In this document: one piece after another, positions 1-64,000 of the stretch
Layout of the letters: every line of letters starts with the position of its first letter
How positions within the stretch are numbered: position 1 is the stretch's first letter
Source of the DNA: Octopus bimaculoides
Taxonomy: Eukaryota
Direction: 5' to 3'
DNA: 64,000 nt
Assembly: GCF_001194135.2 (NCBI RefSeq)
Contig: NC_068983.1
Span: 108,577,808-108,641,807 of the forward strand
Program-made: the position numbers and the translations under genes
The notes under the pieces: model-generated
The model's database searches: none
Seen by the model: only the letters and a program-made list of their open reading frames with translations
What the model was told of the DNA's origin: nothing

Positions 1-377
1 TCATTGGAAGGAATTGATTTACAAAATCAGCTTTAGGTAATTTCAGCAAGCTTCATGAAGAAATTGACATTGATGGAAATAATCACGGACTAGGCTGCTT
101 TCCTCTGAATGTCTTGCACAAGAACAGTCTATTGTAAATTAGTGACAAATCTGGTTGCAAGACCAGAGTTAATCAATAAGAACTGACCCTAAGACTGACC
201 TATGAACATTTCACTTGCCTTATTTCAAACTTATTCATAATATGGCCTAAAATATCACCTGTGTATATCTCATATGCATGAGTGAAACTGTGAGTAATAA
301 TTTTATGTTATATATCACAAAACAATTTCCATGAAATATAAACTCTAATTCATATATTGAGTTCTGTTTCTTTGTAT

Positions 378-378
<1 letters not shown>

Positions 379-420
<42 letters not shown>
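379..420. repeat. (AC)n microsatellite
   Basis: Perfect dinucleotide run. Representative of dozens of (CA)n/(TA)n/(GA)n arrays, e.g. 3281-3345, 6064-6098, 7027-7068, 13855-13985, 17599-17820, 20487-20610, 34390-34428, 43410-43640, 56758-56900. Confidence 0.98.
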
Positions 421-423
<3 letters not shown>

Positions 424-3400
424 TTTGTATTGTGTCTTATAATGCTAATTTTTTGCAATCATATTTAATCACTAATCCTTTACAATTGTTTTGATATTTG
501 ATTTTTAATAGTTTTGCATAGCAATTTTGTAGCATGAATTCTGAATGCAAATCATTGTGCAAAATATGAATTATGTTCTGTTGCTTCATACATATTGAAA
601 TTATTCTAGGGTATTTTAAATTTAAATGTATTTGTTTAACGTTTTTCTTTTTGTTCAGTAAGAATAAAATTTATTGAATACAGGGTTTAAATATTAAAAA
701 CAGATCTACATTTAATTAAAATAAATACTTTTAATTTCAAAGTGATAGAAATGTATGACATAAAAGGTATTTTTAAAAGTGAAATGACAATATCTATAAA
801 TAATCAATGTTTTGGAACAAGGAAGAGGTCTATCTGGCATTGCTTGATCTACCTGAAATAGCCCTGAGGAACATATAACGTCTTGGAGTGTGTTTGATCA
901 AAATAAGTTTTCTCTTACAGGGCTGATATAGGGCTAAACAATAATTATAATGACAACAACATAAATAATACTCAAAAATAGCTGAACCAACTTTCTTTCC
1001 AACTTTTCGGTACATCTACTCCTGTGCAACTACTTCTAATAATTTGTCAAGCCTTTGCATATGTATTTTAACTTCCTTGAAGAGCATTTTGGTTTTTATT
1101 TTTTTTTCCTTTTCCATTTCAATACAATTAACAATTTGTTCTTATGGCTTTTCATTGTCCTACATATAATTCATATGGATCCTTTAACACATGCACCCTC
1201 ACAGACTACACACCACCAGCCATAACACATTTAAAGCTCATCCTTCCATTCAGGTACTTCAACTTCTCTAAAAATGTCATTTACTAAACAATCATTACAC
1301 CTCTAGATAGCATTGAAAGGAATTATATAGGTTCAACGTAGAAAATTTTCAAAACAAATTTAATTTGAACTCTCCATGCACTTGGGTCAAGGAAAAAAAT
1401 TCAACGTCTTTGTCACAATTCATCTGGAAATATATGGTATAAGAACGTGCATACTTTCTAATGGCATGGAACACTGTAGATAGGGCCATATATTATGCTA
1501 TAGGTCATAAAATTGTAAGCTTTGTCTAACCAAACATTTCTCAAGTGTGAAACAACCTTCTACATTACTTAACTGGAGGTCAGAAGCACTGCCACCACGA
1601 TATGAAATTTGATTACTGCAAACTATTTTTCCAGATTTATAAAATAATACTGGATCTGTTCTTGATTACATGACCTAATCTGTTCAACATTTATGTACAA
1701 ATTTGAAAAACACTTAATAAAAGAAAGTATGTCATAATTATTTCTCAAAAAAAAAATCAAGTTCGAATTATTTAAATTTACAGTCACTTTCTGAAGTCAG
1801 TCATATATTTCTTATGATAATTGTGTTTTACATTTCCATTAAGAATAATTAGACATGTCATACAAAGCAAGTAATCTGAGATTAGTAAAGAAAGGCTTAC
1901 TGATATAGTTGTACATAGCAATTATATTTATAGGAGTAATCATATAAGTGAGAATACAATTTACTTATTTTGCAAATTGCTTGCATTACTCCACTACATT
2001 TCAGAATTCCTGACTGATATCATTCTAAATTTTCTTTCTGAATCAAAAAAGAGATAGAGAGAATACTTGTTTGATCATGATTATGAACTAAAAGCATTTT
2101 TTCTTTGAAAACTAGCAGAGACTTTCTGACTTTCATAAGATATATTGCATGTGATAAAGAATCTATCACACACAATACCACATACAAAGGGAACCACAGA
2201 GCTTGATAACTAAAGAGTAAAACTGATATTAAGGTAAGAAACTAGTAATTTTCCCAATATAAACTCAATAATAAAGGATGATTTTTAGAAATATAATTTG
2301 GATTTGATTAAATTGAAATTTATACAAGAAAAATCAATTATGGATTTTACTTTTAGCTTCATAAGTGTTGATTTATTAGATTAATGAATTTATTTTCTTC
2401 TGATTCAATAAAATTCTTGTGTGTGAACCAATCTATAGAACTTGAGGTTCTATACAATGTGTTGTTCTTCATTCATTTCAAGTATACTGAGAGGAAAATA
2501 CAATTCTTCTATGAAACATATTTATAAATACTTTTACTTCATTTAATCTTAGTTTAACAATCATATTTTTGAAAATGATCTTGAGCAAGTAAATTACAAG
2601 ATACGAAATATATTGTTTACTGAAGTTGTTCTAAATTTAATTTCATTTGGAAACTCCATTCATAGACATACTTATGCAATAATACAATATTTACTTCTAC
2701 TAAGCAACTGTAGTACAATAATTGGTTATTTTGAATGGGTACTTTCTGAAGACTGCTCATTAACACTAAACACCTTCCTATTGTAATGAGTAGACCCCCG
2801 TATTCTTGCTGTGTGTGTGTGTGAGTGTGTGTTTAAAAGATAAGACTTGTTTGGTATTTCTATAAATAATAATATACACATCAAAAAATAAAAAGTAAAT
2901 TGTCAATAATATCTACATATTTATGCTTCTTTAAAGAGTAATCAACAAAAATGGCTTTTTGGAAAATATAATATTATATTAGATGATTCCAACTTAGAAT
3001 TGTGTCATTATTGTAAAGAATGATAGCGATGGTACTAGAAAGTACCCATTAGTTGATGTTGCACAAGAGTGGTCTGACAAGAGTCACAAGAGACACAATT
3101 CAGTTGGAGATTATATGTGGGTTGCTTTAGAAGTTTTTATGCCACAAGTGTAGCATCAGAAACATTATATGACTTTACCAAAGATCTATAGCATGAGACC
3201 ACCTGTGTATGAGCTTGTAGAGCAAATTTTCAGCACCTATGAAAACCATACTGACAGTGTAAGAACAAGAGAGTGGGAGGGAGAGAGAGAAACAAAGAGA
3301 GAGAGAGAAAAAGAAAGAGAGAGAGAGAGAGAGAGATAGAAAGAGAGATGTAAAATGATTAGAAATAGTATGGCAGGCCATAAAGATCATTCTTCTTAGG

Positions 3401-6061
3401 AATGAGATGCATTAAAGATACACATATATGAAGCAATTCTGAATCTACAACAGGGGGACATATTTCATTAATATTGGACATAAAATGAACAATAATAGTT
3501 TTCTATTAAACTAATGTTTTTGTTTAAAAATCATTTGAGCCTTTCAAGTTAATGTATTCTAATTAAATCTTGTATTTTGAAAACTCGCTAACAGAATAAA
3601 GGATTTTGTGAGTATCTATGGATATGCTTGTATGATCATGACTATGTGGTTCAAATATAATTTCATGACTCTTCTTTTGTTGCATTTAGATTTGTGTCCC
3701 TACTGGAGTCCCATGGTTTATGCATTACTATATGTATGTATATGTGTAAGTATGCACGAGCATGTATGTTCTTTTAGTTATTAACTTTGGATGCAAATTT
3801 GCTTGTGTATTTGAAGGAATTTAATACAAAAATTGCTTGTCCAGATATGTTTCAGCAGCTGTTACTACCTTTTGAAAATGTCTTTGCTATTATTTATGAG
3901 ATGTTGTAAAGATTATTAATCAGGAAAATGTCCTAGATAAATTTCAATTTAAATTTTCAACCATTTTCCTATATATCTAACACACAGCAGCAATTGTGTC
4001 TATATGGAAGCAAAAGAAGTTGTTTCCCAAAAGAAATATTATATTTTGGTGAAATGATTCATATTCTGAAACAATGACATAATGGTATATTCATTTTCTT
4101 TTGTAAAATTTGATATTTTCAATAATAGTATTTCGAAAATTGAATAGACTTTTGATATTTAGTATGATCATTTTAAACCAAAGTGTCTATGTGTATTGGA
4201 GAACATAATGAACTTTGGAACAATACGTTCAAAGAATAATATCTAGGTATTTTATACATCAATTGTGATTTTACGACTTCCAAGTGAAACCTTTAACAAA
4301 GAACAATGACATAATGTAAATAGTTCTTACTGTTGAGACTGTATAAAAGACATTTATAAAGCATCAGTGGTCACTTCTATATAACAAGACAGAAATGAAT
4401 TTCATACAAAGATGTCTGCTTTGTTTTACGGAAGATTTTTCTATGTAAGAGAAAGATTTTTCTCTTTCATGAAATTTGATTTATATTCATGATCAGCTTT
4501 TGAGCAACAGTAAACAGAAAAGTGAATAACAATTCATTAAAATATATCCAATACTGTCCTATATTTATTTTGTTTTTAGAAAATATAGCATAATATATTT
4601 ATCAACATCTTTCTCTGATTGACTGTCCTTGTCAGTATATTTCTTAATGTAGAGTAAACACTAACATCTATCAGAAATATAATGATAATAAGAAGACTTA
4701 AGTTTATTCTAATAATGAAATAAATTAAACATTTTAGGTCAAGAACCACATTTATTATAGTGTATCTTTGTTGGCATTATTAGCCTTTAAAATTTTAGCT
4801 GTATTGAAGAATGGTGGAGTACCAGACTGGATGTTGTCAGAATATTTAGTTTTGTTCTTTTGTACTTTGAATAAGGGTCGGCTTTGTCTTTCATCAGTTA
4901 GAATCAATAAAATAAACACCAGGCATGTATTGATGTCATTTTCCTTGAGTATATAAACCACCTACATGTGTGACCTTGTGTAAGTCTAAGGAAATACTAT
5001 CATTATTTACAAGTACTTAATAATGATGTAATAAATAGCACATCTCATAAAAAATAAATTTATATTTGATAGGGAAAACATTTCCCAAATTCTTCTTTCT
5101 CACTATCATGCACACATACTTCTACTTTGATTTTTTATCAACTCAATAAAGCAATACCACCTAGTGATTTCGTTTCCATTACATTCAGATAAAAACTCCA
5201 AAGCTATTTCTTTACCTTACTAAACTTTTCAATATTTCTTCCAACACAAAAATTTATCCCAATTTATGTGAACCTGCTTGAAGGCAAGCATTCTAACTCT
5301 GTTAACTATTGACCTAATCTTTTGTCATAAAACATTTCATAGCTGATAAAGGTGCCATAAACAGTCAACTTCTTCAATAAATTATTTCACTTTCCCTCTG
5401 CCTCATTCCCATCACTATCCATTTATACAATTTCTGAAAATCTACAAGTGATTCTAGCATATGATCTTTCATACTTCAGAATTTTGGCAAAATCAGTATT
5501 GATACCAGCAGAACCTTTGGCTGTGTCTAACATGAGAACCATCAAAGAGCATCCAATTCTCATGTCTTGGGATCAAAAGTTTTCTTTTAGACTACCCTAG
5601 TACATCATGTGGTAGCAAGGTGCTTTCTAGTCTATTCTATATCAAATCTGGCATAGCTTAGGAGTGGGTACATAAATGTTCTATCTTAGAGTGTCCTGGG
5701 GAGAGTGTGTTAACAAAGCCAATGAGAGAAAAAGTGTGTAGTACTAGGAATTAGGAAAAAAAAATCAGAACAGAAGCTGGAGAAAATATTCTGCGCTTAC
5801 AGAAGCTGGGTGTTGGAGATTTGTATGAATGCTCATTCTGCAAATGATTCAATAAGTGGTGTTTAGGCAGGGTAGCAAAGAAGAGGTCCATTAAGTCTGC
5901 TTATGAAGCTACATGAGAATAAAAAGAAACATCAGATGTTTTGGATTTAGAGGACTGATCCATGGACTGTTGCTGCTGGATCTATTTGAAGAGGGCATCT
6001 GATGTTGGAAATTCCAAAACACTTGGTGATGTGTCCTAGCTCATCTGGGAAATGCATCTTG

Positions 6062-6098
<37 letters not shown>

Positions 6099-7025
6099 AA
6101 TGTGTGTGAGTATGAAACATGTTCTATATTGATATTGTTTTGTTTGTGTTTAATCTCCCAACCTTCTTCCACAACAAGACTGTATTTTAGACTTCCATAT
6201 TTTGACAATAAATTTTTAAAAATTTCCTGTTACATTAACTTATTAGTAAATTTATTTTATGATGCTCGTGCTTTTCAAGAACTTCATATAAGACATAATA
6301 GGAAACAATATCTCCAATGATTTCAAAGTTTTAATATAGGCCAAATTACATCAAGGAGATTCAGTTTACTTTTTATGAGTGGCAAAATGATATTGAATAT
6401 AAATGAATGAAGACCTTGGAGAACTGCTATATAGAAACAAAAGAACACTAGACATAGTGAAAATCATATCTCATAAATATTAGCTGCTATGATTTTATAT
6501 TTTCAGTCTTCCCAATATATAATGTGTGCTCAGTGACATATAGAATGTTCAGAAGTTGGACTGATTTCTAAATGATTCACCTGAAGTCATCCACCATACA
6601 ATATTCATATATGTATCCATTCTTTTCACAACCATTAGATGCTACTGAAAAGGGAAGCGATTAAAAGTGAATAAAAAATGGCTATCATGCTAGCATTTTC
6701 TAAGCTGTAATTTATTGCTAAATAGTCTAATCAGTAACTATTATCTGTAAAGTCATTTTTATCCTTAAATAATTATTGTATTCAGCTTATTAAAGGTTAA
6801 TCAAGAACATTTATATATTCTATCATATTTTCTTTATTTGGTATTTATTTTTAATCAAAAAAAAAAAAAAAAAAATTCCTACTTCCCACTTTCCCTACCT
6901 AACTCTAAAGGATTTTATTGCAGAATGAAACAATTAAATTATAAGAATATTAACCATTAAACATTAATTTTTGATATAATGTGATAGTAATTTTTTCAAC
7001 ATAAATGCATTGAATGGCTGTATAG

Positions 7026-7068
<43 letters not shown>

Positions 7069-7629
7069 NNNNNNNNNNNNNNNNNNNNNNNNNNNNNNNN
7101 NNNNNNNNNNNNNNNNNNNNNNNNNNNNNNNNNNNNNNNNNNNNNNNNNNNNNNNNNNNNNNNNNNNNNNNNNNNNNNNNNNNNNNNNNNNNNNNNNNNN
7201 NNNNNNNNNNTATAAATATATAAATATATATGTATATTTGTTGCTGATCCCTTAATTATATTTGTAAATATATAAATGTATATGTATCTATGCTTGTGTG
7301 TACTTTTGCATGTGGAAGATTGTGTAAATGAAATTTATTCCTGTGTGTGTTTGTGTGTTCCTGTGGGCTAATATTTTTAAAGTTATTTGTGCATTTATAC
7401 AAAATCAATAAAGAAATTAAGAGACCCAATATCATTTACTTATCTATCTATCTGTCCACATATATATTCAAACGCATATGTATATGCTTATTACACATAC
7501 ACATGCACACAAACACATACACACATGCATATATACACAATTACACACATACAATACACACATATATATATATATACACACACACTATGTGTGTGTGTGT
7601 GTGTGTGTGTGTGTTTTATGTATAATATA

Positions 7630-7940
7630 TATTCAGTTGACTTTCAGTTCTGCCTGTGTTCTTGAGCACATTGGCCAGCCAAGTGATGCCACTTATTTCT
7701 GTTGACTGTAGCTTTCTCTGCATTTGCCTCTTATATGTTAGTTATGAATGTTTTGTGCTATATAGTCCTATTTTCTTTCTTTTTCCCTCCATTTGAAGGC
7801 AGTTTTAGAATGGCTTTAGAATGGCATGTCCTGGTAGCCAGAGTATGTGTCCTACTGGTATTAATCTTCATTTTGTGATGATTTCACCGAGTGGTCTTGT
7901 CTTGGCTCTCTTTACAGTGTCTTCATTGGATAGGTCACCT
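7630..7940 (-). mobile_element. Decayed 3' end of an RTE/RTE-X-type LINE
   Basis: Minus-strand translation LRVYWKGDLSNEDTVKRAKTRPLGEIITK*RLIPVGHILWLP...GKRKK matches the post-RT C-terminal pattern (xWxDxxSNEE...RRLRWxGHILR...GKR) of RTE-clade LINEs. Confidence 0.65.
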
Positions 7941-10309
7941 TTCCAGTACACTCTCAGTGTATGATTATGTAAAGAATCTTATTCACAATAAAGACTGACA
8001 CCTATCAGAAATTATGCAAAAATAAACGTTAATGTTGAAGAATTGCATTATAGTGAGAACTATTTAAAAGTTATTTGTCAGTCCAAGGTTTTTTTAAAGT
8101 ATTCTATAGTGATTTTTCATATATTTAAAAGTATAATAAAATATTCATTATAACTTATAACAATCAATATTGTACAATATCAAATTAATTCAGCAATAGC
8201 ATACTAATTAGAATAATTTAATTACATTGTATCTCAGTCAGATGTCTATACACATTGAAGAGTTTCATCAACAGTACTGAATTGGATAACAATCCTAAAG
8301 AAGACAGTGTTCCTAAGTCTGATTATAAAAGTCTAAATGTGTCTGTAATATTAATCTATTTTACTGCTACGATCAGAAAAATTCTGTGAGCTCTCAATAG
8401 ACATCTCTGATAAATTACCTTCATGAATAGAAGTTATGTAGCTATGATCTCTGAACAGTTTTTGCTATTTATTGCAAGGGTTTTGATCTTATATGAAGCA
8501 GTTACTATATTATATTGCAGTTCAGTAGATCATGTTGTTCTCAGTTATGTACTATAAGATGTTTATGAGCTTATGACAGGAAATAAGTTAACAATGATTT
8601 GTTAGTGGTTTATGTTGCACCTTACCTAAGAATGACAAAGCATGTAGTGTGATCCAAAAGCAAACTGAAGTATGACATATACAAACAATTTATTGGTTAT
8701 CTGTCATATGTCTACTCAAATATTGGATATACTTAAAAATTGTATATACTTAATAATCATAAGTCCATCATCAGTATTACCACAACAGCAATGGGAGAAA
8801 ACATGGGGTTGTTTCTAGAAAACTAAAAAAATGACACTATTATGATCATTTCACATAGATGTATCATAATTAGCAGCAAAAATATTTATCACACTTAACA
8901 ATGACTTTCTATGCTGTATCCACTTCTAGCTGTCTTGTATATAGCTAGTTGCATGTTATTCTCCCCTTACTCTCTCTTTCAGATTTAGTTATCAGTGTTT
9001 CTATGATATGAGCTGTTTTAAGGTATAACACAAAAGATAAATAAAGTTAGCCTTTATTAATGAGCAAAGTTAATTTATCTCTATAATCTCTGCCATTTAT
9101 GTTTATAATTCAAAGATCATTTTTTGCCTTAGTTTCCTTGAGGATGCCTTATACATAAAATGTGAGTGCTTGTAGCCTTTAGTTTATTTTCATTCATTGA
9201 ATATATTTAATAATTGTCAAGTAAAAGATTCATTTTTATAATAATATTATGAAGCTTTCTTTTGATTTGGTAATATAAATGACAAAAACATTTCCCTTTA
9301 TTTATTTTTGTTATTAATAATTGTAATAAGGTATGGATTTAGATATTCATTTATATTCACTATCCATGTGTTTTAAATAGAACATACAATTGTGTAAAAG
9401 TCCCTACCTTTCAACAATCTTATGAATGTTTCAAACTCTGAAGTTTCCTTCACAGAAATAAAAAATCAATATACTTTTTGCATATGAATGATGTGCCATT
9501 TTCCTTCCAATACATTTCTTAGCAACATAAAATTCCCAGGAGCCATATGTTCACCTTTCTATGTTCTATAAAATATCATTGGTTGCTGAATACTCCTTTC
9601 TTTACAATATTGATAGTCACGCAATTTCTTTTTTCAGAAATAAACATTTCTTTCAAATTTTCTAATTTCAGAAACACAGATGGTCATGTAGAAAATTGGT
9701 ATCCTGTAAGAGATACTTTAAACAAAGTCTTTGATTTTTATTTACAATCAATAATTTTATAGTATCTTACTGATTGATTTAAGTGTTAGTCTATATTTGT
9801 GGTATGATTTCTTCTCAGATAAATGTACAGCAATATGGTGAAGTTTGTATGATTGGAAGAAATGACTTCTTAAATCTTTCATACTAATATTATCTTCCAT
9901 AGTTTTTGCAATATGATTTAAGCTTTACTATAACATATGAAATGTTTAAAAACAAATTCTGAGTGAATATCTAACTAGATTCATACCTATTTTTAAGCCT
10001 TATAATATGTATTCTATTTCTGGGTTATATGTCTAATATAACACAACATTTTCATAAACATATTTTAATATACGAGAACTTCACTGCTTATGTTTGTTTT
10101 CACATATATCATCATTGTTTTGTTCAATAAACAATTGTTTTTACACCTGCTTAAAAAATACAGGAAGTAGTGCTTCATTTAAATTATTAAAATTATTTAT
10201 ATATTTTCTCGCCCAGCTTTTATATTTTAAGATAGGTTTGAAATAAAAATTAAAATTACAAATATTACTGATATTTAAATGAATAATCAACAACTTCATT
10301 TTAACATCC

Positions 10310-10505
10310 ATTTTTTCAAACAGAGTTTGTTGAGGCAGATTTTCTACAGCTAGATGCCCTTCCTGTCACCAACATTCACCTGTTTCCAAACAAGAATATA
10401 TTTCCTCATGGGCACACATATTCTCAGGGAATATTGGAAATGAAGGGCACTGCTTGTAGGATAGTAACAATCATTTTACAGCTATCACCTAGTGTCAAGA
10501 CTACA
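10310..10505 (-). mobile_element. Old RTE-tail-related repeat fragment
   Basis: Contains TTTCTACAGCTAGATGCCCTTCCT, shared with the RTE 3' ends at 18595-18620 and (reverse complement) 52420-52450. Confidence 0.6.
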
Positions 10506-10513
10506 TACATATA

Positions 10514-10547
<34 letters not shown>

Positions 10548-10690
10548 NNNNNNNNNNNNNNNNNNNNNNNNNNNNNNNNNNNNNNNNNNNNNNNNNNNNN
10601 NNNNNNNNNNNNNNNNNNNNNNNNNNNNNNNNNNNNNNNNNNNNNNNNNNNNATATAATGAAAGAAGCCCATTATACTTATATATGTATG

Positions 10691-10694
<4 letters not shown>

Positions 10695-10776
<82 letters not shown>
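10695..10776. repeat. (TA)n followed by (GATA)n compound microsatellite at a SINE tail
   Basis: Directly visible tandem arrays. Confidence 0.95.
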
Positions 10777-10778
<2 letters not shown>

Positions 10779-10932
10779 GGGCTTCTTTCAGTTTTTGTTT
10801 ACCAAATCCATTCACAAAGCTTTAATCAAAATGGGATAATGGTAGAAGACACTTGTCCAAAGTGTCATGCAGCAGGACTGAACCTAAAACTATGTGGTTG
10901 AGAAGCAAACTTCTTACGACACAGCCACACCA
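10777..10932 (-). mobile_element. tRNA-derived SINE, family A (CORE-like; octopus OR-type)
   Basis: Reverse complement of the family seen at 17447-17600 and 48611-48735 (GGTTCAGTCC...CCTTGGGCAAGTGTCTTCTAC...GATTTGGTAGANGGAAACTGAAAGAAGC). Confidence 0.85.
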
Positions 10933-11349
10933 TCAAAAGCAATAAATTACTTAATATTTGAGGCTTCTCTTAATAATGTAATTAAAATCACTATGCCTGT
11001 TTGGGATTAATCATTAGCATTAATCATTTTACTGACAGGTGTGAAAATTACCTTAAAAAAGGCTAAGTTAGAATAAGAATGAAAAATATGCTCACTAAAG
11101 AATTTAAAACCATCTTAGGCCTTAAAGCTATTATAAAGCAATCTTATATTATACATTTGAGAGATTCTTTTATAGAGATGATCTAGTTCTTTTCCCAGTA
11201 TCACTTCTGCAAACGAAGGTGAAACCGTGAAAACTTGGGTCAAATGGTATTGTCATTATTTTCCAAAATGTTTCGAATAGATGATTTTTATTTTTGATTT
11301 ATCCCTCTTACATGTAGATTATAAACAAACACCCCATCAAAGGGATTCA

Positions 11350-11620
11350 AATGTAGCAAGGCCACTGAGAAGAATGAAATCCAGCCTGAGGCTTTAAAAG
11401 CCTTAAACAGAGAAGCCATTCTCTGGCTGACTTGTGTATGCCAAGTTGCTTGGACCTTTGAAAATATACCGTAGCAATGGCAATCCAGTGTGATGATCCA
11501 GTATTCAAAAGGGAGACAAAAGAGAGTGCTCTAATCATAGAGGATCCTTCTTGGCTCTCCCCAGCAAATTTTGTGTCAGCTGTATGGAAAAGAAATGAAG
11601 GGATATTGTCAAGCTAACTA
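11350..11620 (+). mobile_element. RTE-clade LINE reverse-transcriptase N-terminal fragment (pseudogenised)
   Basis: Translation NEIQPEALKALNREAILWLTCVCQVAWTFENIP*QWQSSV..(fs)..KGDKRECSNHRGSFLALPSKFCVSCMEKK matches RTE RT domains 0-1 (DEIRPEMLKAL...W...KGDxxxCxNYRGISLL). Confidence 0.85.
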
Positions 11621-13926
11621 AACTAGCTAAATAGCATATAGTTTTCATCCTGGATGCAGCACAACACACCTGATTGCTTTATGGATAAAGAAACAGGAAG
11701 GCAGAATGGCTAGCTTCCACTTTAAAAATTTTGGTGCTTTATACTATTTTGTGTTCAAAATACTAGTGAAAAATTTGCTGGTTGGGATAAGTAAGGAACT
11801 AATGATTTCTCTCTTCATAAAAAATTGGTCTTGTGCTTCAAAGAGAAAACTATTTTTTCACAAAAATAGTTCAGGCTACATGACAGTGACAATATTGTTT
11901 GATAATATTGTATACTGATATTGTAAAATAGGTGAGTGGTTGAACACAATTCAAATCAGAACATGTTTTTATATCCTTACTAGATAGCTTTTGAAATCAT
12001 AGTCAATGGTTATTCAGATTCTGATATAATAATATTTCACCATTTGCAAGATGAGATTTAATTTTCAGTAACAGTTTATCACATCAAAACAAATACATAT
12101 CAACATAGAAAGTTTTACAAAATAACAATATGAGTATTGCTACTTTGTTAAAAGCAAAGCAAAACAGAAACTTTTAAGGAATAACTGAAATCATGACATT
12201 ACAAATATTGTCCAAATTCTACAGCAGCTCATTCAATAGCAAATGAATCAGTTATCTGAAGATTTGATTAAATTATTGACAACTCCTAACAATGTTTAAC
12301 TTTCATTTAATAGGAAGTTGGCTAACATTAAGGTAGATAACTAGAATACCATTGTGCATCTTTTCCCCTATTTGCAAAAAAGAAATTAAATTTAGACATG
12401 AAATATTAATATTTTAACCCGTAAGATTATAATTTTCTTCTGATTCTTTAATCTTTACATAACTGGGCAAGCTGGTAAGGGAATTTTCATACAGTAACTT
12501 AACTGGATCAGCTAAACATTTATAAAACATTTCAAGTACTTCAGCACAGGTGACCAAGTCAAAATCTACTAAGGAGCAACAATAAAATTGACATAATTGA
12601 CAAAAGTGATATAAACTAGCAGAGGAGTTGCAATGCAGCTGCTTCATCTTGCTGATGAGGTAATCCTCTTTCAATAACTCTATTGCTGTCATGAAACAAT
12701 AAATACAAACCAAAGTTCATAAGACACAATTTATATAAAGATAGAATGTCTATAACAAAAATGCTGGGAAAGGATAGTTTCTTTACTAATCTAATAATTG
12801 AAGGACACAGTAGTGTAGTCATGACCAACATTAATGTAAGGCTTGAAATAAGTAAATAGATCTATGAGATATTTTTATTATAAATATTGAATTATTTCAT
12901 ACAGTTTGAATGCTAAGGTAGAGCTGACTGTAACTACTCTATAACAATAATATCAAAGAAACTAAATATTAAAAACACCAACGACTACGCATTTGACAGA
13001 CCGAACACATCACTAAAATAATATGAATATGATATTGTATTTTAGAGATGATTGACTTGCATTTAACATGCCTAGCTAACTTCTAGAAACGTATTTATGA
13101 GTACATTTACACATGCATATTTATCTTCCTCTTTACTACTCTTATACCATTCACTTTATTATTTCCGATCACCCACACATTTTATTAGTTATGTCACATA
13201 AGTTGTTTCTTAAAGCATTTACTGGCACTTATCTCAAAAGAGAAAGAAGAAAAAATTGGGATATAAGAATGAAACATTAGTAAATGGTGCGTAGATAAAC
13301 TGGAATGAAATATAAAGGATATGATAAAAAAAAACAAAAACTGTAATACTGGTAACTGTTAGACAATAAATAGCGCCTATAAAAGTGCATATGTTTCATA
13401 AGACTAAAAATATCTAATCACATATTTCAAACTGCTAAAATCTCAACTGAAGTTCCTTACAATTGAAGCAAATGCAATACAAATGCATGCACATTATTTT
13501 ACTGCCACTGTATACAATCAAGTATGTGTGAGCATGTATGTATGTGCTTCATTTGCAAGAAATTTCTATATAGCATGACTTAGACATTGCTTGAACACAA
13601 ATAGATATTTAAGCTTTCTTAATCGTACCCATTCTTTATCACTATAGATTATTTATAAATGTTTGTCTGATATTAAAAGAATTTTATAATAAATATTATA
13701 TTGCTGAACATAATTATTAGATAAAAGTTTTGAAGAATATTTCTCTAAAAATAAAAATTAAAGAAGGTAATGAAAATGAAATGTAAAACAGATACAAAAT
13801 AACAATGATAATGGTTATGAATAGAAACCAACTGACATTTCATACAAACACACACACACATATGCATATATATATGTATATATTGATATATATATATATA
13901 TAATGTATGTATGTATATATGTATGC

Positions 13927-13988
<62 letters not shown>

Positions 13989-15741
13989 ACATATGTATAC
14001 ATACATATTCCAATGCCATATTTGATTTCCTTTATTCATTATGTATTTGAACTTATATGCAATTCACAATTTTAATTTGTATACCGTATACTTAAAAATT
14101 AATTTACAGTATTGAAAAATTTGAAAGTATAAGTTCTTGATTCTAACATTGAACATTTAAGATAAGCATCTGGTTTATATTACCCGGAAATGTTTTCAAA
14201 CGATTTTTTAAAAAATTTTCCTTTTAAGGAAAGGAATAATGTATCATATTCTTGGAAGGAATGTTTTCAATAGAAAATTTATAAATATTAATGAGCAAAA
14301 GGTATGATATGTTATCAGATAACCATGTTTTGAAACTATTATAAACTTTCTTCTGTGAATTAGTATTTGTGTTAAATTTTACTGAATCTAAAACAAGATA
14401 TCTAACATGAAATAGTGTGAAAAATTAGGTTTAAGGAAATTTCTTTAGATATTCTTAACCAAAATACTTATAGCAATTTATGATTAAAGATATTTTTTGC
14501 AAAATTATATCCTCTGTGTGAAAATTATCATGATGAAAATATATCTTGAGATTATTTTCCAACTGACACCTACAAAAATTACAGGTAATGATTTCCTTAG
14601 TCATCTATCTTGAAGATATTGAAATAAAATGAAAATTCTAGTAATAGTTATATAAGTTATATATAATCACTGTGTGCCATTTTAGGGAGAAATCACTTGA
14701 GCCAAATGTTGTAGTGGACAATATGAGACTAAAATGCTATTCTTCACTGTGATGTACAAACCACAGTGAAATTATGCACAGAATTATGATCTTATAAGAA
14801 CTGAATATACTAGTTTTAATGTAAGCATATATATATATATAGATATATATAAATGCAGAGCAATCTTCAGCTGCATAAATACATAGAATTAAATTAAAAC
14901 AGATGGACACATTAGTAAAATTTGACCTAACTCTTCCAAGAATGTAAGGAGTTAGACAAAGCTCATGCTGTTTTCACTTCAGCTTAGAAGCTACTCAGGC
15001 ATCAGGAAAAAAAAAAAACTAGTCACTGATGCTTTTTGGGGTCAGCTTTAATTTATAGTCTAGTTTATCTTTATATATCAAAATCTCTGGCGGAAGAACA
15101 ATGAACAGTGTCTGTTAGGGAAGGGGCCAAGTTAGTTGACAGAAATCATAGTGGGGATAGTCATAAAGCTAACAAGATTAATTTGAAGCAATATAGTGAG
15201 AAAGGAGCAAGACTCCAATAAACTAATAAAGGGAATTTTATCATGGGGCGTTATAGTTGAATGATTTGAACACTATTACTATATTAAAATTTAGGGTTAT
15301 CAAGAAAAGTTAATTAAGAAGAATATTTTAACCAAAAAGGATAAAATTTTTGAATACTTTTAAGTATATCCCCCAAAAAAAAAAAAATTACCACAATGGA
15401 GGGAGGAAAGAACATTACATAGAAATAGTTTAATATTAATATTATACACCCAAATATTAACTTATTAGATGGTGTCTATGAAGATTGATCATTGGCATTA
15501 ACTGGCAGTTAATAAGCTGAAGTGAAAACAACATGATCTTTGTCTATTTCCTTACATTCTTGGAGGAGTTAGGTCAAATTTTACTAATGTGTCCATCTGT
15601 TTTAATTTAATTCTATGTATTTATGAAGCTGAAGATTGCTCAGCATTTAAATTGATGTAATGATTGCATTGTTCAATTAAATGGAGTCGCTCAAAACGAT
15701 CGTACCACATTACTTCTGGATATCCTGTTGCTTATTTTGAT

Positions 15742-15779
<38 letters not shown>

Positions 15780-15822
15780 CATGCACATATATAAATGTAT
15801 ATAATAGACACACTCATATTGA

Positions 15823-16142
15823 TAGGCATGTGGCTCACTTGTTATTGTATTTGACTCACGGTTGTAAGGTCATAAGTTGAATCCCTGGTGACTTGTGTTC
15901 TTGAGCAAGACACTTTATCTCACATTACTCCAGTCAACTCAGCTGGCAAAAAATGAGTGGTACCCTTATTTCAAAGAGCCAGCCTTGTCACATTCTGTTT
16001 CATGCTGAATCTCCCTGAGAAGTATGTTAAGGGTACATGTGTCTTTGGAGTGCTCAACCACTTGCACATTAATTTCGTGACCAGACTGTTCCATTGATTG
16101 GATCAACTGGATCCCTCATTGCCATAACCGACAGAGTGCCAG
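15823..16142 (+). mobile_element. tRNA-derived SINE, family D
   Basis: Decayed A/B-box head (GTGGCTCAC...AAGTTGAATCCC), then GTTCTTGAGCAAGACACTTTAT...CTCAGCTG shared with 16482-16810. Confidence 0.75.
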
Positions 16143-16481
16143 TTATATTGATAGTAGAAAGATACTTACATAGGCACATTCAACTGCACACACACCCACA
16201 AACAGAAATACATATATAGATACACATATATGCATATAAACATACATATCAGATAAAGGGGTGTATACATACACACAGACATATAATTATGGTTAATATA
16301 TATATATGTACTCATAGACATACATAGAGGTATATAGTACATATATAAGCATATGTGTATAAATACTGTGATGTAAACACCTCAATTAGACTGAATCTGC
16401 CAAAACATGATTATAGGAGCAGAGTTAATGATTCGTATATAACAATAAATAAGAAATGATGTCTAAGGTATATGCAAACAG

Positions 16482-16810
16482 AGAAGGTGCATGACTCAGT
16501 GGTTAGAGCATCAGACTCATAATCATAAGGTAATGAGTTTGATTCCCTGACTGGGCTTTGTGATATGTTCTTGAGCAAGACACTTTATTTTACATTGTTC
16601 CAGCTCACTCAGCTGTAGAAATGAGTTGTGAAGTCACTGGTGCCTTGCTATATCGGCCTTTGCCTTTCCCTTGGTGTGGACAGGGGAGGCTGGTATGAAT
16701 GGGTGACTATTGGTCTTCCATAAATAGCCTTTCCCAGACTTGTGCCTCAAAGGGGAACTTACTAGGTGTAATCTCATTGTCACTCATGACTGAAGGGGGT
16801 CTTAACCCTA
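16482..16810 (+). mobile_element. tRNA-derived SINE, family D-related with a different 3' part
   Basis: A box TGACTCAGTGGTTAGAGCATCAG, B box GAGTTTGATTCC, central GTTCTTGAGCAAGACACTTTAT. Confidence 0.8.
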
Positions 16811-17446
16811 TTTATATGTAAACAGAAGTATATGGAAGTTTGAAGGTGTAGAATTGCCAAACCATGTATTCATTATAGGATAGCAACTTCAATAATATGA
16901 AAAAAATGGTTCAGGCATTAAATATGATAGACTGGCAAGTTAAACTTTGACATATGTGAAGTATTTTTTAAACAGCAGAGTGCATAAAAGGCCCAATACA
17001 TTATCTCTTTCTCCAGTGAAGCCAAATTATGATTAGCCAATATAGGGAATTATACATTTGTATTGATAAAGGTTAAACTTTATTAGTGTAAGTTCAATAT
17101 TCAAGTGTAAAGTTAGGTGTAGGTTATCATATAGGAACTATTTAAAATTTAAGGTGCTAGCACCAATGGGAAAATAAGTATTTTCATAGATAGCAGAATG
17201 CTTGAATATGGTCCAATATATCATCTATCACCAAAGTGGAAAGAGATAAGGTTAACAAGGCAGGGAATTATTCAAATGTATTGATCTAGGTAGTAGAATG
17301 CCTGGATATGGTTTGATACATTATCATTAAAGTAAGACTAAATTATGGTTAATGAAGGTAGGGAATTAGCTAGCGAACATGATCAATTTAGATATAGGTG
17401 CTGGCATGGGTAAGAAACATATATATATATACACACACATATACTT

Positions 17447-17597
17447 AGGCATGGCTGTGAGGTAAGAAGCTTGCTTCCTAACCACATGCTTCAGTTCCAC
17501 TGCATGCCACCTTGGGCAGGTGTCTTCTACTATAGCATTGGGTCAACTAAAACGTCTTGTTAGTGGATTTTATAGATGGAAACTGAAAGAAGCCCAT

Positions 17598-17600
<3 letters not shown>
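17447..17600 (+). mobile_element. tRNA-derived SINE, family A
   Basis: GGCATGGCTGTGAGGTAAGAAGCTTGCTTCC head, CCTTGGGCAGGTGTCTTCTACTATAGC core, ends in a (TA)n/(TACA)n tail. Confidence 0.88.
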
Positions 17601-17636
<36 letters not shown>

Positions 17637-17753
17637 CACATATATATAAATATATATATATATACATATATATATATACTTATACATATATACATATATA
17701 TACATATGTTTACATATATACATATATATATATACACACACAAATATATATAC

Positions 17754-17802
<49 letters not shown>

Positions 17803-17883
17803 CACATAAATATATCAATATATAAAAATAAGACCCAGGGATCCAAGTAAAAGAACTTAAGCAGTGAACTCCCTCAGTTTGGA

Positions 17884-17923
<40 letters not shown>

Positions 17924-18482
17924 TATTTGTTTTTGATGTCCAGATATAATAACAACAATTTTACATTAAACTGAAGGATTACTCAATACTTTACATATTC
18001 ATATATTATTGGACCATGTAACAATTCAAAACTTTTATGATTCAAAATTGATACCAACTGGCTAGATGGTGTATATTTTGAATCATAAAATTTATGTTTC
18101 CCCAACAAATTTTACTATTGTATTACATAAAATTAAAATTCAATAGTGAATATGGTCATTAAAACATTGAATGAGTTTTTAATAATAATTAATGCATTTA
18201 TTGTACGGTGTGTGCAAAATGTAATGTAAATTTTCCATAAAACATGTATCATTTTCTTGATATGAATAAGCTTGTACATCTAATCCTAGCTTCAAAAATC
18301 AGTAAGCTACAGATAATTAAGGAAAAAGTCTATTACTTTAAATATAGATGTGACATTTCAGCTAACAATGATATTAACATAGAATTATTGAATCATGTAG
18401 TGAAAAGAAAACTATAAAAGAAACCTGATAATCAAAATTAGAAACTCTAGTTTATTGAGAGTAAGAGAATAAGCTATAGGTA

Positions 18483-18950
18483 CATCATCATCATCGTTTA
18501 ACGTCCGCTTTCCATGCTAGCATGGGTTGGACGATTTGACTGAGGACTGGTGAAACCGGATGGCAACACCAGGCTCCAATCTAATTTGGCAGAGTTTCTA
18601 CAGCTGGATGCCCTTCCTAACGCCAACCACTCAGAGAGTGTAGTGGGTGCTTTTACGTGTCACCCGCACGAGAGCCAGTCAGGCGGTACTGGCAATGGCC
18701 ACGCTCAAAATGGTGTCTTTTATGTGCCACCCACACAAGAGCCAGTCCAGGGGCACTGGCAACGATCTCGCTCAAAAATCCTATGAAGGCCAGTCAGGCG
18801 GTATTGGCAATGGCCACGCTCAAAATGTTGCATCCCATGCACCACCCGCACAAGAGCCAGTCCAGGGGCACTGGCAACGATCTCACTTGGCTTGCCGGGT
18901 CTTCTCACGCACAGCACATTTCCAAAGGTCTCGGTCAGAAATCAGTAATC
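18483..18950 (-). mobile_element. Young 5'-truncated RTE LINE 3' end (3'UTR tandem units and (GAT)n tail)
   Basis: Reverse complement matches the 3' end of the RTE at 52000-52570. CpGs intact; (CAT)n at the left end. Confidence 0.9.
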
Positions 18951-20174
18951 AATGCTAAAACTCTTGTGCAATATGCCATAACCAGTCTATTCCATCTGAG
19001 TAAATTATTGATGCTATTAGCCCCATGGAAGGAGAAAAGCAAATATATAAGTTTTATTTCTGCATGAAATATTCTGTTAATTTAGGTACTGAAATATTGC
19101 TGCTCTGGCATTTTATGATGACCAGATGTACACTACCTTCTTTTTGGTTATGGGACAGTGGTCGGGGTGAGGGTGGGGTAAATTATTCCTTTCTTTAATA
19201 TTATTTTTCTGTATTTTATTGATTTATGTTCCTAACTTAATTTTTTTTTTTTCAATCTATATGCATAACAATTTCTGCTTGTTACATTTTGTTTTTCTTA
19301 TTTGCTATTGTTTTTCATGCTATCGTTCTTTAGGTAGCACTGTCTGTTTTGCTATCTTTTTCTATTTTCTATACTTTACTTAATTGTATTTCATTTTATT
19401 TCTGTATTTTATAACTGCAGTTGAATGGCAATTTATATTATAGATTCGGTGTTTGTATTTGTACTTTCTACCTATAAGAGGTGTCAACTCAATGAAGATA
19501 TAGAGCTAATGTTTGGCCTACCTTGTCTTATCTTCTGTTCTCAAGCAGCATTTATATTTTTGATACCGTTGATATCAACTGATTGAATGGTACTGTTCAG
19601 GTGTCAATACCATAATGACATCCATTAGGCAGCTGAAGATGAGATGTATATGTTTGTTGTGTCTGTTTATTTTTTATACGTTTTTAGTTATGAACCTTCA
19701 GTATCTTGTATTCTTATTGTTTCAGATTGTCCTCCATTGAAATTTAGGTTCCAGTATGGATTAGACTTGTTCTGAGAATTTATAGTTCATGGTGATTTTG
19801 TTACATACACATTTTCATTCTCTGATACACATGCAAACATAAACATATTTATAATATATCCATTCTCTTATGAACTTAATAGATTATTTTTAGTATCTCA
19901 TGTTTAAAAGTAGATAGCACAATGATGAACATAAGATATTACATAAGGCAATAATGTTTTATTAAAGTATATCTAATATATTTTTAATGACCATATTTGA
20001 TTTCTTATATTGTTGGCTTATTCAGTACATAAATAGATACAAACATGTGCACACACAAGCATACACACACACACACACACAAACACATACATACACACAC
20101 ACACTTGTGTGTAAGTATGCAAATGTGGAAAAGTGAATGTTAAATGTTGATGATGCAGACATAGTGATGATAAC

Positions 20175-20340
20175 CAGGGCTAGGTCAAGGTACCAGCAAC
20201 TCAGGCAGTTACCCAAGCCACCATATGCTTTTTAGTCTACATTTTCAGTTTTTCTCCTTGTGAAAGTTTAAAAAAATAATACTTGTAAGGGTGCCGAAGT
20301 TCAGCTTGCCCAGGGACCACCAACCCAAGGGCTGGCCCTG
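20175..20340. mobile_element. hAT-type MITE (166 bp)
   Basis: Termini CAGGGCTAG...CTGGCCCTG; perfect 8-bp TSD ATGATAAC at 20167-20174 and 20341-20348. An 8-bp TSD with CAG termini is typical of hAT. Confidence 0.9.
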
Positions 20341-20483
20341 ATGATAACACAAATTCACGTTTACTTATCCTTATATAAAGTCTTATCATGATGATGGAAC
20401 ACAATAATAATGAAGGGCCTTCAACTTGTCTCAGAAAGTAAATAACTTTACTAGATTAATACATAAAAAAATATTATATATAT

Positions 20484-20526
<43 letters not shown>

Positions 20527-20578
20527 ATGTGTGTGCATGTGTGTGNNNNNNNNNNGTGTGTATGTGTGCATGTGTGTG

Positions 20579-20612
<34 letters not shown>

Positions 20613-20855
20613 GCTACTTATAGTTTATATGCAGAAATTGTATAGTTCATCCAGCAGTTACAGTATTAGATGAACAGTGCAGATAATGGATGAGACCCAA
20701 TAGAACAAAGGTTGATTCTTTAGTTATTTCTGCTTGGTAATTGATATCTATTATTCAATTGTATGTGTTTTCATCTTTTGAGTATTTGTCTGAGTAGAAA
20801 GTACAAGAAAGGGATCACACATACACACAGTCTCTCTCTCCCTCCCTCTCTCTCT

Positions 20856-20889
<34 letters not shown>

Positions 20890-20909
20890 TTCTCACACAC
20901 ACACACACA

Positions 20910-20940
<31 letters not shown>

Positions 20941-23900
20941 TGAATCACATAAGACATTCTTTAAAAACAGACTTGTGTTTGCTTTGTTTTGAAGTGAAGA
21001 AACTAATTACTGTAATAAAAAAGATGCAATCAATTTTTAAAAATTGATTGACATGGATTTTTAACTACTAAAATTGTGATAATGAATCAAAACTGTAAAT
21101 CTAAATGTAAATACTTAGACACAGATTCAAGTTTATATTATAGTGAAAATGAACTTGTAGCCTCTTAAAAGCTTTTAGATAGGTGCCACAATCAAGATAT
21201 TGACCTATGTCACTCAGACAGCTAACAGCTTAAAAGGCTTCGATTTCACTCCACTGTTAAAACCAGGATTGATATAAATTTCAGCTGTCAACATAAAGCT
21301 GAAAGACTTTTCTCTGTTCTCAAATCCAGTTAACCAATTGCATCTAAATGAAGCTGTCTATCAATATAAAGTATTGGTGGGTTGATGCATATATTAAAGT
21401 AAAATATCTTTACTAAGTAAATTAGAAGATAATATAATCTTATAGCAATTATTATATCTAAGCTTGTTGATTTAGTGAGATTGTTTATCAGATTGAAATT
21501 ATAACAAAGCATATGTACTTTAAGGACATTTTGTCAAATCAGTTTAATTCTCAACAATGATATTTAACTACCTCTACTGCTTTCCATATTCTTCTAGCCA
21601 CCAACACTTGTCTGATTTATCACTTGTCTTGAATTGAAGATATCGGTCTAACCTCATCTCTTTTTAATGTCATCAGTCTTAATGATTCCTATTTTCAATT
21701 CCTCTAGTATCTTGAACTTTTCTCCCTAGTGCTGAAACTGACTCTCTTACAACTATGAATTCCCTACAACAGTTACTTTCATCCTGTATATGTATTTCTG
21801 ACTGATACACAAATACTCAAAATAGCTGTTCTCTTCTTCACTTTCAAACCTAGCCACCATTAAGTTATCTCTGTCTCTGTAATTATCGGGTAGTTTGACT
21901 ACTGTCTAATAATGCCTCTCCCCTGTATTTGCACATGCTGTGCAACACCCTTGGCTCCTTCATAGTGTGGTAGTTCAACATATTGCCACTCCACCAGTTT
22001 TATGTTAATTATTCATGGCAGCAAATGTACTTCACTCTTGACCCATCTAAGACAACTAAGCAAGTGACTGAACTTATACATTTAGACATGTCCTTTCACA
22101 TTCCTCATAACAACCAAAGCTTATGGTCAACCAAAGCTTCTGGTCCATGTGTGGCTGCACTCCAATAGTACAGGCTACATATAATGTATACAACATTAAG
22201 AGAAATAATCACCAACCAGTAATTTAAGCAAGACAACTATCCATAATGTAAAATACGCATTCATGCACTACACAGTTTACAAGCTACCTTTTCTCTCAAA
22301 TTGAAGCTTGGTCTTGTGATTGTTTGTCAAAAGGATCTCAATCAACTTTTTATGTATTCATACCTACTATTCTTTAATAAGGATGGCTCCATAAGTAATA
22401 TTCCAAGTAATATTTGATGCCTGATTTCCATTCAACTTCACTTTACACACACTTGTCAATATCTTCACCAATTCTTTCTTCATTTCATCAGTCTCAGCAT
22501 CATAAAGGCTTACATACCAAGTGTGAAAACACTTCTAGTTACATCAGCTACTAGCAAGGCCTTAAGCCCTGAAATATCTCTTCTGTTATCTTCAAATACT
22601 GTGTGCCAAAGCTAATCTCCCTATTAAAGCCAAACATTTGTGTCAATATAAATCTCCCTGAACTTCGGAAATATGCTGTATTGTATTCTATCCTTAAGTA
22701 GGGCAATATTTCCAGCTTCATCAAATATCAGCTGATTGCTCTCACTTCCAACTTATTAGGTGGGAGAGAAACAGTTACCTTCACCTTGTGACCTTGCTCT
22801 CCTAAATGACTGACTACATAACTTCTGTATTATCCCCATGAATAGAAGTATTCAAAATATTCTTCAATGAGAATGTAGCAATCTTACCTCTTTCAAAAGC
22901 ATGAACACACAATAACTCCATATATCAAGGAACATATTTTAGATCAGCTTCTCAACTGTATATAATCAATTGCTTTGAACTTGACACAGATGCTAGATTT
23001 TGCAATTATTGAAATTTTTCCTTGCAATACCATGTTCATATCATTGCAAAAGTTGTTCACAAAGTCTATTCTTGCTCTTCAGAGCCAGAAAATGCTTTAG
23101 TTCTGAAGAGCTTCTGACCTTCTTCAGTGGTCAAATGAAACTGCCATAAAATATTATTCTTACATGTAGATAGAACTATAGCTGCTAACAAAATTATTCT
23201 AGACTATATGCAAAAAAGAAGTCAAACCTCCTGCTCACAGACATGCTGCCTCCTCACTACTTGTTCAAGCAGTATTACAATGGCCTCTGTTATTCTATGT
23301 TAGTTAACTGTATATGACATTAATTTAAATCCACATAGTAACATCTATCTTTTACCTTACACCAACCATTGTGTGTTTCCCTTTCTAGGCTTTACAGTAA
23401 AAACAGTATCCAATCCTCCCACCTACAATTTTCAACTCTACAATTTTAGTTATCACCTATGCTTTTGCAATAGACATCGCATCCAGCTGTTTAAACTGAA
23501 CATCAACTGTATCAATCTCAGCAGCTAAAGAGCACAACTCCCACCTCTTGACTGATATCATTAAAAAAAAAACAGCGAAGAATAAAAAATAAGAAAACTA
23601 AATGAAATAAATTTTATTACAATATTATCCAACATATATTGCTTCTCTTAACATACTGTAAATAAAGTATTTATTCATTAATTTGATTTCTTGAAATTTT
23701 GAAACTTTCCTGACATCAACAATGTTTAATCTTAGAAGTTAATAGGTAGACTACTTTAATCCATGCTAAATCTTATAGATATTTGGCAAGAGAGAAGTTA
23801 AACTGAAGATGATAATGAAATAGACATTAGTATATTTTTGGCAACAAGTTTTCTCTCATAGTCTCCAGTATATTCTATCTCATTTAAACTTGTTCCAATA

Positions 23901-24429
23901 AGATTGCTATTAATCCCTCTCACCTACGTAATGATAGAGTGAAAGTAACCAATAGTATTAAATCCCAGACACATACCTAAAGGTTAAACGGAAATGATAT
24001 TACCATGATTTCTGCACTACACAACCACTGCATTTTCTCTTTGCTCTGTTTACCATTACTACAATCACTTCTATTTCTGTCTTCTATTTCTCTAAACTGA
24101 CATGCTGCATACACATCTGCCAAAGTCCACTTAATGTATTTATCTATTCTACTTTCATTTATCTACACCATATCTCAGCTTACAAACTTCTGCACTAAAC
24201 ACTCAGCCTAATCATTATCATTCTTTCTAGAAATACAGTCCTTAGAAATTCTCTCTGACATATTTTTGCTACAAGTAGTACTAAAGATTAAACTGAGCAT
24301 CATTGATCTCACCAGTCTGTGAGGGCCAACAAGAGCTTACTAAAATTATTCAACCTTCTAAAACTAAAGAATTCAGTAAAGAGAAAATAAAGAAAAAAAA
24401 AATGATTAATAGGCAGAGGGTTGGTTATA

Positions 24430-24800
24430 TGAATAAAAATTTGCTTTGCAGCCATGTGGTTTTGGTGAGTTCTGTCTTACAGAGGATCAATGCATTGTGT
24501 ATGAATTTGGTAAATGGAAACAGTGTGGAAGTCCATCTGAAAAAAACATTTGAGCAAGGTCGTTGCCAGTGCCACTGAACTGGTTCCTGTACAGGTGGCA
24601 CGTAAAATACACCATTTTGAGCATGGCCATTGCCAGTACTGCCTGATTGACCCTTGTGTTGGTGGCACGTAAAAGCACCCAGCTGTAGAAACTCTGCCAG
24701 ATGAGATTGGAGCCTAGTGCAGCCATCTGGTTCACCAGTCCTCAGTCAAATTGTCCAACCCATGCTAGCATGGAAAGCAGACGTTAAACGATGATGATGA
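24430..24800 (+). mobile_element. Decayed family A SINE joined to an RTE 3' end with (GAT)n tail
   Basis: 24430-24540 resembles family A. 24545-24800 matches RTE 3'UTR units and the terminal CAACCCATGCTAGCATGGAAAGCAGACGTTAAACGATGATGATG. Confidence 0.8.
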
Positions 24801-24883
24801 TGATACACACACACACACACACACACACACAAATACATATACNNNNNNNNNNNNNNNNNNNNNNNNNNNNNNNNNNNNNNNNN

Positions 24884-24923
<40 letters not shown>

Positions 24924-24937
24924 CGTTTGACACAACA

Positions 24938-24978
<41 letters not shown>

Positions 24979-25089
24979 TATCTGTGTGTGTGTATGTACG
25001 TATGTTAGTGTGTGTTTGTTTGTTATGTCTGTTTTTGCGATGTGTGTGTCTATGTCTGCATCAGTGTTGGTTTGTTTATGTTTCTTTAA

Positions 25090-25260
25090 CTTAACAGTTC
25101 AGGAAGCATTGACCAACAGAATAAGTACCAGACTCAAATAAATAAATGAATTAAATTAAATTTAAAACACATACAAGAGTTGATTTGATTGATAAAACAC
25201 TACAAGCCAGTGCCCCAGCATATTTGCATTCCAATGAGTGACACAAAAGAATAACAGAAA
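25090..25260 (+). mobile_element. SINE family C fragment
   Basis: TTAACAGTTCAG...GACCAACAGAATAAGTACC...ACAAAAGAATAA, similar to 48800-48927. Confidence 0.6.
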
Positions 25261-26179
25261 TCATTGTAACTGAATTCATTTCATTCTTTTAAACTTCAGT
25301 GTTGTTTAATGTATAACTAACTGCAGAGCAATGGTTTGGAGATGTTAAGGCAACATTAATCTAGTTAAAGAGGAGATGTAAGAAGCAGTACAAAGAAAGT
25401 AGGTATAGTTGGATTGAGAGGGAAAATATATACTAAGAGGTAAAATTAAAATAGAACTCATTAAAATTAGTATAATTTGTTTCGCTTTGTCTTTAACATG
25501 ACACTGGGATTATATTGCAATGATGGAATGTGAACATGTTTCTATTTCTTAAGTATGGAGAATGACACTATATTGGAAAAATATATTGTTTCAATAAAGG
25601 AAAAGAAAATATATTAAAAAAAATACGAATTTTTCTTTCCTGTTTTACATTTATTTTCAAAGCTGCATGTGTTAAATCTGTTTTTTTTTTGGGGGGGGGG
25701 AGCAGTTGGATGCCATTCTATTTCATAATATTCAGCCACAACTAAGAGTGGTAATTTTTTTTTTTTTTTTGTCAGTAAGTTTTACAGAAGCAAGATATGC
25801 TATGTCTTTCACAGATGCACAACATCATGATGCTAGTAAGATCTGAACACTCAGTCATACTATGGTCAGTAGTGAATTACCTTAGCCTCACAGCAATTGT
25901 GTCTTATAGTAAACGTACAAGAAAAAATATTAAAAATTCCATACATCTTTAATGGGTTGAATTTTGGTCCATTTCAATTATTTAGTTAAACTGAAAACAA
26001 ACTGGTAGATTTTTTAATATACAAGTTGATTCAAAAGTAATTTTAGTATTTAAATGATCTATAGCAATTTTTCTTTTAACTTGTTACAATTGTTATTTTG
26101 AATATTATCTTTGCTATTTTGTTGTAAACATCTTTATACATACATACACACACACACACACACACGCACATCCTCATTA

Positions 26180-26560
26180 TTGTTATCATCATCTTTCATC
26201 ATCATCATTCTAATTTTGAATGCCCATGTTCTGTGGTGGTAAGAGATGGATGGTTTGACAGGGTATGTTGGGTCCAACGACTGAACACCATGCTCCAATG
26301 TATGCTTTGGCACCTTGGCATAATTTCTATTACTAAATGCTTTTCTTAGTACCAACCATTTTACAGAGTTTGTTGCATATTTTTTTATGACACCAGCACT
26401 AGTGAGGTCCTTGCACAGCTTGCAAAACTAAGATCACCTTTGTCTGAGTGAGGCTATAATACAGAAGAAGGTGGCTTTATGCTGTGAGGTGAGAGATTAA
26501 AGTATGACAGAAAAGGTCAGAAGAAAGAGAGAAGATAGGATGTGACAAACTTCAAGAAGT
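26180..26560 (-). mobile_element. Old RTE-tail-related repeat
   Basis: (CAT)n-rich left end and degenerate match to the RTE tail block near 26320-26400 (compare 61000-61100). Confidence 0.5.
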
Positions 26561-27619
26561 TCAAATGGTCTCAGTTGTCAATGCAAGAGGGAGTGAGAAA
26601 CTTTTAAATTAATTCTGCATTATGAAAGTGACAGTAAACTTGGTGCTTTAATGATAATGATAATGAAGATGATGATGGTGATAGGTTGTTGGTAATGGTG
26701 ATATGAACATTGTTTATTTGTCTGCATTTGATTGGAGACAGAATCTTTAGTGAATAAACTATATTAGTTATGTACACCTATGGATTGCTTCACTGGTTCT
26801 GATACTGATTAGTAAGGTTGTTATTAAAACTATCAATGTGTTCGTGTTGTTAACACAATAAATACGTGTGTGACATAGACAAGTTGAAATATTTCCATTG
26901 GTGCTTTCTTTTATAATAAAGTAACACTGACAAAGTAAGCTTAATTGTATTTTCCTTTACTCTAAGTCTTAAACAGTAAGAATGGAAACTGAATTTTCCT
27001 CAAGGAGTTCTTTCTTTCTTAGAATATTCTTGAATCAATCACACCGACTGTATATATTGAGTAAATTAACAGATGTTGCAGTCCTAGAATTTGGATTAAC
27101 AGTATTGTGGTACTAAAATTAAGCTGAAACTGTTGTTGTGAAAGCAAAAACATTGCTGAAGGTTGCATAAAAATACATTTGTTTACAATTAGAACATTCT
27201 GCCAATGGCTGAAATAAAGTTTAAAATTTATTCTAGACCTACCTTTAAAACTGTTTGTCAACAAAGCCAGTAGAAATCCTTTACATAATCATCCACCCTG
27301 CTAGATATAGAAGATAAATTTCCTAAAAATCATACACCCATTGTTTTGGAAAAGGAAGACCCTTTTCCAAATGTGTACAAAGAAAAAAAAATGAACTTGG
27401 CTGGAATAGAATGCCTTTTATCACAGGTGCTATCAATTGTTTATTAATTGAATATTGGGATCATGGCATTTGATTACTTCAAGTTAAATAAAACCAAAGC
27501 ATACAAAGCTGGTGGATATTTCTACTACAACATAGGGATACAGTTAGTATGCATTGCAGTTATTTAATAAATTAGATACATCCATCCATAAAATTCCTCT
27601 GTGGCCAGGAGAGATAAAA

Positions 27620-27830
27620 GCTACTGTAGTTTTGGAACCTCCACCTCCATGACTATTTAGGTCCACTAGGTAACAGAAGCTGTCAACAACGTCCAGAAAT
27701 CTTCAGGGCATTTGAGAGAATCTATTTTCTGAGTGCTCTTAATGTTTACCACACATACAAAACATGCCGTCTCTATTAGCCTGCTTGTGATTCCACCATA
27801 GTTCATGTGCAGGCATAGTTTCTAAGTACA
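27620..27830 (-). mobile_element. RTE LINE ORF fragment (post-RT region)
   Basis: Minus-strand VVDSFCYLVDLNSHGGGGSKTTVA aligns with VVDSFHYLGDQVSSGGGCSEIVAAR in the 50.4-52.6 kb RTE. Confidence 0.75.
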
Positions 27831-28699
27831 GTATATGGAATTTCTATTTATTTCTTTTCTGCATATTAAGCATGGCCAATGTCAAAATGGGATCAGAACA
27901 CTTTCTTCTTTTCTACTCGCTAATACTTTAGTCTTTGAAAAGTTTCCTTTGAAATTTTTTGATTCTAGGTTTTGCTTCCATGTCCTGTTTTCAACTATCC
28001 CATCTACTTTTAGTAATGAATTCTATTTACTGTACTAAATGTTTCATTCATTTGAAAAGATCCTACAAATTGAAACATATGGCCATTTGTAATGACATAT
28101 TCCGTCTGATATCACTTAATTAAATGAAGTATACATGCATGTACACACACACACACACATGTATATGTATATGTGTGTATATATATANNNNNNNNNNNNN
28201 NNNNNNNNNNNNNNNNNNNNNNNNNNNNNNNNNNNNNNNNNNNNNNNNNNNNNNNNNNNNNNNNNNNNNNNNNNNNNNNNNNNNNNNNNNNNNNNNNNNN
28301 NNNNNNNNNNNNNNNNNNNNNNNNNNNNNNNNNNNNNNNNNNNNNNNNNNNNNNNNNNNNNNNNNNNNNNNNNNNNNNNNNNNNNNNNNNNNNNNNNNNN
28401 NNNNNNNNNNNNNNNNNNNNNNNNNNNNNNNNNNNNNNNNNNNNNNNNNNNNNNNNNNNNNNNNNNNNAGAGAGAGAGAGAGAGATGTATGTATGTGAGC
28501 ATGTGTGTTTTAATGTATACATAGATACACATCAATTCCTACATTCAGAAATGAAGTACAATAGCACCTTTAACAAACAAGTATTTATCCAAAAAATATA
28601 TGTGCTTGGATTTTTATATGCTCACATACATATTCTCTTTCTCTCTTTCACACACTCACACATACACACAACACATAGATCATGATCATGACCATTATT

Positions 28700-29180
28700 C
28701 TCATTATTTTAAGTCAGTTTTTCCATATTAGCGTAGGTTGCATAAATTTCTCCTGTACAGTACATCACCACTTTTTGCATTCCCTGTTCATATCATTCAT
28801 TAAAGTCAACATTCTGAGATCATCCCTTACCACTTATGCGCATGCTTTTGTTAATCTTCCTCCACAAGCTCTTTCTATACTGATTGCTCAATTCTTCTGT
28901 CAGCCATCATATTCTTCATGTTCTTTATATGTTTGTACAAATGTAGTCTTCTCTTTTGCACACTACATCTGATTCATCTGTTGCTCATTTTATCTCTCAG
29001 ATCCCCTGTGTACCATCGTTCATACATGCTGACACTGCATGTTCACTTCATTTATTCACAACCTTTTCACATTTTCTGCATTTAATGCTTATGCATTGCA
29101 AACATGCAAGATCTCACTTTGTTCACAAACATCACACAGTTTGCTCTTTATTTTCAGTATTGCTCTTTCAGTTGCAAATT
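28700..29180 (-). mobile_element. Old RTE LINE C-terminal fragment
   Basis: Minus-strand LRDKMSNR*IRCSVQKRRLH aligns with LRKKLDIRSIRCGVKERRLCWYGHV at 51750-51830. Confidence 0.75.
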
Positions 29181-29739
29181 AAAAAAACCTATAAGTAGTA
29201 CCAGCATGACTTATAAAGAAGTTCTACTAGATGCATTGAGTACTTCCCTTGTTTGTGTAGTAAGACTTGTATGCGCATGCATGTGTGCACATATGAATAT
29301 GTACATATGTGTATGTGTTTGTGTGTGTGTGAATAAGATATGGTGTCATTGTAATTAAATGTGATTTAACACAAGAAGCTGATATTAAATAAATGATGTA
29401 ATATCAAGAAATGTTAGAATATATGAGTTTCATTGATAGTTTCGGTGTTAAGGTTGAATGATACGGACAAAAGAGAGGATAGATATAGATAGGCATTTAG
29501 ACAGATAGATATAAATAGGATAGATCAATAGTTTAAATTACCTGACAAATACTTTATGTGTGTGGTATCAATTGTATATTGACCATGTTTTCTTTTAACC
29601 TCTGTACTAAGGGTGTATTTTGTTGTTGCCTTTATTCAGAGTAGTTGACAGTAGCAGAATAAGTGAGCTATAATGATATACCAATTTGTTTTTCGCAATA
29701 CTAATGTATTAAACAGAAATAGCAGTGAAGATACATAAG

Positions 29740-30050
29740 CAGCTCTTGATACTTAGAAGACAAAATTCTAAAGGTACTGCTGATAGAGTTTAATGGAAAT
29801 ATTCAAAATGAAATCTCAACAGAAATACTACTGCAATCATATATTAAGAAAAGTGCATAGAAATATGTCTTATAAATGCACTAATGAGAATGGACATAAG
29901 TTGACAGTTGACAAATGCTAATGTTTCTTATAAATATTGTAATCCATTTTGGGACATAGGTACAGAAATAAAAATAATTGATAGTTTCAGATATACTAGA
30001 CGATAGCAGAAGTGACAGAAATATTGATGAAAACAAACATTGTAGCTTGA
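29740..30050 (+). mobile_element. Very old RTE remnant
   Basis: Residual KTKIL- and IIDSFRY-like motifs in the expected order. Confidence 0.4.
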
Positions 30051-30784
30051 AAGCTTATGTAGATATATTTATTTCTAACTTACATACAAAGCCATACATT
30101 TTATGGGAGAGGACAATCAATTATATCAACTCAAGTATCTGACTGGTACTTATTTACCAATCAAGCTGGTGAAGTAGTTGTAACGTGCTCTACATATATA
30201 ACTTAAAGTTCCTCATATGATTTAGCTGAACGTGTTTATCAAAATTTGTGATATAACAGGGTTATCAACATGCTTGATGTAATAAAGTGAATTGTAATTA
30301 GAAGCATCTAATACTTTTAAACCAGTTTAACTACTAGGAAAGAATGCTATATAGAAATGTTAGGCCGATGCAAAAGTCACCCAAGTAAAAGAATTTTGCA
30401 GAATTTTTGTAGAAAATTTCGATCATTCTCAACAAGTCTGAGATATGATGGAAATGAAACAGAGCCATGATATGAACTGTTTAACATTATCCATGCCAAG
30501 AGTAACTATTTGTTGCTATAGATGATGAACCAATGAGAAATTATCAAAAATAGATAAATAAAAAGTTACTGTTATGGTATTTCTACTGAAACTCTGCCAT
30601 TTTCATATTTTGCTATAGTTTTTATAAATAATTGCGCATTTTATAAAATAGTAGTTTAGAAGTATAAAAATTCTTATGAAAAATGGCTGTATTAGGCTGG
30701 AGTTAACTTCAATGTGACTTTCTAACATGAAAAAATATTTCATCTCTGTTGTGTCTTGTTTGGATGTGAATTTGTAAAAATGAT

Positions 30785-31025
30785 ATTCCTTTCTATCATA
30801 GGCAAAATACCTGAAAACCTGGTTGGAGGGGGAAAGTCAATACATTGACCATCTCCATCCCCCGCCCATCACCACCACTGTTCTTGGCTGGTACTTATTT
30901 TATTGATCCTGAAAGGATGAAAGGCAAAATTAACCTTGGTGGAATTAGAATTCAGAACGTAAAAATGGATTAAATGCCACTAAGCCTTTTGTCTGGCATG
31001 CTAACAATTCTGCCAGATCACCCAC
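30785..31025 (-). mobile_element. tRNA-derived SINE, family B
   Basis: Reverse complement of the 41084-41300 family (CTGGCAGAAT.GTTAGCATGCC...GTTCTGA.TTC.AATTCC.CC.AGGT..A.TTTGCCTTTCATCCTTTC). Confidence 0.85.
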
Positions 31026-31639
31026 TTAATTTGTAAAATTATATTACACTATAATGAAGATGATGAAGATGATGGTGGATGGGTAAATAAATATGTAGCT
31101 TTTGACTAAATAAACTATTTAAAAAAATTAATCATTGCAGAAAAAAGGTATAAAATTAACTGACAGATACAAAACTGTTGATATATGTTTGGGTAATATT
31201 TATACAAATAAAAGTAATAAAATTCATAGCAGACCTGAATTAGATACTTCAGCATCTCTAGGTTAGTGCTTCACATTTCTATGAAATATGAAAACCAACT
31301 AAAATTCAATTTTAGTTTCATATGACATTTATTAAATCTTGGTGAATATACAAGTTAGAAGTGCTAAGCAGTGATTTATATCAATATAAACAGGTGATTG
31401 GTTCAAATATGTTTGAAACACATTCAAATGCATAAGGTCATTCATGCATTTTGTCATGGAGAAATATTCTTGCTGAAGACAAAATGGTATAAATACACCA
31501 GGTAGTTTGACGTGCCCATTAGCCAGATTGATGAATGCATGCATTTTTAAGTAGTTATCTTCTCAGCATCATCAAACCCTCAGAAGAGAGGCAACACTGA
31601 ACTGACTAAGAAACTGGGTCTCTGACTGGTGGTGCTAAC

Positions 31640-33880
31640 TGGCTGCTTTCCTAAACCTGAAGAAAATCTATGCTCTATGGTCAGTGATGGAATGGTGATC
31701 ACAAAAACAGGTGTTGATGAATGGTTTGTGGAGATATGCAAGTTATGTGCAGAGATTCAATAAGTAATACGTAAGTTAGCAATAAGTTTCAATGAGGAAC
31801 TTAACAGTTGAGGCAGTTCTCAGTCCTATCTTTTTTGTTACCATTTTTAATGTCATAATATGGGGAAACCAGCTCTCTATGAGAACTTATATAAGGCAAA
31901 AGTCTAGTTTATAGAGTTGATTTTTGTTGAAGAATTAGAGAAGAGATTCTGATTGTGGAAGTTTAGCATCAACAGGCTTCAAATTAAATTCAGTAGAGAC
32001 AAAAATTCTTGTTAGCAGCAAAGTAGAAAAAGCTCTACTACCATTAGGGATGTGGTCCAGCTGAGTATGTAAAATGATTAGACAGGATCTTTGTACTAAA
32101 TGTAAATGAAAGATGCACAAGAAATGTAGTGAGATCTGAAGCAGACTGACAGGGAAAGAATGACAATATGTAGTACTGGGTTGGTACTGCTATTTTTTTT
32201 TAATTTTGGAATTTATTGCGCTTTTAAATTTTGGAATCTATTTTTTTCGAGAATACTATTTTTGAATCATTTTGGAATCATTTTTTTTTTTCCTAGCTAA
32301 TTTTAGTTAATTTTTGTTTATTTTCAGATCATTGAAATGGAAAGTTAAGTTAAGAAAAACGAGCATTTTCGATATCTCCTTTTTTTTTTTGCTTTTAATA
32401 AGTTCAAAAAGGGAAATTTTGACCTCAAAGATGCACTTCGTTCTGGCTGTCCAGTTGAGTTTGATGAAGAGCAATTAAACCAACTTTTGCACGAAAATTC
32501 TCGTCAAATGACAAAGGAACTGGCAGAGAAAATGGAATGCTCCCACACTGTTACAGAGAAGCATCACTTGATAGGAAAGGTTCAGAAGTATGAAGCATGG
32601 GTTCTGCATGTTTTAAGTGACAACAACAAAAATTATCGAGCCACAATCTCCGCTGGTTTGCTTGCTTGTCACCACTCAACTCATGGGCACAAGCAACAAT
32701 TTCTTTACCAAATCGCTACTGGCGAGGAAAAATGGTGCCTGTACATCAATATGAAGCAGCGTAAGGGATGGCTTAGCCCCGGTAAACAAGCAACATCGTG
32801 CATGAAACAAGATCTTCATCTGCGTAAAACGATGTTGTGCGTATGGTGGGACTGGGAAGGGATTATCCATTACAAACTGCTTGAGTAAAACCAACGTGGA
32901 ACTCTATTTTCAACAATTGGAATGACTAAATATGGCGATTCAAGAGAAAAGGCCTAATTGGTAGCATGGAGTTCTGCTGCACAACAACACCCACCCTCAT
33001 ATCACCAATATGACCAAGGAAGCCATTCAAACACATGGCTGGGAAGTGCTGCCACACCTGCCGTACTCTCCTGATTTGACACCAATGAATTTCGACCTCT
33101 TTCAATCTCTTTGAAATGCTATGCATGGAGTTTCATTTAATACTGATGCAGAATTGAGAGCTTGGTTGGATCGATTTTTTGAGTTGAAATCGGGTGATTT
33201 CTACCAACGAGGTATTGAAAATTTTGTTGAACTTTGAGAAGAAGTTATAAACAACAAGGATGAATACATTATTGATTAATTAGTTGTTATTTTTTATTAA
33301 ACCTTTTAAAAAAATTAAATTTAAAAAATCGTGGGAACTTAGTTGCCAACCCAATAAATACACTGGGATGGTAAATAACAGAAGTATCATATAATAAAGT
33401 ATTTCAAATACTTAGAAAGCACCATAGAAGGAGTTGGTAGATTCTATTATGTAGGTTACTTGATTGGAAGTGGAGACTGGTGTCTGGAATCATAGTAACC
33501 AGTAATAATGAAGTAAAAAGTTCAGTGTATTATAACTACCCTTTCTGACAATGAAGAGGATTCTCTCTTTGAATAAAGAAAATTGTACAGTATTTATGTA
33601 TACACTGTGATGTTTATTGTACTGAATGTAGGGGGTGTATGACGGTTAAAAACAAATGAAGGAACCACAAATGAGCAAGGAGAAAAACTGGGTATAAAAT
33701 GAACCAAACATAGCATGGAAGGAAGAAGATGCAGTTATATGTGATATATGATGTGAATGAAGGATAACAGTTGAATAAAAAAGAATGTATTAAGAGATTC
33801 AAATGGAATGGATATGTAAAAGAGGAATACTGAGAAACACATAGAAAGAAGCGACAAAAGTTGATTTTAAAAGATTGAAA
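31640..33880 (+). mobile_element. Old RTE LINE (RT to C-terminus), interrupted by a mariner
   Basis: Left part has remnants of (G)SVLSPILF, ELEKRF..W, TKILVSSK and CTKCK..HKKCS. It resumes after 33357 with remnants of the VVDSFxYLGD region, KFR..LP.L and EKLGIK...RR, collinear with the 50.4-52.6 kb RTE. Confidence 0.7.
32176..33354 (+). mobile_element. Mariner (Tc1/mariner, DD34D) element with pseudogenised transposase
   Basis: Motifs WVLHVL (WVPHEL), TGEEKW (TGDEKW), HLRKTMLCVWWD, LHNNTHPH (HDNAxPH), HLPYSPDLTPMN (YSPDLAPxD). Right TIR reverse complement TTGGGTTGGCAACTAAGTT; decayed left TIR CTGGGTTGG; TA on both flanks. The TIR resembles the mellifera subfamily (from memory). Confidence 0.95.
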
Positions 33881-34388
33881 CACAACAATTGGTGCGACAG
33901 TGCTTGAGGAAACCCATCCAACAGATGCAAGCATGAAAAAGTGGATGCTAAAAAGATGATGGTGTGGATTATGAAGATGAACTCTGATGAGAACCAAATA
34001 AAGTTTGAAAATCAATTAAAGCTGTCTGACAATTTTTTCAATCTATGGAGAAATAATTAAATTTGCTCTGTTTGTTTGTCTGTTATGTAGGTTCTATGTA
34101 TTACATCATAAAGTGTGAACTGGGATCCCTGTTGATAGGCTGCTAATATTAGATAAAGTGCTAACTACTTATAGTAAGCAAATTAGTAGCTCTAATTCAC
34201 CGAAGCTGCTAGATTTGTTGTGTATATAAAAAGACTAGCTACTTCTTTCTCTGGGGTTTGGTCAAGTGATGTACACAGCTCTGCCAAAAACACAATAAGG
34301 TTCAAAAATAAATCAAGGCTGTTTATCATTTTTTACAATTTAAAAAGAAATAGTTACATCTGCCCTATTTGCATGTTTATCATGTAGG

Positions 34389-34430
<42 letters not shown>

Positions 34431-34573
34431 AGGCAATTATCCACATAATTGCTCTAGCTCTATACCTGCTCAACTTGGTCCCTCTTATCCTCTTATAGCC
34501 TTTCTTTACTTTGTGGAAATTTGAATCATTTGAGTACTACTTAGTGTTTTCTATGAGGAGAATCTCTGGATTT

Positions 34574-34608
<35 letters not shown>

Positions 34609-37577
34609 ACATGCATAAATGCACACATGCATTAACATAAGTCCAATATTTAAATATTCTCTGTACAACATTTACCATATTAGATTTAAACGACCTAGAA
34701 CTGCAAAAGCTAATGAGATATTTAAGAATGTAGATGAAAATACAATATAATTTTATAGATAAATGTTTTTTAGACGATGTGGGTCTGATTTCTTTGCCTA
34801 GATAACAATGTACACTGTAATGTCAAAAGACATCATTTCCTCCACAGAAATTTAAATGATGGAATCAAATTTAACATTTTAATAATAGGTGAGATTTTGA
34901 AATATTACTAGAAAATGAAAATATTAAATTCTTTTTTTGAATTACTGACAATATAAATTGAAAACTGAAATATCAAGTCTTTGCTTTTAAAATATATTTG
35001 AGAAAATTTTTACAATTACACTACCTTAAGACAGCTTATCTTAAGAATATAAAGAAAATATAGTTTAAAAAATCTATGAATATTCATATTTCATTTTGTT
35101 TACTTGGAATATTATTTTGAAATATTCTTATATATGGATTCTAAAGAAAATATAGTATAGACTAACATACATAAATTATCTTCTTTAAATTTTTGAAAAT
35201 ACTGAATGATTTATTGAAATAACTGTAATTATTAAGATAGTGTTTTGAATGTAAACTAACAATCAATTTTAATGGAAGGTCTTAATATAGAGAATTTAAA
35301 ACAGAGAATTTATGTCAGAACCAGGGACAGTTTTAGGCAGGTTGATATCAAAAGGTTTGATTATATCTTCACCAAGTTGTATTTATGACAGGTATTGTCT
35401 TGTACTTTTGAGAAAGGGACAAAACTCTGCTTATTTCAAATACTCTTGTGCAGGTAAATAGATTCTTTTAAAACCTCTACCACATGATTGAATGGTTAGT
35501 TACTTAAATGTTATGTATTTATCAAAGTAATCATTCCATCAAATGTCTACCTTTTCATAAGCCATTCCATCCACTCTAGTTGGGAAAAATATTACAATAA
35601 AAAGGCAACATGCAGATTTCCTGCAAAGAAATTTGGTTTTTAAGGAATATTACTTTCAAAAAAAAAAAAAAAAAAAAAACTCAGAGAGATGTAAATGGAA
35701 ATTGCAACATTTTCTAGATAATGATCTAGAATAAGTTGTAAATAAAATAGTTGTAGAGTAAAAGGAAAAATTTGGAATGTTCATGTTCAGATATTAATTT
35801 AATGGAAAAACTAATAAAACTGTAAAATAAAAAAAAAGTTCAAAAGCATTGTTTTGGGGTGAATAAAATATTGAATCAATATATATTAAACTTGCATTGT
35901 AAAAATATTTTATTTCTTAAACTTTATGACTTATAGCAAGTTTTTATGCAGTATATTTTGTATGTAATTATATTTGCATACATTTTTTATTGTAATGCAG
36001 ATACATGTCTAGAGGTGAATTTTAACTAGATTCTGTGAAGTGTGAAGTTTTTGAGACTGTTTTTTGATAATTTTAATATTGTGACTTATGAAAATACACT
36101 CTTTATGTTTTATTTTATACATTTTTTTGAAATATTAAGTTGATATGCAATACATAAACAGAAATAATTTGAACAGAAATGAGTTTTATTCAACAAGAGG
36201 TCTGGGATAAAGAAAATTTCTTGTTTTGTGATTTGATGTTTTGATTAACATGTTTTAAAGAGGTTGAAGAGGTACAGTCAGTTGAATTGATCCAAATACA
36301 AGACAAAGACTTAATTTCTTGCCTCTTGATAGATTAAAGATAAAACCTACCACAGCAAGATTTCAGTTCACAATATAAGAAGATGGAACTAAATACTGTC
36401 TATACTGCAAATTGGTTCTCTCACAATTCTACCATTCCAGTAAACTTCACCTTACTTTGTATGGAGTATCTCTTATTGATATAAGGACATATATTTCTAG
36501 AAGTCAGTTGAATTGACCCTGGTACATAATTAGTATTTATCAGCTTATGAAAAATAAAGTGTAAACAACTCCAATTTGGAGTCAACATGTAGCGAAATGT
36601 GTAATCAAATTAAATCCAAGATCAAATTAAAAGTGTTTATTTATATTCTACATGGCTTTAACCCAGTACTCTACTATTTCTGTCACTCACCTTGAGTTTA
36701 TTTTATTTAATATTGATAAATGCAACTAAAATATTTGCATTGGATGGTAATCCGTTATTAATATTCAGCTATATTCATTTGTTCTCTTAATATTTTTTTA
36801 AAGAAATATATTTTACTCTCAAAGGGCAGGTCAGACCAATGTATTGTCCGAATACATTTATTGAAGATAATAATTACAAGTGCATGAAGGATTGGAATAA
36901 TTTTTTACCCATTAGAGACAACATAAGTCTGCTTCTTCTAGTATACAGAGTACACACAAATATTTACCAGAGGATCTTTTTTAAACTAAGGATATATGAA
37001 AATATTCATAAATGTGAAAAAAATTAGTGTTAGAAGGAGAAAAAATTATAGATAGTTTTGGTTAGAAATGTTGGGTGGCAAGCAATAGAATTTAGTTTTG
37101 AATATGTCTTGCTTACTGTGTTAGTGACATTACACTCGTGATTGAAACTAAGAATAAGCTTTTCAAAAATGATTAAGGCTATGAAGAACAACCAAGGGGT
37201 GGAGCTGCCGCAAGTAGATTTGAAAAAAATAATGTCGTGTTTGATCAATGGCAATTATTGTTTAAGGTACAAAAATACATTTTCATTAAAACCCAAACAA
37301 TGAAAGTAAGTTTTACAAATGGAGAGCAATATTCTGTAGGTTTATGAAAAACAAATACAATTCATGGTGCAGTGTTTAATAAAGATTCAAAGTTTTTAAA
37401 AAGTATACTTCAGTTCTATTTAAAGAATATTGCATTGGTCAATTAAAATAGATTATAGTGAAACTTCAAATTGAAAGAAGAAATACCAAATCACAACCAC
37501 ATATAATTAGGGATAATATTATAACAGAAAATGGAAACAATATGCAATGCCAGTCTGTCCTCCCACCAAAAAAAAAA

Positions 37578-37628
<51 letters not shown>

Positions 37629-38014
37629 ACAGCTTTTAAATTTAAAAGACTACATTTCAGTATCATCATTTAAGGAAATGACATTTCATTTCTAAATAAC
37701 TAATATTATTTACATGTGCATCAATATATATGTGTACATGGAGCACTACTATGAAGTTGATCAAATAGACCCTAGTATTTATATCTTAAGTCTGATACAT
37801 ATCATATCAGTTTCCTTTGGACAAATTGCTAAGTTACAGGGACATAAACACAACACCATCTGTTGTCAAGTGGTGAGAAGAAAACACAAAGATGCAAGGA
37901 GTATTCAATACAAACTAGAGTGCATTAGTTTATACAAGCTGGCCCAGTGATCTGCTACTCTGGAGTTATTTCTGTTATCACTTTGTATCTTACTATTATT
38001 TTATTTTTCTATCA

Positions 38015-38060
<46 letters not shown>

Positions 38061-38300
38061 GAAATTAATTGAACATGAGAAAAATGTATGTTGTTGTTTG
38101 AGTTTTAACTATATTTATATATTATATGAATAAATATATGTGCATTTATATATATAGGCATATATATTATAGATTTTTCATGCACATGAATGNNNNNNNN
38201 NNNNNNNNNNNNNNNNNNNNNNNNNNNNNNNNNNNNNNNNNNNNNNNNNNNNNNNNNNNNNNNNNNNNNNNNNNNNNNNNNNNNNNNNNNNNNNNNNNNN

Positions 38301-38332
<32 letters not shown>

Positions 38333-38783
38333 GTGTATATATATAGAGAAGCAAAAGCTGAAAATATTCAGATGAACACTAGTGTATAATCATGTAAATA
38401 TTTAAAGAACAAATTTACATGAAGTACAAAAAATACAGAAAACTAATGGGAGAAGGCATTGTATTTCAAGTACGACAGCTGTTTCTGGAGGCTCAGAGTT
38501 ACATAATAGTTGTAATGTTCATAATGGCAAGTGGAGTGTACAAAAAAGTCAGATATGCAACTAGTAGTGGATGCATATAAACATTACTACAAAACTAGTC
38601 TCTATTATCAATGTAGAAATATTGGCATTTACATCACTATCTCCATATCAGCTCACCTGGATTTCTCTTATAGCCACTCTTTACCCAGTAGACTTAGTCC
38701 TTGATAAAGACTTCAGAATGTAAGTTCAAAACATTTGAGTACTACTGTATGGTTTGTATATTATCTCTAAATCTTGACTTTCA

Positions 38784-38841
<58 letters not shown>

Positions 38842-39026
38842 GTATATAAGAGAGCTTGTTTCCCTTGTCAGTTGTTAGAAAAGTGCTCTCACATGGCTAA
38901 GAATTCTTTTGACTCTTATTATTTCTAGCAATTCTGGTGCTGACCAGCACCATCAGTCACTTTAGTGATGGCTATACTTCTGCCTGTTGGTTCTAAATTG
39001 CGAATAGCCAAGTTAATATTTATATT

Positions 39027-39058
<32 letters not shown>

Positions 39059-40229
39059 TATGGCACAAGACACAGACAACGTATTACGTTATACTCTACA
39101 GTGTGTGGTAGCATGTGTGTATATGTATAAGTTGTCTAAAAGTCCACAAGTCAGGGAAAAGATGCACTCGTATAACTGTCATTAGAGTGGGTATCTTATC
39201 CAAAGTGTACAGTATTATAAATCCATCACAGCTGATATACATAAATACAGTTCCATAAGTGAGTGAAAGGTTGTGAGTTTCAAGAACTGCACTTAACTGA
39301 CTATATATATGTATATGTAACTGTGTCTCTCTGTGTGTGTACATTTAAGCAGATTCTCACATACCTAATGTACAAAACTTAATTCAATGAGCAAAAATTT
39401 TAATTCAAGTAAATCAAAATTACAATATGGTGTTGAAAAGCAAGGGAGACAACCCTAAAATGAACATTCAAGATTAACAGGTAGTGTTGTGGGGAGTGAG
39501 TCTGGTGTTTAGAAAGTACAATGACTACTCCAGACATGTTTTGATCTTGTTAGACCTCCTCAGTGAAATCTAGTCTTTCTACTATTCTTCAAATCCTAGA
39601 TGGTAGAGATATGATGTGAGTGAATTAGCATTGTGAAGCATATAACAACATAAAATGAATGACTAGTGGAAATCAGCCAGAAGATGCCTTTGTCTTTAAT
39701 TTAGTATCTTGTCTATTTAATCTCACCATTTATTTCCCTTATTATTAATGCATTATTACTTTTACTTCAAACACACCTCACCAGTCCATTTATGATTGAT
39801 ATAATTTTCTGAAGTTTTATGTACAATACATTAAAATTTCAATTAAGCCTATTCTGTTTTAATATTGAAGTTTACTTCTATTAATTCGGACTTAATTCTA
39901 AGTTAATAAAAAGTTGCAAGTTTTAGAAAACTACAATACTGGAATTTTTCAATGACTTTTGTTTGATATTAATAGTTTATACTATAATATTGGTCAGTTA
40001 TTGTGTTTCAATTTAGTTTTACATGTTTTATGTATACTGTCTCCTTGAATATATTATATGAAAACTGTTAGTCTTTTTTCATATGATTATCATTAATATT
40101 TCTAAATAAGAGCTATTACAATTTGCTGCTGCTGCTGCTCCTCCTCCTCCTCCTACTACTACTACTACTGGCTCTGCTGTGGCTGCTGCTGTTATTATTA
40201 GAGTGATAGTTAAAAAGATAAGTGAAGGG

Positions 40230-40520
40230 CTATTTACATGTGTCTCTGAACGGTGAGAACTGACAATGACTGAATACACCAATAGGCATAGTATAGGGAT
40301 ACTACAAAGCAGTAGTATCCCTACACTGGAAAATATGCAGAAGTTAATAAAGCAAGACAAGTGAAAAATGGTATGTATGATCATCAGCCAAACATGGTCA
40401 CTGACACAATGATATTAGCATCCTGTGGGATATGTTCATCTACTCTGACAGAAAGATAAAAGCCAACATTCTTGACATCATTATCAATGACAGAAAGTAT
40501 ACACTTATCAAAAGTGCAAT
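40230..40520 (+). mobile_element. R4/Dong-like non-LTR retrotransposon fragment (region leading into the REL endonuclease)
   Basis: Across frameshifts: LHWKICRS**SKTSEKWY / HQPNMVTD / ISILWDMFIYSDRKIKANILDIIINDRK. This matches the RHD..LHW.IC..KWYEH.P..V.EN..ILWD..I.TDR.I.AN.PDI pattern. Confidence 0.8.
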
Positions 40521-40521
40521 G

Positions 40522-40778
40522 CAGTAATCCTTTGCCATATCACAGTTCACCTATTGTGGTTCAACTATCACGGTTCACCTATCATGGTTTATTATTTAAG
40601 CTCACATCGATAACTCCATGGTGTTGTTTTGCATTTATAATAAAATAAACATATACAAATCACAGAAATTATTAAAAAAATATACAGTACAGTACTGTTT
40701 CTACTTCACAGATTTTCACCTATCATGGGGGGGGGGAGGTCTTGGAACATAACACCTACAATAGTCAAGGGATTACTG
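40522..40778. mobile_element. Tigger/pogo-type MITE
   Basis: TIRs CAGTAATCCTTTG / CAAGGGATTACTG; TA on the right flank and TG (decayed TA) on the left. Confidence 0.8.
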
Positions 40779-40814
40779 TACCTTTCAAAAAAATAAAAAA
40801 ATCATTTTTACTAT

Positions 40815-41000
40815 AATAATCCTTTCTACTAAAGGCACAAGGCCTGAAATTTCTGGCAGGAGGGTTCTAGTCAATTACATTAATCCTATTGCCCAACAAC
40901 CCAAATTGACTCGGTATAATTTGAACCCAGAACATAAAGACAGGCAAAATGCCACTAAGCATTCTACCTGGCATGCCAATGATTCTACCTGCTCATCACT
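40815..41000 (-). mobile_element. SINE family B (internally deleted)
   Basis: Reverse-complement match to the family B head (head at 41000) and tail (CTTTCTACTAAAGGCACAAGGCCTGAAATT). Confidence 0.8.
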
Positions 41001-41051
41001 TTATTATTATCATTATCATCATTATTATCATTATTATTATTATTATTATCA

Positions 41052-41082
<31 letters not shown>

Positions 41083-41083
41083 T

Positions 41084-41300
41084 AAGGCAGTGAGCTGGCA
41101 GAATCGTTAACATACTGGGCTAAATGCTCTGCAGTATTTCATCTGCCACTACGTTCTGAGTTCAAATTCTGCTGAGGTTGCCTTTGCCTTTCATCTCTTC
41201 AGAGTCAAGAAAATAAGTACCACTGGAGTTGATGTAATCAACTTAACCCCTCCCCCAAAATTGCTGCCCTTGTGGAAAAATTTGAAACCATTATTAATCA
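41084..41300 (+). mobile_element. SINE family B
   Basis: AAGGCAGTGAGCTGGCAGAATCGTTAAC head, GTTCTGAGTTCAAATTC B box, tail ending GAAACCATTATT. Confidence 0.9.
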
Positions 41301-41305
41301 TTATT

Positions 41306-41520
41306 AAGGGGGTGAACTGGCAGAATCATTAGCATGCTAGGTGAAGTACTTGGTGGCATTTTGTCTGTTGCTACCTTCTGAGTTCAAATTCCACCGAGGT
41401 CAACTTTGCCTTTCACCCTTTCGGGGTCAACAATTAAGTGCCAGTGAAACACTGGGGTCGATGTAACTGCCTAGTCCTCTCCCTCAAAATTCCAGGCCTT
41501 ATGCCTCTGGTAGAAAGGAT
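41306..41520 (+). mobile_element. SINE family B, second tandem copy
   Basis: Head-to-tail after the previous copy; ends in an (ATT)n/(ACT)n tail. Confidence 0.9.
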
Positions 41521-41556
41521 TATTGTTATTATTATTATCATTATTATTATTATTAT

Positions 41557-41588
<32 letters not shown>

Positions 41589-41857
41589 ATGATAATAACA
41601 GTATGCCATACTGGTTGTCAAGAATGTGTTTAATATGTAAAACTGGTATATCCAATTGCTAAATGGAGTGGCTATTTCAGCACTATGTTCGCAAGTGATT
41701 AATGGGTTGGATGTGGTGCTAAAGAAGTAGAAAGAATTCCTGAAATATGCATATACATTTGCTTTGTTTACATAGGTGTATTCATATACAAAACATTGTA
41801 CCTTTCCGTGCTAGCTCTAATCACTATAGAAAATGTGTAGAGATAACTTTAAAATTA

Positions 41858-41895
<38 letters not shown>

Positions 41896-42083
41896 AATGA
41901 CCTCTAACTGAGGCACAAATACTTTTTGAGAGAAGGCTAATCGATGTTACTGAACACAGTACATGACTGGCATTTTAAATTATCAATTCAGGAGTGACTG
42001 AATATGATATAAATTTTCTGGACAAAAAATGTAATAAATGGTGTCATGAGTTTCACTTAAATATATCTAATTTGATAAGTATA

Positions 42084-42288
42084 TCATCATCATCATCATC
42101 ATCATCATCGTCGTCGTTTAATGTCCGCTTTCCATGCTAGCATGGGTTGGACGATTTGACTGAGGACTGGTGAAACCGGATGGCAACACCAGGCTCCAAT
42201 CTAATTTGGCAGAGTTTCTACAGCTGGATGCCCTTCCTAACGCCAACCACTCAGAGAGTGTAGTGGGTGCTTTTACGTGTCACCCGCA

Positions 42289-42291
<3 letters not shown>
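42084..42291 (-). mobile_element. Young RTE 3' terminal fragment
   Basis: 42123-42291 is identical over 169 bp to 18503-18671; (CAT)n tail. Confidence 0.9.
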
Positions 42292-42336
<45 letters not shown>

Positions 42337-42338
42337 AC

Positions 42339-42517
42339 ATTTATATTAAGGGCATTACTATACATCAATGCCTCACACTAGGAGGGACTCTTAAAGTCAA
42401 AACTACCATAATGAACACATGTTAAATGTGGTAAAATGTGTTTATTATGGTAGTTTTAACTTTAAGAGTCCCTCTAAGCATGAGACATTTATGTATAGCA
42501 ATGCCCTTAATATAAAT
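42339..42517. repeat. Foldback/palindromic element (82-bp arms, 15-nt spacer), probably a MITE
   Basis: 42339-42420 is about 90% complementary to 42436-42517. Confidence 0.9.
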
Positions 42518-43499
42518 AAATATATTTATAGGGAATGATTAATAAATTTTTCCCTTATGAAATTTTTTTAATGCGAACTACTTGATAAATTCTTATAAAG
42601 ATTTTATCCTATATATATATATATATATGCAAATATCTTCTGTAAAAACCATGCAAATGTAAATAACTTGTCAATATGATTCACGTAGAATCACAGGTAG
42701 AATATATGGCTATAGAGACTCTATGGAAAGTAAATAATTGTGCACTACACACATATATGCTTAAATACACAGAAAAAGGAAGGGAAAGAGAGAGAGATGT
42801 ATATGCCATATAAATGTCAAATGATGAAAATGAGTACTCAACACCACATTAGTGGATATATTTTCTTTATTTGTGAATTAAGGCTACCATTGGTTTCATG
42901 TTAAGAAAAGTAGGAAAATATCCTAGTGTCTTAATAAATTTTGGGCCAATTACATGTGGAAAGGTGCTCACTTCCATTTTGGAAAACACAACTTCATTTA
43001 CTTCACGTATACACACACACACACACACACACACATGTATCATTAGATGGGCTTGACACATGGCACTTAAACCATATATGTTTGATTCTAATGTTAAACA
43101 TATAAAACTTCCACCATTGCTTGTACACACAAGCACACACAGGTTGTCCATATCTGATTGTGGACAATGATGTAATACAAAGAGCACAGTGACTAAATTT
43201 AAGTGGCAGCCAAATTTAAACACACCTCTGGTACATTTAGATTTGGTTGCTGATTGTCCTTGACTTGTATTTCTTTTATGACTGTCTGATGGTATGTTTG
43301 CTCCATGCTGGTCTTATAAGCTGCATCTACTGGTTGCATCTATAGTGTGACATCATGTGTTGCCAAATACTGAAACATATCATTTTTCCCATGTTCTTTA
43401 CTTTTACTATATATATATATATATATACACATATGTATGTAAGTATGTATGTGCATATATGTGTGTGTGTGTGTGTGTGTGTATGTCTGTATGTATGTA

Positions 43500-43562
<63 letters not shown>

Positions 43563-45016
43563 CTGTGTATATATATGTATATATATGTGTGTGTATATAT
43601 GTATGTGTGTGTATATATATATGTATTCATATACGTATATATTGATAAGAGAGAGAGATTGAGTCAGACAGACAATGAAACAGTGACATACGGGATATAC
43701 CATTAGATACCTTTTAGAAGGACTTCATTTCAGTTTAAAGCTTACAATATATATGTTAAGTTATCCATGATTACTTAAGCCATGTAGATTTCACCATTTA
43801 TATGCATAAATACACTTTCCTCAATATGTATTGCTTTAAATCTTTTCTAAGGCTATCAAAATTCACTGGAATTTCAACAATGAGGTAAGAGTTTCTTACA
43901 TGCATTGCCCATACAGCTTATTTTTTAATCTTCCTTATTGCTATACATGGTAAAAATACAAAATGTATTTTGCCAAATTTTATGAAAACCTTTCATGTAT
44001 AAATTTAAGCTACAGTCTGTTGATTTCTTTTATTTTGTTTTTTACTTTGTAAAAATAAAGATTAAAATATAAAATCAAAGGTAGTTGCATTAGGAAATTA
44101 CTTTTCTTCAAAGAGTATACAAACCTTTAATGTAGTTATAACCATGAAATATTTGTTGTGCAAGTTGATACACTAATATCTGTATCTTATTCATTGTTTA
44201 GTACCATACTTTGTTATATTGGTTCTGTCAAATTAGTTCTTGGTTATTTAAAAAAAGAAATGAAAGATTGTTTTCAAACAAGAAGTTTAACATACAGCAA
44301 ACTTTAATAAGACAGATACACTACTGTTGAGAGGCACAGAGAAAATACACGAGAGAGAGAGAGAGAAACAAAAAGAAAGTGTGTTAATTGTTCAGAAAGC
44401 ATAAAAGAAGTTAAACAATTTTTCGATGAATAAACTCAAGTTTAAAAGAGCCACTTTAGACATAATTTAATCTTGTACTATCAGCATTTATAAAACATTA
44501 ATGAGATCACTCAACTAAGTTTAATGGCTATAATGCATTATTTGACCTCAATTTAATAAAATATATGCTCACAATTTTTATAGGAATATCTAATTAAATA
44601 AAAAGTAAAAAGAAACTATACATTCTAGTTTTATAAATGGTTAAAATAATCTATTTTCAATATTGAAAAAATGATGTGTCATTATATGTGGCGATAAGAT
44701 ATCATATATAACAATATAACTCATTTTACAACCATTACATTATAAGAATCTTGTAGCTGGATGATATATAAAATGCTGTTCTTCACACAATTTTTACAAG
44801 TATTCTTAAAAATGAATTAATGCATCGAAACCTAAAACTGAATTGTTTAAAGATGGAAAAGAATATTTCTCTCTCAGTCAACATTTGAAAACAAAAGCAA
44901 TACACCCATAAGCATATATTCATAATAAATTATACACATCCATCACTAATTATACAACAAAAACTATTAGTCTCCGTGACACTTGTCTCAAATCACTATT
45001 CACAATAAAATAGTTA

Positions 45017-46252
45017 TCGTAAAACCCATGTAAATTGCACACCTGTGTAATTTATGCAGGTGATTTTCAGAATGAAATTTGTTAACAAAATTTTCTACTC
45101 ATGCAAAATTTGCACCCAAAAGTTTTCAGAATTGTCAATATAGCCAGGGGAAAAAGGTTTTCAATTTAGTTGTATTTAGCATAATTTCACTTACTTATGA
45201 TTAGATTTTATTAAATAAAAATAATTTCTGTTTAATAGGTATCACATTGAAAGCTATTAAAGTGTTTGTGTTGTTTACAATAAACTTTATTTTACATTTC
45301 TTGCCCAAAAGAGATTATGTCCCATCTTTAGTATACTGCTGTATGTCTTCTCAAATCACAATCACAGGAAAAGTTGTTGATAGAAATTACCAACAAAAAC
45401 AAAGCTGATAAATATGCCCAGGTGTTTCAAATTAAGTCTAATTACCAATAAACATCAGCTTGGATGACACTTTACTCAACCAACAGAAGAAGGTGACCGA
45501 TCAAAATGATTATGTAAACAGAATTATTTTCCACCTATTCTTATTGGAACCTTTGATAAGGAGTGTCGAAATTTTAATCCCTTGCACACTTATAAAATGT
45601 CAAGCAAACTTAAAAATTTCTCATTAATATTACTGTTAGTATGGGCAGAACTTATAAATTGTTTACTGCAAAGGAAGAATTAAATATGTTGACTATGTAT
45701 TTAAATGTGGCAATAGAGCCAATGTTTGAAAATAGTGTAAACAGCAGGACAAACTTAAAACTATGCCTAGTAATAAACAGACAAAAATAAAAACATACAA
45801 TCAAGATTATCCATATCATTACATTTTTTCAGCCATTAATATCCATATCATTATGTATGTCAATGGTGCTCCATTGCGATAGGTAGAAACTCCAAGCAAT
45901 GTGAAATATGGCCTGGACCATATTTTACCAGCATAAACGTCAGACTTCAAAAAGTAGTTAACCATTTAATGGTTTTAGTAAATTTATGCAGAAAAAGTAA
46001 GCATTATGCAGCCCAGCATAAACAAAAATCAACTTCATATTTAAGCCATTATTTCTTTTTGCAAAACCTTTTTCTGACATTAAATTAGTCAACTTCTGGT
46101 ATAAATGTTTACGTTTCTTTCATCATTTTGCAACAAAAATTTTTTTTTTTAAAATTCTGGAAATGATCTACTCATGTAATTTATGAACCCACTAAAGTTT
46201 ATTTTTATTTTTGCGAAAAAAAAGTGCATAAATTACATGGGTTTTTTTATGG
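45017..46252 (+). mobile_element. pogo-family DNA transposon, deleted derivative
   Basis: Inverted termini TA|TCGTAAAACCCATGTAAATTGCAC ... GTGCATAAATTACATGGGTTTTTTTATGG|TA. From the ATG at 45641, MGRTYKLFTAKE(fs)KYVDYVFKCGNRA resembles the Brinker-type DNA-binding N-terminus (GNRAA) of POGK-like transposases. Confidence 0.7.
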
Positions 46253-47350
46253 TATTAAAAATTTATCACCTTATTCTTTCTGATATTGTCAGTAGTCTGA
46301 ATTTTTTTTTTACCTTGATAAAAACAGAAAATATTTTTTTGAGACGATTATTTGTTAAGAATTATCTCTTTCAATGTCTTGATTCTGTTCTGTCTTAGAG
46401 AACCTTATAGTCTTGTTTCTTCTTTCAATTATTTTCAAAATATTTCAGTTTTATTCTGCTTAAAATATTTTCATTGATTTGAATAATGGATGAGAATATT
46501 GAACTAAGGGAAATAACTCAAGAAGACTAATGGGAAAAAAATAGGTAATTTAAGTAGATAGTGAGATATTGAAAGATGTATACAAAGCAGTCACGAAGAT
46601 TTTTACAAGTAGAAAAAGAGATATGAAGATTTTTGACTAATCTAATTAGCATAAGTTCTAAAAAATGAGGTAAGAAGAATAAGTGCATATAAATCATTCA
46701 TTTATCACCACCTATATGAATTGACTAAACTCTTGCAAATGGCTCACTCAAGTGATTTCCTGCTCATGTTTTTTGATAATGCAACTTATACCAGTCAAAG
46801 ATCTTTGGAAAATTTTTTCTACTAATCAACACAGGGCTGACAGAACTATGCTTTGCTAATGATGTCCAGTAAGGTGGAAATAAGCATATTGCTGTTACGT
46901 TGAGTGCTAATTAAATTGACATGAAAATTTAATTTTCAATGAAATTAATTCTTAATTTCTACAAATTATCTCCCGTTTTCTGTGAGAGGTGATAAAAATT
47001 GCATGTAGATTTTCGCTTCTGTTCCAATTATATTCCAATAAGAAATTTTTGCATACGTCATTAAGTACATCCCACCTACCTGAATAATCTCAATTCATGC
47101 TATAAATCCTCTTGGATTATTTACTCTTTGTACTTATGCAATTTATGCTACCCAAGCATTTTTCTAACTCTTTTTCTAGTTAGAACATCTCTGTCCACTG
47201 TTTCAAACAGGCTTCTGAGATTTAACAAGATTAAACGATGTTAAAACTATCACTTTGCCTCCTAACAGATTTTTCCATTTAAGCACATAAATTCAAACTT
47301 CTGCAAAATTAATTTTTAATTTCTTAAAGATCAAGAATTAATTTGATATA

Positions 47351-47435
47351 ACATATTCTAAAAAGGAAAGATACAAAGATTAGCATGGCTCCTGCACAAG
47401 CATGACATACAAATTTGTAAAGTTTTCATATTTTT
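47351..47435 (+). pseudogene. U6: U6 snRNA pseudogene, 5'-truncated
   Basis: ACATATTCTAAAAAGGAAAGATACAAAGATTAGCATGGCTCCTGCACAAGCATGACATACAAATTTGTAAAGTTTTCATATTTTT aligns with canonical U6 from about nt 18 to the 3' end. The ACAGAGA box is broken by a deletion and the 5' stem-loop is absent. Confidence 0.92.
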
Positions 47436-48075
47436 CATGATGCTTCAAGATGGTGTCCCAACAAGGTAGCAGTCCTCTTTTCTTTACAAGTTGCATATAT
47501 TGTGACTATATGTTTGTTTCCTTTCTCCAATTGATTAAAAAGAAATTTCAATCCAGAATATTTTGCATCAGAATTTTTTCCTTGTACATCACTACCTATC
47601 TATAATATGCATAATAAGACTGGATAAAGTAATTAACATGTTCCTCTATTATGGTAGCTTTTGTAGATGTTTCAAAAATGCCTACAGTTTTTTCTCTGTA
47701 TATTTTTTAGCTAAAATTTCATTAACCCTTTTACTGTAAAATTCAGTCATATCCACTAAAAATTTTATTACCCTTCACTATAGAAAGCAGTTTTATATCT
47801 CAATCTATCACCTGTGGAAGAATGTCATGCCTGAAACTACTTTTTGTCAAGTTTACTGAGGCAATGTGACTTGCAGAAAATACTGGTTCTATTTTTTGGC
47901 AGATGTTTGATATCATTAATGGAATAGCTATGAAATTTAATTTTGCATTAAAAGACTTAAGACCAACTTTGCATTTTATCTTAAAATAAGTACCAGAATA
48001 TATCCATTACCTATATTCTAACCACCAAACCATATTAGCCTTCTATCTAACAAATAAATCCTTAACATATGGATA

Positions 48076-48574
48076 CAGTTAACCTGGAGAGTGCTGGATT
48101 AGTGATTTTGTCATATTATTAATTGATTAAGTATGGTAGGTTAGATTAGGTTAGGTAAAATGCCCTGTAAATTGGTACGAGCTGGTTAATAAGGAAAAGA
48201 GAAACATCAAATGAAATTTCACAGACACATCATTGTCAAGTTTGTTTTTCAACAGCTCAACAATTTCTTTTATGGACAATGCATGGTGTTTATGCTTTAC
48301 ACTGCAAGAAGCATTTCGTTTATGCATTGGAACCTTGGCTGGGACTAAAAGTGAAAAAGGTATAGTTATAAATAAAAAAAAAACTGGAAAGGCCTACCTT
48401 TGTTTACAAATGATGTGAGTGTGTTTATGCAGCAAGTAGCACCAACAAATTGTAGTGGCTAGCTGGTGTGATAACCCAGGAAATTTGAAATTGTTTGAAA
48501 ATTTTTAGCTGAAATTAGTGCAAGATTACTGATTTTGCTGGATTACAGGTTACCAGATTAGTGGCAGTCTACTG
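48076..48574 (-). mobile_element. Tigger (Jerky-like) pogo element, internally deleted
   Basis: TA|CAGT...ACTG|TA termini. Minus-strand MHKRNASCSVKHKHHALSIKEIVELLKNKLDNDVSV resembles the CENP-B/Tigger N-terminal HTH (KRKHxxLSIxxKVELLxKLDxGVSV). Confidence 0.7.
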
Positions 48575-48610
48575 TATTGCCATAGATATTGTGGACGTTT
48601 TTTTCTTTTT

Positions 48611-48735
48611 CCACATGGTTCCGGGTTCAGTCCCACTGCATAGCACCTTGGGCAAGTGTCTTCTACTGTAGCCTTGGGTCGACCAAAGCCTTGTGAGTGG
48701 ATTTGGTAGATGGAAACTGAAAGAAGCTCACCGTA
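48611..48735 (+). mobile_element. SINE family A
   Basis: CCACATGGTTCCGGGTTCAGTCCCACTGC...CCTTGGGCAAGTGTCTTCTAC...GAAACTGAAAGAAGC. Confidence 0.9.
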
Positions 48736-48764
48736 TTTATATGTGTGTTTGTGTTTCTGTATTT

Positions 48765-48927
48765 GTCACCCCCACCATCACTTGACAACCGATGTTGGTG
48801 TGTTCACATCCCTGTAACTTAGCAGTTCAGCAAAAGAGACCAATAGAATAAGTACTAGGCTTATAAAGAATAAGTCCTGAGGTCGATTTGTTTCAAATGA
48901 CTGAAACAAACAAAAGAATAAAAGAAT
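48765..48927 (+). mobile_element. SINE family C
   Basis: CCCCCACCATCACTTGACAACCGATGTTGGTG...GAATAAGTACTAGGC...ACAAAAGAATAAAAGAATA; an inverse copy lies at 57371-57568. Confidence 0.85.
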
Positions 48928-49711
48928 ATGTCAGCAGCATTTTTTAGTAATTATTAATGTACAGAAATAATTTGATTTGAGATTGGTTTAAAAAAATAAC
49001 CTATAATTGAAAGAGAAGAATTGTCATTGAAAATGTATAGAGAAAAATACCACTAAAAACTAAGAAACAAAATAATGACAAATCAATATTGTAAACTCAA
49101 TGTAAGTCTAATAAATCCTTGTCTACCATTAGAACAGGTGTTTAATTACCAGTATGTCAATTAAAAAATTTTTAAGAATTGGCAAAAATCAAGATAATAC
49201 CTCACAAAATGCCTTGCCATAGTTAGTTCTCAAGATCCTTATTCAAGTACTGGGGTCAACTATATTCAAGTATGATCAACAATATATTCTCCCAAAAAGT
49301 ATACCCTTTGTGCCTTAGTCAGAAATATGAAAATGGAAAAGAAATAAATATTTGTTCAATATGCTTTGATAATAAGATAAAAAGAAAAACTATTTCATGA
49401 AGTTCATTGCTGTTGTTCTTTAGCCTCCTGTCAGCTCTGATTGACTAGATCTAACACCAAAGATGTTTGATCAGTGATCATTCTACTTTTTCTTTAAGGT
49501 CAATATCTTCTGGATACATATATCTCATTTCTTTTTTGAAGACAGTAAAAAGTAATTTAAAAGAAATTTGACTACTGTTTCATTTCAGTTGTGTAGCAAT
49601 GTACAAATTGTGTTAAGTTTTCTATGGGGATATTATAAATATTGCTAAATAAATGCCATTATGATATTTATTATTGCTACTACTACTAATACTTCTACTT
49701 TTCTTCTTCTT

Positions 49712-49742
<31 letters not shown>

Positions 49743-49767
49743 TTATTATTATTAGTAGTAGTAGTAG

Positions 49768-49990
49768 TTGGGTGGTTTGCTGGCAGAATTGTTAGCAATT
49801 AGAGCAAAATGCTTAATGGCATTTTGTCTGTCTTTACATTCTGAGTCCACATTACGCCAAGATCAACTTTGTCTTTCATCCCTTTGGGATAGATTAAATA
49901 TGTACCAATGGAGAACCGGGGTCCATGTAATCAACTTAACCACTCTTTTGAACTTGCTGGTCTTGTACCAAAATTTAAAACCATTATTGT
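49768..49990 (+). mobile_element. SINE family B, with a second truncated head at 49998-50030
   Basis: Family B head, body and tail, preceded by a compound triplet array. Confidence 0.85.
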
Positions 49991-50419
49991 TATTATTAAG
50001 GCAGTGAGGTGGCAGAATCATTAGCATACCAATGTTCATTTGCTTACATTACTGGTGGTATATTTTTGTGAACTATGTCTGCCAACATTATGAATAGCTC
50101 CAAGCCCCCAGAAACAGCTGTCGGATTTATAACATAATGCTTTTCCCTCTTTACTTTCTGTGTCTGTGTACTCTGTGCAAGTTTATTCTGTTAAAATATA
50201 ATTATGTATATATTTATACTTCAATATTCATCATCTGAAAATTTTCAGTATTTGCTTTCTCTCTATTTACATATATACTTGTATATATGTTTTGTATATC
50301 TAACCCAAGCAAGCAGTTTTATTCGTTTATTTGCATCACTATCTATCTGCTCCCCTGGATTCCTCTTCTCACCACTCTTTATCCTGTGGACTTGGTCCTC
50401 AGTAAAGATCAATTAAGGA

Positions 50420-52570
50420 GATAAATCAATTAAGGGTATGAAGACATGGAAAGCCCCTGGTCCATCAGGAATCACCATAGAGATGCTCAAAATATCTGGT
50501 GGTGTTGGCGATAGTCTAGTCACCCATATAGTCAATCAGGTGATACATGAAGGAGTCATACCCAATGGCTGGTGTAGCAGCACCATAGTCTGCTGCTACA
50601 AAAGTAAAGGTGATGCAGTAGATACAAATAATTAGAGAGGTATCAAGTTGTTGGATCAGGTAATGAAATTCATGGAGAGGGTCATAGTTTAGATGAGATG
50701 CAGTTTGGGTTTGTGCCAGGGAAAAGCACCATTGATGCTATATTTCTGGTAAGACAGCTGCAGGAGAAATACCTAGCCAAAGATAAACCTCTGTACCTGG
50801 CTTTTGTTGACATAGAGAAAACCTTTGACAGGGACCCTGATCCCATATATGGTGGTCAATGCAGAAACTAGGGATAGATGAGTGGTTGGTGAGAGCTGTA
50901 CAAGCCATGTACAGAGATGCTGTCAGTAAGGTGAGGGTTGGAAAAGCGTATAGTGAAGAATTCCAGGTAGGGGTCCACCAAGGATCAGTCCTCAGCCCCT
51001 TCTTATTCATCATAGTTTTCCAGGTAATAACAGAGGAATTCAAAACAGAATGTCCCTGGGAGCTTCTTTATGCTGATGACCTTACTCTAATACCCGAATG
51101 ACTATCAGAACTAGAGGAGAAATTTCAGGTGTGGAAACAAGGACTAGAATCGAAGGGCCGTAGAGTAAATCTAGCAAAAACTAAAGTCTTAATAAGTAGG
51201 AAGGCAGATAAATCACAAATCCTTTCAGTTAGATGGCCCTGCTCAATCTGTAGAAAAGGTATAGTTAGAAGCTCCTTAATATGTACCCAGAGTAAGCTAT
51301 GGACACAAAAGATGTGTAGCAATATCAAGGGATGGCTAACTAGGAAGATAGTTTTTGTGTGTGGCAAATGTTCAGGGGCAATAAATACTGAAAATATACA
51401 GAAAACAGCTTCTGTCACATGCTAGGAGGTAAAACTACAAGTAGTTGATAGCTTCCATTACCTAGGTGACCAAGTCAGTAGTGGGGGTGGATGCTCTGAA
51501 ATTGTAGCTGCTAGAATAAGAATAGTCTGGGTAAAGTTCAGAGAGCTCTTACCTCTGCTGATGATAAAGGGCCTCTCGCTCCGAGTAAAAGGTAGACTGT
51601 ATGACACATGTGTGTGAACAGCCATGCTTCATGGAGTGAAACATGGGCCATGACTGCTGAGGACATGCATACGCTTGCAAGAAATGAAGCTAGTATGCTT
51701 CGCTGGATGTGTAATGTCAGTGTACATACACGACAGAGTGTAAGCACCCTGAGAAAAAAGTTGGACATAAGAAGCATCAGATGTGGTGTGAAAGAGAGAC
51801 GACTGTGTTGGTATGGTCATGTGTTGCATATGAATGAGGACAGCTGTGTGAAAAAGTGTCACATCCTAGCAGTAGAGGGAACCTGTGAAAGCGATAGACC
51901 CAGGAAGACATGGGATGAGGTGGTGAAGCACGACCTTTGAACGTTGGGCCTCACAGAGGTGATGAGTGACTGAGACATTTGGAGATATGCTGTGCTTGAG
52001 AAAATCCGGCAAGCCAAATGAGACCGTAACCATGGCCTGTGCCAGTGCTGCATGACTGGCCCATTTGTGAGTACCCTTCAATCATTGGGCAATAAATTGA
52101 GCATGCAAGGACCGGTTGAATCAAGTGAAGTCATTTTTGTGGCCAATGCCAGTATTGCCTGACTGGCACCCATGACGGTGGCACATAAAAAGCACCATTC
52201 AAGTGTGGTCGTCACCAGTGCTGCCTGATTGGCTCCCATACCAGTGGCATGTAAAAAGCACCATTTGAGCATGGTTATTGCCAGTGCTGCCTGACTGGCT
52301 CCCATGCAGGTTGCACATAAAATGCACCATTCAAGTGTGGTCGATGTCAGTACCACCAGACTGACCCTTGTGCTGGTGGCACATAAAAAGCACCCACTGC
52401 ACTCTTGGAGCGGTTGGTGTTAGGAAGGGCATCCAGCTGTAGAAACTTTGCCAGATCAGATTGGAGCCTGGTACAGCCTTCTGGCTCGCCAGTCTTCAGT
52501 CAAACTGTCCAACCAATGCCAGCATGGAAAGTAAATGTTGAATGATGACGACGACGACGATGATGATGAT
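50420..52570 (+). mobile_element. RTE-clade LINE, 5'-truncated: RT pseudogene, 3'UTR and (GAT)n tail
   Basis: KAPGPSGITIEMLK, QFGFVPGKST, AFVDIEKTFD, GVHQGSVLSP, LLYADDL, VNLAKTK, RRLCWYGHV, RPRKTW with scattered stops and frameshifts; four 66-bp 3'UTR units; ends GATGACGACGACGACGATGATGATG. Confidence 0.97.
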
Positions 52571-52712
52571 AGATACATACACACACACATACATACACAC
52601 AAACACACACAAAAATGAAAGAATATAAATCATCATCAAATGGGTACATGTGTACATGTGTGTGTGTACATACATGTGCACATATGTGCTTATCTATTTA
52701 TCTGTCTATCTA

Positions 52713-52755
<43 letters not shown>

Positions 52756-54479
52756 ATGTGTGTTTATCTATCTAACTATATATTATATATATTTTGCTAT
52801 CAGCATCAGTACTTCCCAATTAAAGAGTTGTCATCACAAGAGAAGAAAATTCTCTGTAAACAAATGTCCTAACTAACAGTATTTCTGAAAAAAACTTCAG
52901 TAATAACAATATAAAAATTGGCTTTAAATATTTAAAAAAAAAATACAAATTTTACATAGAATTTATTTCAGATGCTATGTATAAAAGTATATCATGTCAA
53001 TGAATAAGATTTTAATTGTTTGGAAATAATGTAAAAGCTTTGTACATAAATAGATATATAGATATAACTATGTTCTACTTATTTTCTTTTTAAATTCATT
53101 TTTGTGGCAATACATTTCTAATAAACTTTCTAAGGTAAAACATATAATATCAATATTTAACTGCAAATTTTCTAGGGCAGTAAACAGAAATTATTATTTT
53201 TATATCGTATCCTCATATTTTTACTATTTAATAATATTTAATGATAAAATAAGAATGAATAACTTGAATGAAAATATGTTGGGCTACAATATAAGAACCT
53301 TCTAAACATGTTAACCTTAAAATAAATATCTTCAGATATATTCAGAAATTCTAAATAAAGTGTTACATGTATTGTTCAACATAGTTGATCTATTTGTGTC
53401 ATATTAAATGAAAAGATATTGTAGAGTTACAAACAAAGAGTTATTCTCTGCCTTTTATATTTCCTGTTTCCATGCAACAGTTGTCAACGATAAAGATTGC
53501 AGACATCTTTTCTNNNNNNNNNNNNNNNNNNNNNNNNNNNNNNNNNNNNNNNNNNNNNNNNNNNNNNNNNNNNNNNNNNNNNNNNNNNNNNNNNNNNNNN
53601 NNNNNNNNNNNNNNNNNNNNNNNNNNNNNNNNNNNNNNNNNNNNNNNNNNNNNNNNNNNNNNNNNNNNNNNNNNNNNNNNNNNNNNNNNNNNNNNNNNNN
53701 NNNNNNNNNNNNNNNNNNNNNNNNNNNNNNNNNNNNNNNNNNNNNNNNNNNNNNNNNNNNNNNNNNNNNNNNNNNNNNNNNNNNNNNNNNNNNNNNNNNN
53801 NNNNNNNNNNNNNNNNNNNNNNNNNNNNNNNNNNNNNNNNNNNNNNNNNNNNNNNNNNNNNNNNNNNNNNNNNNNNNNNNNNNNNNNNNNNNNNNNNNNN
53901 NNNNNNNNNNNNNNNNNNNNNNNNNNNNNNNNNNNNNNNNNNNNNNNNNNNNNNNNNNNNNNNNTGTGTTTGTATATGTGTGTGTATAACATCTATATCA
54001 TGAATAACACTATAAATCAGAAGAATCAAAAGACATTTAAACATTAGAAAACCTCACTGGGGTTCTGATAAGAAAGTAAACACATAATTTCTATACTATT
54101 TATGTGTGGCAAAAAGTAAAAGAAAGTCTCCAAGTTGATCATTTCACAGTTTATTAATGACTCTTCATAAATGATTTCCTCAACTTCCTTCTTCGTTCAA
54201 TAGCACATGTCAGCTTCTATGTAAAGCAGTCACAAATTAGGTTAGCACATTAGGGGATAATCTAGTTAGTATGTATATGCTTCTGATAGCCTGTCATCAA
54301 TTAAAGAATGTCTATTTTATAACACATCATAAATCAGAAGATTTATATATATACACACATATATATATATGGCTCCATGGTTAAGAAGGTTGCTTTGCAG
54401 CCACATGGTTCCAGATTCAGTACCAATGTCTATAACATTGAGAAATAATTTTTTGACTTAGATCATATTTTTCCATGAC

Positions 54480-55975
54480 ATTTTTTATGCACAGGTTCAT
54501 TTCTCTATATTTTTACTTTTGGCTTGGTTCTTCTCCTGGTATAAACTTCTGGAATTTGGTATTGGCAAACCTTTCCTCACATTTAATCACATTAATAAGT
54601 TTCCAAATATTTGGATGACTAATATTCACTGTATTTTTCAGCACACTGTGGTAGGCTTCTAAACTATTTATAGTACAAGCAACTCCCATCATACATTGAT
54701 CCCAAACATTTTATATACGTAATGGAAATAGAAGCTCAAGGCATCACCTCTTCTGTCCTCTTCTTCTAGGTGGTCCCATATAATTATTTTCAAAATAGGA
54801 TACAATTCACTGTGGAATATCATCATCTACAAGTTGTTCATATCCATCATGAACCAGCAGGAAGGCAAATGCAACAAAACACTGCATTTTTAGACTAAAA
54901 CTGTGATATCTGCATTTTAGTCCTTCTTGTACAACATGCTTGTACACATTTTGTCCTAAATAAAACAAGTAGCATGCCAAATTCAATCCAGGAAATGATT
55001 ACAGAAATCTGTTATGGGCTGCTTTTTTGAAATTCATTATTATATTATCAGGTCTCTCATTTTGCAGTAATTCATTTATCTTTGCCAAAAGTCTACTATA
55101 TGTCTCTTGACTTTTGTCAGAGAGTAATGTGAACAATTGTGGGGCATAAAAATAATCAATTTGAATGCGAAGTATATATAACTGAAAAAATATACTAGAG
55201 CAGCACTTAAATATTACCCAGTTCTTGTGGTGTTGTAACTGTCAAAGTGCTTCGTCAATTTCACATATTAGTATTCTTTTTGAATCTTCCATCCTGCTGT
55301 CATACTGTAAAGGCATTTCACCATTGTCAAGGAAGGAGTATTCACTTGGAATGGAAAACCCAACATTTGTAAGTGGGGTGGCAGGATAGTTAAAATCAGC
55401 TTGCCTTCAACATCTAATATTCCTATTAAGCTGTGCAAATGGAGGTAGCTGGAACAATGTACAGTCGTTTAAGTTCTGAACTTTACTAGTGATAATTGAG
55501 TGAAGGGCATCACGAGATGAAATATTCTTTACTTTAATATTTGAAACTATTCACGTAGGGTGAAATGCCTACTGGTATTTCATCTGTCTTTACGTTCTGA
55601 GTCCAATTTCCGCTGAAATCAACTTTTCCTTTTGGGGTTGATAAATTAAGTACCAGTTGCATACTGGGAACGATCTAATCGACTGGCCCCCTCCCCCAAA
55701 ATTTCGGGTCTTGTGCTTTGAGTAGAAAAGAATATTTGAAACTATTATCCTTGCATTTATCTCTGCAGCAGTTGAAACATGATTATGGATCCCAATCTTC
55801 TTGCGATCTTTATTATTTTTTCCTGTATCAAGTCTCACCTTGCACACATGATTTTCATACCTCTAGTATAACTTCAGTCCATCTGCACTCTGCTTTATTT
55901 TTTGTGTATATATATAATTTTCTTGATTGAACACTTTTGATTTTTCTTTCACTTGCAGGTAGTCATTTAATTCAA
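54480..55975 (-). pseudogene. FLYWCH-MULE (Mutator-like) transposase pseudogene
   Basis: Minus strand: NYIYTQKIKQSADGLKLY*RYENHVCKVRLDT...GIHNH (FLYWCH-like), then FSIPSEY...YDSRMEDSKRILI...FFQLYIL...LLSDKSQETYSRLL...IIMNFKKAAHN...ACYLFYLGQN...YFENNYMG...FP...TINSLEAYH...HPNIWKLI, the canonical MULE core order. Confidence 0.9.
55552..55730 (+). mobile_element. SINE family B (5'-truncated) inserted in the MULE ORF
   Basis: Perfect 16-bp TSD AATATTTGAAACTATT at 55536-55551 and 55731-55746. Confidence 0.92.
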
Positions 55976-56173
55976 ATTGCTTGAAAATCTTTGTAAATTG
56001 TTCAGTGCAGAAGAGAGAGAGAGAGAGANNNNNNNNNNNNNNNNNNNNNNNNNNNNNNNNNNNNNNNNNNNNNNNNNNNNNNNNNNNNNNNNNNNNNNNN
56101 NNNNNNNNNNNNNNNNNNNNNNNNNNNNNNNNNNNNNNNNNNNNNNNNNNNNNNNNNNNNNNNNNNNNNNNGG

Positions 56174-56229
<56 letters not shown>

Positions 56230-56342
56230 TGGGGGTGGTGAAAGAAAAGAAATAAAATTATCTAAAACTGTCCAATGTGAATTTTAATTCTAAAATGATT
56301 GTTCTAAACTTTCTCTCGAAAATCATATTTAAGAGTATTTTG

Positions 56343-56453
56343 GGATGAATTGGCCAGTGATGAATTGACCTGGAGATGAATTGATTAATGACAAATTAAT
56401 CGGGGATAAATTAACTGATGATGAAATAACTGAGTATGAATTGTCCTAGCACC
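56343..56453. repeat. Degenerate 15-bp tandem array (GATGAATTG-N6) x7, likely the subterminal array of the MULE element
   Basis: Units gatgaattggccagt/gatgaattgacctgga/gatgaattgattaat/gacaaattaatcggg/gataaattaactgat/gatgaaataactgag/tatgaattgtcctag; lies about 370 bp upstream of the minus-strand transposase. Confidence 0.75.
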
Positions 56454-56827
56454 CTGAAGGGATTTGTGATTTGTCTGCTTTCCTATTTACTAACACTTTG
56501 GTTTTTGCTAGATTAACTCTAAGGCCCTTTGATTCTAGACCGCACTTCCACATCCAAAATTTCTCCTCTAGATCAGGTAGTGACTTGGCTATAAGCTATA
56601 ACCTTTTTGGGAATATAGTATCAGTTGTGTCACAAATCTGAACTGCATCTCAGCTGCATTATCTCTCTCCCTAATTAATTGAGTTATGACTCTTAATTTG
56701 ACTTTCATCACCTGTTCCAGCAATTTGATGCGTCTGTAATTATTTCTGCCCAAAGCATGTATATATATATATATATATACATTATGTTAAATAAAATAAC
56801 AAGGCCAAGCAATATGGTATTATATAC

Positions 56828-56865
<38 letters not shown>

Positions 56866-57058
56866 GCACACACACACACACGTGTGTGTGTGTGCATGTG
56901 TGTATGTTTGTGTCACCTTGTCTTGACATTGCATGTAGTTGTAAACGAGGGACAATGTCACATAAGCAGTATCATGCATTTCCAAACAGACACAAAGACA
57001 CACATACACACACACACATACATACACACAAACATGCATATCTATGTATATACATGAA

Positions 57059-57210
57059 GCTCCTTTTAGTTTACATCTACCAAATCAACTTTCAAGGCTT
57101 TGGTCAGCTCAAGGCTATAGTAGAAGGCACTCATTCTAGCTGCCACACAGTGGGACTGAACCTTGAATCATGTGGTTGGAAAGCATATTTCTTACCTCAC
57201 AACCATGCCT
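57059..57210 (-). mobile_element. SINE family A
   Basis: Reverse-complement match to 17447-17600. Confidence 0.85.
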
Positions 57211-57239
57211 ACACACATAGACACACACACACACCACAT

Positions 57240-57287
<48 letters not shown>

Positions 57288-57370
57288 GCACAACAGAGGG
57301 AGAGAGAGAGATGTTAGAGTGACGATATCTGATATGATATTGTAAGTTTCAGTCCCTATCATACTAAATG

Positions 57371-57568
57371 TTACTCTTTTACTCTTTTATTTGTTTCAGT
57401 CATTTGACTGCGACCATGTTGGGACACTGCCTTTAGTCAAACAAATCGACTCCAGGACTCATTCTTTGTAAGCCTAGTAATTATTTTATCGGTCTGTTTT
57501 GCCGAAACTTCTAAGTTATTGGGGACATAAATGCACTAGCATTGGTTGTCAAGCAATGGTGGGGGTGG
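57371..57568 (-). mobile_element. SINE family C
   Basis: Reverse-complement match to 48765-48927. Confidence 0.85.
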
Positions 57569-57628
57569 AGTGGGGACAAATACAGACATGCAAACATACA
57601 CACACACATATATACATATATATACGTT

Positions 57629-57785
57629 AGGCTTCCTTCAGTTTCTGTCTACCAAATCTACTCACAAGCTTTTGGTCGGCCTGTAGCTATAGTAGAAGAC
57701 ACTTGCCCAACATGCCACACAGTGGGACTGAACCTGGAACCATGTTGTTGGTAAGCAAGCTGCTTACCACACAGCCACTCCTGCA
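57629..57785 (-). mobile_element. SINE family A
   Basis: Reverse-complement match to 48611-48735. Confidence 0.88.
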
Positions 57786-59119
57786 CCAATGTTAGTTAAT
57801 TTCTATTAAAAATATCGTTTTCTTGTAGACAATACGATGATTTATGTAAATAAATTTTATGTATTAATACTAATTTACTTTTATTTAGTATAATTGATTA
57901 AACTGACAATTACCAAAATTAATACACTGAATTTATACAAATCATATTCAGAAGATTCCATATTTTGAAATATATGGAGATTAAAATAGCACTGAAATCA
58001 TTCCTGTTGATACTGAGAGTAGGCATAACAATCTATCAATGCTTAACTGAAAGATTATCTTTCACTTTGCCCATTTTCATTGGCTTCTTAGACTCAAGCG
58101 TAATGTCTAACTGTACAGTTTTGATTATAGCTATTTTTGTAAGTTAGCCATAAAAATGCCTTTTATCAATGACTTAAAACCAAAATATCACCAGATGATG
58201 ACTGCAAAATATTATTGCTGCCAACAATTTATTTTGTGAATAGCACCAGGTGTTAATTAATAGTGTTCATCACAGAAACATTTTGATAAAAAAGATTAAT
58301 CAAATAATAAACCAATTATTCTTTAAGCTATTTTTTTGTTTTAGAATATTGAATAATATTTGTGCTTAAATGTGTGACAAGACATATAGTCTGGGTCACA
58401 TTGTTTTTTTAAAATGCTTTCAGTTACATATGAAATAATAGCTGTCGTTGTAAAGAAATTCATGATTTGTTGGGTAACTTAGCCAGGAGAATTAATATTA
58501 TTACTGTAGTGCTCGCTACAATTAAGGGTAAATCTTGAGATAATTCTTCATTTCATATACATTATTTCACATTAAATTACATATAGTTCTTTCACACAAT
58601 TATTAGTATTTGTGAGAAGTATGATACAACATGTGGAAAATGAGTTGAAAGGACAGGAAACTGAAGAAATAGTAAACTGAGTATAATACCTGAATAATAA
58701 TGAAAGACATTGCAAACATGTTGATTGCAAATGATTTAATGTATGTATTGTGTGTAGTGTTCAGTACTGAATGAAATGGGTAGACTCTGCTTGTGTTGAT
58801 ATTTGATGCAAATAGATTACGTTTTGAGTGATTGTCTTTAATCTGTTTGTGAATGTTAAAACAAAGTACCACTCCAGGGTGGTGAACCAGTGAAATTGTT
58901 AGAGCATCAGACAAGGTGATTTGTTTGTTTTGGCTATTTGTATTCTGAGTTCTTATGTGATAGACTCAATCTACTGCCCCAAAAATCTCTCAAATGTCAT
59001 CATTTCTAAAAATAAACTTGGCATCATTTCTAAAAATAGCCAAACACCTACTGCTGCTGTCCAAAGGAATAGGTATAAAAGACAAAAGAACAGCCAGTCT
59101 GTTACAGTACATCTGTCAG

Positions 59120-59165
59120 AGGGGCCTTGATGAATGCCATGAGGCATGAAAGTATACTAGCCTTT
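59120..59165 (+). ncRNA. Minimal type I hammerhead ribozyme motif, degenerate (1-nt core insertion)
   Basis: AGGGGC-CTTGATGA-ATGCC(ATGA)GGCAT-GAAA-GTATAC-TA-GCCTTT: stem I 6 bp (2 GU), perfect 5-bp stem II, palindromic stem III AGTATACT, CUA cleavage triplet. Confidence 0.7.
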
Positions 59166-59918
59166 ATATAGTTAATACTCTATATTTAATACTCAATATT
59201 TCATATATTCAATAAGACATTCAATACTTCATTTCATTTCACTATATATATTATATATTCCATATTCTATATCCCACATTAATTTTATAAGAATATAAAT
59301 AANNNNNNNNNNATATATATATATATATATATATACATATTTTTCTTTTACAAGAATAGCATTGACAGTAACTTCAAAGATTTTTCTCAGCTAACTCAAC
59401 AGCAGAAGTCCAATGGTGGATTAGCTGACTGAAACTTTGAAATCCCTGTCAAAACTATTCTTGCTAAAAAATATAAATTTGCACTCTACAAAATGTTTTG
59501 ATTAATCCTTTAATTTAATGTAAAATTGTTTTCAATATATCATAAAAACAAATATTAATACATATATACATACATGTGTGTATGTATGTATGTACACATA
59601 TAATTATATATGTATGTATGTACGCATATGGTGGTTGTCTACTCCTTACACAGAGTCTGACCACCTCCTGTACCTACACCTTAGCCCCTTCATGGCGTCT
59701 GATGTGGCTTTTTAAACCAGACAATGTTTTGAAAAAACACCCTCACAGATTGCACCTCTGATTTGTACTACCAATACCTGCAGGTAAGTTCTGCTCATTG
59801 TGGATCCTAACATGTCTTTTAAGACCCCCATTGGATTTGCAATATAATTATATGTATAATTTGTATAAAATTATATGTACGCATATAATTATATACAAAC
59901 ACCCATATATCTACAATT

Positions 59919-60066
59919 GACCTGTTGCAGTTTCTGTCTATCAAATCCACTCTCAAGATTTTGGTTGGCTGAAGGCTATAGTAGAAGACACTTGCTCAAG
60001 ATGCTATGCAGTGGGACTGAGCTGAAATCATGTGGTCAGGAAGCAAACATCTCAACCACCCAGCTA
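59919..60066 (-). mobile_element. SINE family A
   Basis: Reverse-complement match (GTAGAAGACACTTGCTCAAG...GTGGGACTGA). Confidence 0.82.
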
Positions 60067-60929
60067 AGCTTGTGACTATATCAACAAAATTATTCCAATT
60101 TTCTTTTGAATATTTAAATAATCTTCAGTTAACATCAATGAAAATATGAATTGATATGGCATTTTTTAAAATTTTAGCACTGTCATCTATTTCATTTGGT
60201 AAATGGATAGAAAATATTTTGAGAGAAAATGAAGCAATTATATGAAAAAAGTTTTCTTTTAAACATAAAATTTGATTAGCTAAAAAGTAGGTTATAGCTT
60301 AATATTCAAGCACATGTTTAGTAGGAGGAGTTAGCAACCAATGATTTTTGTCAATCATTCTTGGATATATATAATTTTTAAATTATTAACTAAATTCTAT
60401 GTCTTTAAAAGACGACCACTTCACTTTTTGAGAAGGTAATTTAAATTTTTTTTTTCTGGTGAAGCACATGTTTATTTAGAAAAGTCTCTAGAATCTTTTT
60501 CCTGTATACATGTACATTTTTGTTTTTTTTCTTTTTTGTTTTGTATGAAGAACCTGCCTGAAAAATAACACCTTATTTCACTCCAATGATACAATATATA
60601 CATTTGTTCTTATCTCTTCAAGTGAGTGTCCTTATCTATATAATTCTTATAATCCTATTATGGTTACTAATATATTTTCTCCAAAGTTGCCTTGAAAAAT
60701 AAAATCAGGTTTTAAACAATTAAGCTATTTAATATAAATCAAGTAGATGTTGATATACAGAATGATGAATGAGAAAGTTTTTAATCAGCTGAAATTTTCC
60801 TTGTGGTTAAAGAAAGAACACAAAGAATCCTTAATGACTCATAAAGGGGAAAGGAAATATTACCAAACATTTACAATAAATTTAAAGCTAATCATCATCA
60901 CAATAAGTTTCCCTGTTGGTATAAATTAG

Positions 60930-61110
60930 ATGGGATGTTATGATCTCATCTACCTTCCATTGAGAGATACAGCTACCAAAGACAGGATACTTGTGTGTGC
61001 CATTTGGCTAAATTTCTACAGCTGGATGCTCTCCCTAATGTCAATTACTTTACAGAAAGTATTGGGTGCATTTTCTTATGGCACCAACGCTGGGGAGGTT
61101 GAACAGTCCT
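60930..61110 (-). mobile_element. Old RTE-tail-related fragment
   Basis: TTTCTACAGCTGGATGCTCTCCCTAATGTCAA...GGGTGCATTTT...ATGGCACCA matches the RTE tail block. Confidence 0.65.
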
Positions 61111-61557
61111 TGGAGTAACAGGACCAAATGGACCACATAACCTTACACTTTCTATGCTCATTGAAACAATCACTTTACAATGTGAACAGTGGATGGGATG
61201 GGTATTAATTTTTAATATTATGGTGATACAAAATTTTGTAAGACAAATTAAAACAATCCATTTTTAAAATTTATTTTCTGAATGATTTGATCTAAGAAGA
61301 CATATTGAAAATAAAACAGAAACTGTTTAGTGTGATATGGGAATATGAACAAAGGAAAAATCACTTTCATTATATAAAAGTAATCAATAAAATATAGACA
61401 AGAAAGTAACTATGCAGAAGAAAAATCTTTAGATAAGGACAAACCAACCAAAGAATTTATAAACTCATATATACACTTACACACACATTCATACATGTAC
61501 TCATAGACACTGCAGAAAAAAATTAAAGAAAGACAAAAACAAAAAATTGTATGTTGG

Positions 61558-61589
<32 letters not shown>

Positions 61590-61989
61590 TAAATTTGTGT
61601 GTGTGTTTGTTTGTATGTGCACATGTGTAAACATACATACATGCATACACATATTAACATACATCCATAGAATCACAATGAAATTCTAATATATACCAAA
61701 GAAAAAGTGCAGTAAAAGAAAAACTACTACATAGTTAATATCCTGCATGATTTGAAAGAGGAAATAATTTAGACAGAACGCCTATAATGGTTTAAATGTA
61801 GAAGTGAGAGATCTGAAACTGGTTGCTGTGGATCTGTTATCTACTCACCAAAAGCTCAAATAACAATATACAATTGAATATATGATATCTAGTGACTCAG
61901 TCCTCACAAAATCAAAATATATTCATAGCTATCAAGTTGTCAGCAATGACCATTAGGCTATATGCTGACATAGCATCATAAAAGCTTTT

Positions 61990-62200
61990 AAGGTGATAAG
62001 CTGATAGAATTGTTACCATGTTGGACAAATGCTTAGTGGTATTTCATCCATGTTTATGTTCTGAGATTCAAATGCCGCCAGGGCCAACTTTTCCTCTCAT
62101 TCTTTCGGAGTCAATAAAATAAGTACTAGTTGATCATTAGGGTTGATGTAATCGACCTAACCCTCAACTTGCTGGCCTTGTGCTAAAATTTGGAACCAAT
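61990..62200 (+). mobile_element. SINE family B
   Basis: AAGGTGATAAGCTGATAGAATTGTTA head...TTCTGAGATTCAAATGCCGCC...GATGTAATCGAC...GAAACC tail. Confidence 0.85.
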
Positions 62201-62519
62201 ATGAAACCTTTGAGGTAGATTGACATGTTTCAAACATATTACATGATAGTGATCTAGTTACAACAATCTGGAACATGATGGTCTAAACTAATAAAGAGAT
62301 AAGGAAAATGTCTAAATATAATTATTGAAGCCAAGCATGAATATCTAAGTACTTTGAATAAAATATTGTCAAGAAGGAAATTGAGAAACTATCAAAAGGG
62401 ATTGAAATGGAAATAAGTAGGACAAGGAATAAGAAATTTAAAAAACAGTACCAATAACAGTTAGTAATCTATGTACGTTAAAGAACAAAATGAAAAAAAT
62501 ACATATCAGGACTTATAAC

Positions 62520-63106
62520 TTAGAAAATTACTAGTTGTAAATCTCACAACGAGAGATATTCAGCAACAGTACTTTGGAGTAAAGATTGTTTGCCAACATA
62601 ACATGGCAGTCCTGGTTTATGACGAATGTTGCTGTAATTTAGCCCCAGGAAACATCGTTTTCAGCTGGCTATATGACACGATCTGAGTCCTTATATTTTT
62701 GAACAAGGAAATTTAGTACCCCACTGTCAGCTCAAAACAATATCTGTGTATCGCGATTTCTGGGTTATTTCCCTTCATCAGCACAGAATAATTGTTCAGC
62801 TAGAGGTGGCACTGCCAAATTCCCGTTCGAAATATATAGTTTTTCAATGTGACAACTAGTCACTTATCTATAAATTAGAAAATTACTATTTGTAAATCTC
62901 ACAACCAGAGATATTCAGCAACAGTACTTTGGAGTAAAGATTGTTTGCCAACATAACATGGCAGTCCTAGATTCCCTTGTTCAAAAATATAAGGACACAG
63001 ATCGTGTCATATAGCCAGCTGGAGACGATGTCTCCTGGGGCTAAATTACAGCAACATTCGTCCTAAACCAGGACTGCCACTTTATGTTGGCAAACAATCT
63101 TTACTC
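62520..63106 (-). mobile_element. Non-autonomous Penelope-like (PLE)/retrozyme-like insertion: partial tandem pLTR plus inverted 5' segment
   Basis: 13-bp TSD CAGGACTTATAAC (62507-62519, 63107-63119); 94-bp direct repeat 62520-62613 = 62875-62968 (period 355); 62971-63108 is the inverted copy of 62575-62712; internal hammerhead. Confidence 0.85.
62743..62787 (-). ncRNA. Minimal type I hammerhead ribozyme
   Basis: Minus strand TCTGTG-CTGATGA-A-GGG(AAATAA)CCC-A-GAAA-TCGCGA-TA-CACAGA: intact CUGAUGA/GAAA core, 6-bp stem I, palindromic stem III ATCGCGAT, AUA triplet. Predicted cleavage between 62749 and 62748. Confidence 0.85.
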
Positions 63107-64000
63107 CAGGACTTATAACGTTACAAACGGTTTTAAAAATATGTCTCTCCTGACTTAAGGAACTTTTATTTCAACAGTATTATTTACACAACACATACTC
63201 CATATAATCATCAGTAAATGTAATAATGTGACTCAAAAAGTGCAATCTATCATCTGATAGAATAGCACAACCACACAGTACATAGTCTCACATCCACCCC
63301 TACAACAAAATAACATAGCAAACACCCTTATATAATCATTTGTGAATGTTATAATACATCCCTCATATCAACAATTCACATACGACACATTCTACATGAT
63401 GCTTAGTTGAAATACTAAATACCAACACAAGACACAACAAAACAATCTCTGGAATAAAGCAAAACATGATTCATGTAAACTCTTTTATAAAAGTGGCATT
63501 TTGGTAATCTAATTGATAAATTAGCTTAGATATATGCAGTGGCAAAGAGACTCAAAAGTAGTGTTGCTGAATAATTTAATAAAATAAGGAAGACTAGATA
63601 ATAAGAGGGTTTTAAATAATTTTTCATGCATCATGTGTTTGATGAATATGAAGTGAGATAATCAGCTGACTTTATTGAAAAGACTTTGTCTTGTGTTCTT
63701 GTGTTCTAGCTAATTTTCTGTAATTAGATGGGGACAACTATGAAGAATTTAGAGTAGCCATTGCTTTGCTCATGAGGTCTAATATGACAACACCATGCAT
63801 ATAGTTGTTATTTAGGCACTAACTTCCTTGAATGTGAAAACTCATTTTCTGTCAGATTTTTAACTACATGAAATATCTGTTTCCTTTGAGAATAACTAAA
63901 AATTGCTATTCAGATTTTGTTTTCCTTCTCCAACAAATAGGCAAATCTAATTTATCATTTTGTTTTTTTTTGTGAATGCAATCACTATCATATTGAATTA

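Follow-up and report, generated by a model that had tools for sequence, protein, structure and literature searches.

What kind of element is the 587-bp non-coding segment that lies between two copies of a 13-nt sequence in this octopus DNA, and by which route did it reach its present site? A first-pass annotation of the letters alone had described it as a hammerhead-bearing element that is both Penelope-like and retrozyme-like. We analysed the segment in the context of the whole 64-kb stretch (hereafter, the window), and conclude that it belongs to the known class of "animal retrozymes" and is not a novel type of element. The explanation that we favor, and consider reasonably probable, is that the insert descends from an octopus non-LTR retrozyme as a dispersed, dead-end daughter copy, twin-primed from an RNA longer than one unit, probably by the enzymes of a Penelope-like element (PLE).

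Anatomy of the insert and its flanks

The insert (62520-63106) is bracketed by two identical copies of CAGGACTTATAAC, located at 62507-62519 on the left and 63107-63119 on the right, to which no strand is assigned. Both ends of the insert adjoin this target site duplication (TSD) directly, and the 13-bp TSD claimed in the first-pass annotation proved to be exact. The expected empty site, in which the insert is absent, would carry a single 13-mer and read ...ATACATAT-CAGGACTTATAAC-GTTACAAACGG.... Isolated exact 13-mer direct repeats that are not of low complexity and are spaced 300-1000 nt apart occur only about four times in the whole window. From this background of 13-mer repeats, we estimate a probability of ~1e-6 for an exact pair whose edges coincide, to the nucleotide, with those of an independent composite repeat.

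Next to the left TSD copy is a full unit of 355 bp (62520-62874), with a GC content of 37.5% and no ORF; its sense strand is the minus strand, and it contains the only hammerhead of the insert. It is joined in direct tandem to a partial second unit (62875-62973, minus strand), which is upstream and 5'-truncated in the sense direction and corresponds to positions 1 to ~97 of the unit (plus-strand numbering). The first 94 nt of the partial copy (62875-62968) contain two mismatches and are 97.9% identical to the unit, and the match can be extended to 62973. The direct tandem therefore totals 1.26-1.28 units, in agreement with the ~1.26 copies of a 355-bp unit originally reported. Head-to-head with this main body is an inverted copy of unit positions 56-200 (62964-63108, sense on the plus strand), which is the reverse complement of 62575-62719 and is without a hammerhead. 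An inverted segment had been annotated before, with a length of 138 bp; the segment is indeed present, but it comprises 145 nt (10 mismatches, 93% identity), and the discrepancy is due to microhomology overlaps at both of its ends. Its final two nucleotides (CA) are shared with the TSD, whilst at its other end the direct and inverted segments overlap at 62964-62973, a stretch that includes the strandless palindrome CTAG (62967-62970). Microhomologies are present at all three junctions of the insert, and the 3' part of the left TSD copy (ACTTAT..AA) is similar to the sequence of the unit just past the presumptive cDNA start (62862-62874, ACTTATCTATAAA). The inverted copy has diverged from the unit by 6.9%, compared with 2.1% for the tandem copy, a difference that is not significant (p = 0.13).

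The two segments of cDNA polarity begin at the two TSD-proximal ends of the insert, and the strand that carries the hammerhead (minus) is the sense strand predicted by the rule for inverted 5' segments. As annotated, there is no substantial ORF: no reading frame of the insert stays free of stops for more than 60 codons, and the longest ORF from start to stop encodes 37 aa.

Several conventional origins were considered and rejected. A tRNA-like part, as would be expected of a tRNA-derived SINE, was sought in the unit and none was found. The element is neither a TIR DNA transposon nor a MITE, as its left inverted arm begins only 55 nt in from the end and its termini are thus not inverted repeats. 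The region is free of Ns and the three repeated segments differ from one another by 2-7%, which rules out an assembly artefact or collapse. Finally, the changes between copies include three A>G and three T>C, and hence lack the strand bias that would be expected of a trace of RNA editing.

A type I hammerhead on the sense strand

The ribozyme motif occupies 62737-62795 on the minus strand and is a type I hammerhead with an extended helix I and a complete core. Read along the minus strand, its order is ACAAU / UAU / UCUGUG, CUGAUGA, A-GGG-AAAUAA-CCC-A, GAA-A, UCGCGA-U-A, the predicted cut, and CACAGA-U-AUUGU. Three helices surround the core, of which helix I (6 bp; 62787-62782/62748-62743) is open-ended; beyond it come an internal loop (UAU/U) and a closing stem of 5 bp (62795-62791/62741-62737). 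The CUGAUGA core (62781-62775) leads into helix II, which has four positions, three of them G-C pairs (GGG/CCC), and is capped by loop 2 (AAAUAA). The GAA-A element (62760-62757; GAA at 62760-62758, A15.1 at 62757) precedes the palindrome of helix III, AUCGCGAU (62757-62750, with U16.1 at 62750), in which 2 bp enclose a palindromic CGCG tetraloop. Cleavage is predicted between 62749 (A17) and 62748, after AUA and before C. All conserved core positions (C3-U4-G5-A6-N7-G8-A9, G12-A13-A14, A15.1-U16.1, and an H17 that is not G) are present, and the single minus-strand hammerhead of the first-pass annotation, with its intact core, palindromic stem III, and cut at 62749/62748, is thereby borne out.

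The one departure from the canonical structure is at the base of helix II. The 10.1-11.1 pair is a highly conserved G-C in canonical hammerheads, whereas here it is A·A (62774/62761), and the G-C pairs of helix II number just three. The annotation had raised this mismatch as a caveat, and the A·A is certainly there. However, a U·U mismatch occupies this position in the axolotl hammerhead HHR_Amex2 (~60,000 copies), which is nonetheless active, cleaving with greater efficiency as a dimer. The A·A of the octopus motif thus has an active precedent, and the caveat carries less weight than was first supposed.

The motif at 62737-62795 is not a chance match. A loose hammerhead descriptor, which was written with the motif already seen, accepted one match in 1500 simulated windows (~7e-4 expected per window), and none in 1500 when helix I was required to be at least 6 bp; in the real window, the motif was the sole match. 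In addition, we built a covariance model (R1) solely from four retrozyme hammerheads with assayed cleavage (one coral, one mussel, and two axolotl). R1 scored the motif at 17.8 bits and ranked it second in the window, with the next match at 12.6 bits; the E-value of about 0.009 is rough, as the model rests on four sequences, and the match is marginal because the model is so small. The Rfam hammerhead models (RF00163, RF02275, and related families) gave no match in the whole window at the gathering score, nor in a 131-nt search of the motif region at E<=10. As a control observation, another motif in the window, at 39.5 kb, gave a weak match to Rfam HH9 (16.2 bits). Minimal hammerheads of the PLE type were sought in the rest of the window with a strict descriptor, and none was found.

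These results bear on the most skeptical explanation of the locus, namely that the resemblance to a hammerhead is coincidental or the ribozyme long dead, and that the insert is a plain short retroposon or a duplication and inversion at the DNA level. The negative Rfam searches, the A·A at 10.1/11.1, and the presence of just one copy, bearing just one motif, could all be read in this way, and the descriptor rate of ~7e-4 per 64 kb extrapolates to a few tens of chance matches in a genome of 2-3 Gb. The chance rate shrinks further, however, given that the motif is on the predicted sense strand and inside a 587-bp insert, which represents about 1% of the window. The motif is also recovered by the independent R1 model, and its palindromic helix III, its 6-nt A-rich loop 2, and its helix I (6 bp, extended by the internal loop and closing stem) fit the metazoan type I hammerheads. 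Furthermore, the exact TSD and the microhomologies favor retroposition over DNA rearrangement. We therefore view a coincidental or long-dead hammerhead as very improbable.

The predicted RNA folds point in the same direction. A dimer of the hammerhead is predicted to fold at -39.3 kcal/mol, as compared to 2 x -15.2 kcal/mol, with an intermolecular helix III of 8 bp. When two units were joined into a synthetic transcript and folded without constraints, the predicted MFE structure was a double hammerhead, which again speaks against coincidence. The circular 355-nt monomer has a predicted MFE of -87.6 kcal/mol (z = -3.35), with probabilities of 0.84-0.99 for the pairs of helices I and II, suggesting that such a circle would be unusually stable and strongly self-paired, with the hammerhead still able to fold.

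Relatives among retrozymes and Penelope-like elements

Animal non-LTR retrozymes are non-coding units of 170-400 nt (up to ~970 nt) with a low GC content and no LTR, PBS, or PPT; their TSDs, when present, exceed 4 bp, and the mussel units measure 350-390 bp. The systems nearest to the octopus element are the retrozymes described by Cervera & de la Pena (2020; PMC7229834), especially Mg353 of Mytilus galloprovincialis and the axolotl Rtz_353 / HHR_Amex2. The octopus unit is 355 nt compared to 353 nt, has a GC content of 37.5% compared to 36.8% in the mussel, and is likewise non-coding. The mussel and octopus hammerheads are both type I, with a 6-bp helix I, a helix II of four positions, and a 2-bp helix III, and both have a palindromic, CG-rich tetraloop on helix III (GAAACGCGCGUC in the mussel, GAAAUCGCGAUA in the octopus element). 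The base of helix II is non-Watson-Crick in both Amex2 (U·U) and the octopus motif (A·A). A TSD of more than 4 bp is another shared feature, as is a strongly self-paired predicted circle from which the hammerhead is free to fold. The size of the unit, its GC content, its lack of an ORF, and its predicted circle all match those of animal retrozymes and support its description as retrozyme-like. The attribution of the element to octopus is supported as well.

There are also differences. Outside the core, the primary sequence of the octopus unit is unlike those of the known retrozymes, and comparison with the mussel, coral, and axolotl retrozymes revealed no similarity above that of shuffled controls. 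Retrozyme arrays consist of multiple head-to-tail units, each with a hammerhead, whereas the octopus insert comprises 1.27 units with a single hammerhead; it is therefore not such an array, and fits instead the "monomer derivatives" of the retrozyme literature. In the literature that we searched, we found neither a description of a head-to-head inverted segment in retrozymes, such as that of the octopus insert, nor a report of a retrozyme from a cephalopod, the octopus host being unlike that of the mussel and axolotl elements in this respect.

The newt and salamander satellite 2 and Schistosoma Sm-alpha repeats are, like the octopus element, short and non-coding, occur dispersed or in tandem, and carry type I hammerheads. 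In these, helix III is weak and its loop palindromic, which allows two copies to form a double hammerhead. They differ from it in their sequences and hosts, and the octopus hammerhead has A·A at 10.1/11.1. Loop 2 of the octopus motif (AAAUAA) has AAAUA in common with the loop CAAAUA of the Schistosoma-derived N79, and its 6-bp helix I followed by an internal loop containing UA is also N79-like, both of which are resemblances only.

In its insertion architecture, the octopus insert is closest to the EN+ PLEs (Penelope/Poseidon, Neptune, and Nematis; for example, Pen2a_Av of Adineta vaga, PMC3846280). Published PLE insertions consist of a partial tandem and, adjoining and partly overlapping it, an inverted 5' copy; they are flanked by TSDs of 8-10 bp, and have inverted junctions with palindromes and overlaps. 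The octopus insert has the same pseudo-LTR (pLTR) tandem, 5'-truncated inverted copy placed head-to-head, overlapping junction, and short TSD, and the PLE-like insertion signature that was originally proposed is supported. A sense-strand hammerhead in the repeat is also found in both. In contrast to the EN+ PLEs, the octopus insert has no RT/GIY-YIG ORF and is not autonomous; it lacks at its ends the 30-40 bp "tail" that is an optional feature of PLEs, and its 13-bp TSD is longer than the 8-10 bp of the rotifer examples. The earlier framing of the motif as a PLE minimal hammerhead does not hold. PLE minimal hammerheads have no helix III, a helix II of 7-8 bp, and a helix I of 4-5 bp, whereas the octopus motif has the canonical type I shape of the retrozymes.

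This distinction also matters for the idea that the insert is simply a heavily 5'-truncated autonomous PLE, reduced to its pLTR sequence, and not a separate retrozyme. In most PLE insertions, 5' truncation has left the terminal repeat sequence alone, hammerheads do occur in PLE pLTRs, and the insertion signature is the same. However, the 355-bp period has no intervening ORF sequence, and a tandem derived from a ~3-kb PLE would itself need a 355-nt multimer or circle as template. In addition, the octopus hammerhead has the retrozyme shape, with helix III, and not that of the minimal hammerheads of metazoan PLE pLTRs. We consider a truncated PLE to be quite unlikely, and retain the retrozyme assignment.

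Searches for relatives of the unit, or for a coding partner, yielded little. The window holds one copy of the unit and one 24-nt fragment, and a 20.9-kb locus of Octopus vulgaris, reached via a LINE protein, contains no copy. All stop-free translations of the unit were concatenated into a 353-aa query, which found nothing among 5.8 billion proteins. A degenerate hammerhead pattern had no matches in the JGI metagenomes and IMG/VR, and a 24-mer common to all three segments of the insert had none in the JGI metagenomes. None of the window ORFs of at least 90 aa is of PLE type (RT + GIY-YIG) and, with no such ORF in the insert either, the element could at most be a non-autonomous dependant. A pseudo-consensus PLE RT/GIY-YIG bait matched 6088 PLE proteins (E down to 1e-147), and no octopus-labelled protein was present among the 120 matches listed. 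For the protein of a nearby ORF (58603-58914), no record was found. Two further hammerhead-type elements were found in 85 kb of octopus DNA, and 235 Hammerhead_1 hits together with Penelope elements have been reported in the giant squid.

A model for the insertion and its implications

We infer that the insert arose by twin priming. In the published model of retrozymes, transcription would start from a master locus of at least two units in tandem, and adjacent hammerheads would pair through the palindromic helix III into a double hammerhead, in which each ribozyme would cut after A17. Target-primed reverse transcription would then begin at a 13-bp staggered break, where the plus-strand 3'-OH at 62519 may anneal by microhomology (ACTTAT..AA) inside a longer-than-unit sense RNA, be it a multimer or a circle. 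The first cDNA would copy 1.27 units (62520-62973); the 355-nt period within this 454-nt direct segment implies that the template was longer than one unit. The opposite 3'-OH would prime a second cDNA on the same type of RNA, using the microhomology CA/TG at 63107-63108, and this cDNA would run from 63106 back to 62964. The two cDNAs would be joined head-to-head at the CTAG microhomology, and fill-in of the stagger would yield the TSD. Segments that start at both TSD-proximal ends are what twin priming predicts. The enzyme would most likely be the RT/GIY-YIG endonuclease of an autonomous PLE, a dependence of retrozymes on PLEs having been proposed and argued for in the literature. The resulting copy, with its single hammerhead, could undergo at most one cut and release no monomer, making it a dead end.

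Head-to-head inversion via twin priming is a hallmark of LINEs as well, so the assignment of the RT to a PLE is not proven. Twin priming, microhomology at junctions, and TSDs of 10-20 bp are all classical for LINE insertions, and it is conceivable that a LINE RT (RTE, CR1, or similar), rather than that of a PLE, copied the same hammerhead repeat RNA, with the inverted segment being the outcome of LINE twin priming. LINE RT remnants are plentiful in the window (50.7-52.5 kb), whereas a PLE ORF is lacking, and Cervera & de la Pena (2020) left the choice of "LINEs or PLEs" open. Nevertheless, the 3' end of the insert (62520) has no poly(A) or simple-repeat tail, and the unit shows no similarity to the LINE fragments in the window. 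Moreover, PLE insertions typically combine a partial tandem with a head-to-head inverted copy that overlaps it, as seen here, and the retrozymes and PLEs of vertebrates co-occur and have homology in their pLTRs. On balance, we think it unlikely that a LINE supplied the RT, and continue to favor a PLE enzyme.

Animal retrozymes yield small circular RNAs that rank among the most abundant known, yet their return to DNA has been inferred solely from co-occurrence and sequence similarity with PLEs, mostly in vertebrates, and PLE-type reverse transcription of circular or multimeric ribozyme RNA has so far merely been hypothesised. We tentatively suggest that the octopus insert is the first described non-LTR retrozyme of a cephalopod, and that its twin-primed structure may possibly constitute direct evidence, at an insertion site, for PLE-type machinery copying such RNA. 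The clean single insertion would capture the copying of one such RNA, with target priming from both ends of a staggered break and a longer-than-unit template, and with synthesis starting away from the ribozyme cut site. Indeed, the cDNA start is 229 nt from the cut, and if PLE machinery copied the ribozyme RNA, this distance would suggest that microhomology can prime synthesis anywhere on the circle.

The octopus element itself is probably a dead, ordinary repeat copy, with no evident effect on its host. Should the family prove to be abundant in octopus, retrozymes would be extended to the cephalopods, and a tractable case would be at hand for the study of PLE dependence and circle formation. 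Likewise, if the A·A at the base of helix II is family-wide, it would represent a second natural, deliberately weakened, dimer-only hammerhead, after the U·U of the axolotl.

Structure of the insertion

The 587-bp insert (62520-63106) lies between two exact copies of a 13-nt target-site duplication (TSD), CAGGACTTATAAC, at 62507-62519 and 63107-63119. It begins with a full 355-bp unit (62520-62874), followed in direct tandem by a partial second unit (62875-62968, extendable to 62973) with 97.9% identity. Both the 13-bp TSD and the ~1.26 tandem copies of a 355-bp unit had been proposed in the first-pass annotation, and both were borne out. Next to the direct copies is a reverse complement of unit positions 56-200 (62964-63108; 93%). 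The inverted segment described earlier is therefore present, but it measures 145 nt rather than 138 bp. Where the direct and inverted pieces meet, 5-10 nt surrounding a CTAG palindrome (62967-62970) belong to both, and the inverted copy shares 2 nt (CA) with the right 13-mer. The 3′ part of the left 13-mer, ACTTAT..AA, resembles ACTTATCTATAAA, the sequence that would precede position 1 of the unit if it were in tandem.

Only ~4 isolated, non-low-complexity 13-mer direct repeats with a spacing of 300-1000 nt occur in the whole 64-kb window. Given how few such repeats there are, and that the pair brackets the composite repeat to the exact nucleotide, we conclude that its presence there is not due to chance. 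An assembly artefact was ruled out, since the insert contains no N and its three repeat pieces diverge by 2-7%. No tRNA-like part was found in the insert, and the longest open frame in any reading frame is ≤60 codons, in agreement with the earlier observation that it lacks a substantial ORF.

The only other trace of the unit in the window is a 24-nt inverted fragment at 63550-63573 (ACTCAAAAGTAGTGTTGCTGAATA), with 92% identity to the reverse complement of unit positions 38-61. Its local alignment score is 38, compared to 23 ± 2.5 in shuffles, and its surroundings do not align. This may be what is left of an older related copy, or else a short conserved box.

The hammerhead motif and its class

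The hammerhead is located on the minus strand at 62795-62737 and reads ACAAU-UAU-UCUGUG-CUGAUGA-A-GGG-AAAUAA-CCC-A-GAA-A-UCGCGA-U-A|CACAGA-U-AUUGU. Every conserved core nucleotide is kept, and the intact core places the predicted cut at 62749|62748, as had been proposed. Helix I comprises 6 bp, followed by a UAU/U internal loop and a 5-bp closing stem. Helix III consists of an A-U and a U-A pair around the palindromic tetraloop CGCG, so that AUCGCGAU is an 8-nt palindrome. Helix II has three G-C pairs and a closing A·A (10.1/11.1), which the first-pass annotation had raised as a caveat. The mismatch is indeed there in the minus-strand sequence, but it has a direct precedent in the axolotl HHR_Amex2, which carries U·U at 10.1/11.1; its monomer cleaves by 22% within one hour, and its dimer far better.

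Canonical metazoan type I hammerheads have a helix I of 6 bp, a helix II of 4 bp, a helix III of 1-2 bp and a palindromic loop of 2-4 nt, whilst the min-HHRs of Penelope-like elements (PLEs) have no helix III, a helix II of 7-8 bp and a helix I of 4-5 bp (Cervera & de la Pena, 2014). Judged by its sequence, the octopus motif is of the canonical metazoan type I design, as in retrozymes. The earlier interpretation is upheld in part: the architecture and class of element stand, but the label "minimal PLE hammerhead" does not, since helices I-III fit the retrozyme-type design instead. The mussel retrozyme has GAAACGCGCGUC where the octopus unit has GAAAUCGCGAUA.

We consider it unlikely that this is a chance or dead motif within an unrelated repeat. 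A descriptor based on the type I design published for metazoans, and relaxed to tolerate one helix II mismatch, matched the unit hammerhead alone in the 64-kb window. When the window was simulated 1500 times with a first-order Markov model, the descriptor gave one match (none with a helix I of at least 6 bp). As this descriptor was written after the motif had been seen, we added an independent test. Four retrozyme hammerheads from cleavage assays (coral Amil224, mussel Mg353, and axolotl Ax353 and Ax330; Supplementary Table 2 of Cervera & de la Pena, 2020, PMC7229834) were aligned and combined with the textbook structure into a covariance model, R1, with which the window was searched with filters off. 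The unit hammerhead ranked second, at 17.8 bits (with a rough E of about 0.009), and the next match scored 12.6 bits. Counting against the motif, the curated Rfam hammerhead models did not match it, even when a 131-nt stretch was searched at E≤10; as a control, a hammerhead-like site at 39.5 kb gave a weak HH9 match of 16.2 bits.

Two hammerhead segments are predicted to cofold at -39.3 kcal/mol, versus 2 × -15.2 for the monomers, with an 8-bp intermolecular helix III and both cores open. Similarly, the unconstrained minimum-energy structure predicted for a synthetic two-unit transcript is the double hammerhead. For the 355-nt circle, with its sequence permuted to the cut site, the predicted energy is -87.6 kcal/mol (z = -3.35 relative to dinucleotide-shuffled sequences), with pair probabilities of 0.84-0.99 in helices I and II. 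The predicted circle matches those of retrozymes, which are "highly self-paired" with the ribozyme free to fold.

Origin of the copy

Like published PLEs, the octopus insert has a partial tandem, an adjacent inverted 5′-truncated copy that overlaps the direct one, a head-to-head orientation and a short TSD, a match that upholds the PLE-type insertion signature recognized earlier. In Pen2a_Av, the inverted and direct pseudo-LTRs (pLTRs) share a 15-bp overlap, with a TSD of 9 bp (PMC3846280). The optional PLE tail of 30-40 bp is absent from the octopus insert. The insert is unlikely to be a 5′-truncated autonomous PLE, since a 355-bp periodicity without ORF sequence needs a 355-nt repeating template.

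If the hammerhead strand is the sense strand, the RNA would read leftwards on the minus strand. The cDNA polarity is then found on the plus strand for 62520-62973 and on the minus strand for 63106-62964, with each segment starting beside one copy of the 13-mer. The best explanation, in which we have moderate confidence, is a retrozyme daughter copy made by target-primed reverse transcription, probably with PLE enzymes. Short microhomologies would let each 3′-OH end of a 13-bp staggered break prime a cDNA on one kind of sense RNA, and both products would then be joined head-to-head; we infer these priming and joining steps from the anatomy of the copy. The 454-nt direct cDNA with its 355-nt period, and a left primer resembling sequence beyond the start, suggest a template longer than one unit that was entered internally (a multimer or a circle). 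A hammerhead-cut linear monomer does not appear to have been copied from its 3′ end, as the cDNA starts 229 nt from the cut site. With its single hammerhead, the insertion locus cannot itself release a monomer.

A LINE reverse transcriptase could also have made the insertion by twin priming, and "LINEs or PLEs" were both left possible for retrozymes (Cervera & de la Pena, 2020; PMC7229834). However, the insert is arranged as in PLEs and lacks a 3′ tail, and in vertebrates the data link retrozymes with PLE pLTRs. A 2026 preprint, based upon vertebrate data only, argues for a PLE origin of retrozymes and describes their life cycle as being without empirical evidence.

Animal non-LTR retrozymes were described in 2020 from coral, mussel and axolotl, and their presence across many invertebrate phyla was pointed out (Cervera & de la Pena, 2020; PMC7229834). 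In the literature searched, we found no report of retrozymes or analyzed hammerhead repeats in cephalopods; nor does the retrozyme literature searched mention copies inverted head-to-head, or microhomologies at the junctions, both of which the octopus insert has. Its added value is modest: a clean insertion-site record for an element of a known kind.

Other hammerheads and repeats

No relatives of the unit were found by six-frame protein search, in two metagenome scans, in a viral-contig scan, or in L001, a 20.9-kb Octopus vulgaris locus (OX597814.1), and a search with PLE-protein baits gave no octopus-labelled protein among the matches listed. The window holds another type I hammerhead-like motif, different from that of the unit, on the minus strand at 39527-39569 (AUUUCA-CUGAGGA-GGUC-UAACAA-GAUC-AAAA-CAUGUC|UGGAGU). 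It closely resembles axolotl Ax330 (R1 38.6 bits, E 7e-9) and stands alone, lacking any tandem or inverted repeat in its surroundings. It is probably inactive, as G12 is A (GAAA to AAAA). L001 carries hammerhead-like motifs at 15969-16015 (-) and 16260-16306 (+), with R1 scores of 14.0 and 16.3 bits, on ~80% complementary inverted arms that read outwards, head-to-head. For helix III, the right arm has the palindrome AUCACGUGAU, and the left a degenerate AUGACAUGAU. This region (15896-16377) is another octopus hammerhead element in a PLE-like inverted arrangement, and its sequence is not related to that of the 355-bp unit. For the giant squid, the genome paper lists 235 Rfam Hammerhead_1 hits, together with Penelope elements. 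Hammerhead-type elements seem to be common in octopus DNA.

The window contains 1291 N in several gaps (e.g., 24.8, 28.2, 53.5 and 56.0 kb) beside long TA/CA/GA microsatellites, and looks like a scaffolded short-read assembly, in which complex PLE-type tandem/inverted insertions assemble poorly. RT- and PHD-type ORF fragments belong to LINE remnants at 50692-52530, which are 72-77% identical to O. bimaculoides and O. vulgaris proteins and, as DNA, 77-86% identical to two places in L001. The protein matches point to an octopus as the host. A U6 snRNA match at 47337-47436 (+) scores 59.3 bits, above the gathering score; its 5′ stem is degraded and its GC content only 27%. The match probably represents a U6 pseudogene or U6-derived retrocopy. 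There is also a mariner-type transposase fragment at 32487-32888 (+) (Pfam Transposase_1, E 2.6e-13). Two copies of a short interspersed repeat (18481-18772 and 42101-42291; ~190-290 bp) show 81-90% identity to three places in L001; this repeat is probably an abundant octopus SINE. Finally, exact direct repeats of 13-23 nt with a spacing of 570-670 nt in the window (57114-57163/57686-57735 and 15896-15918/16566-16588) may point to other repeat copies or TSD-like structures.
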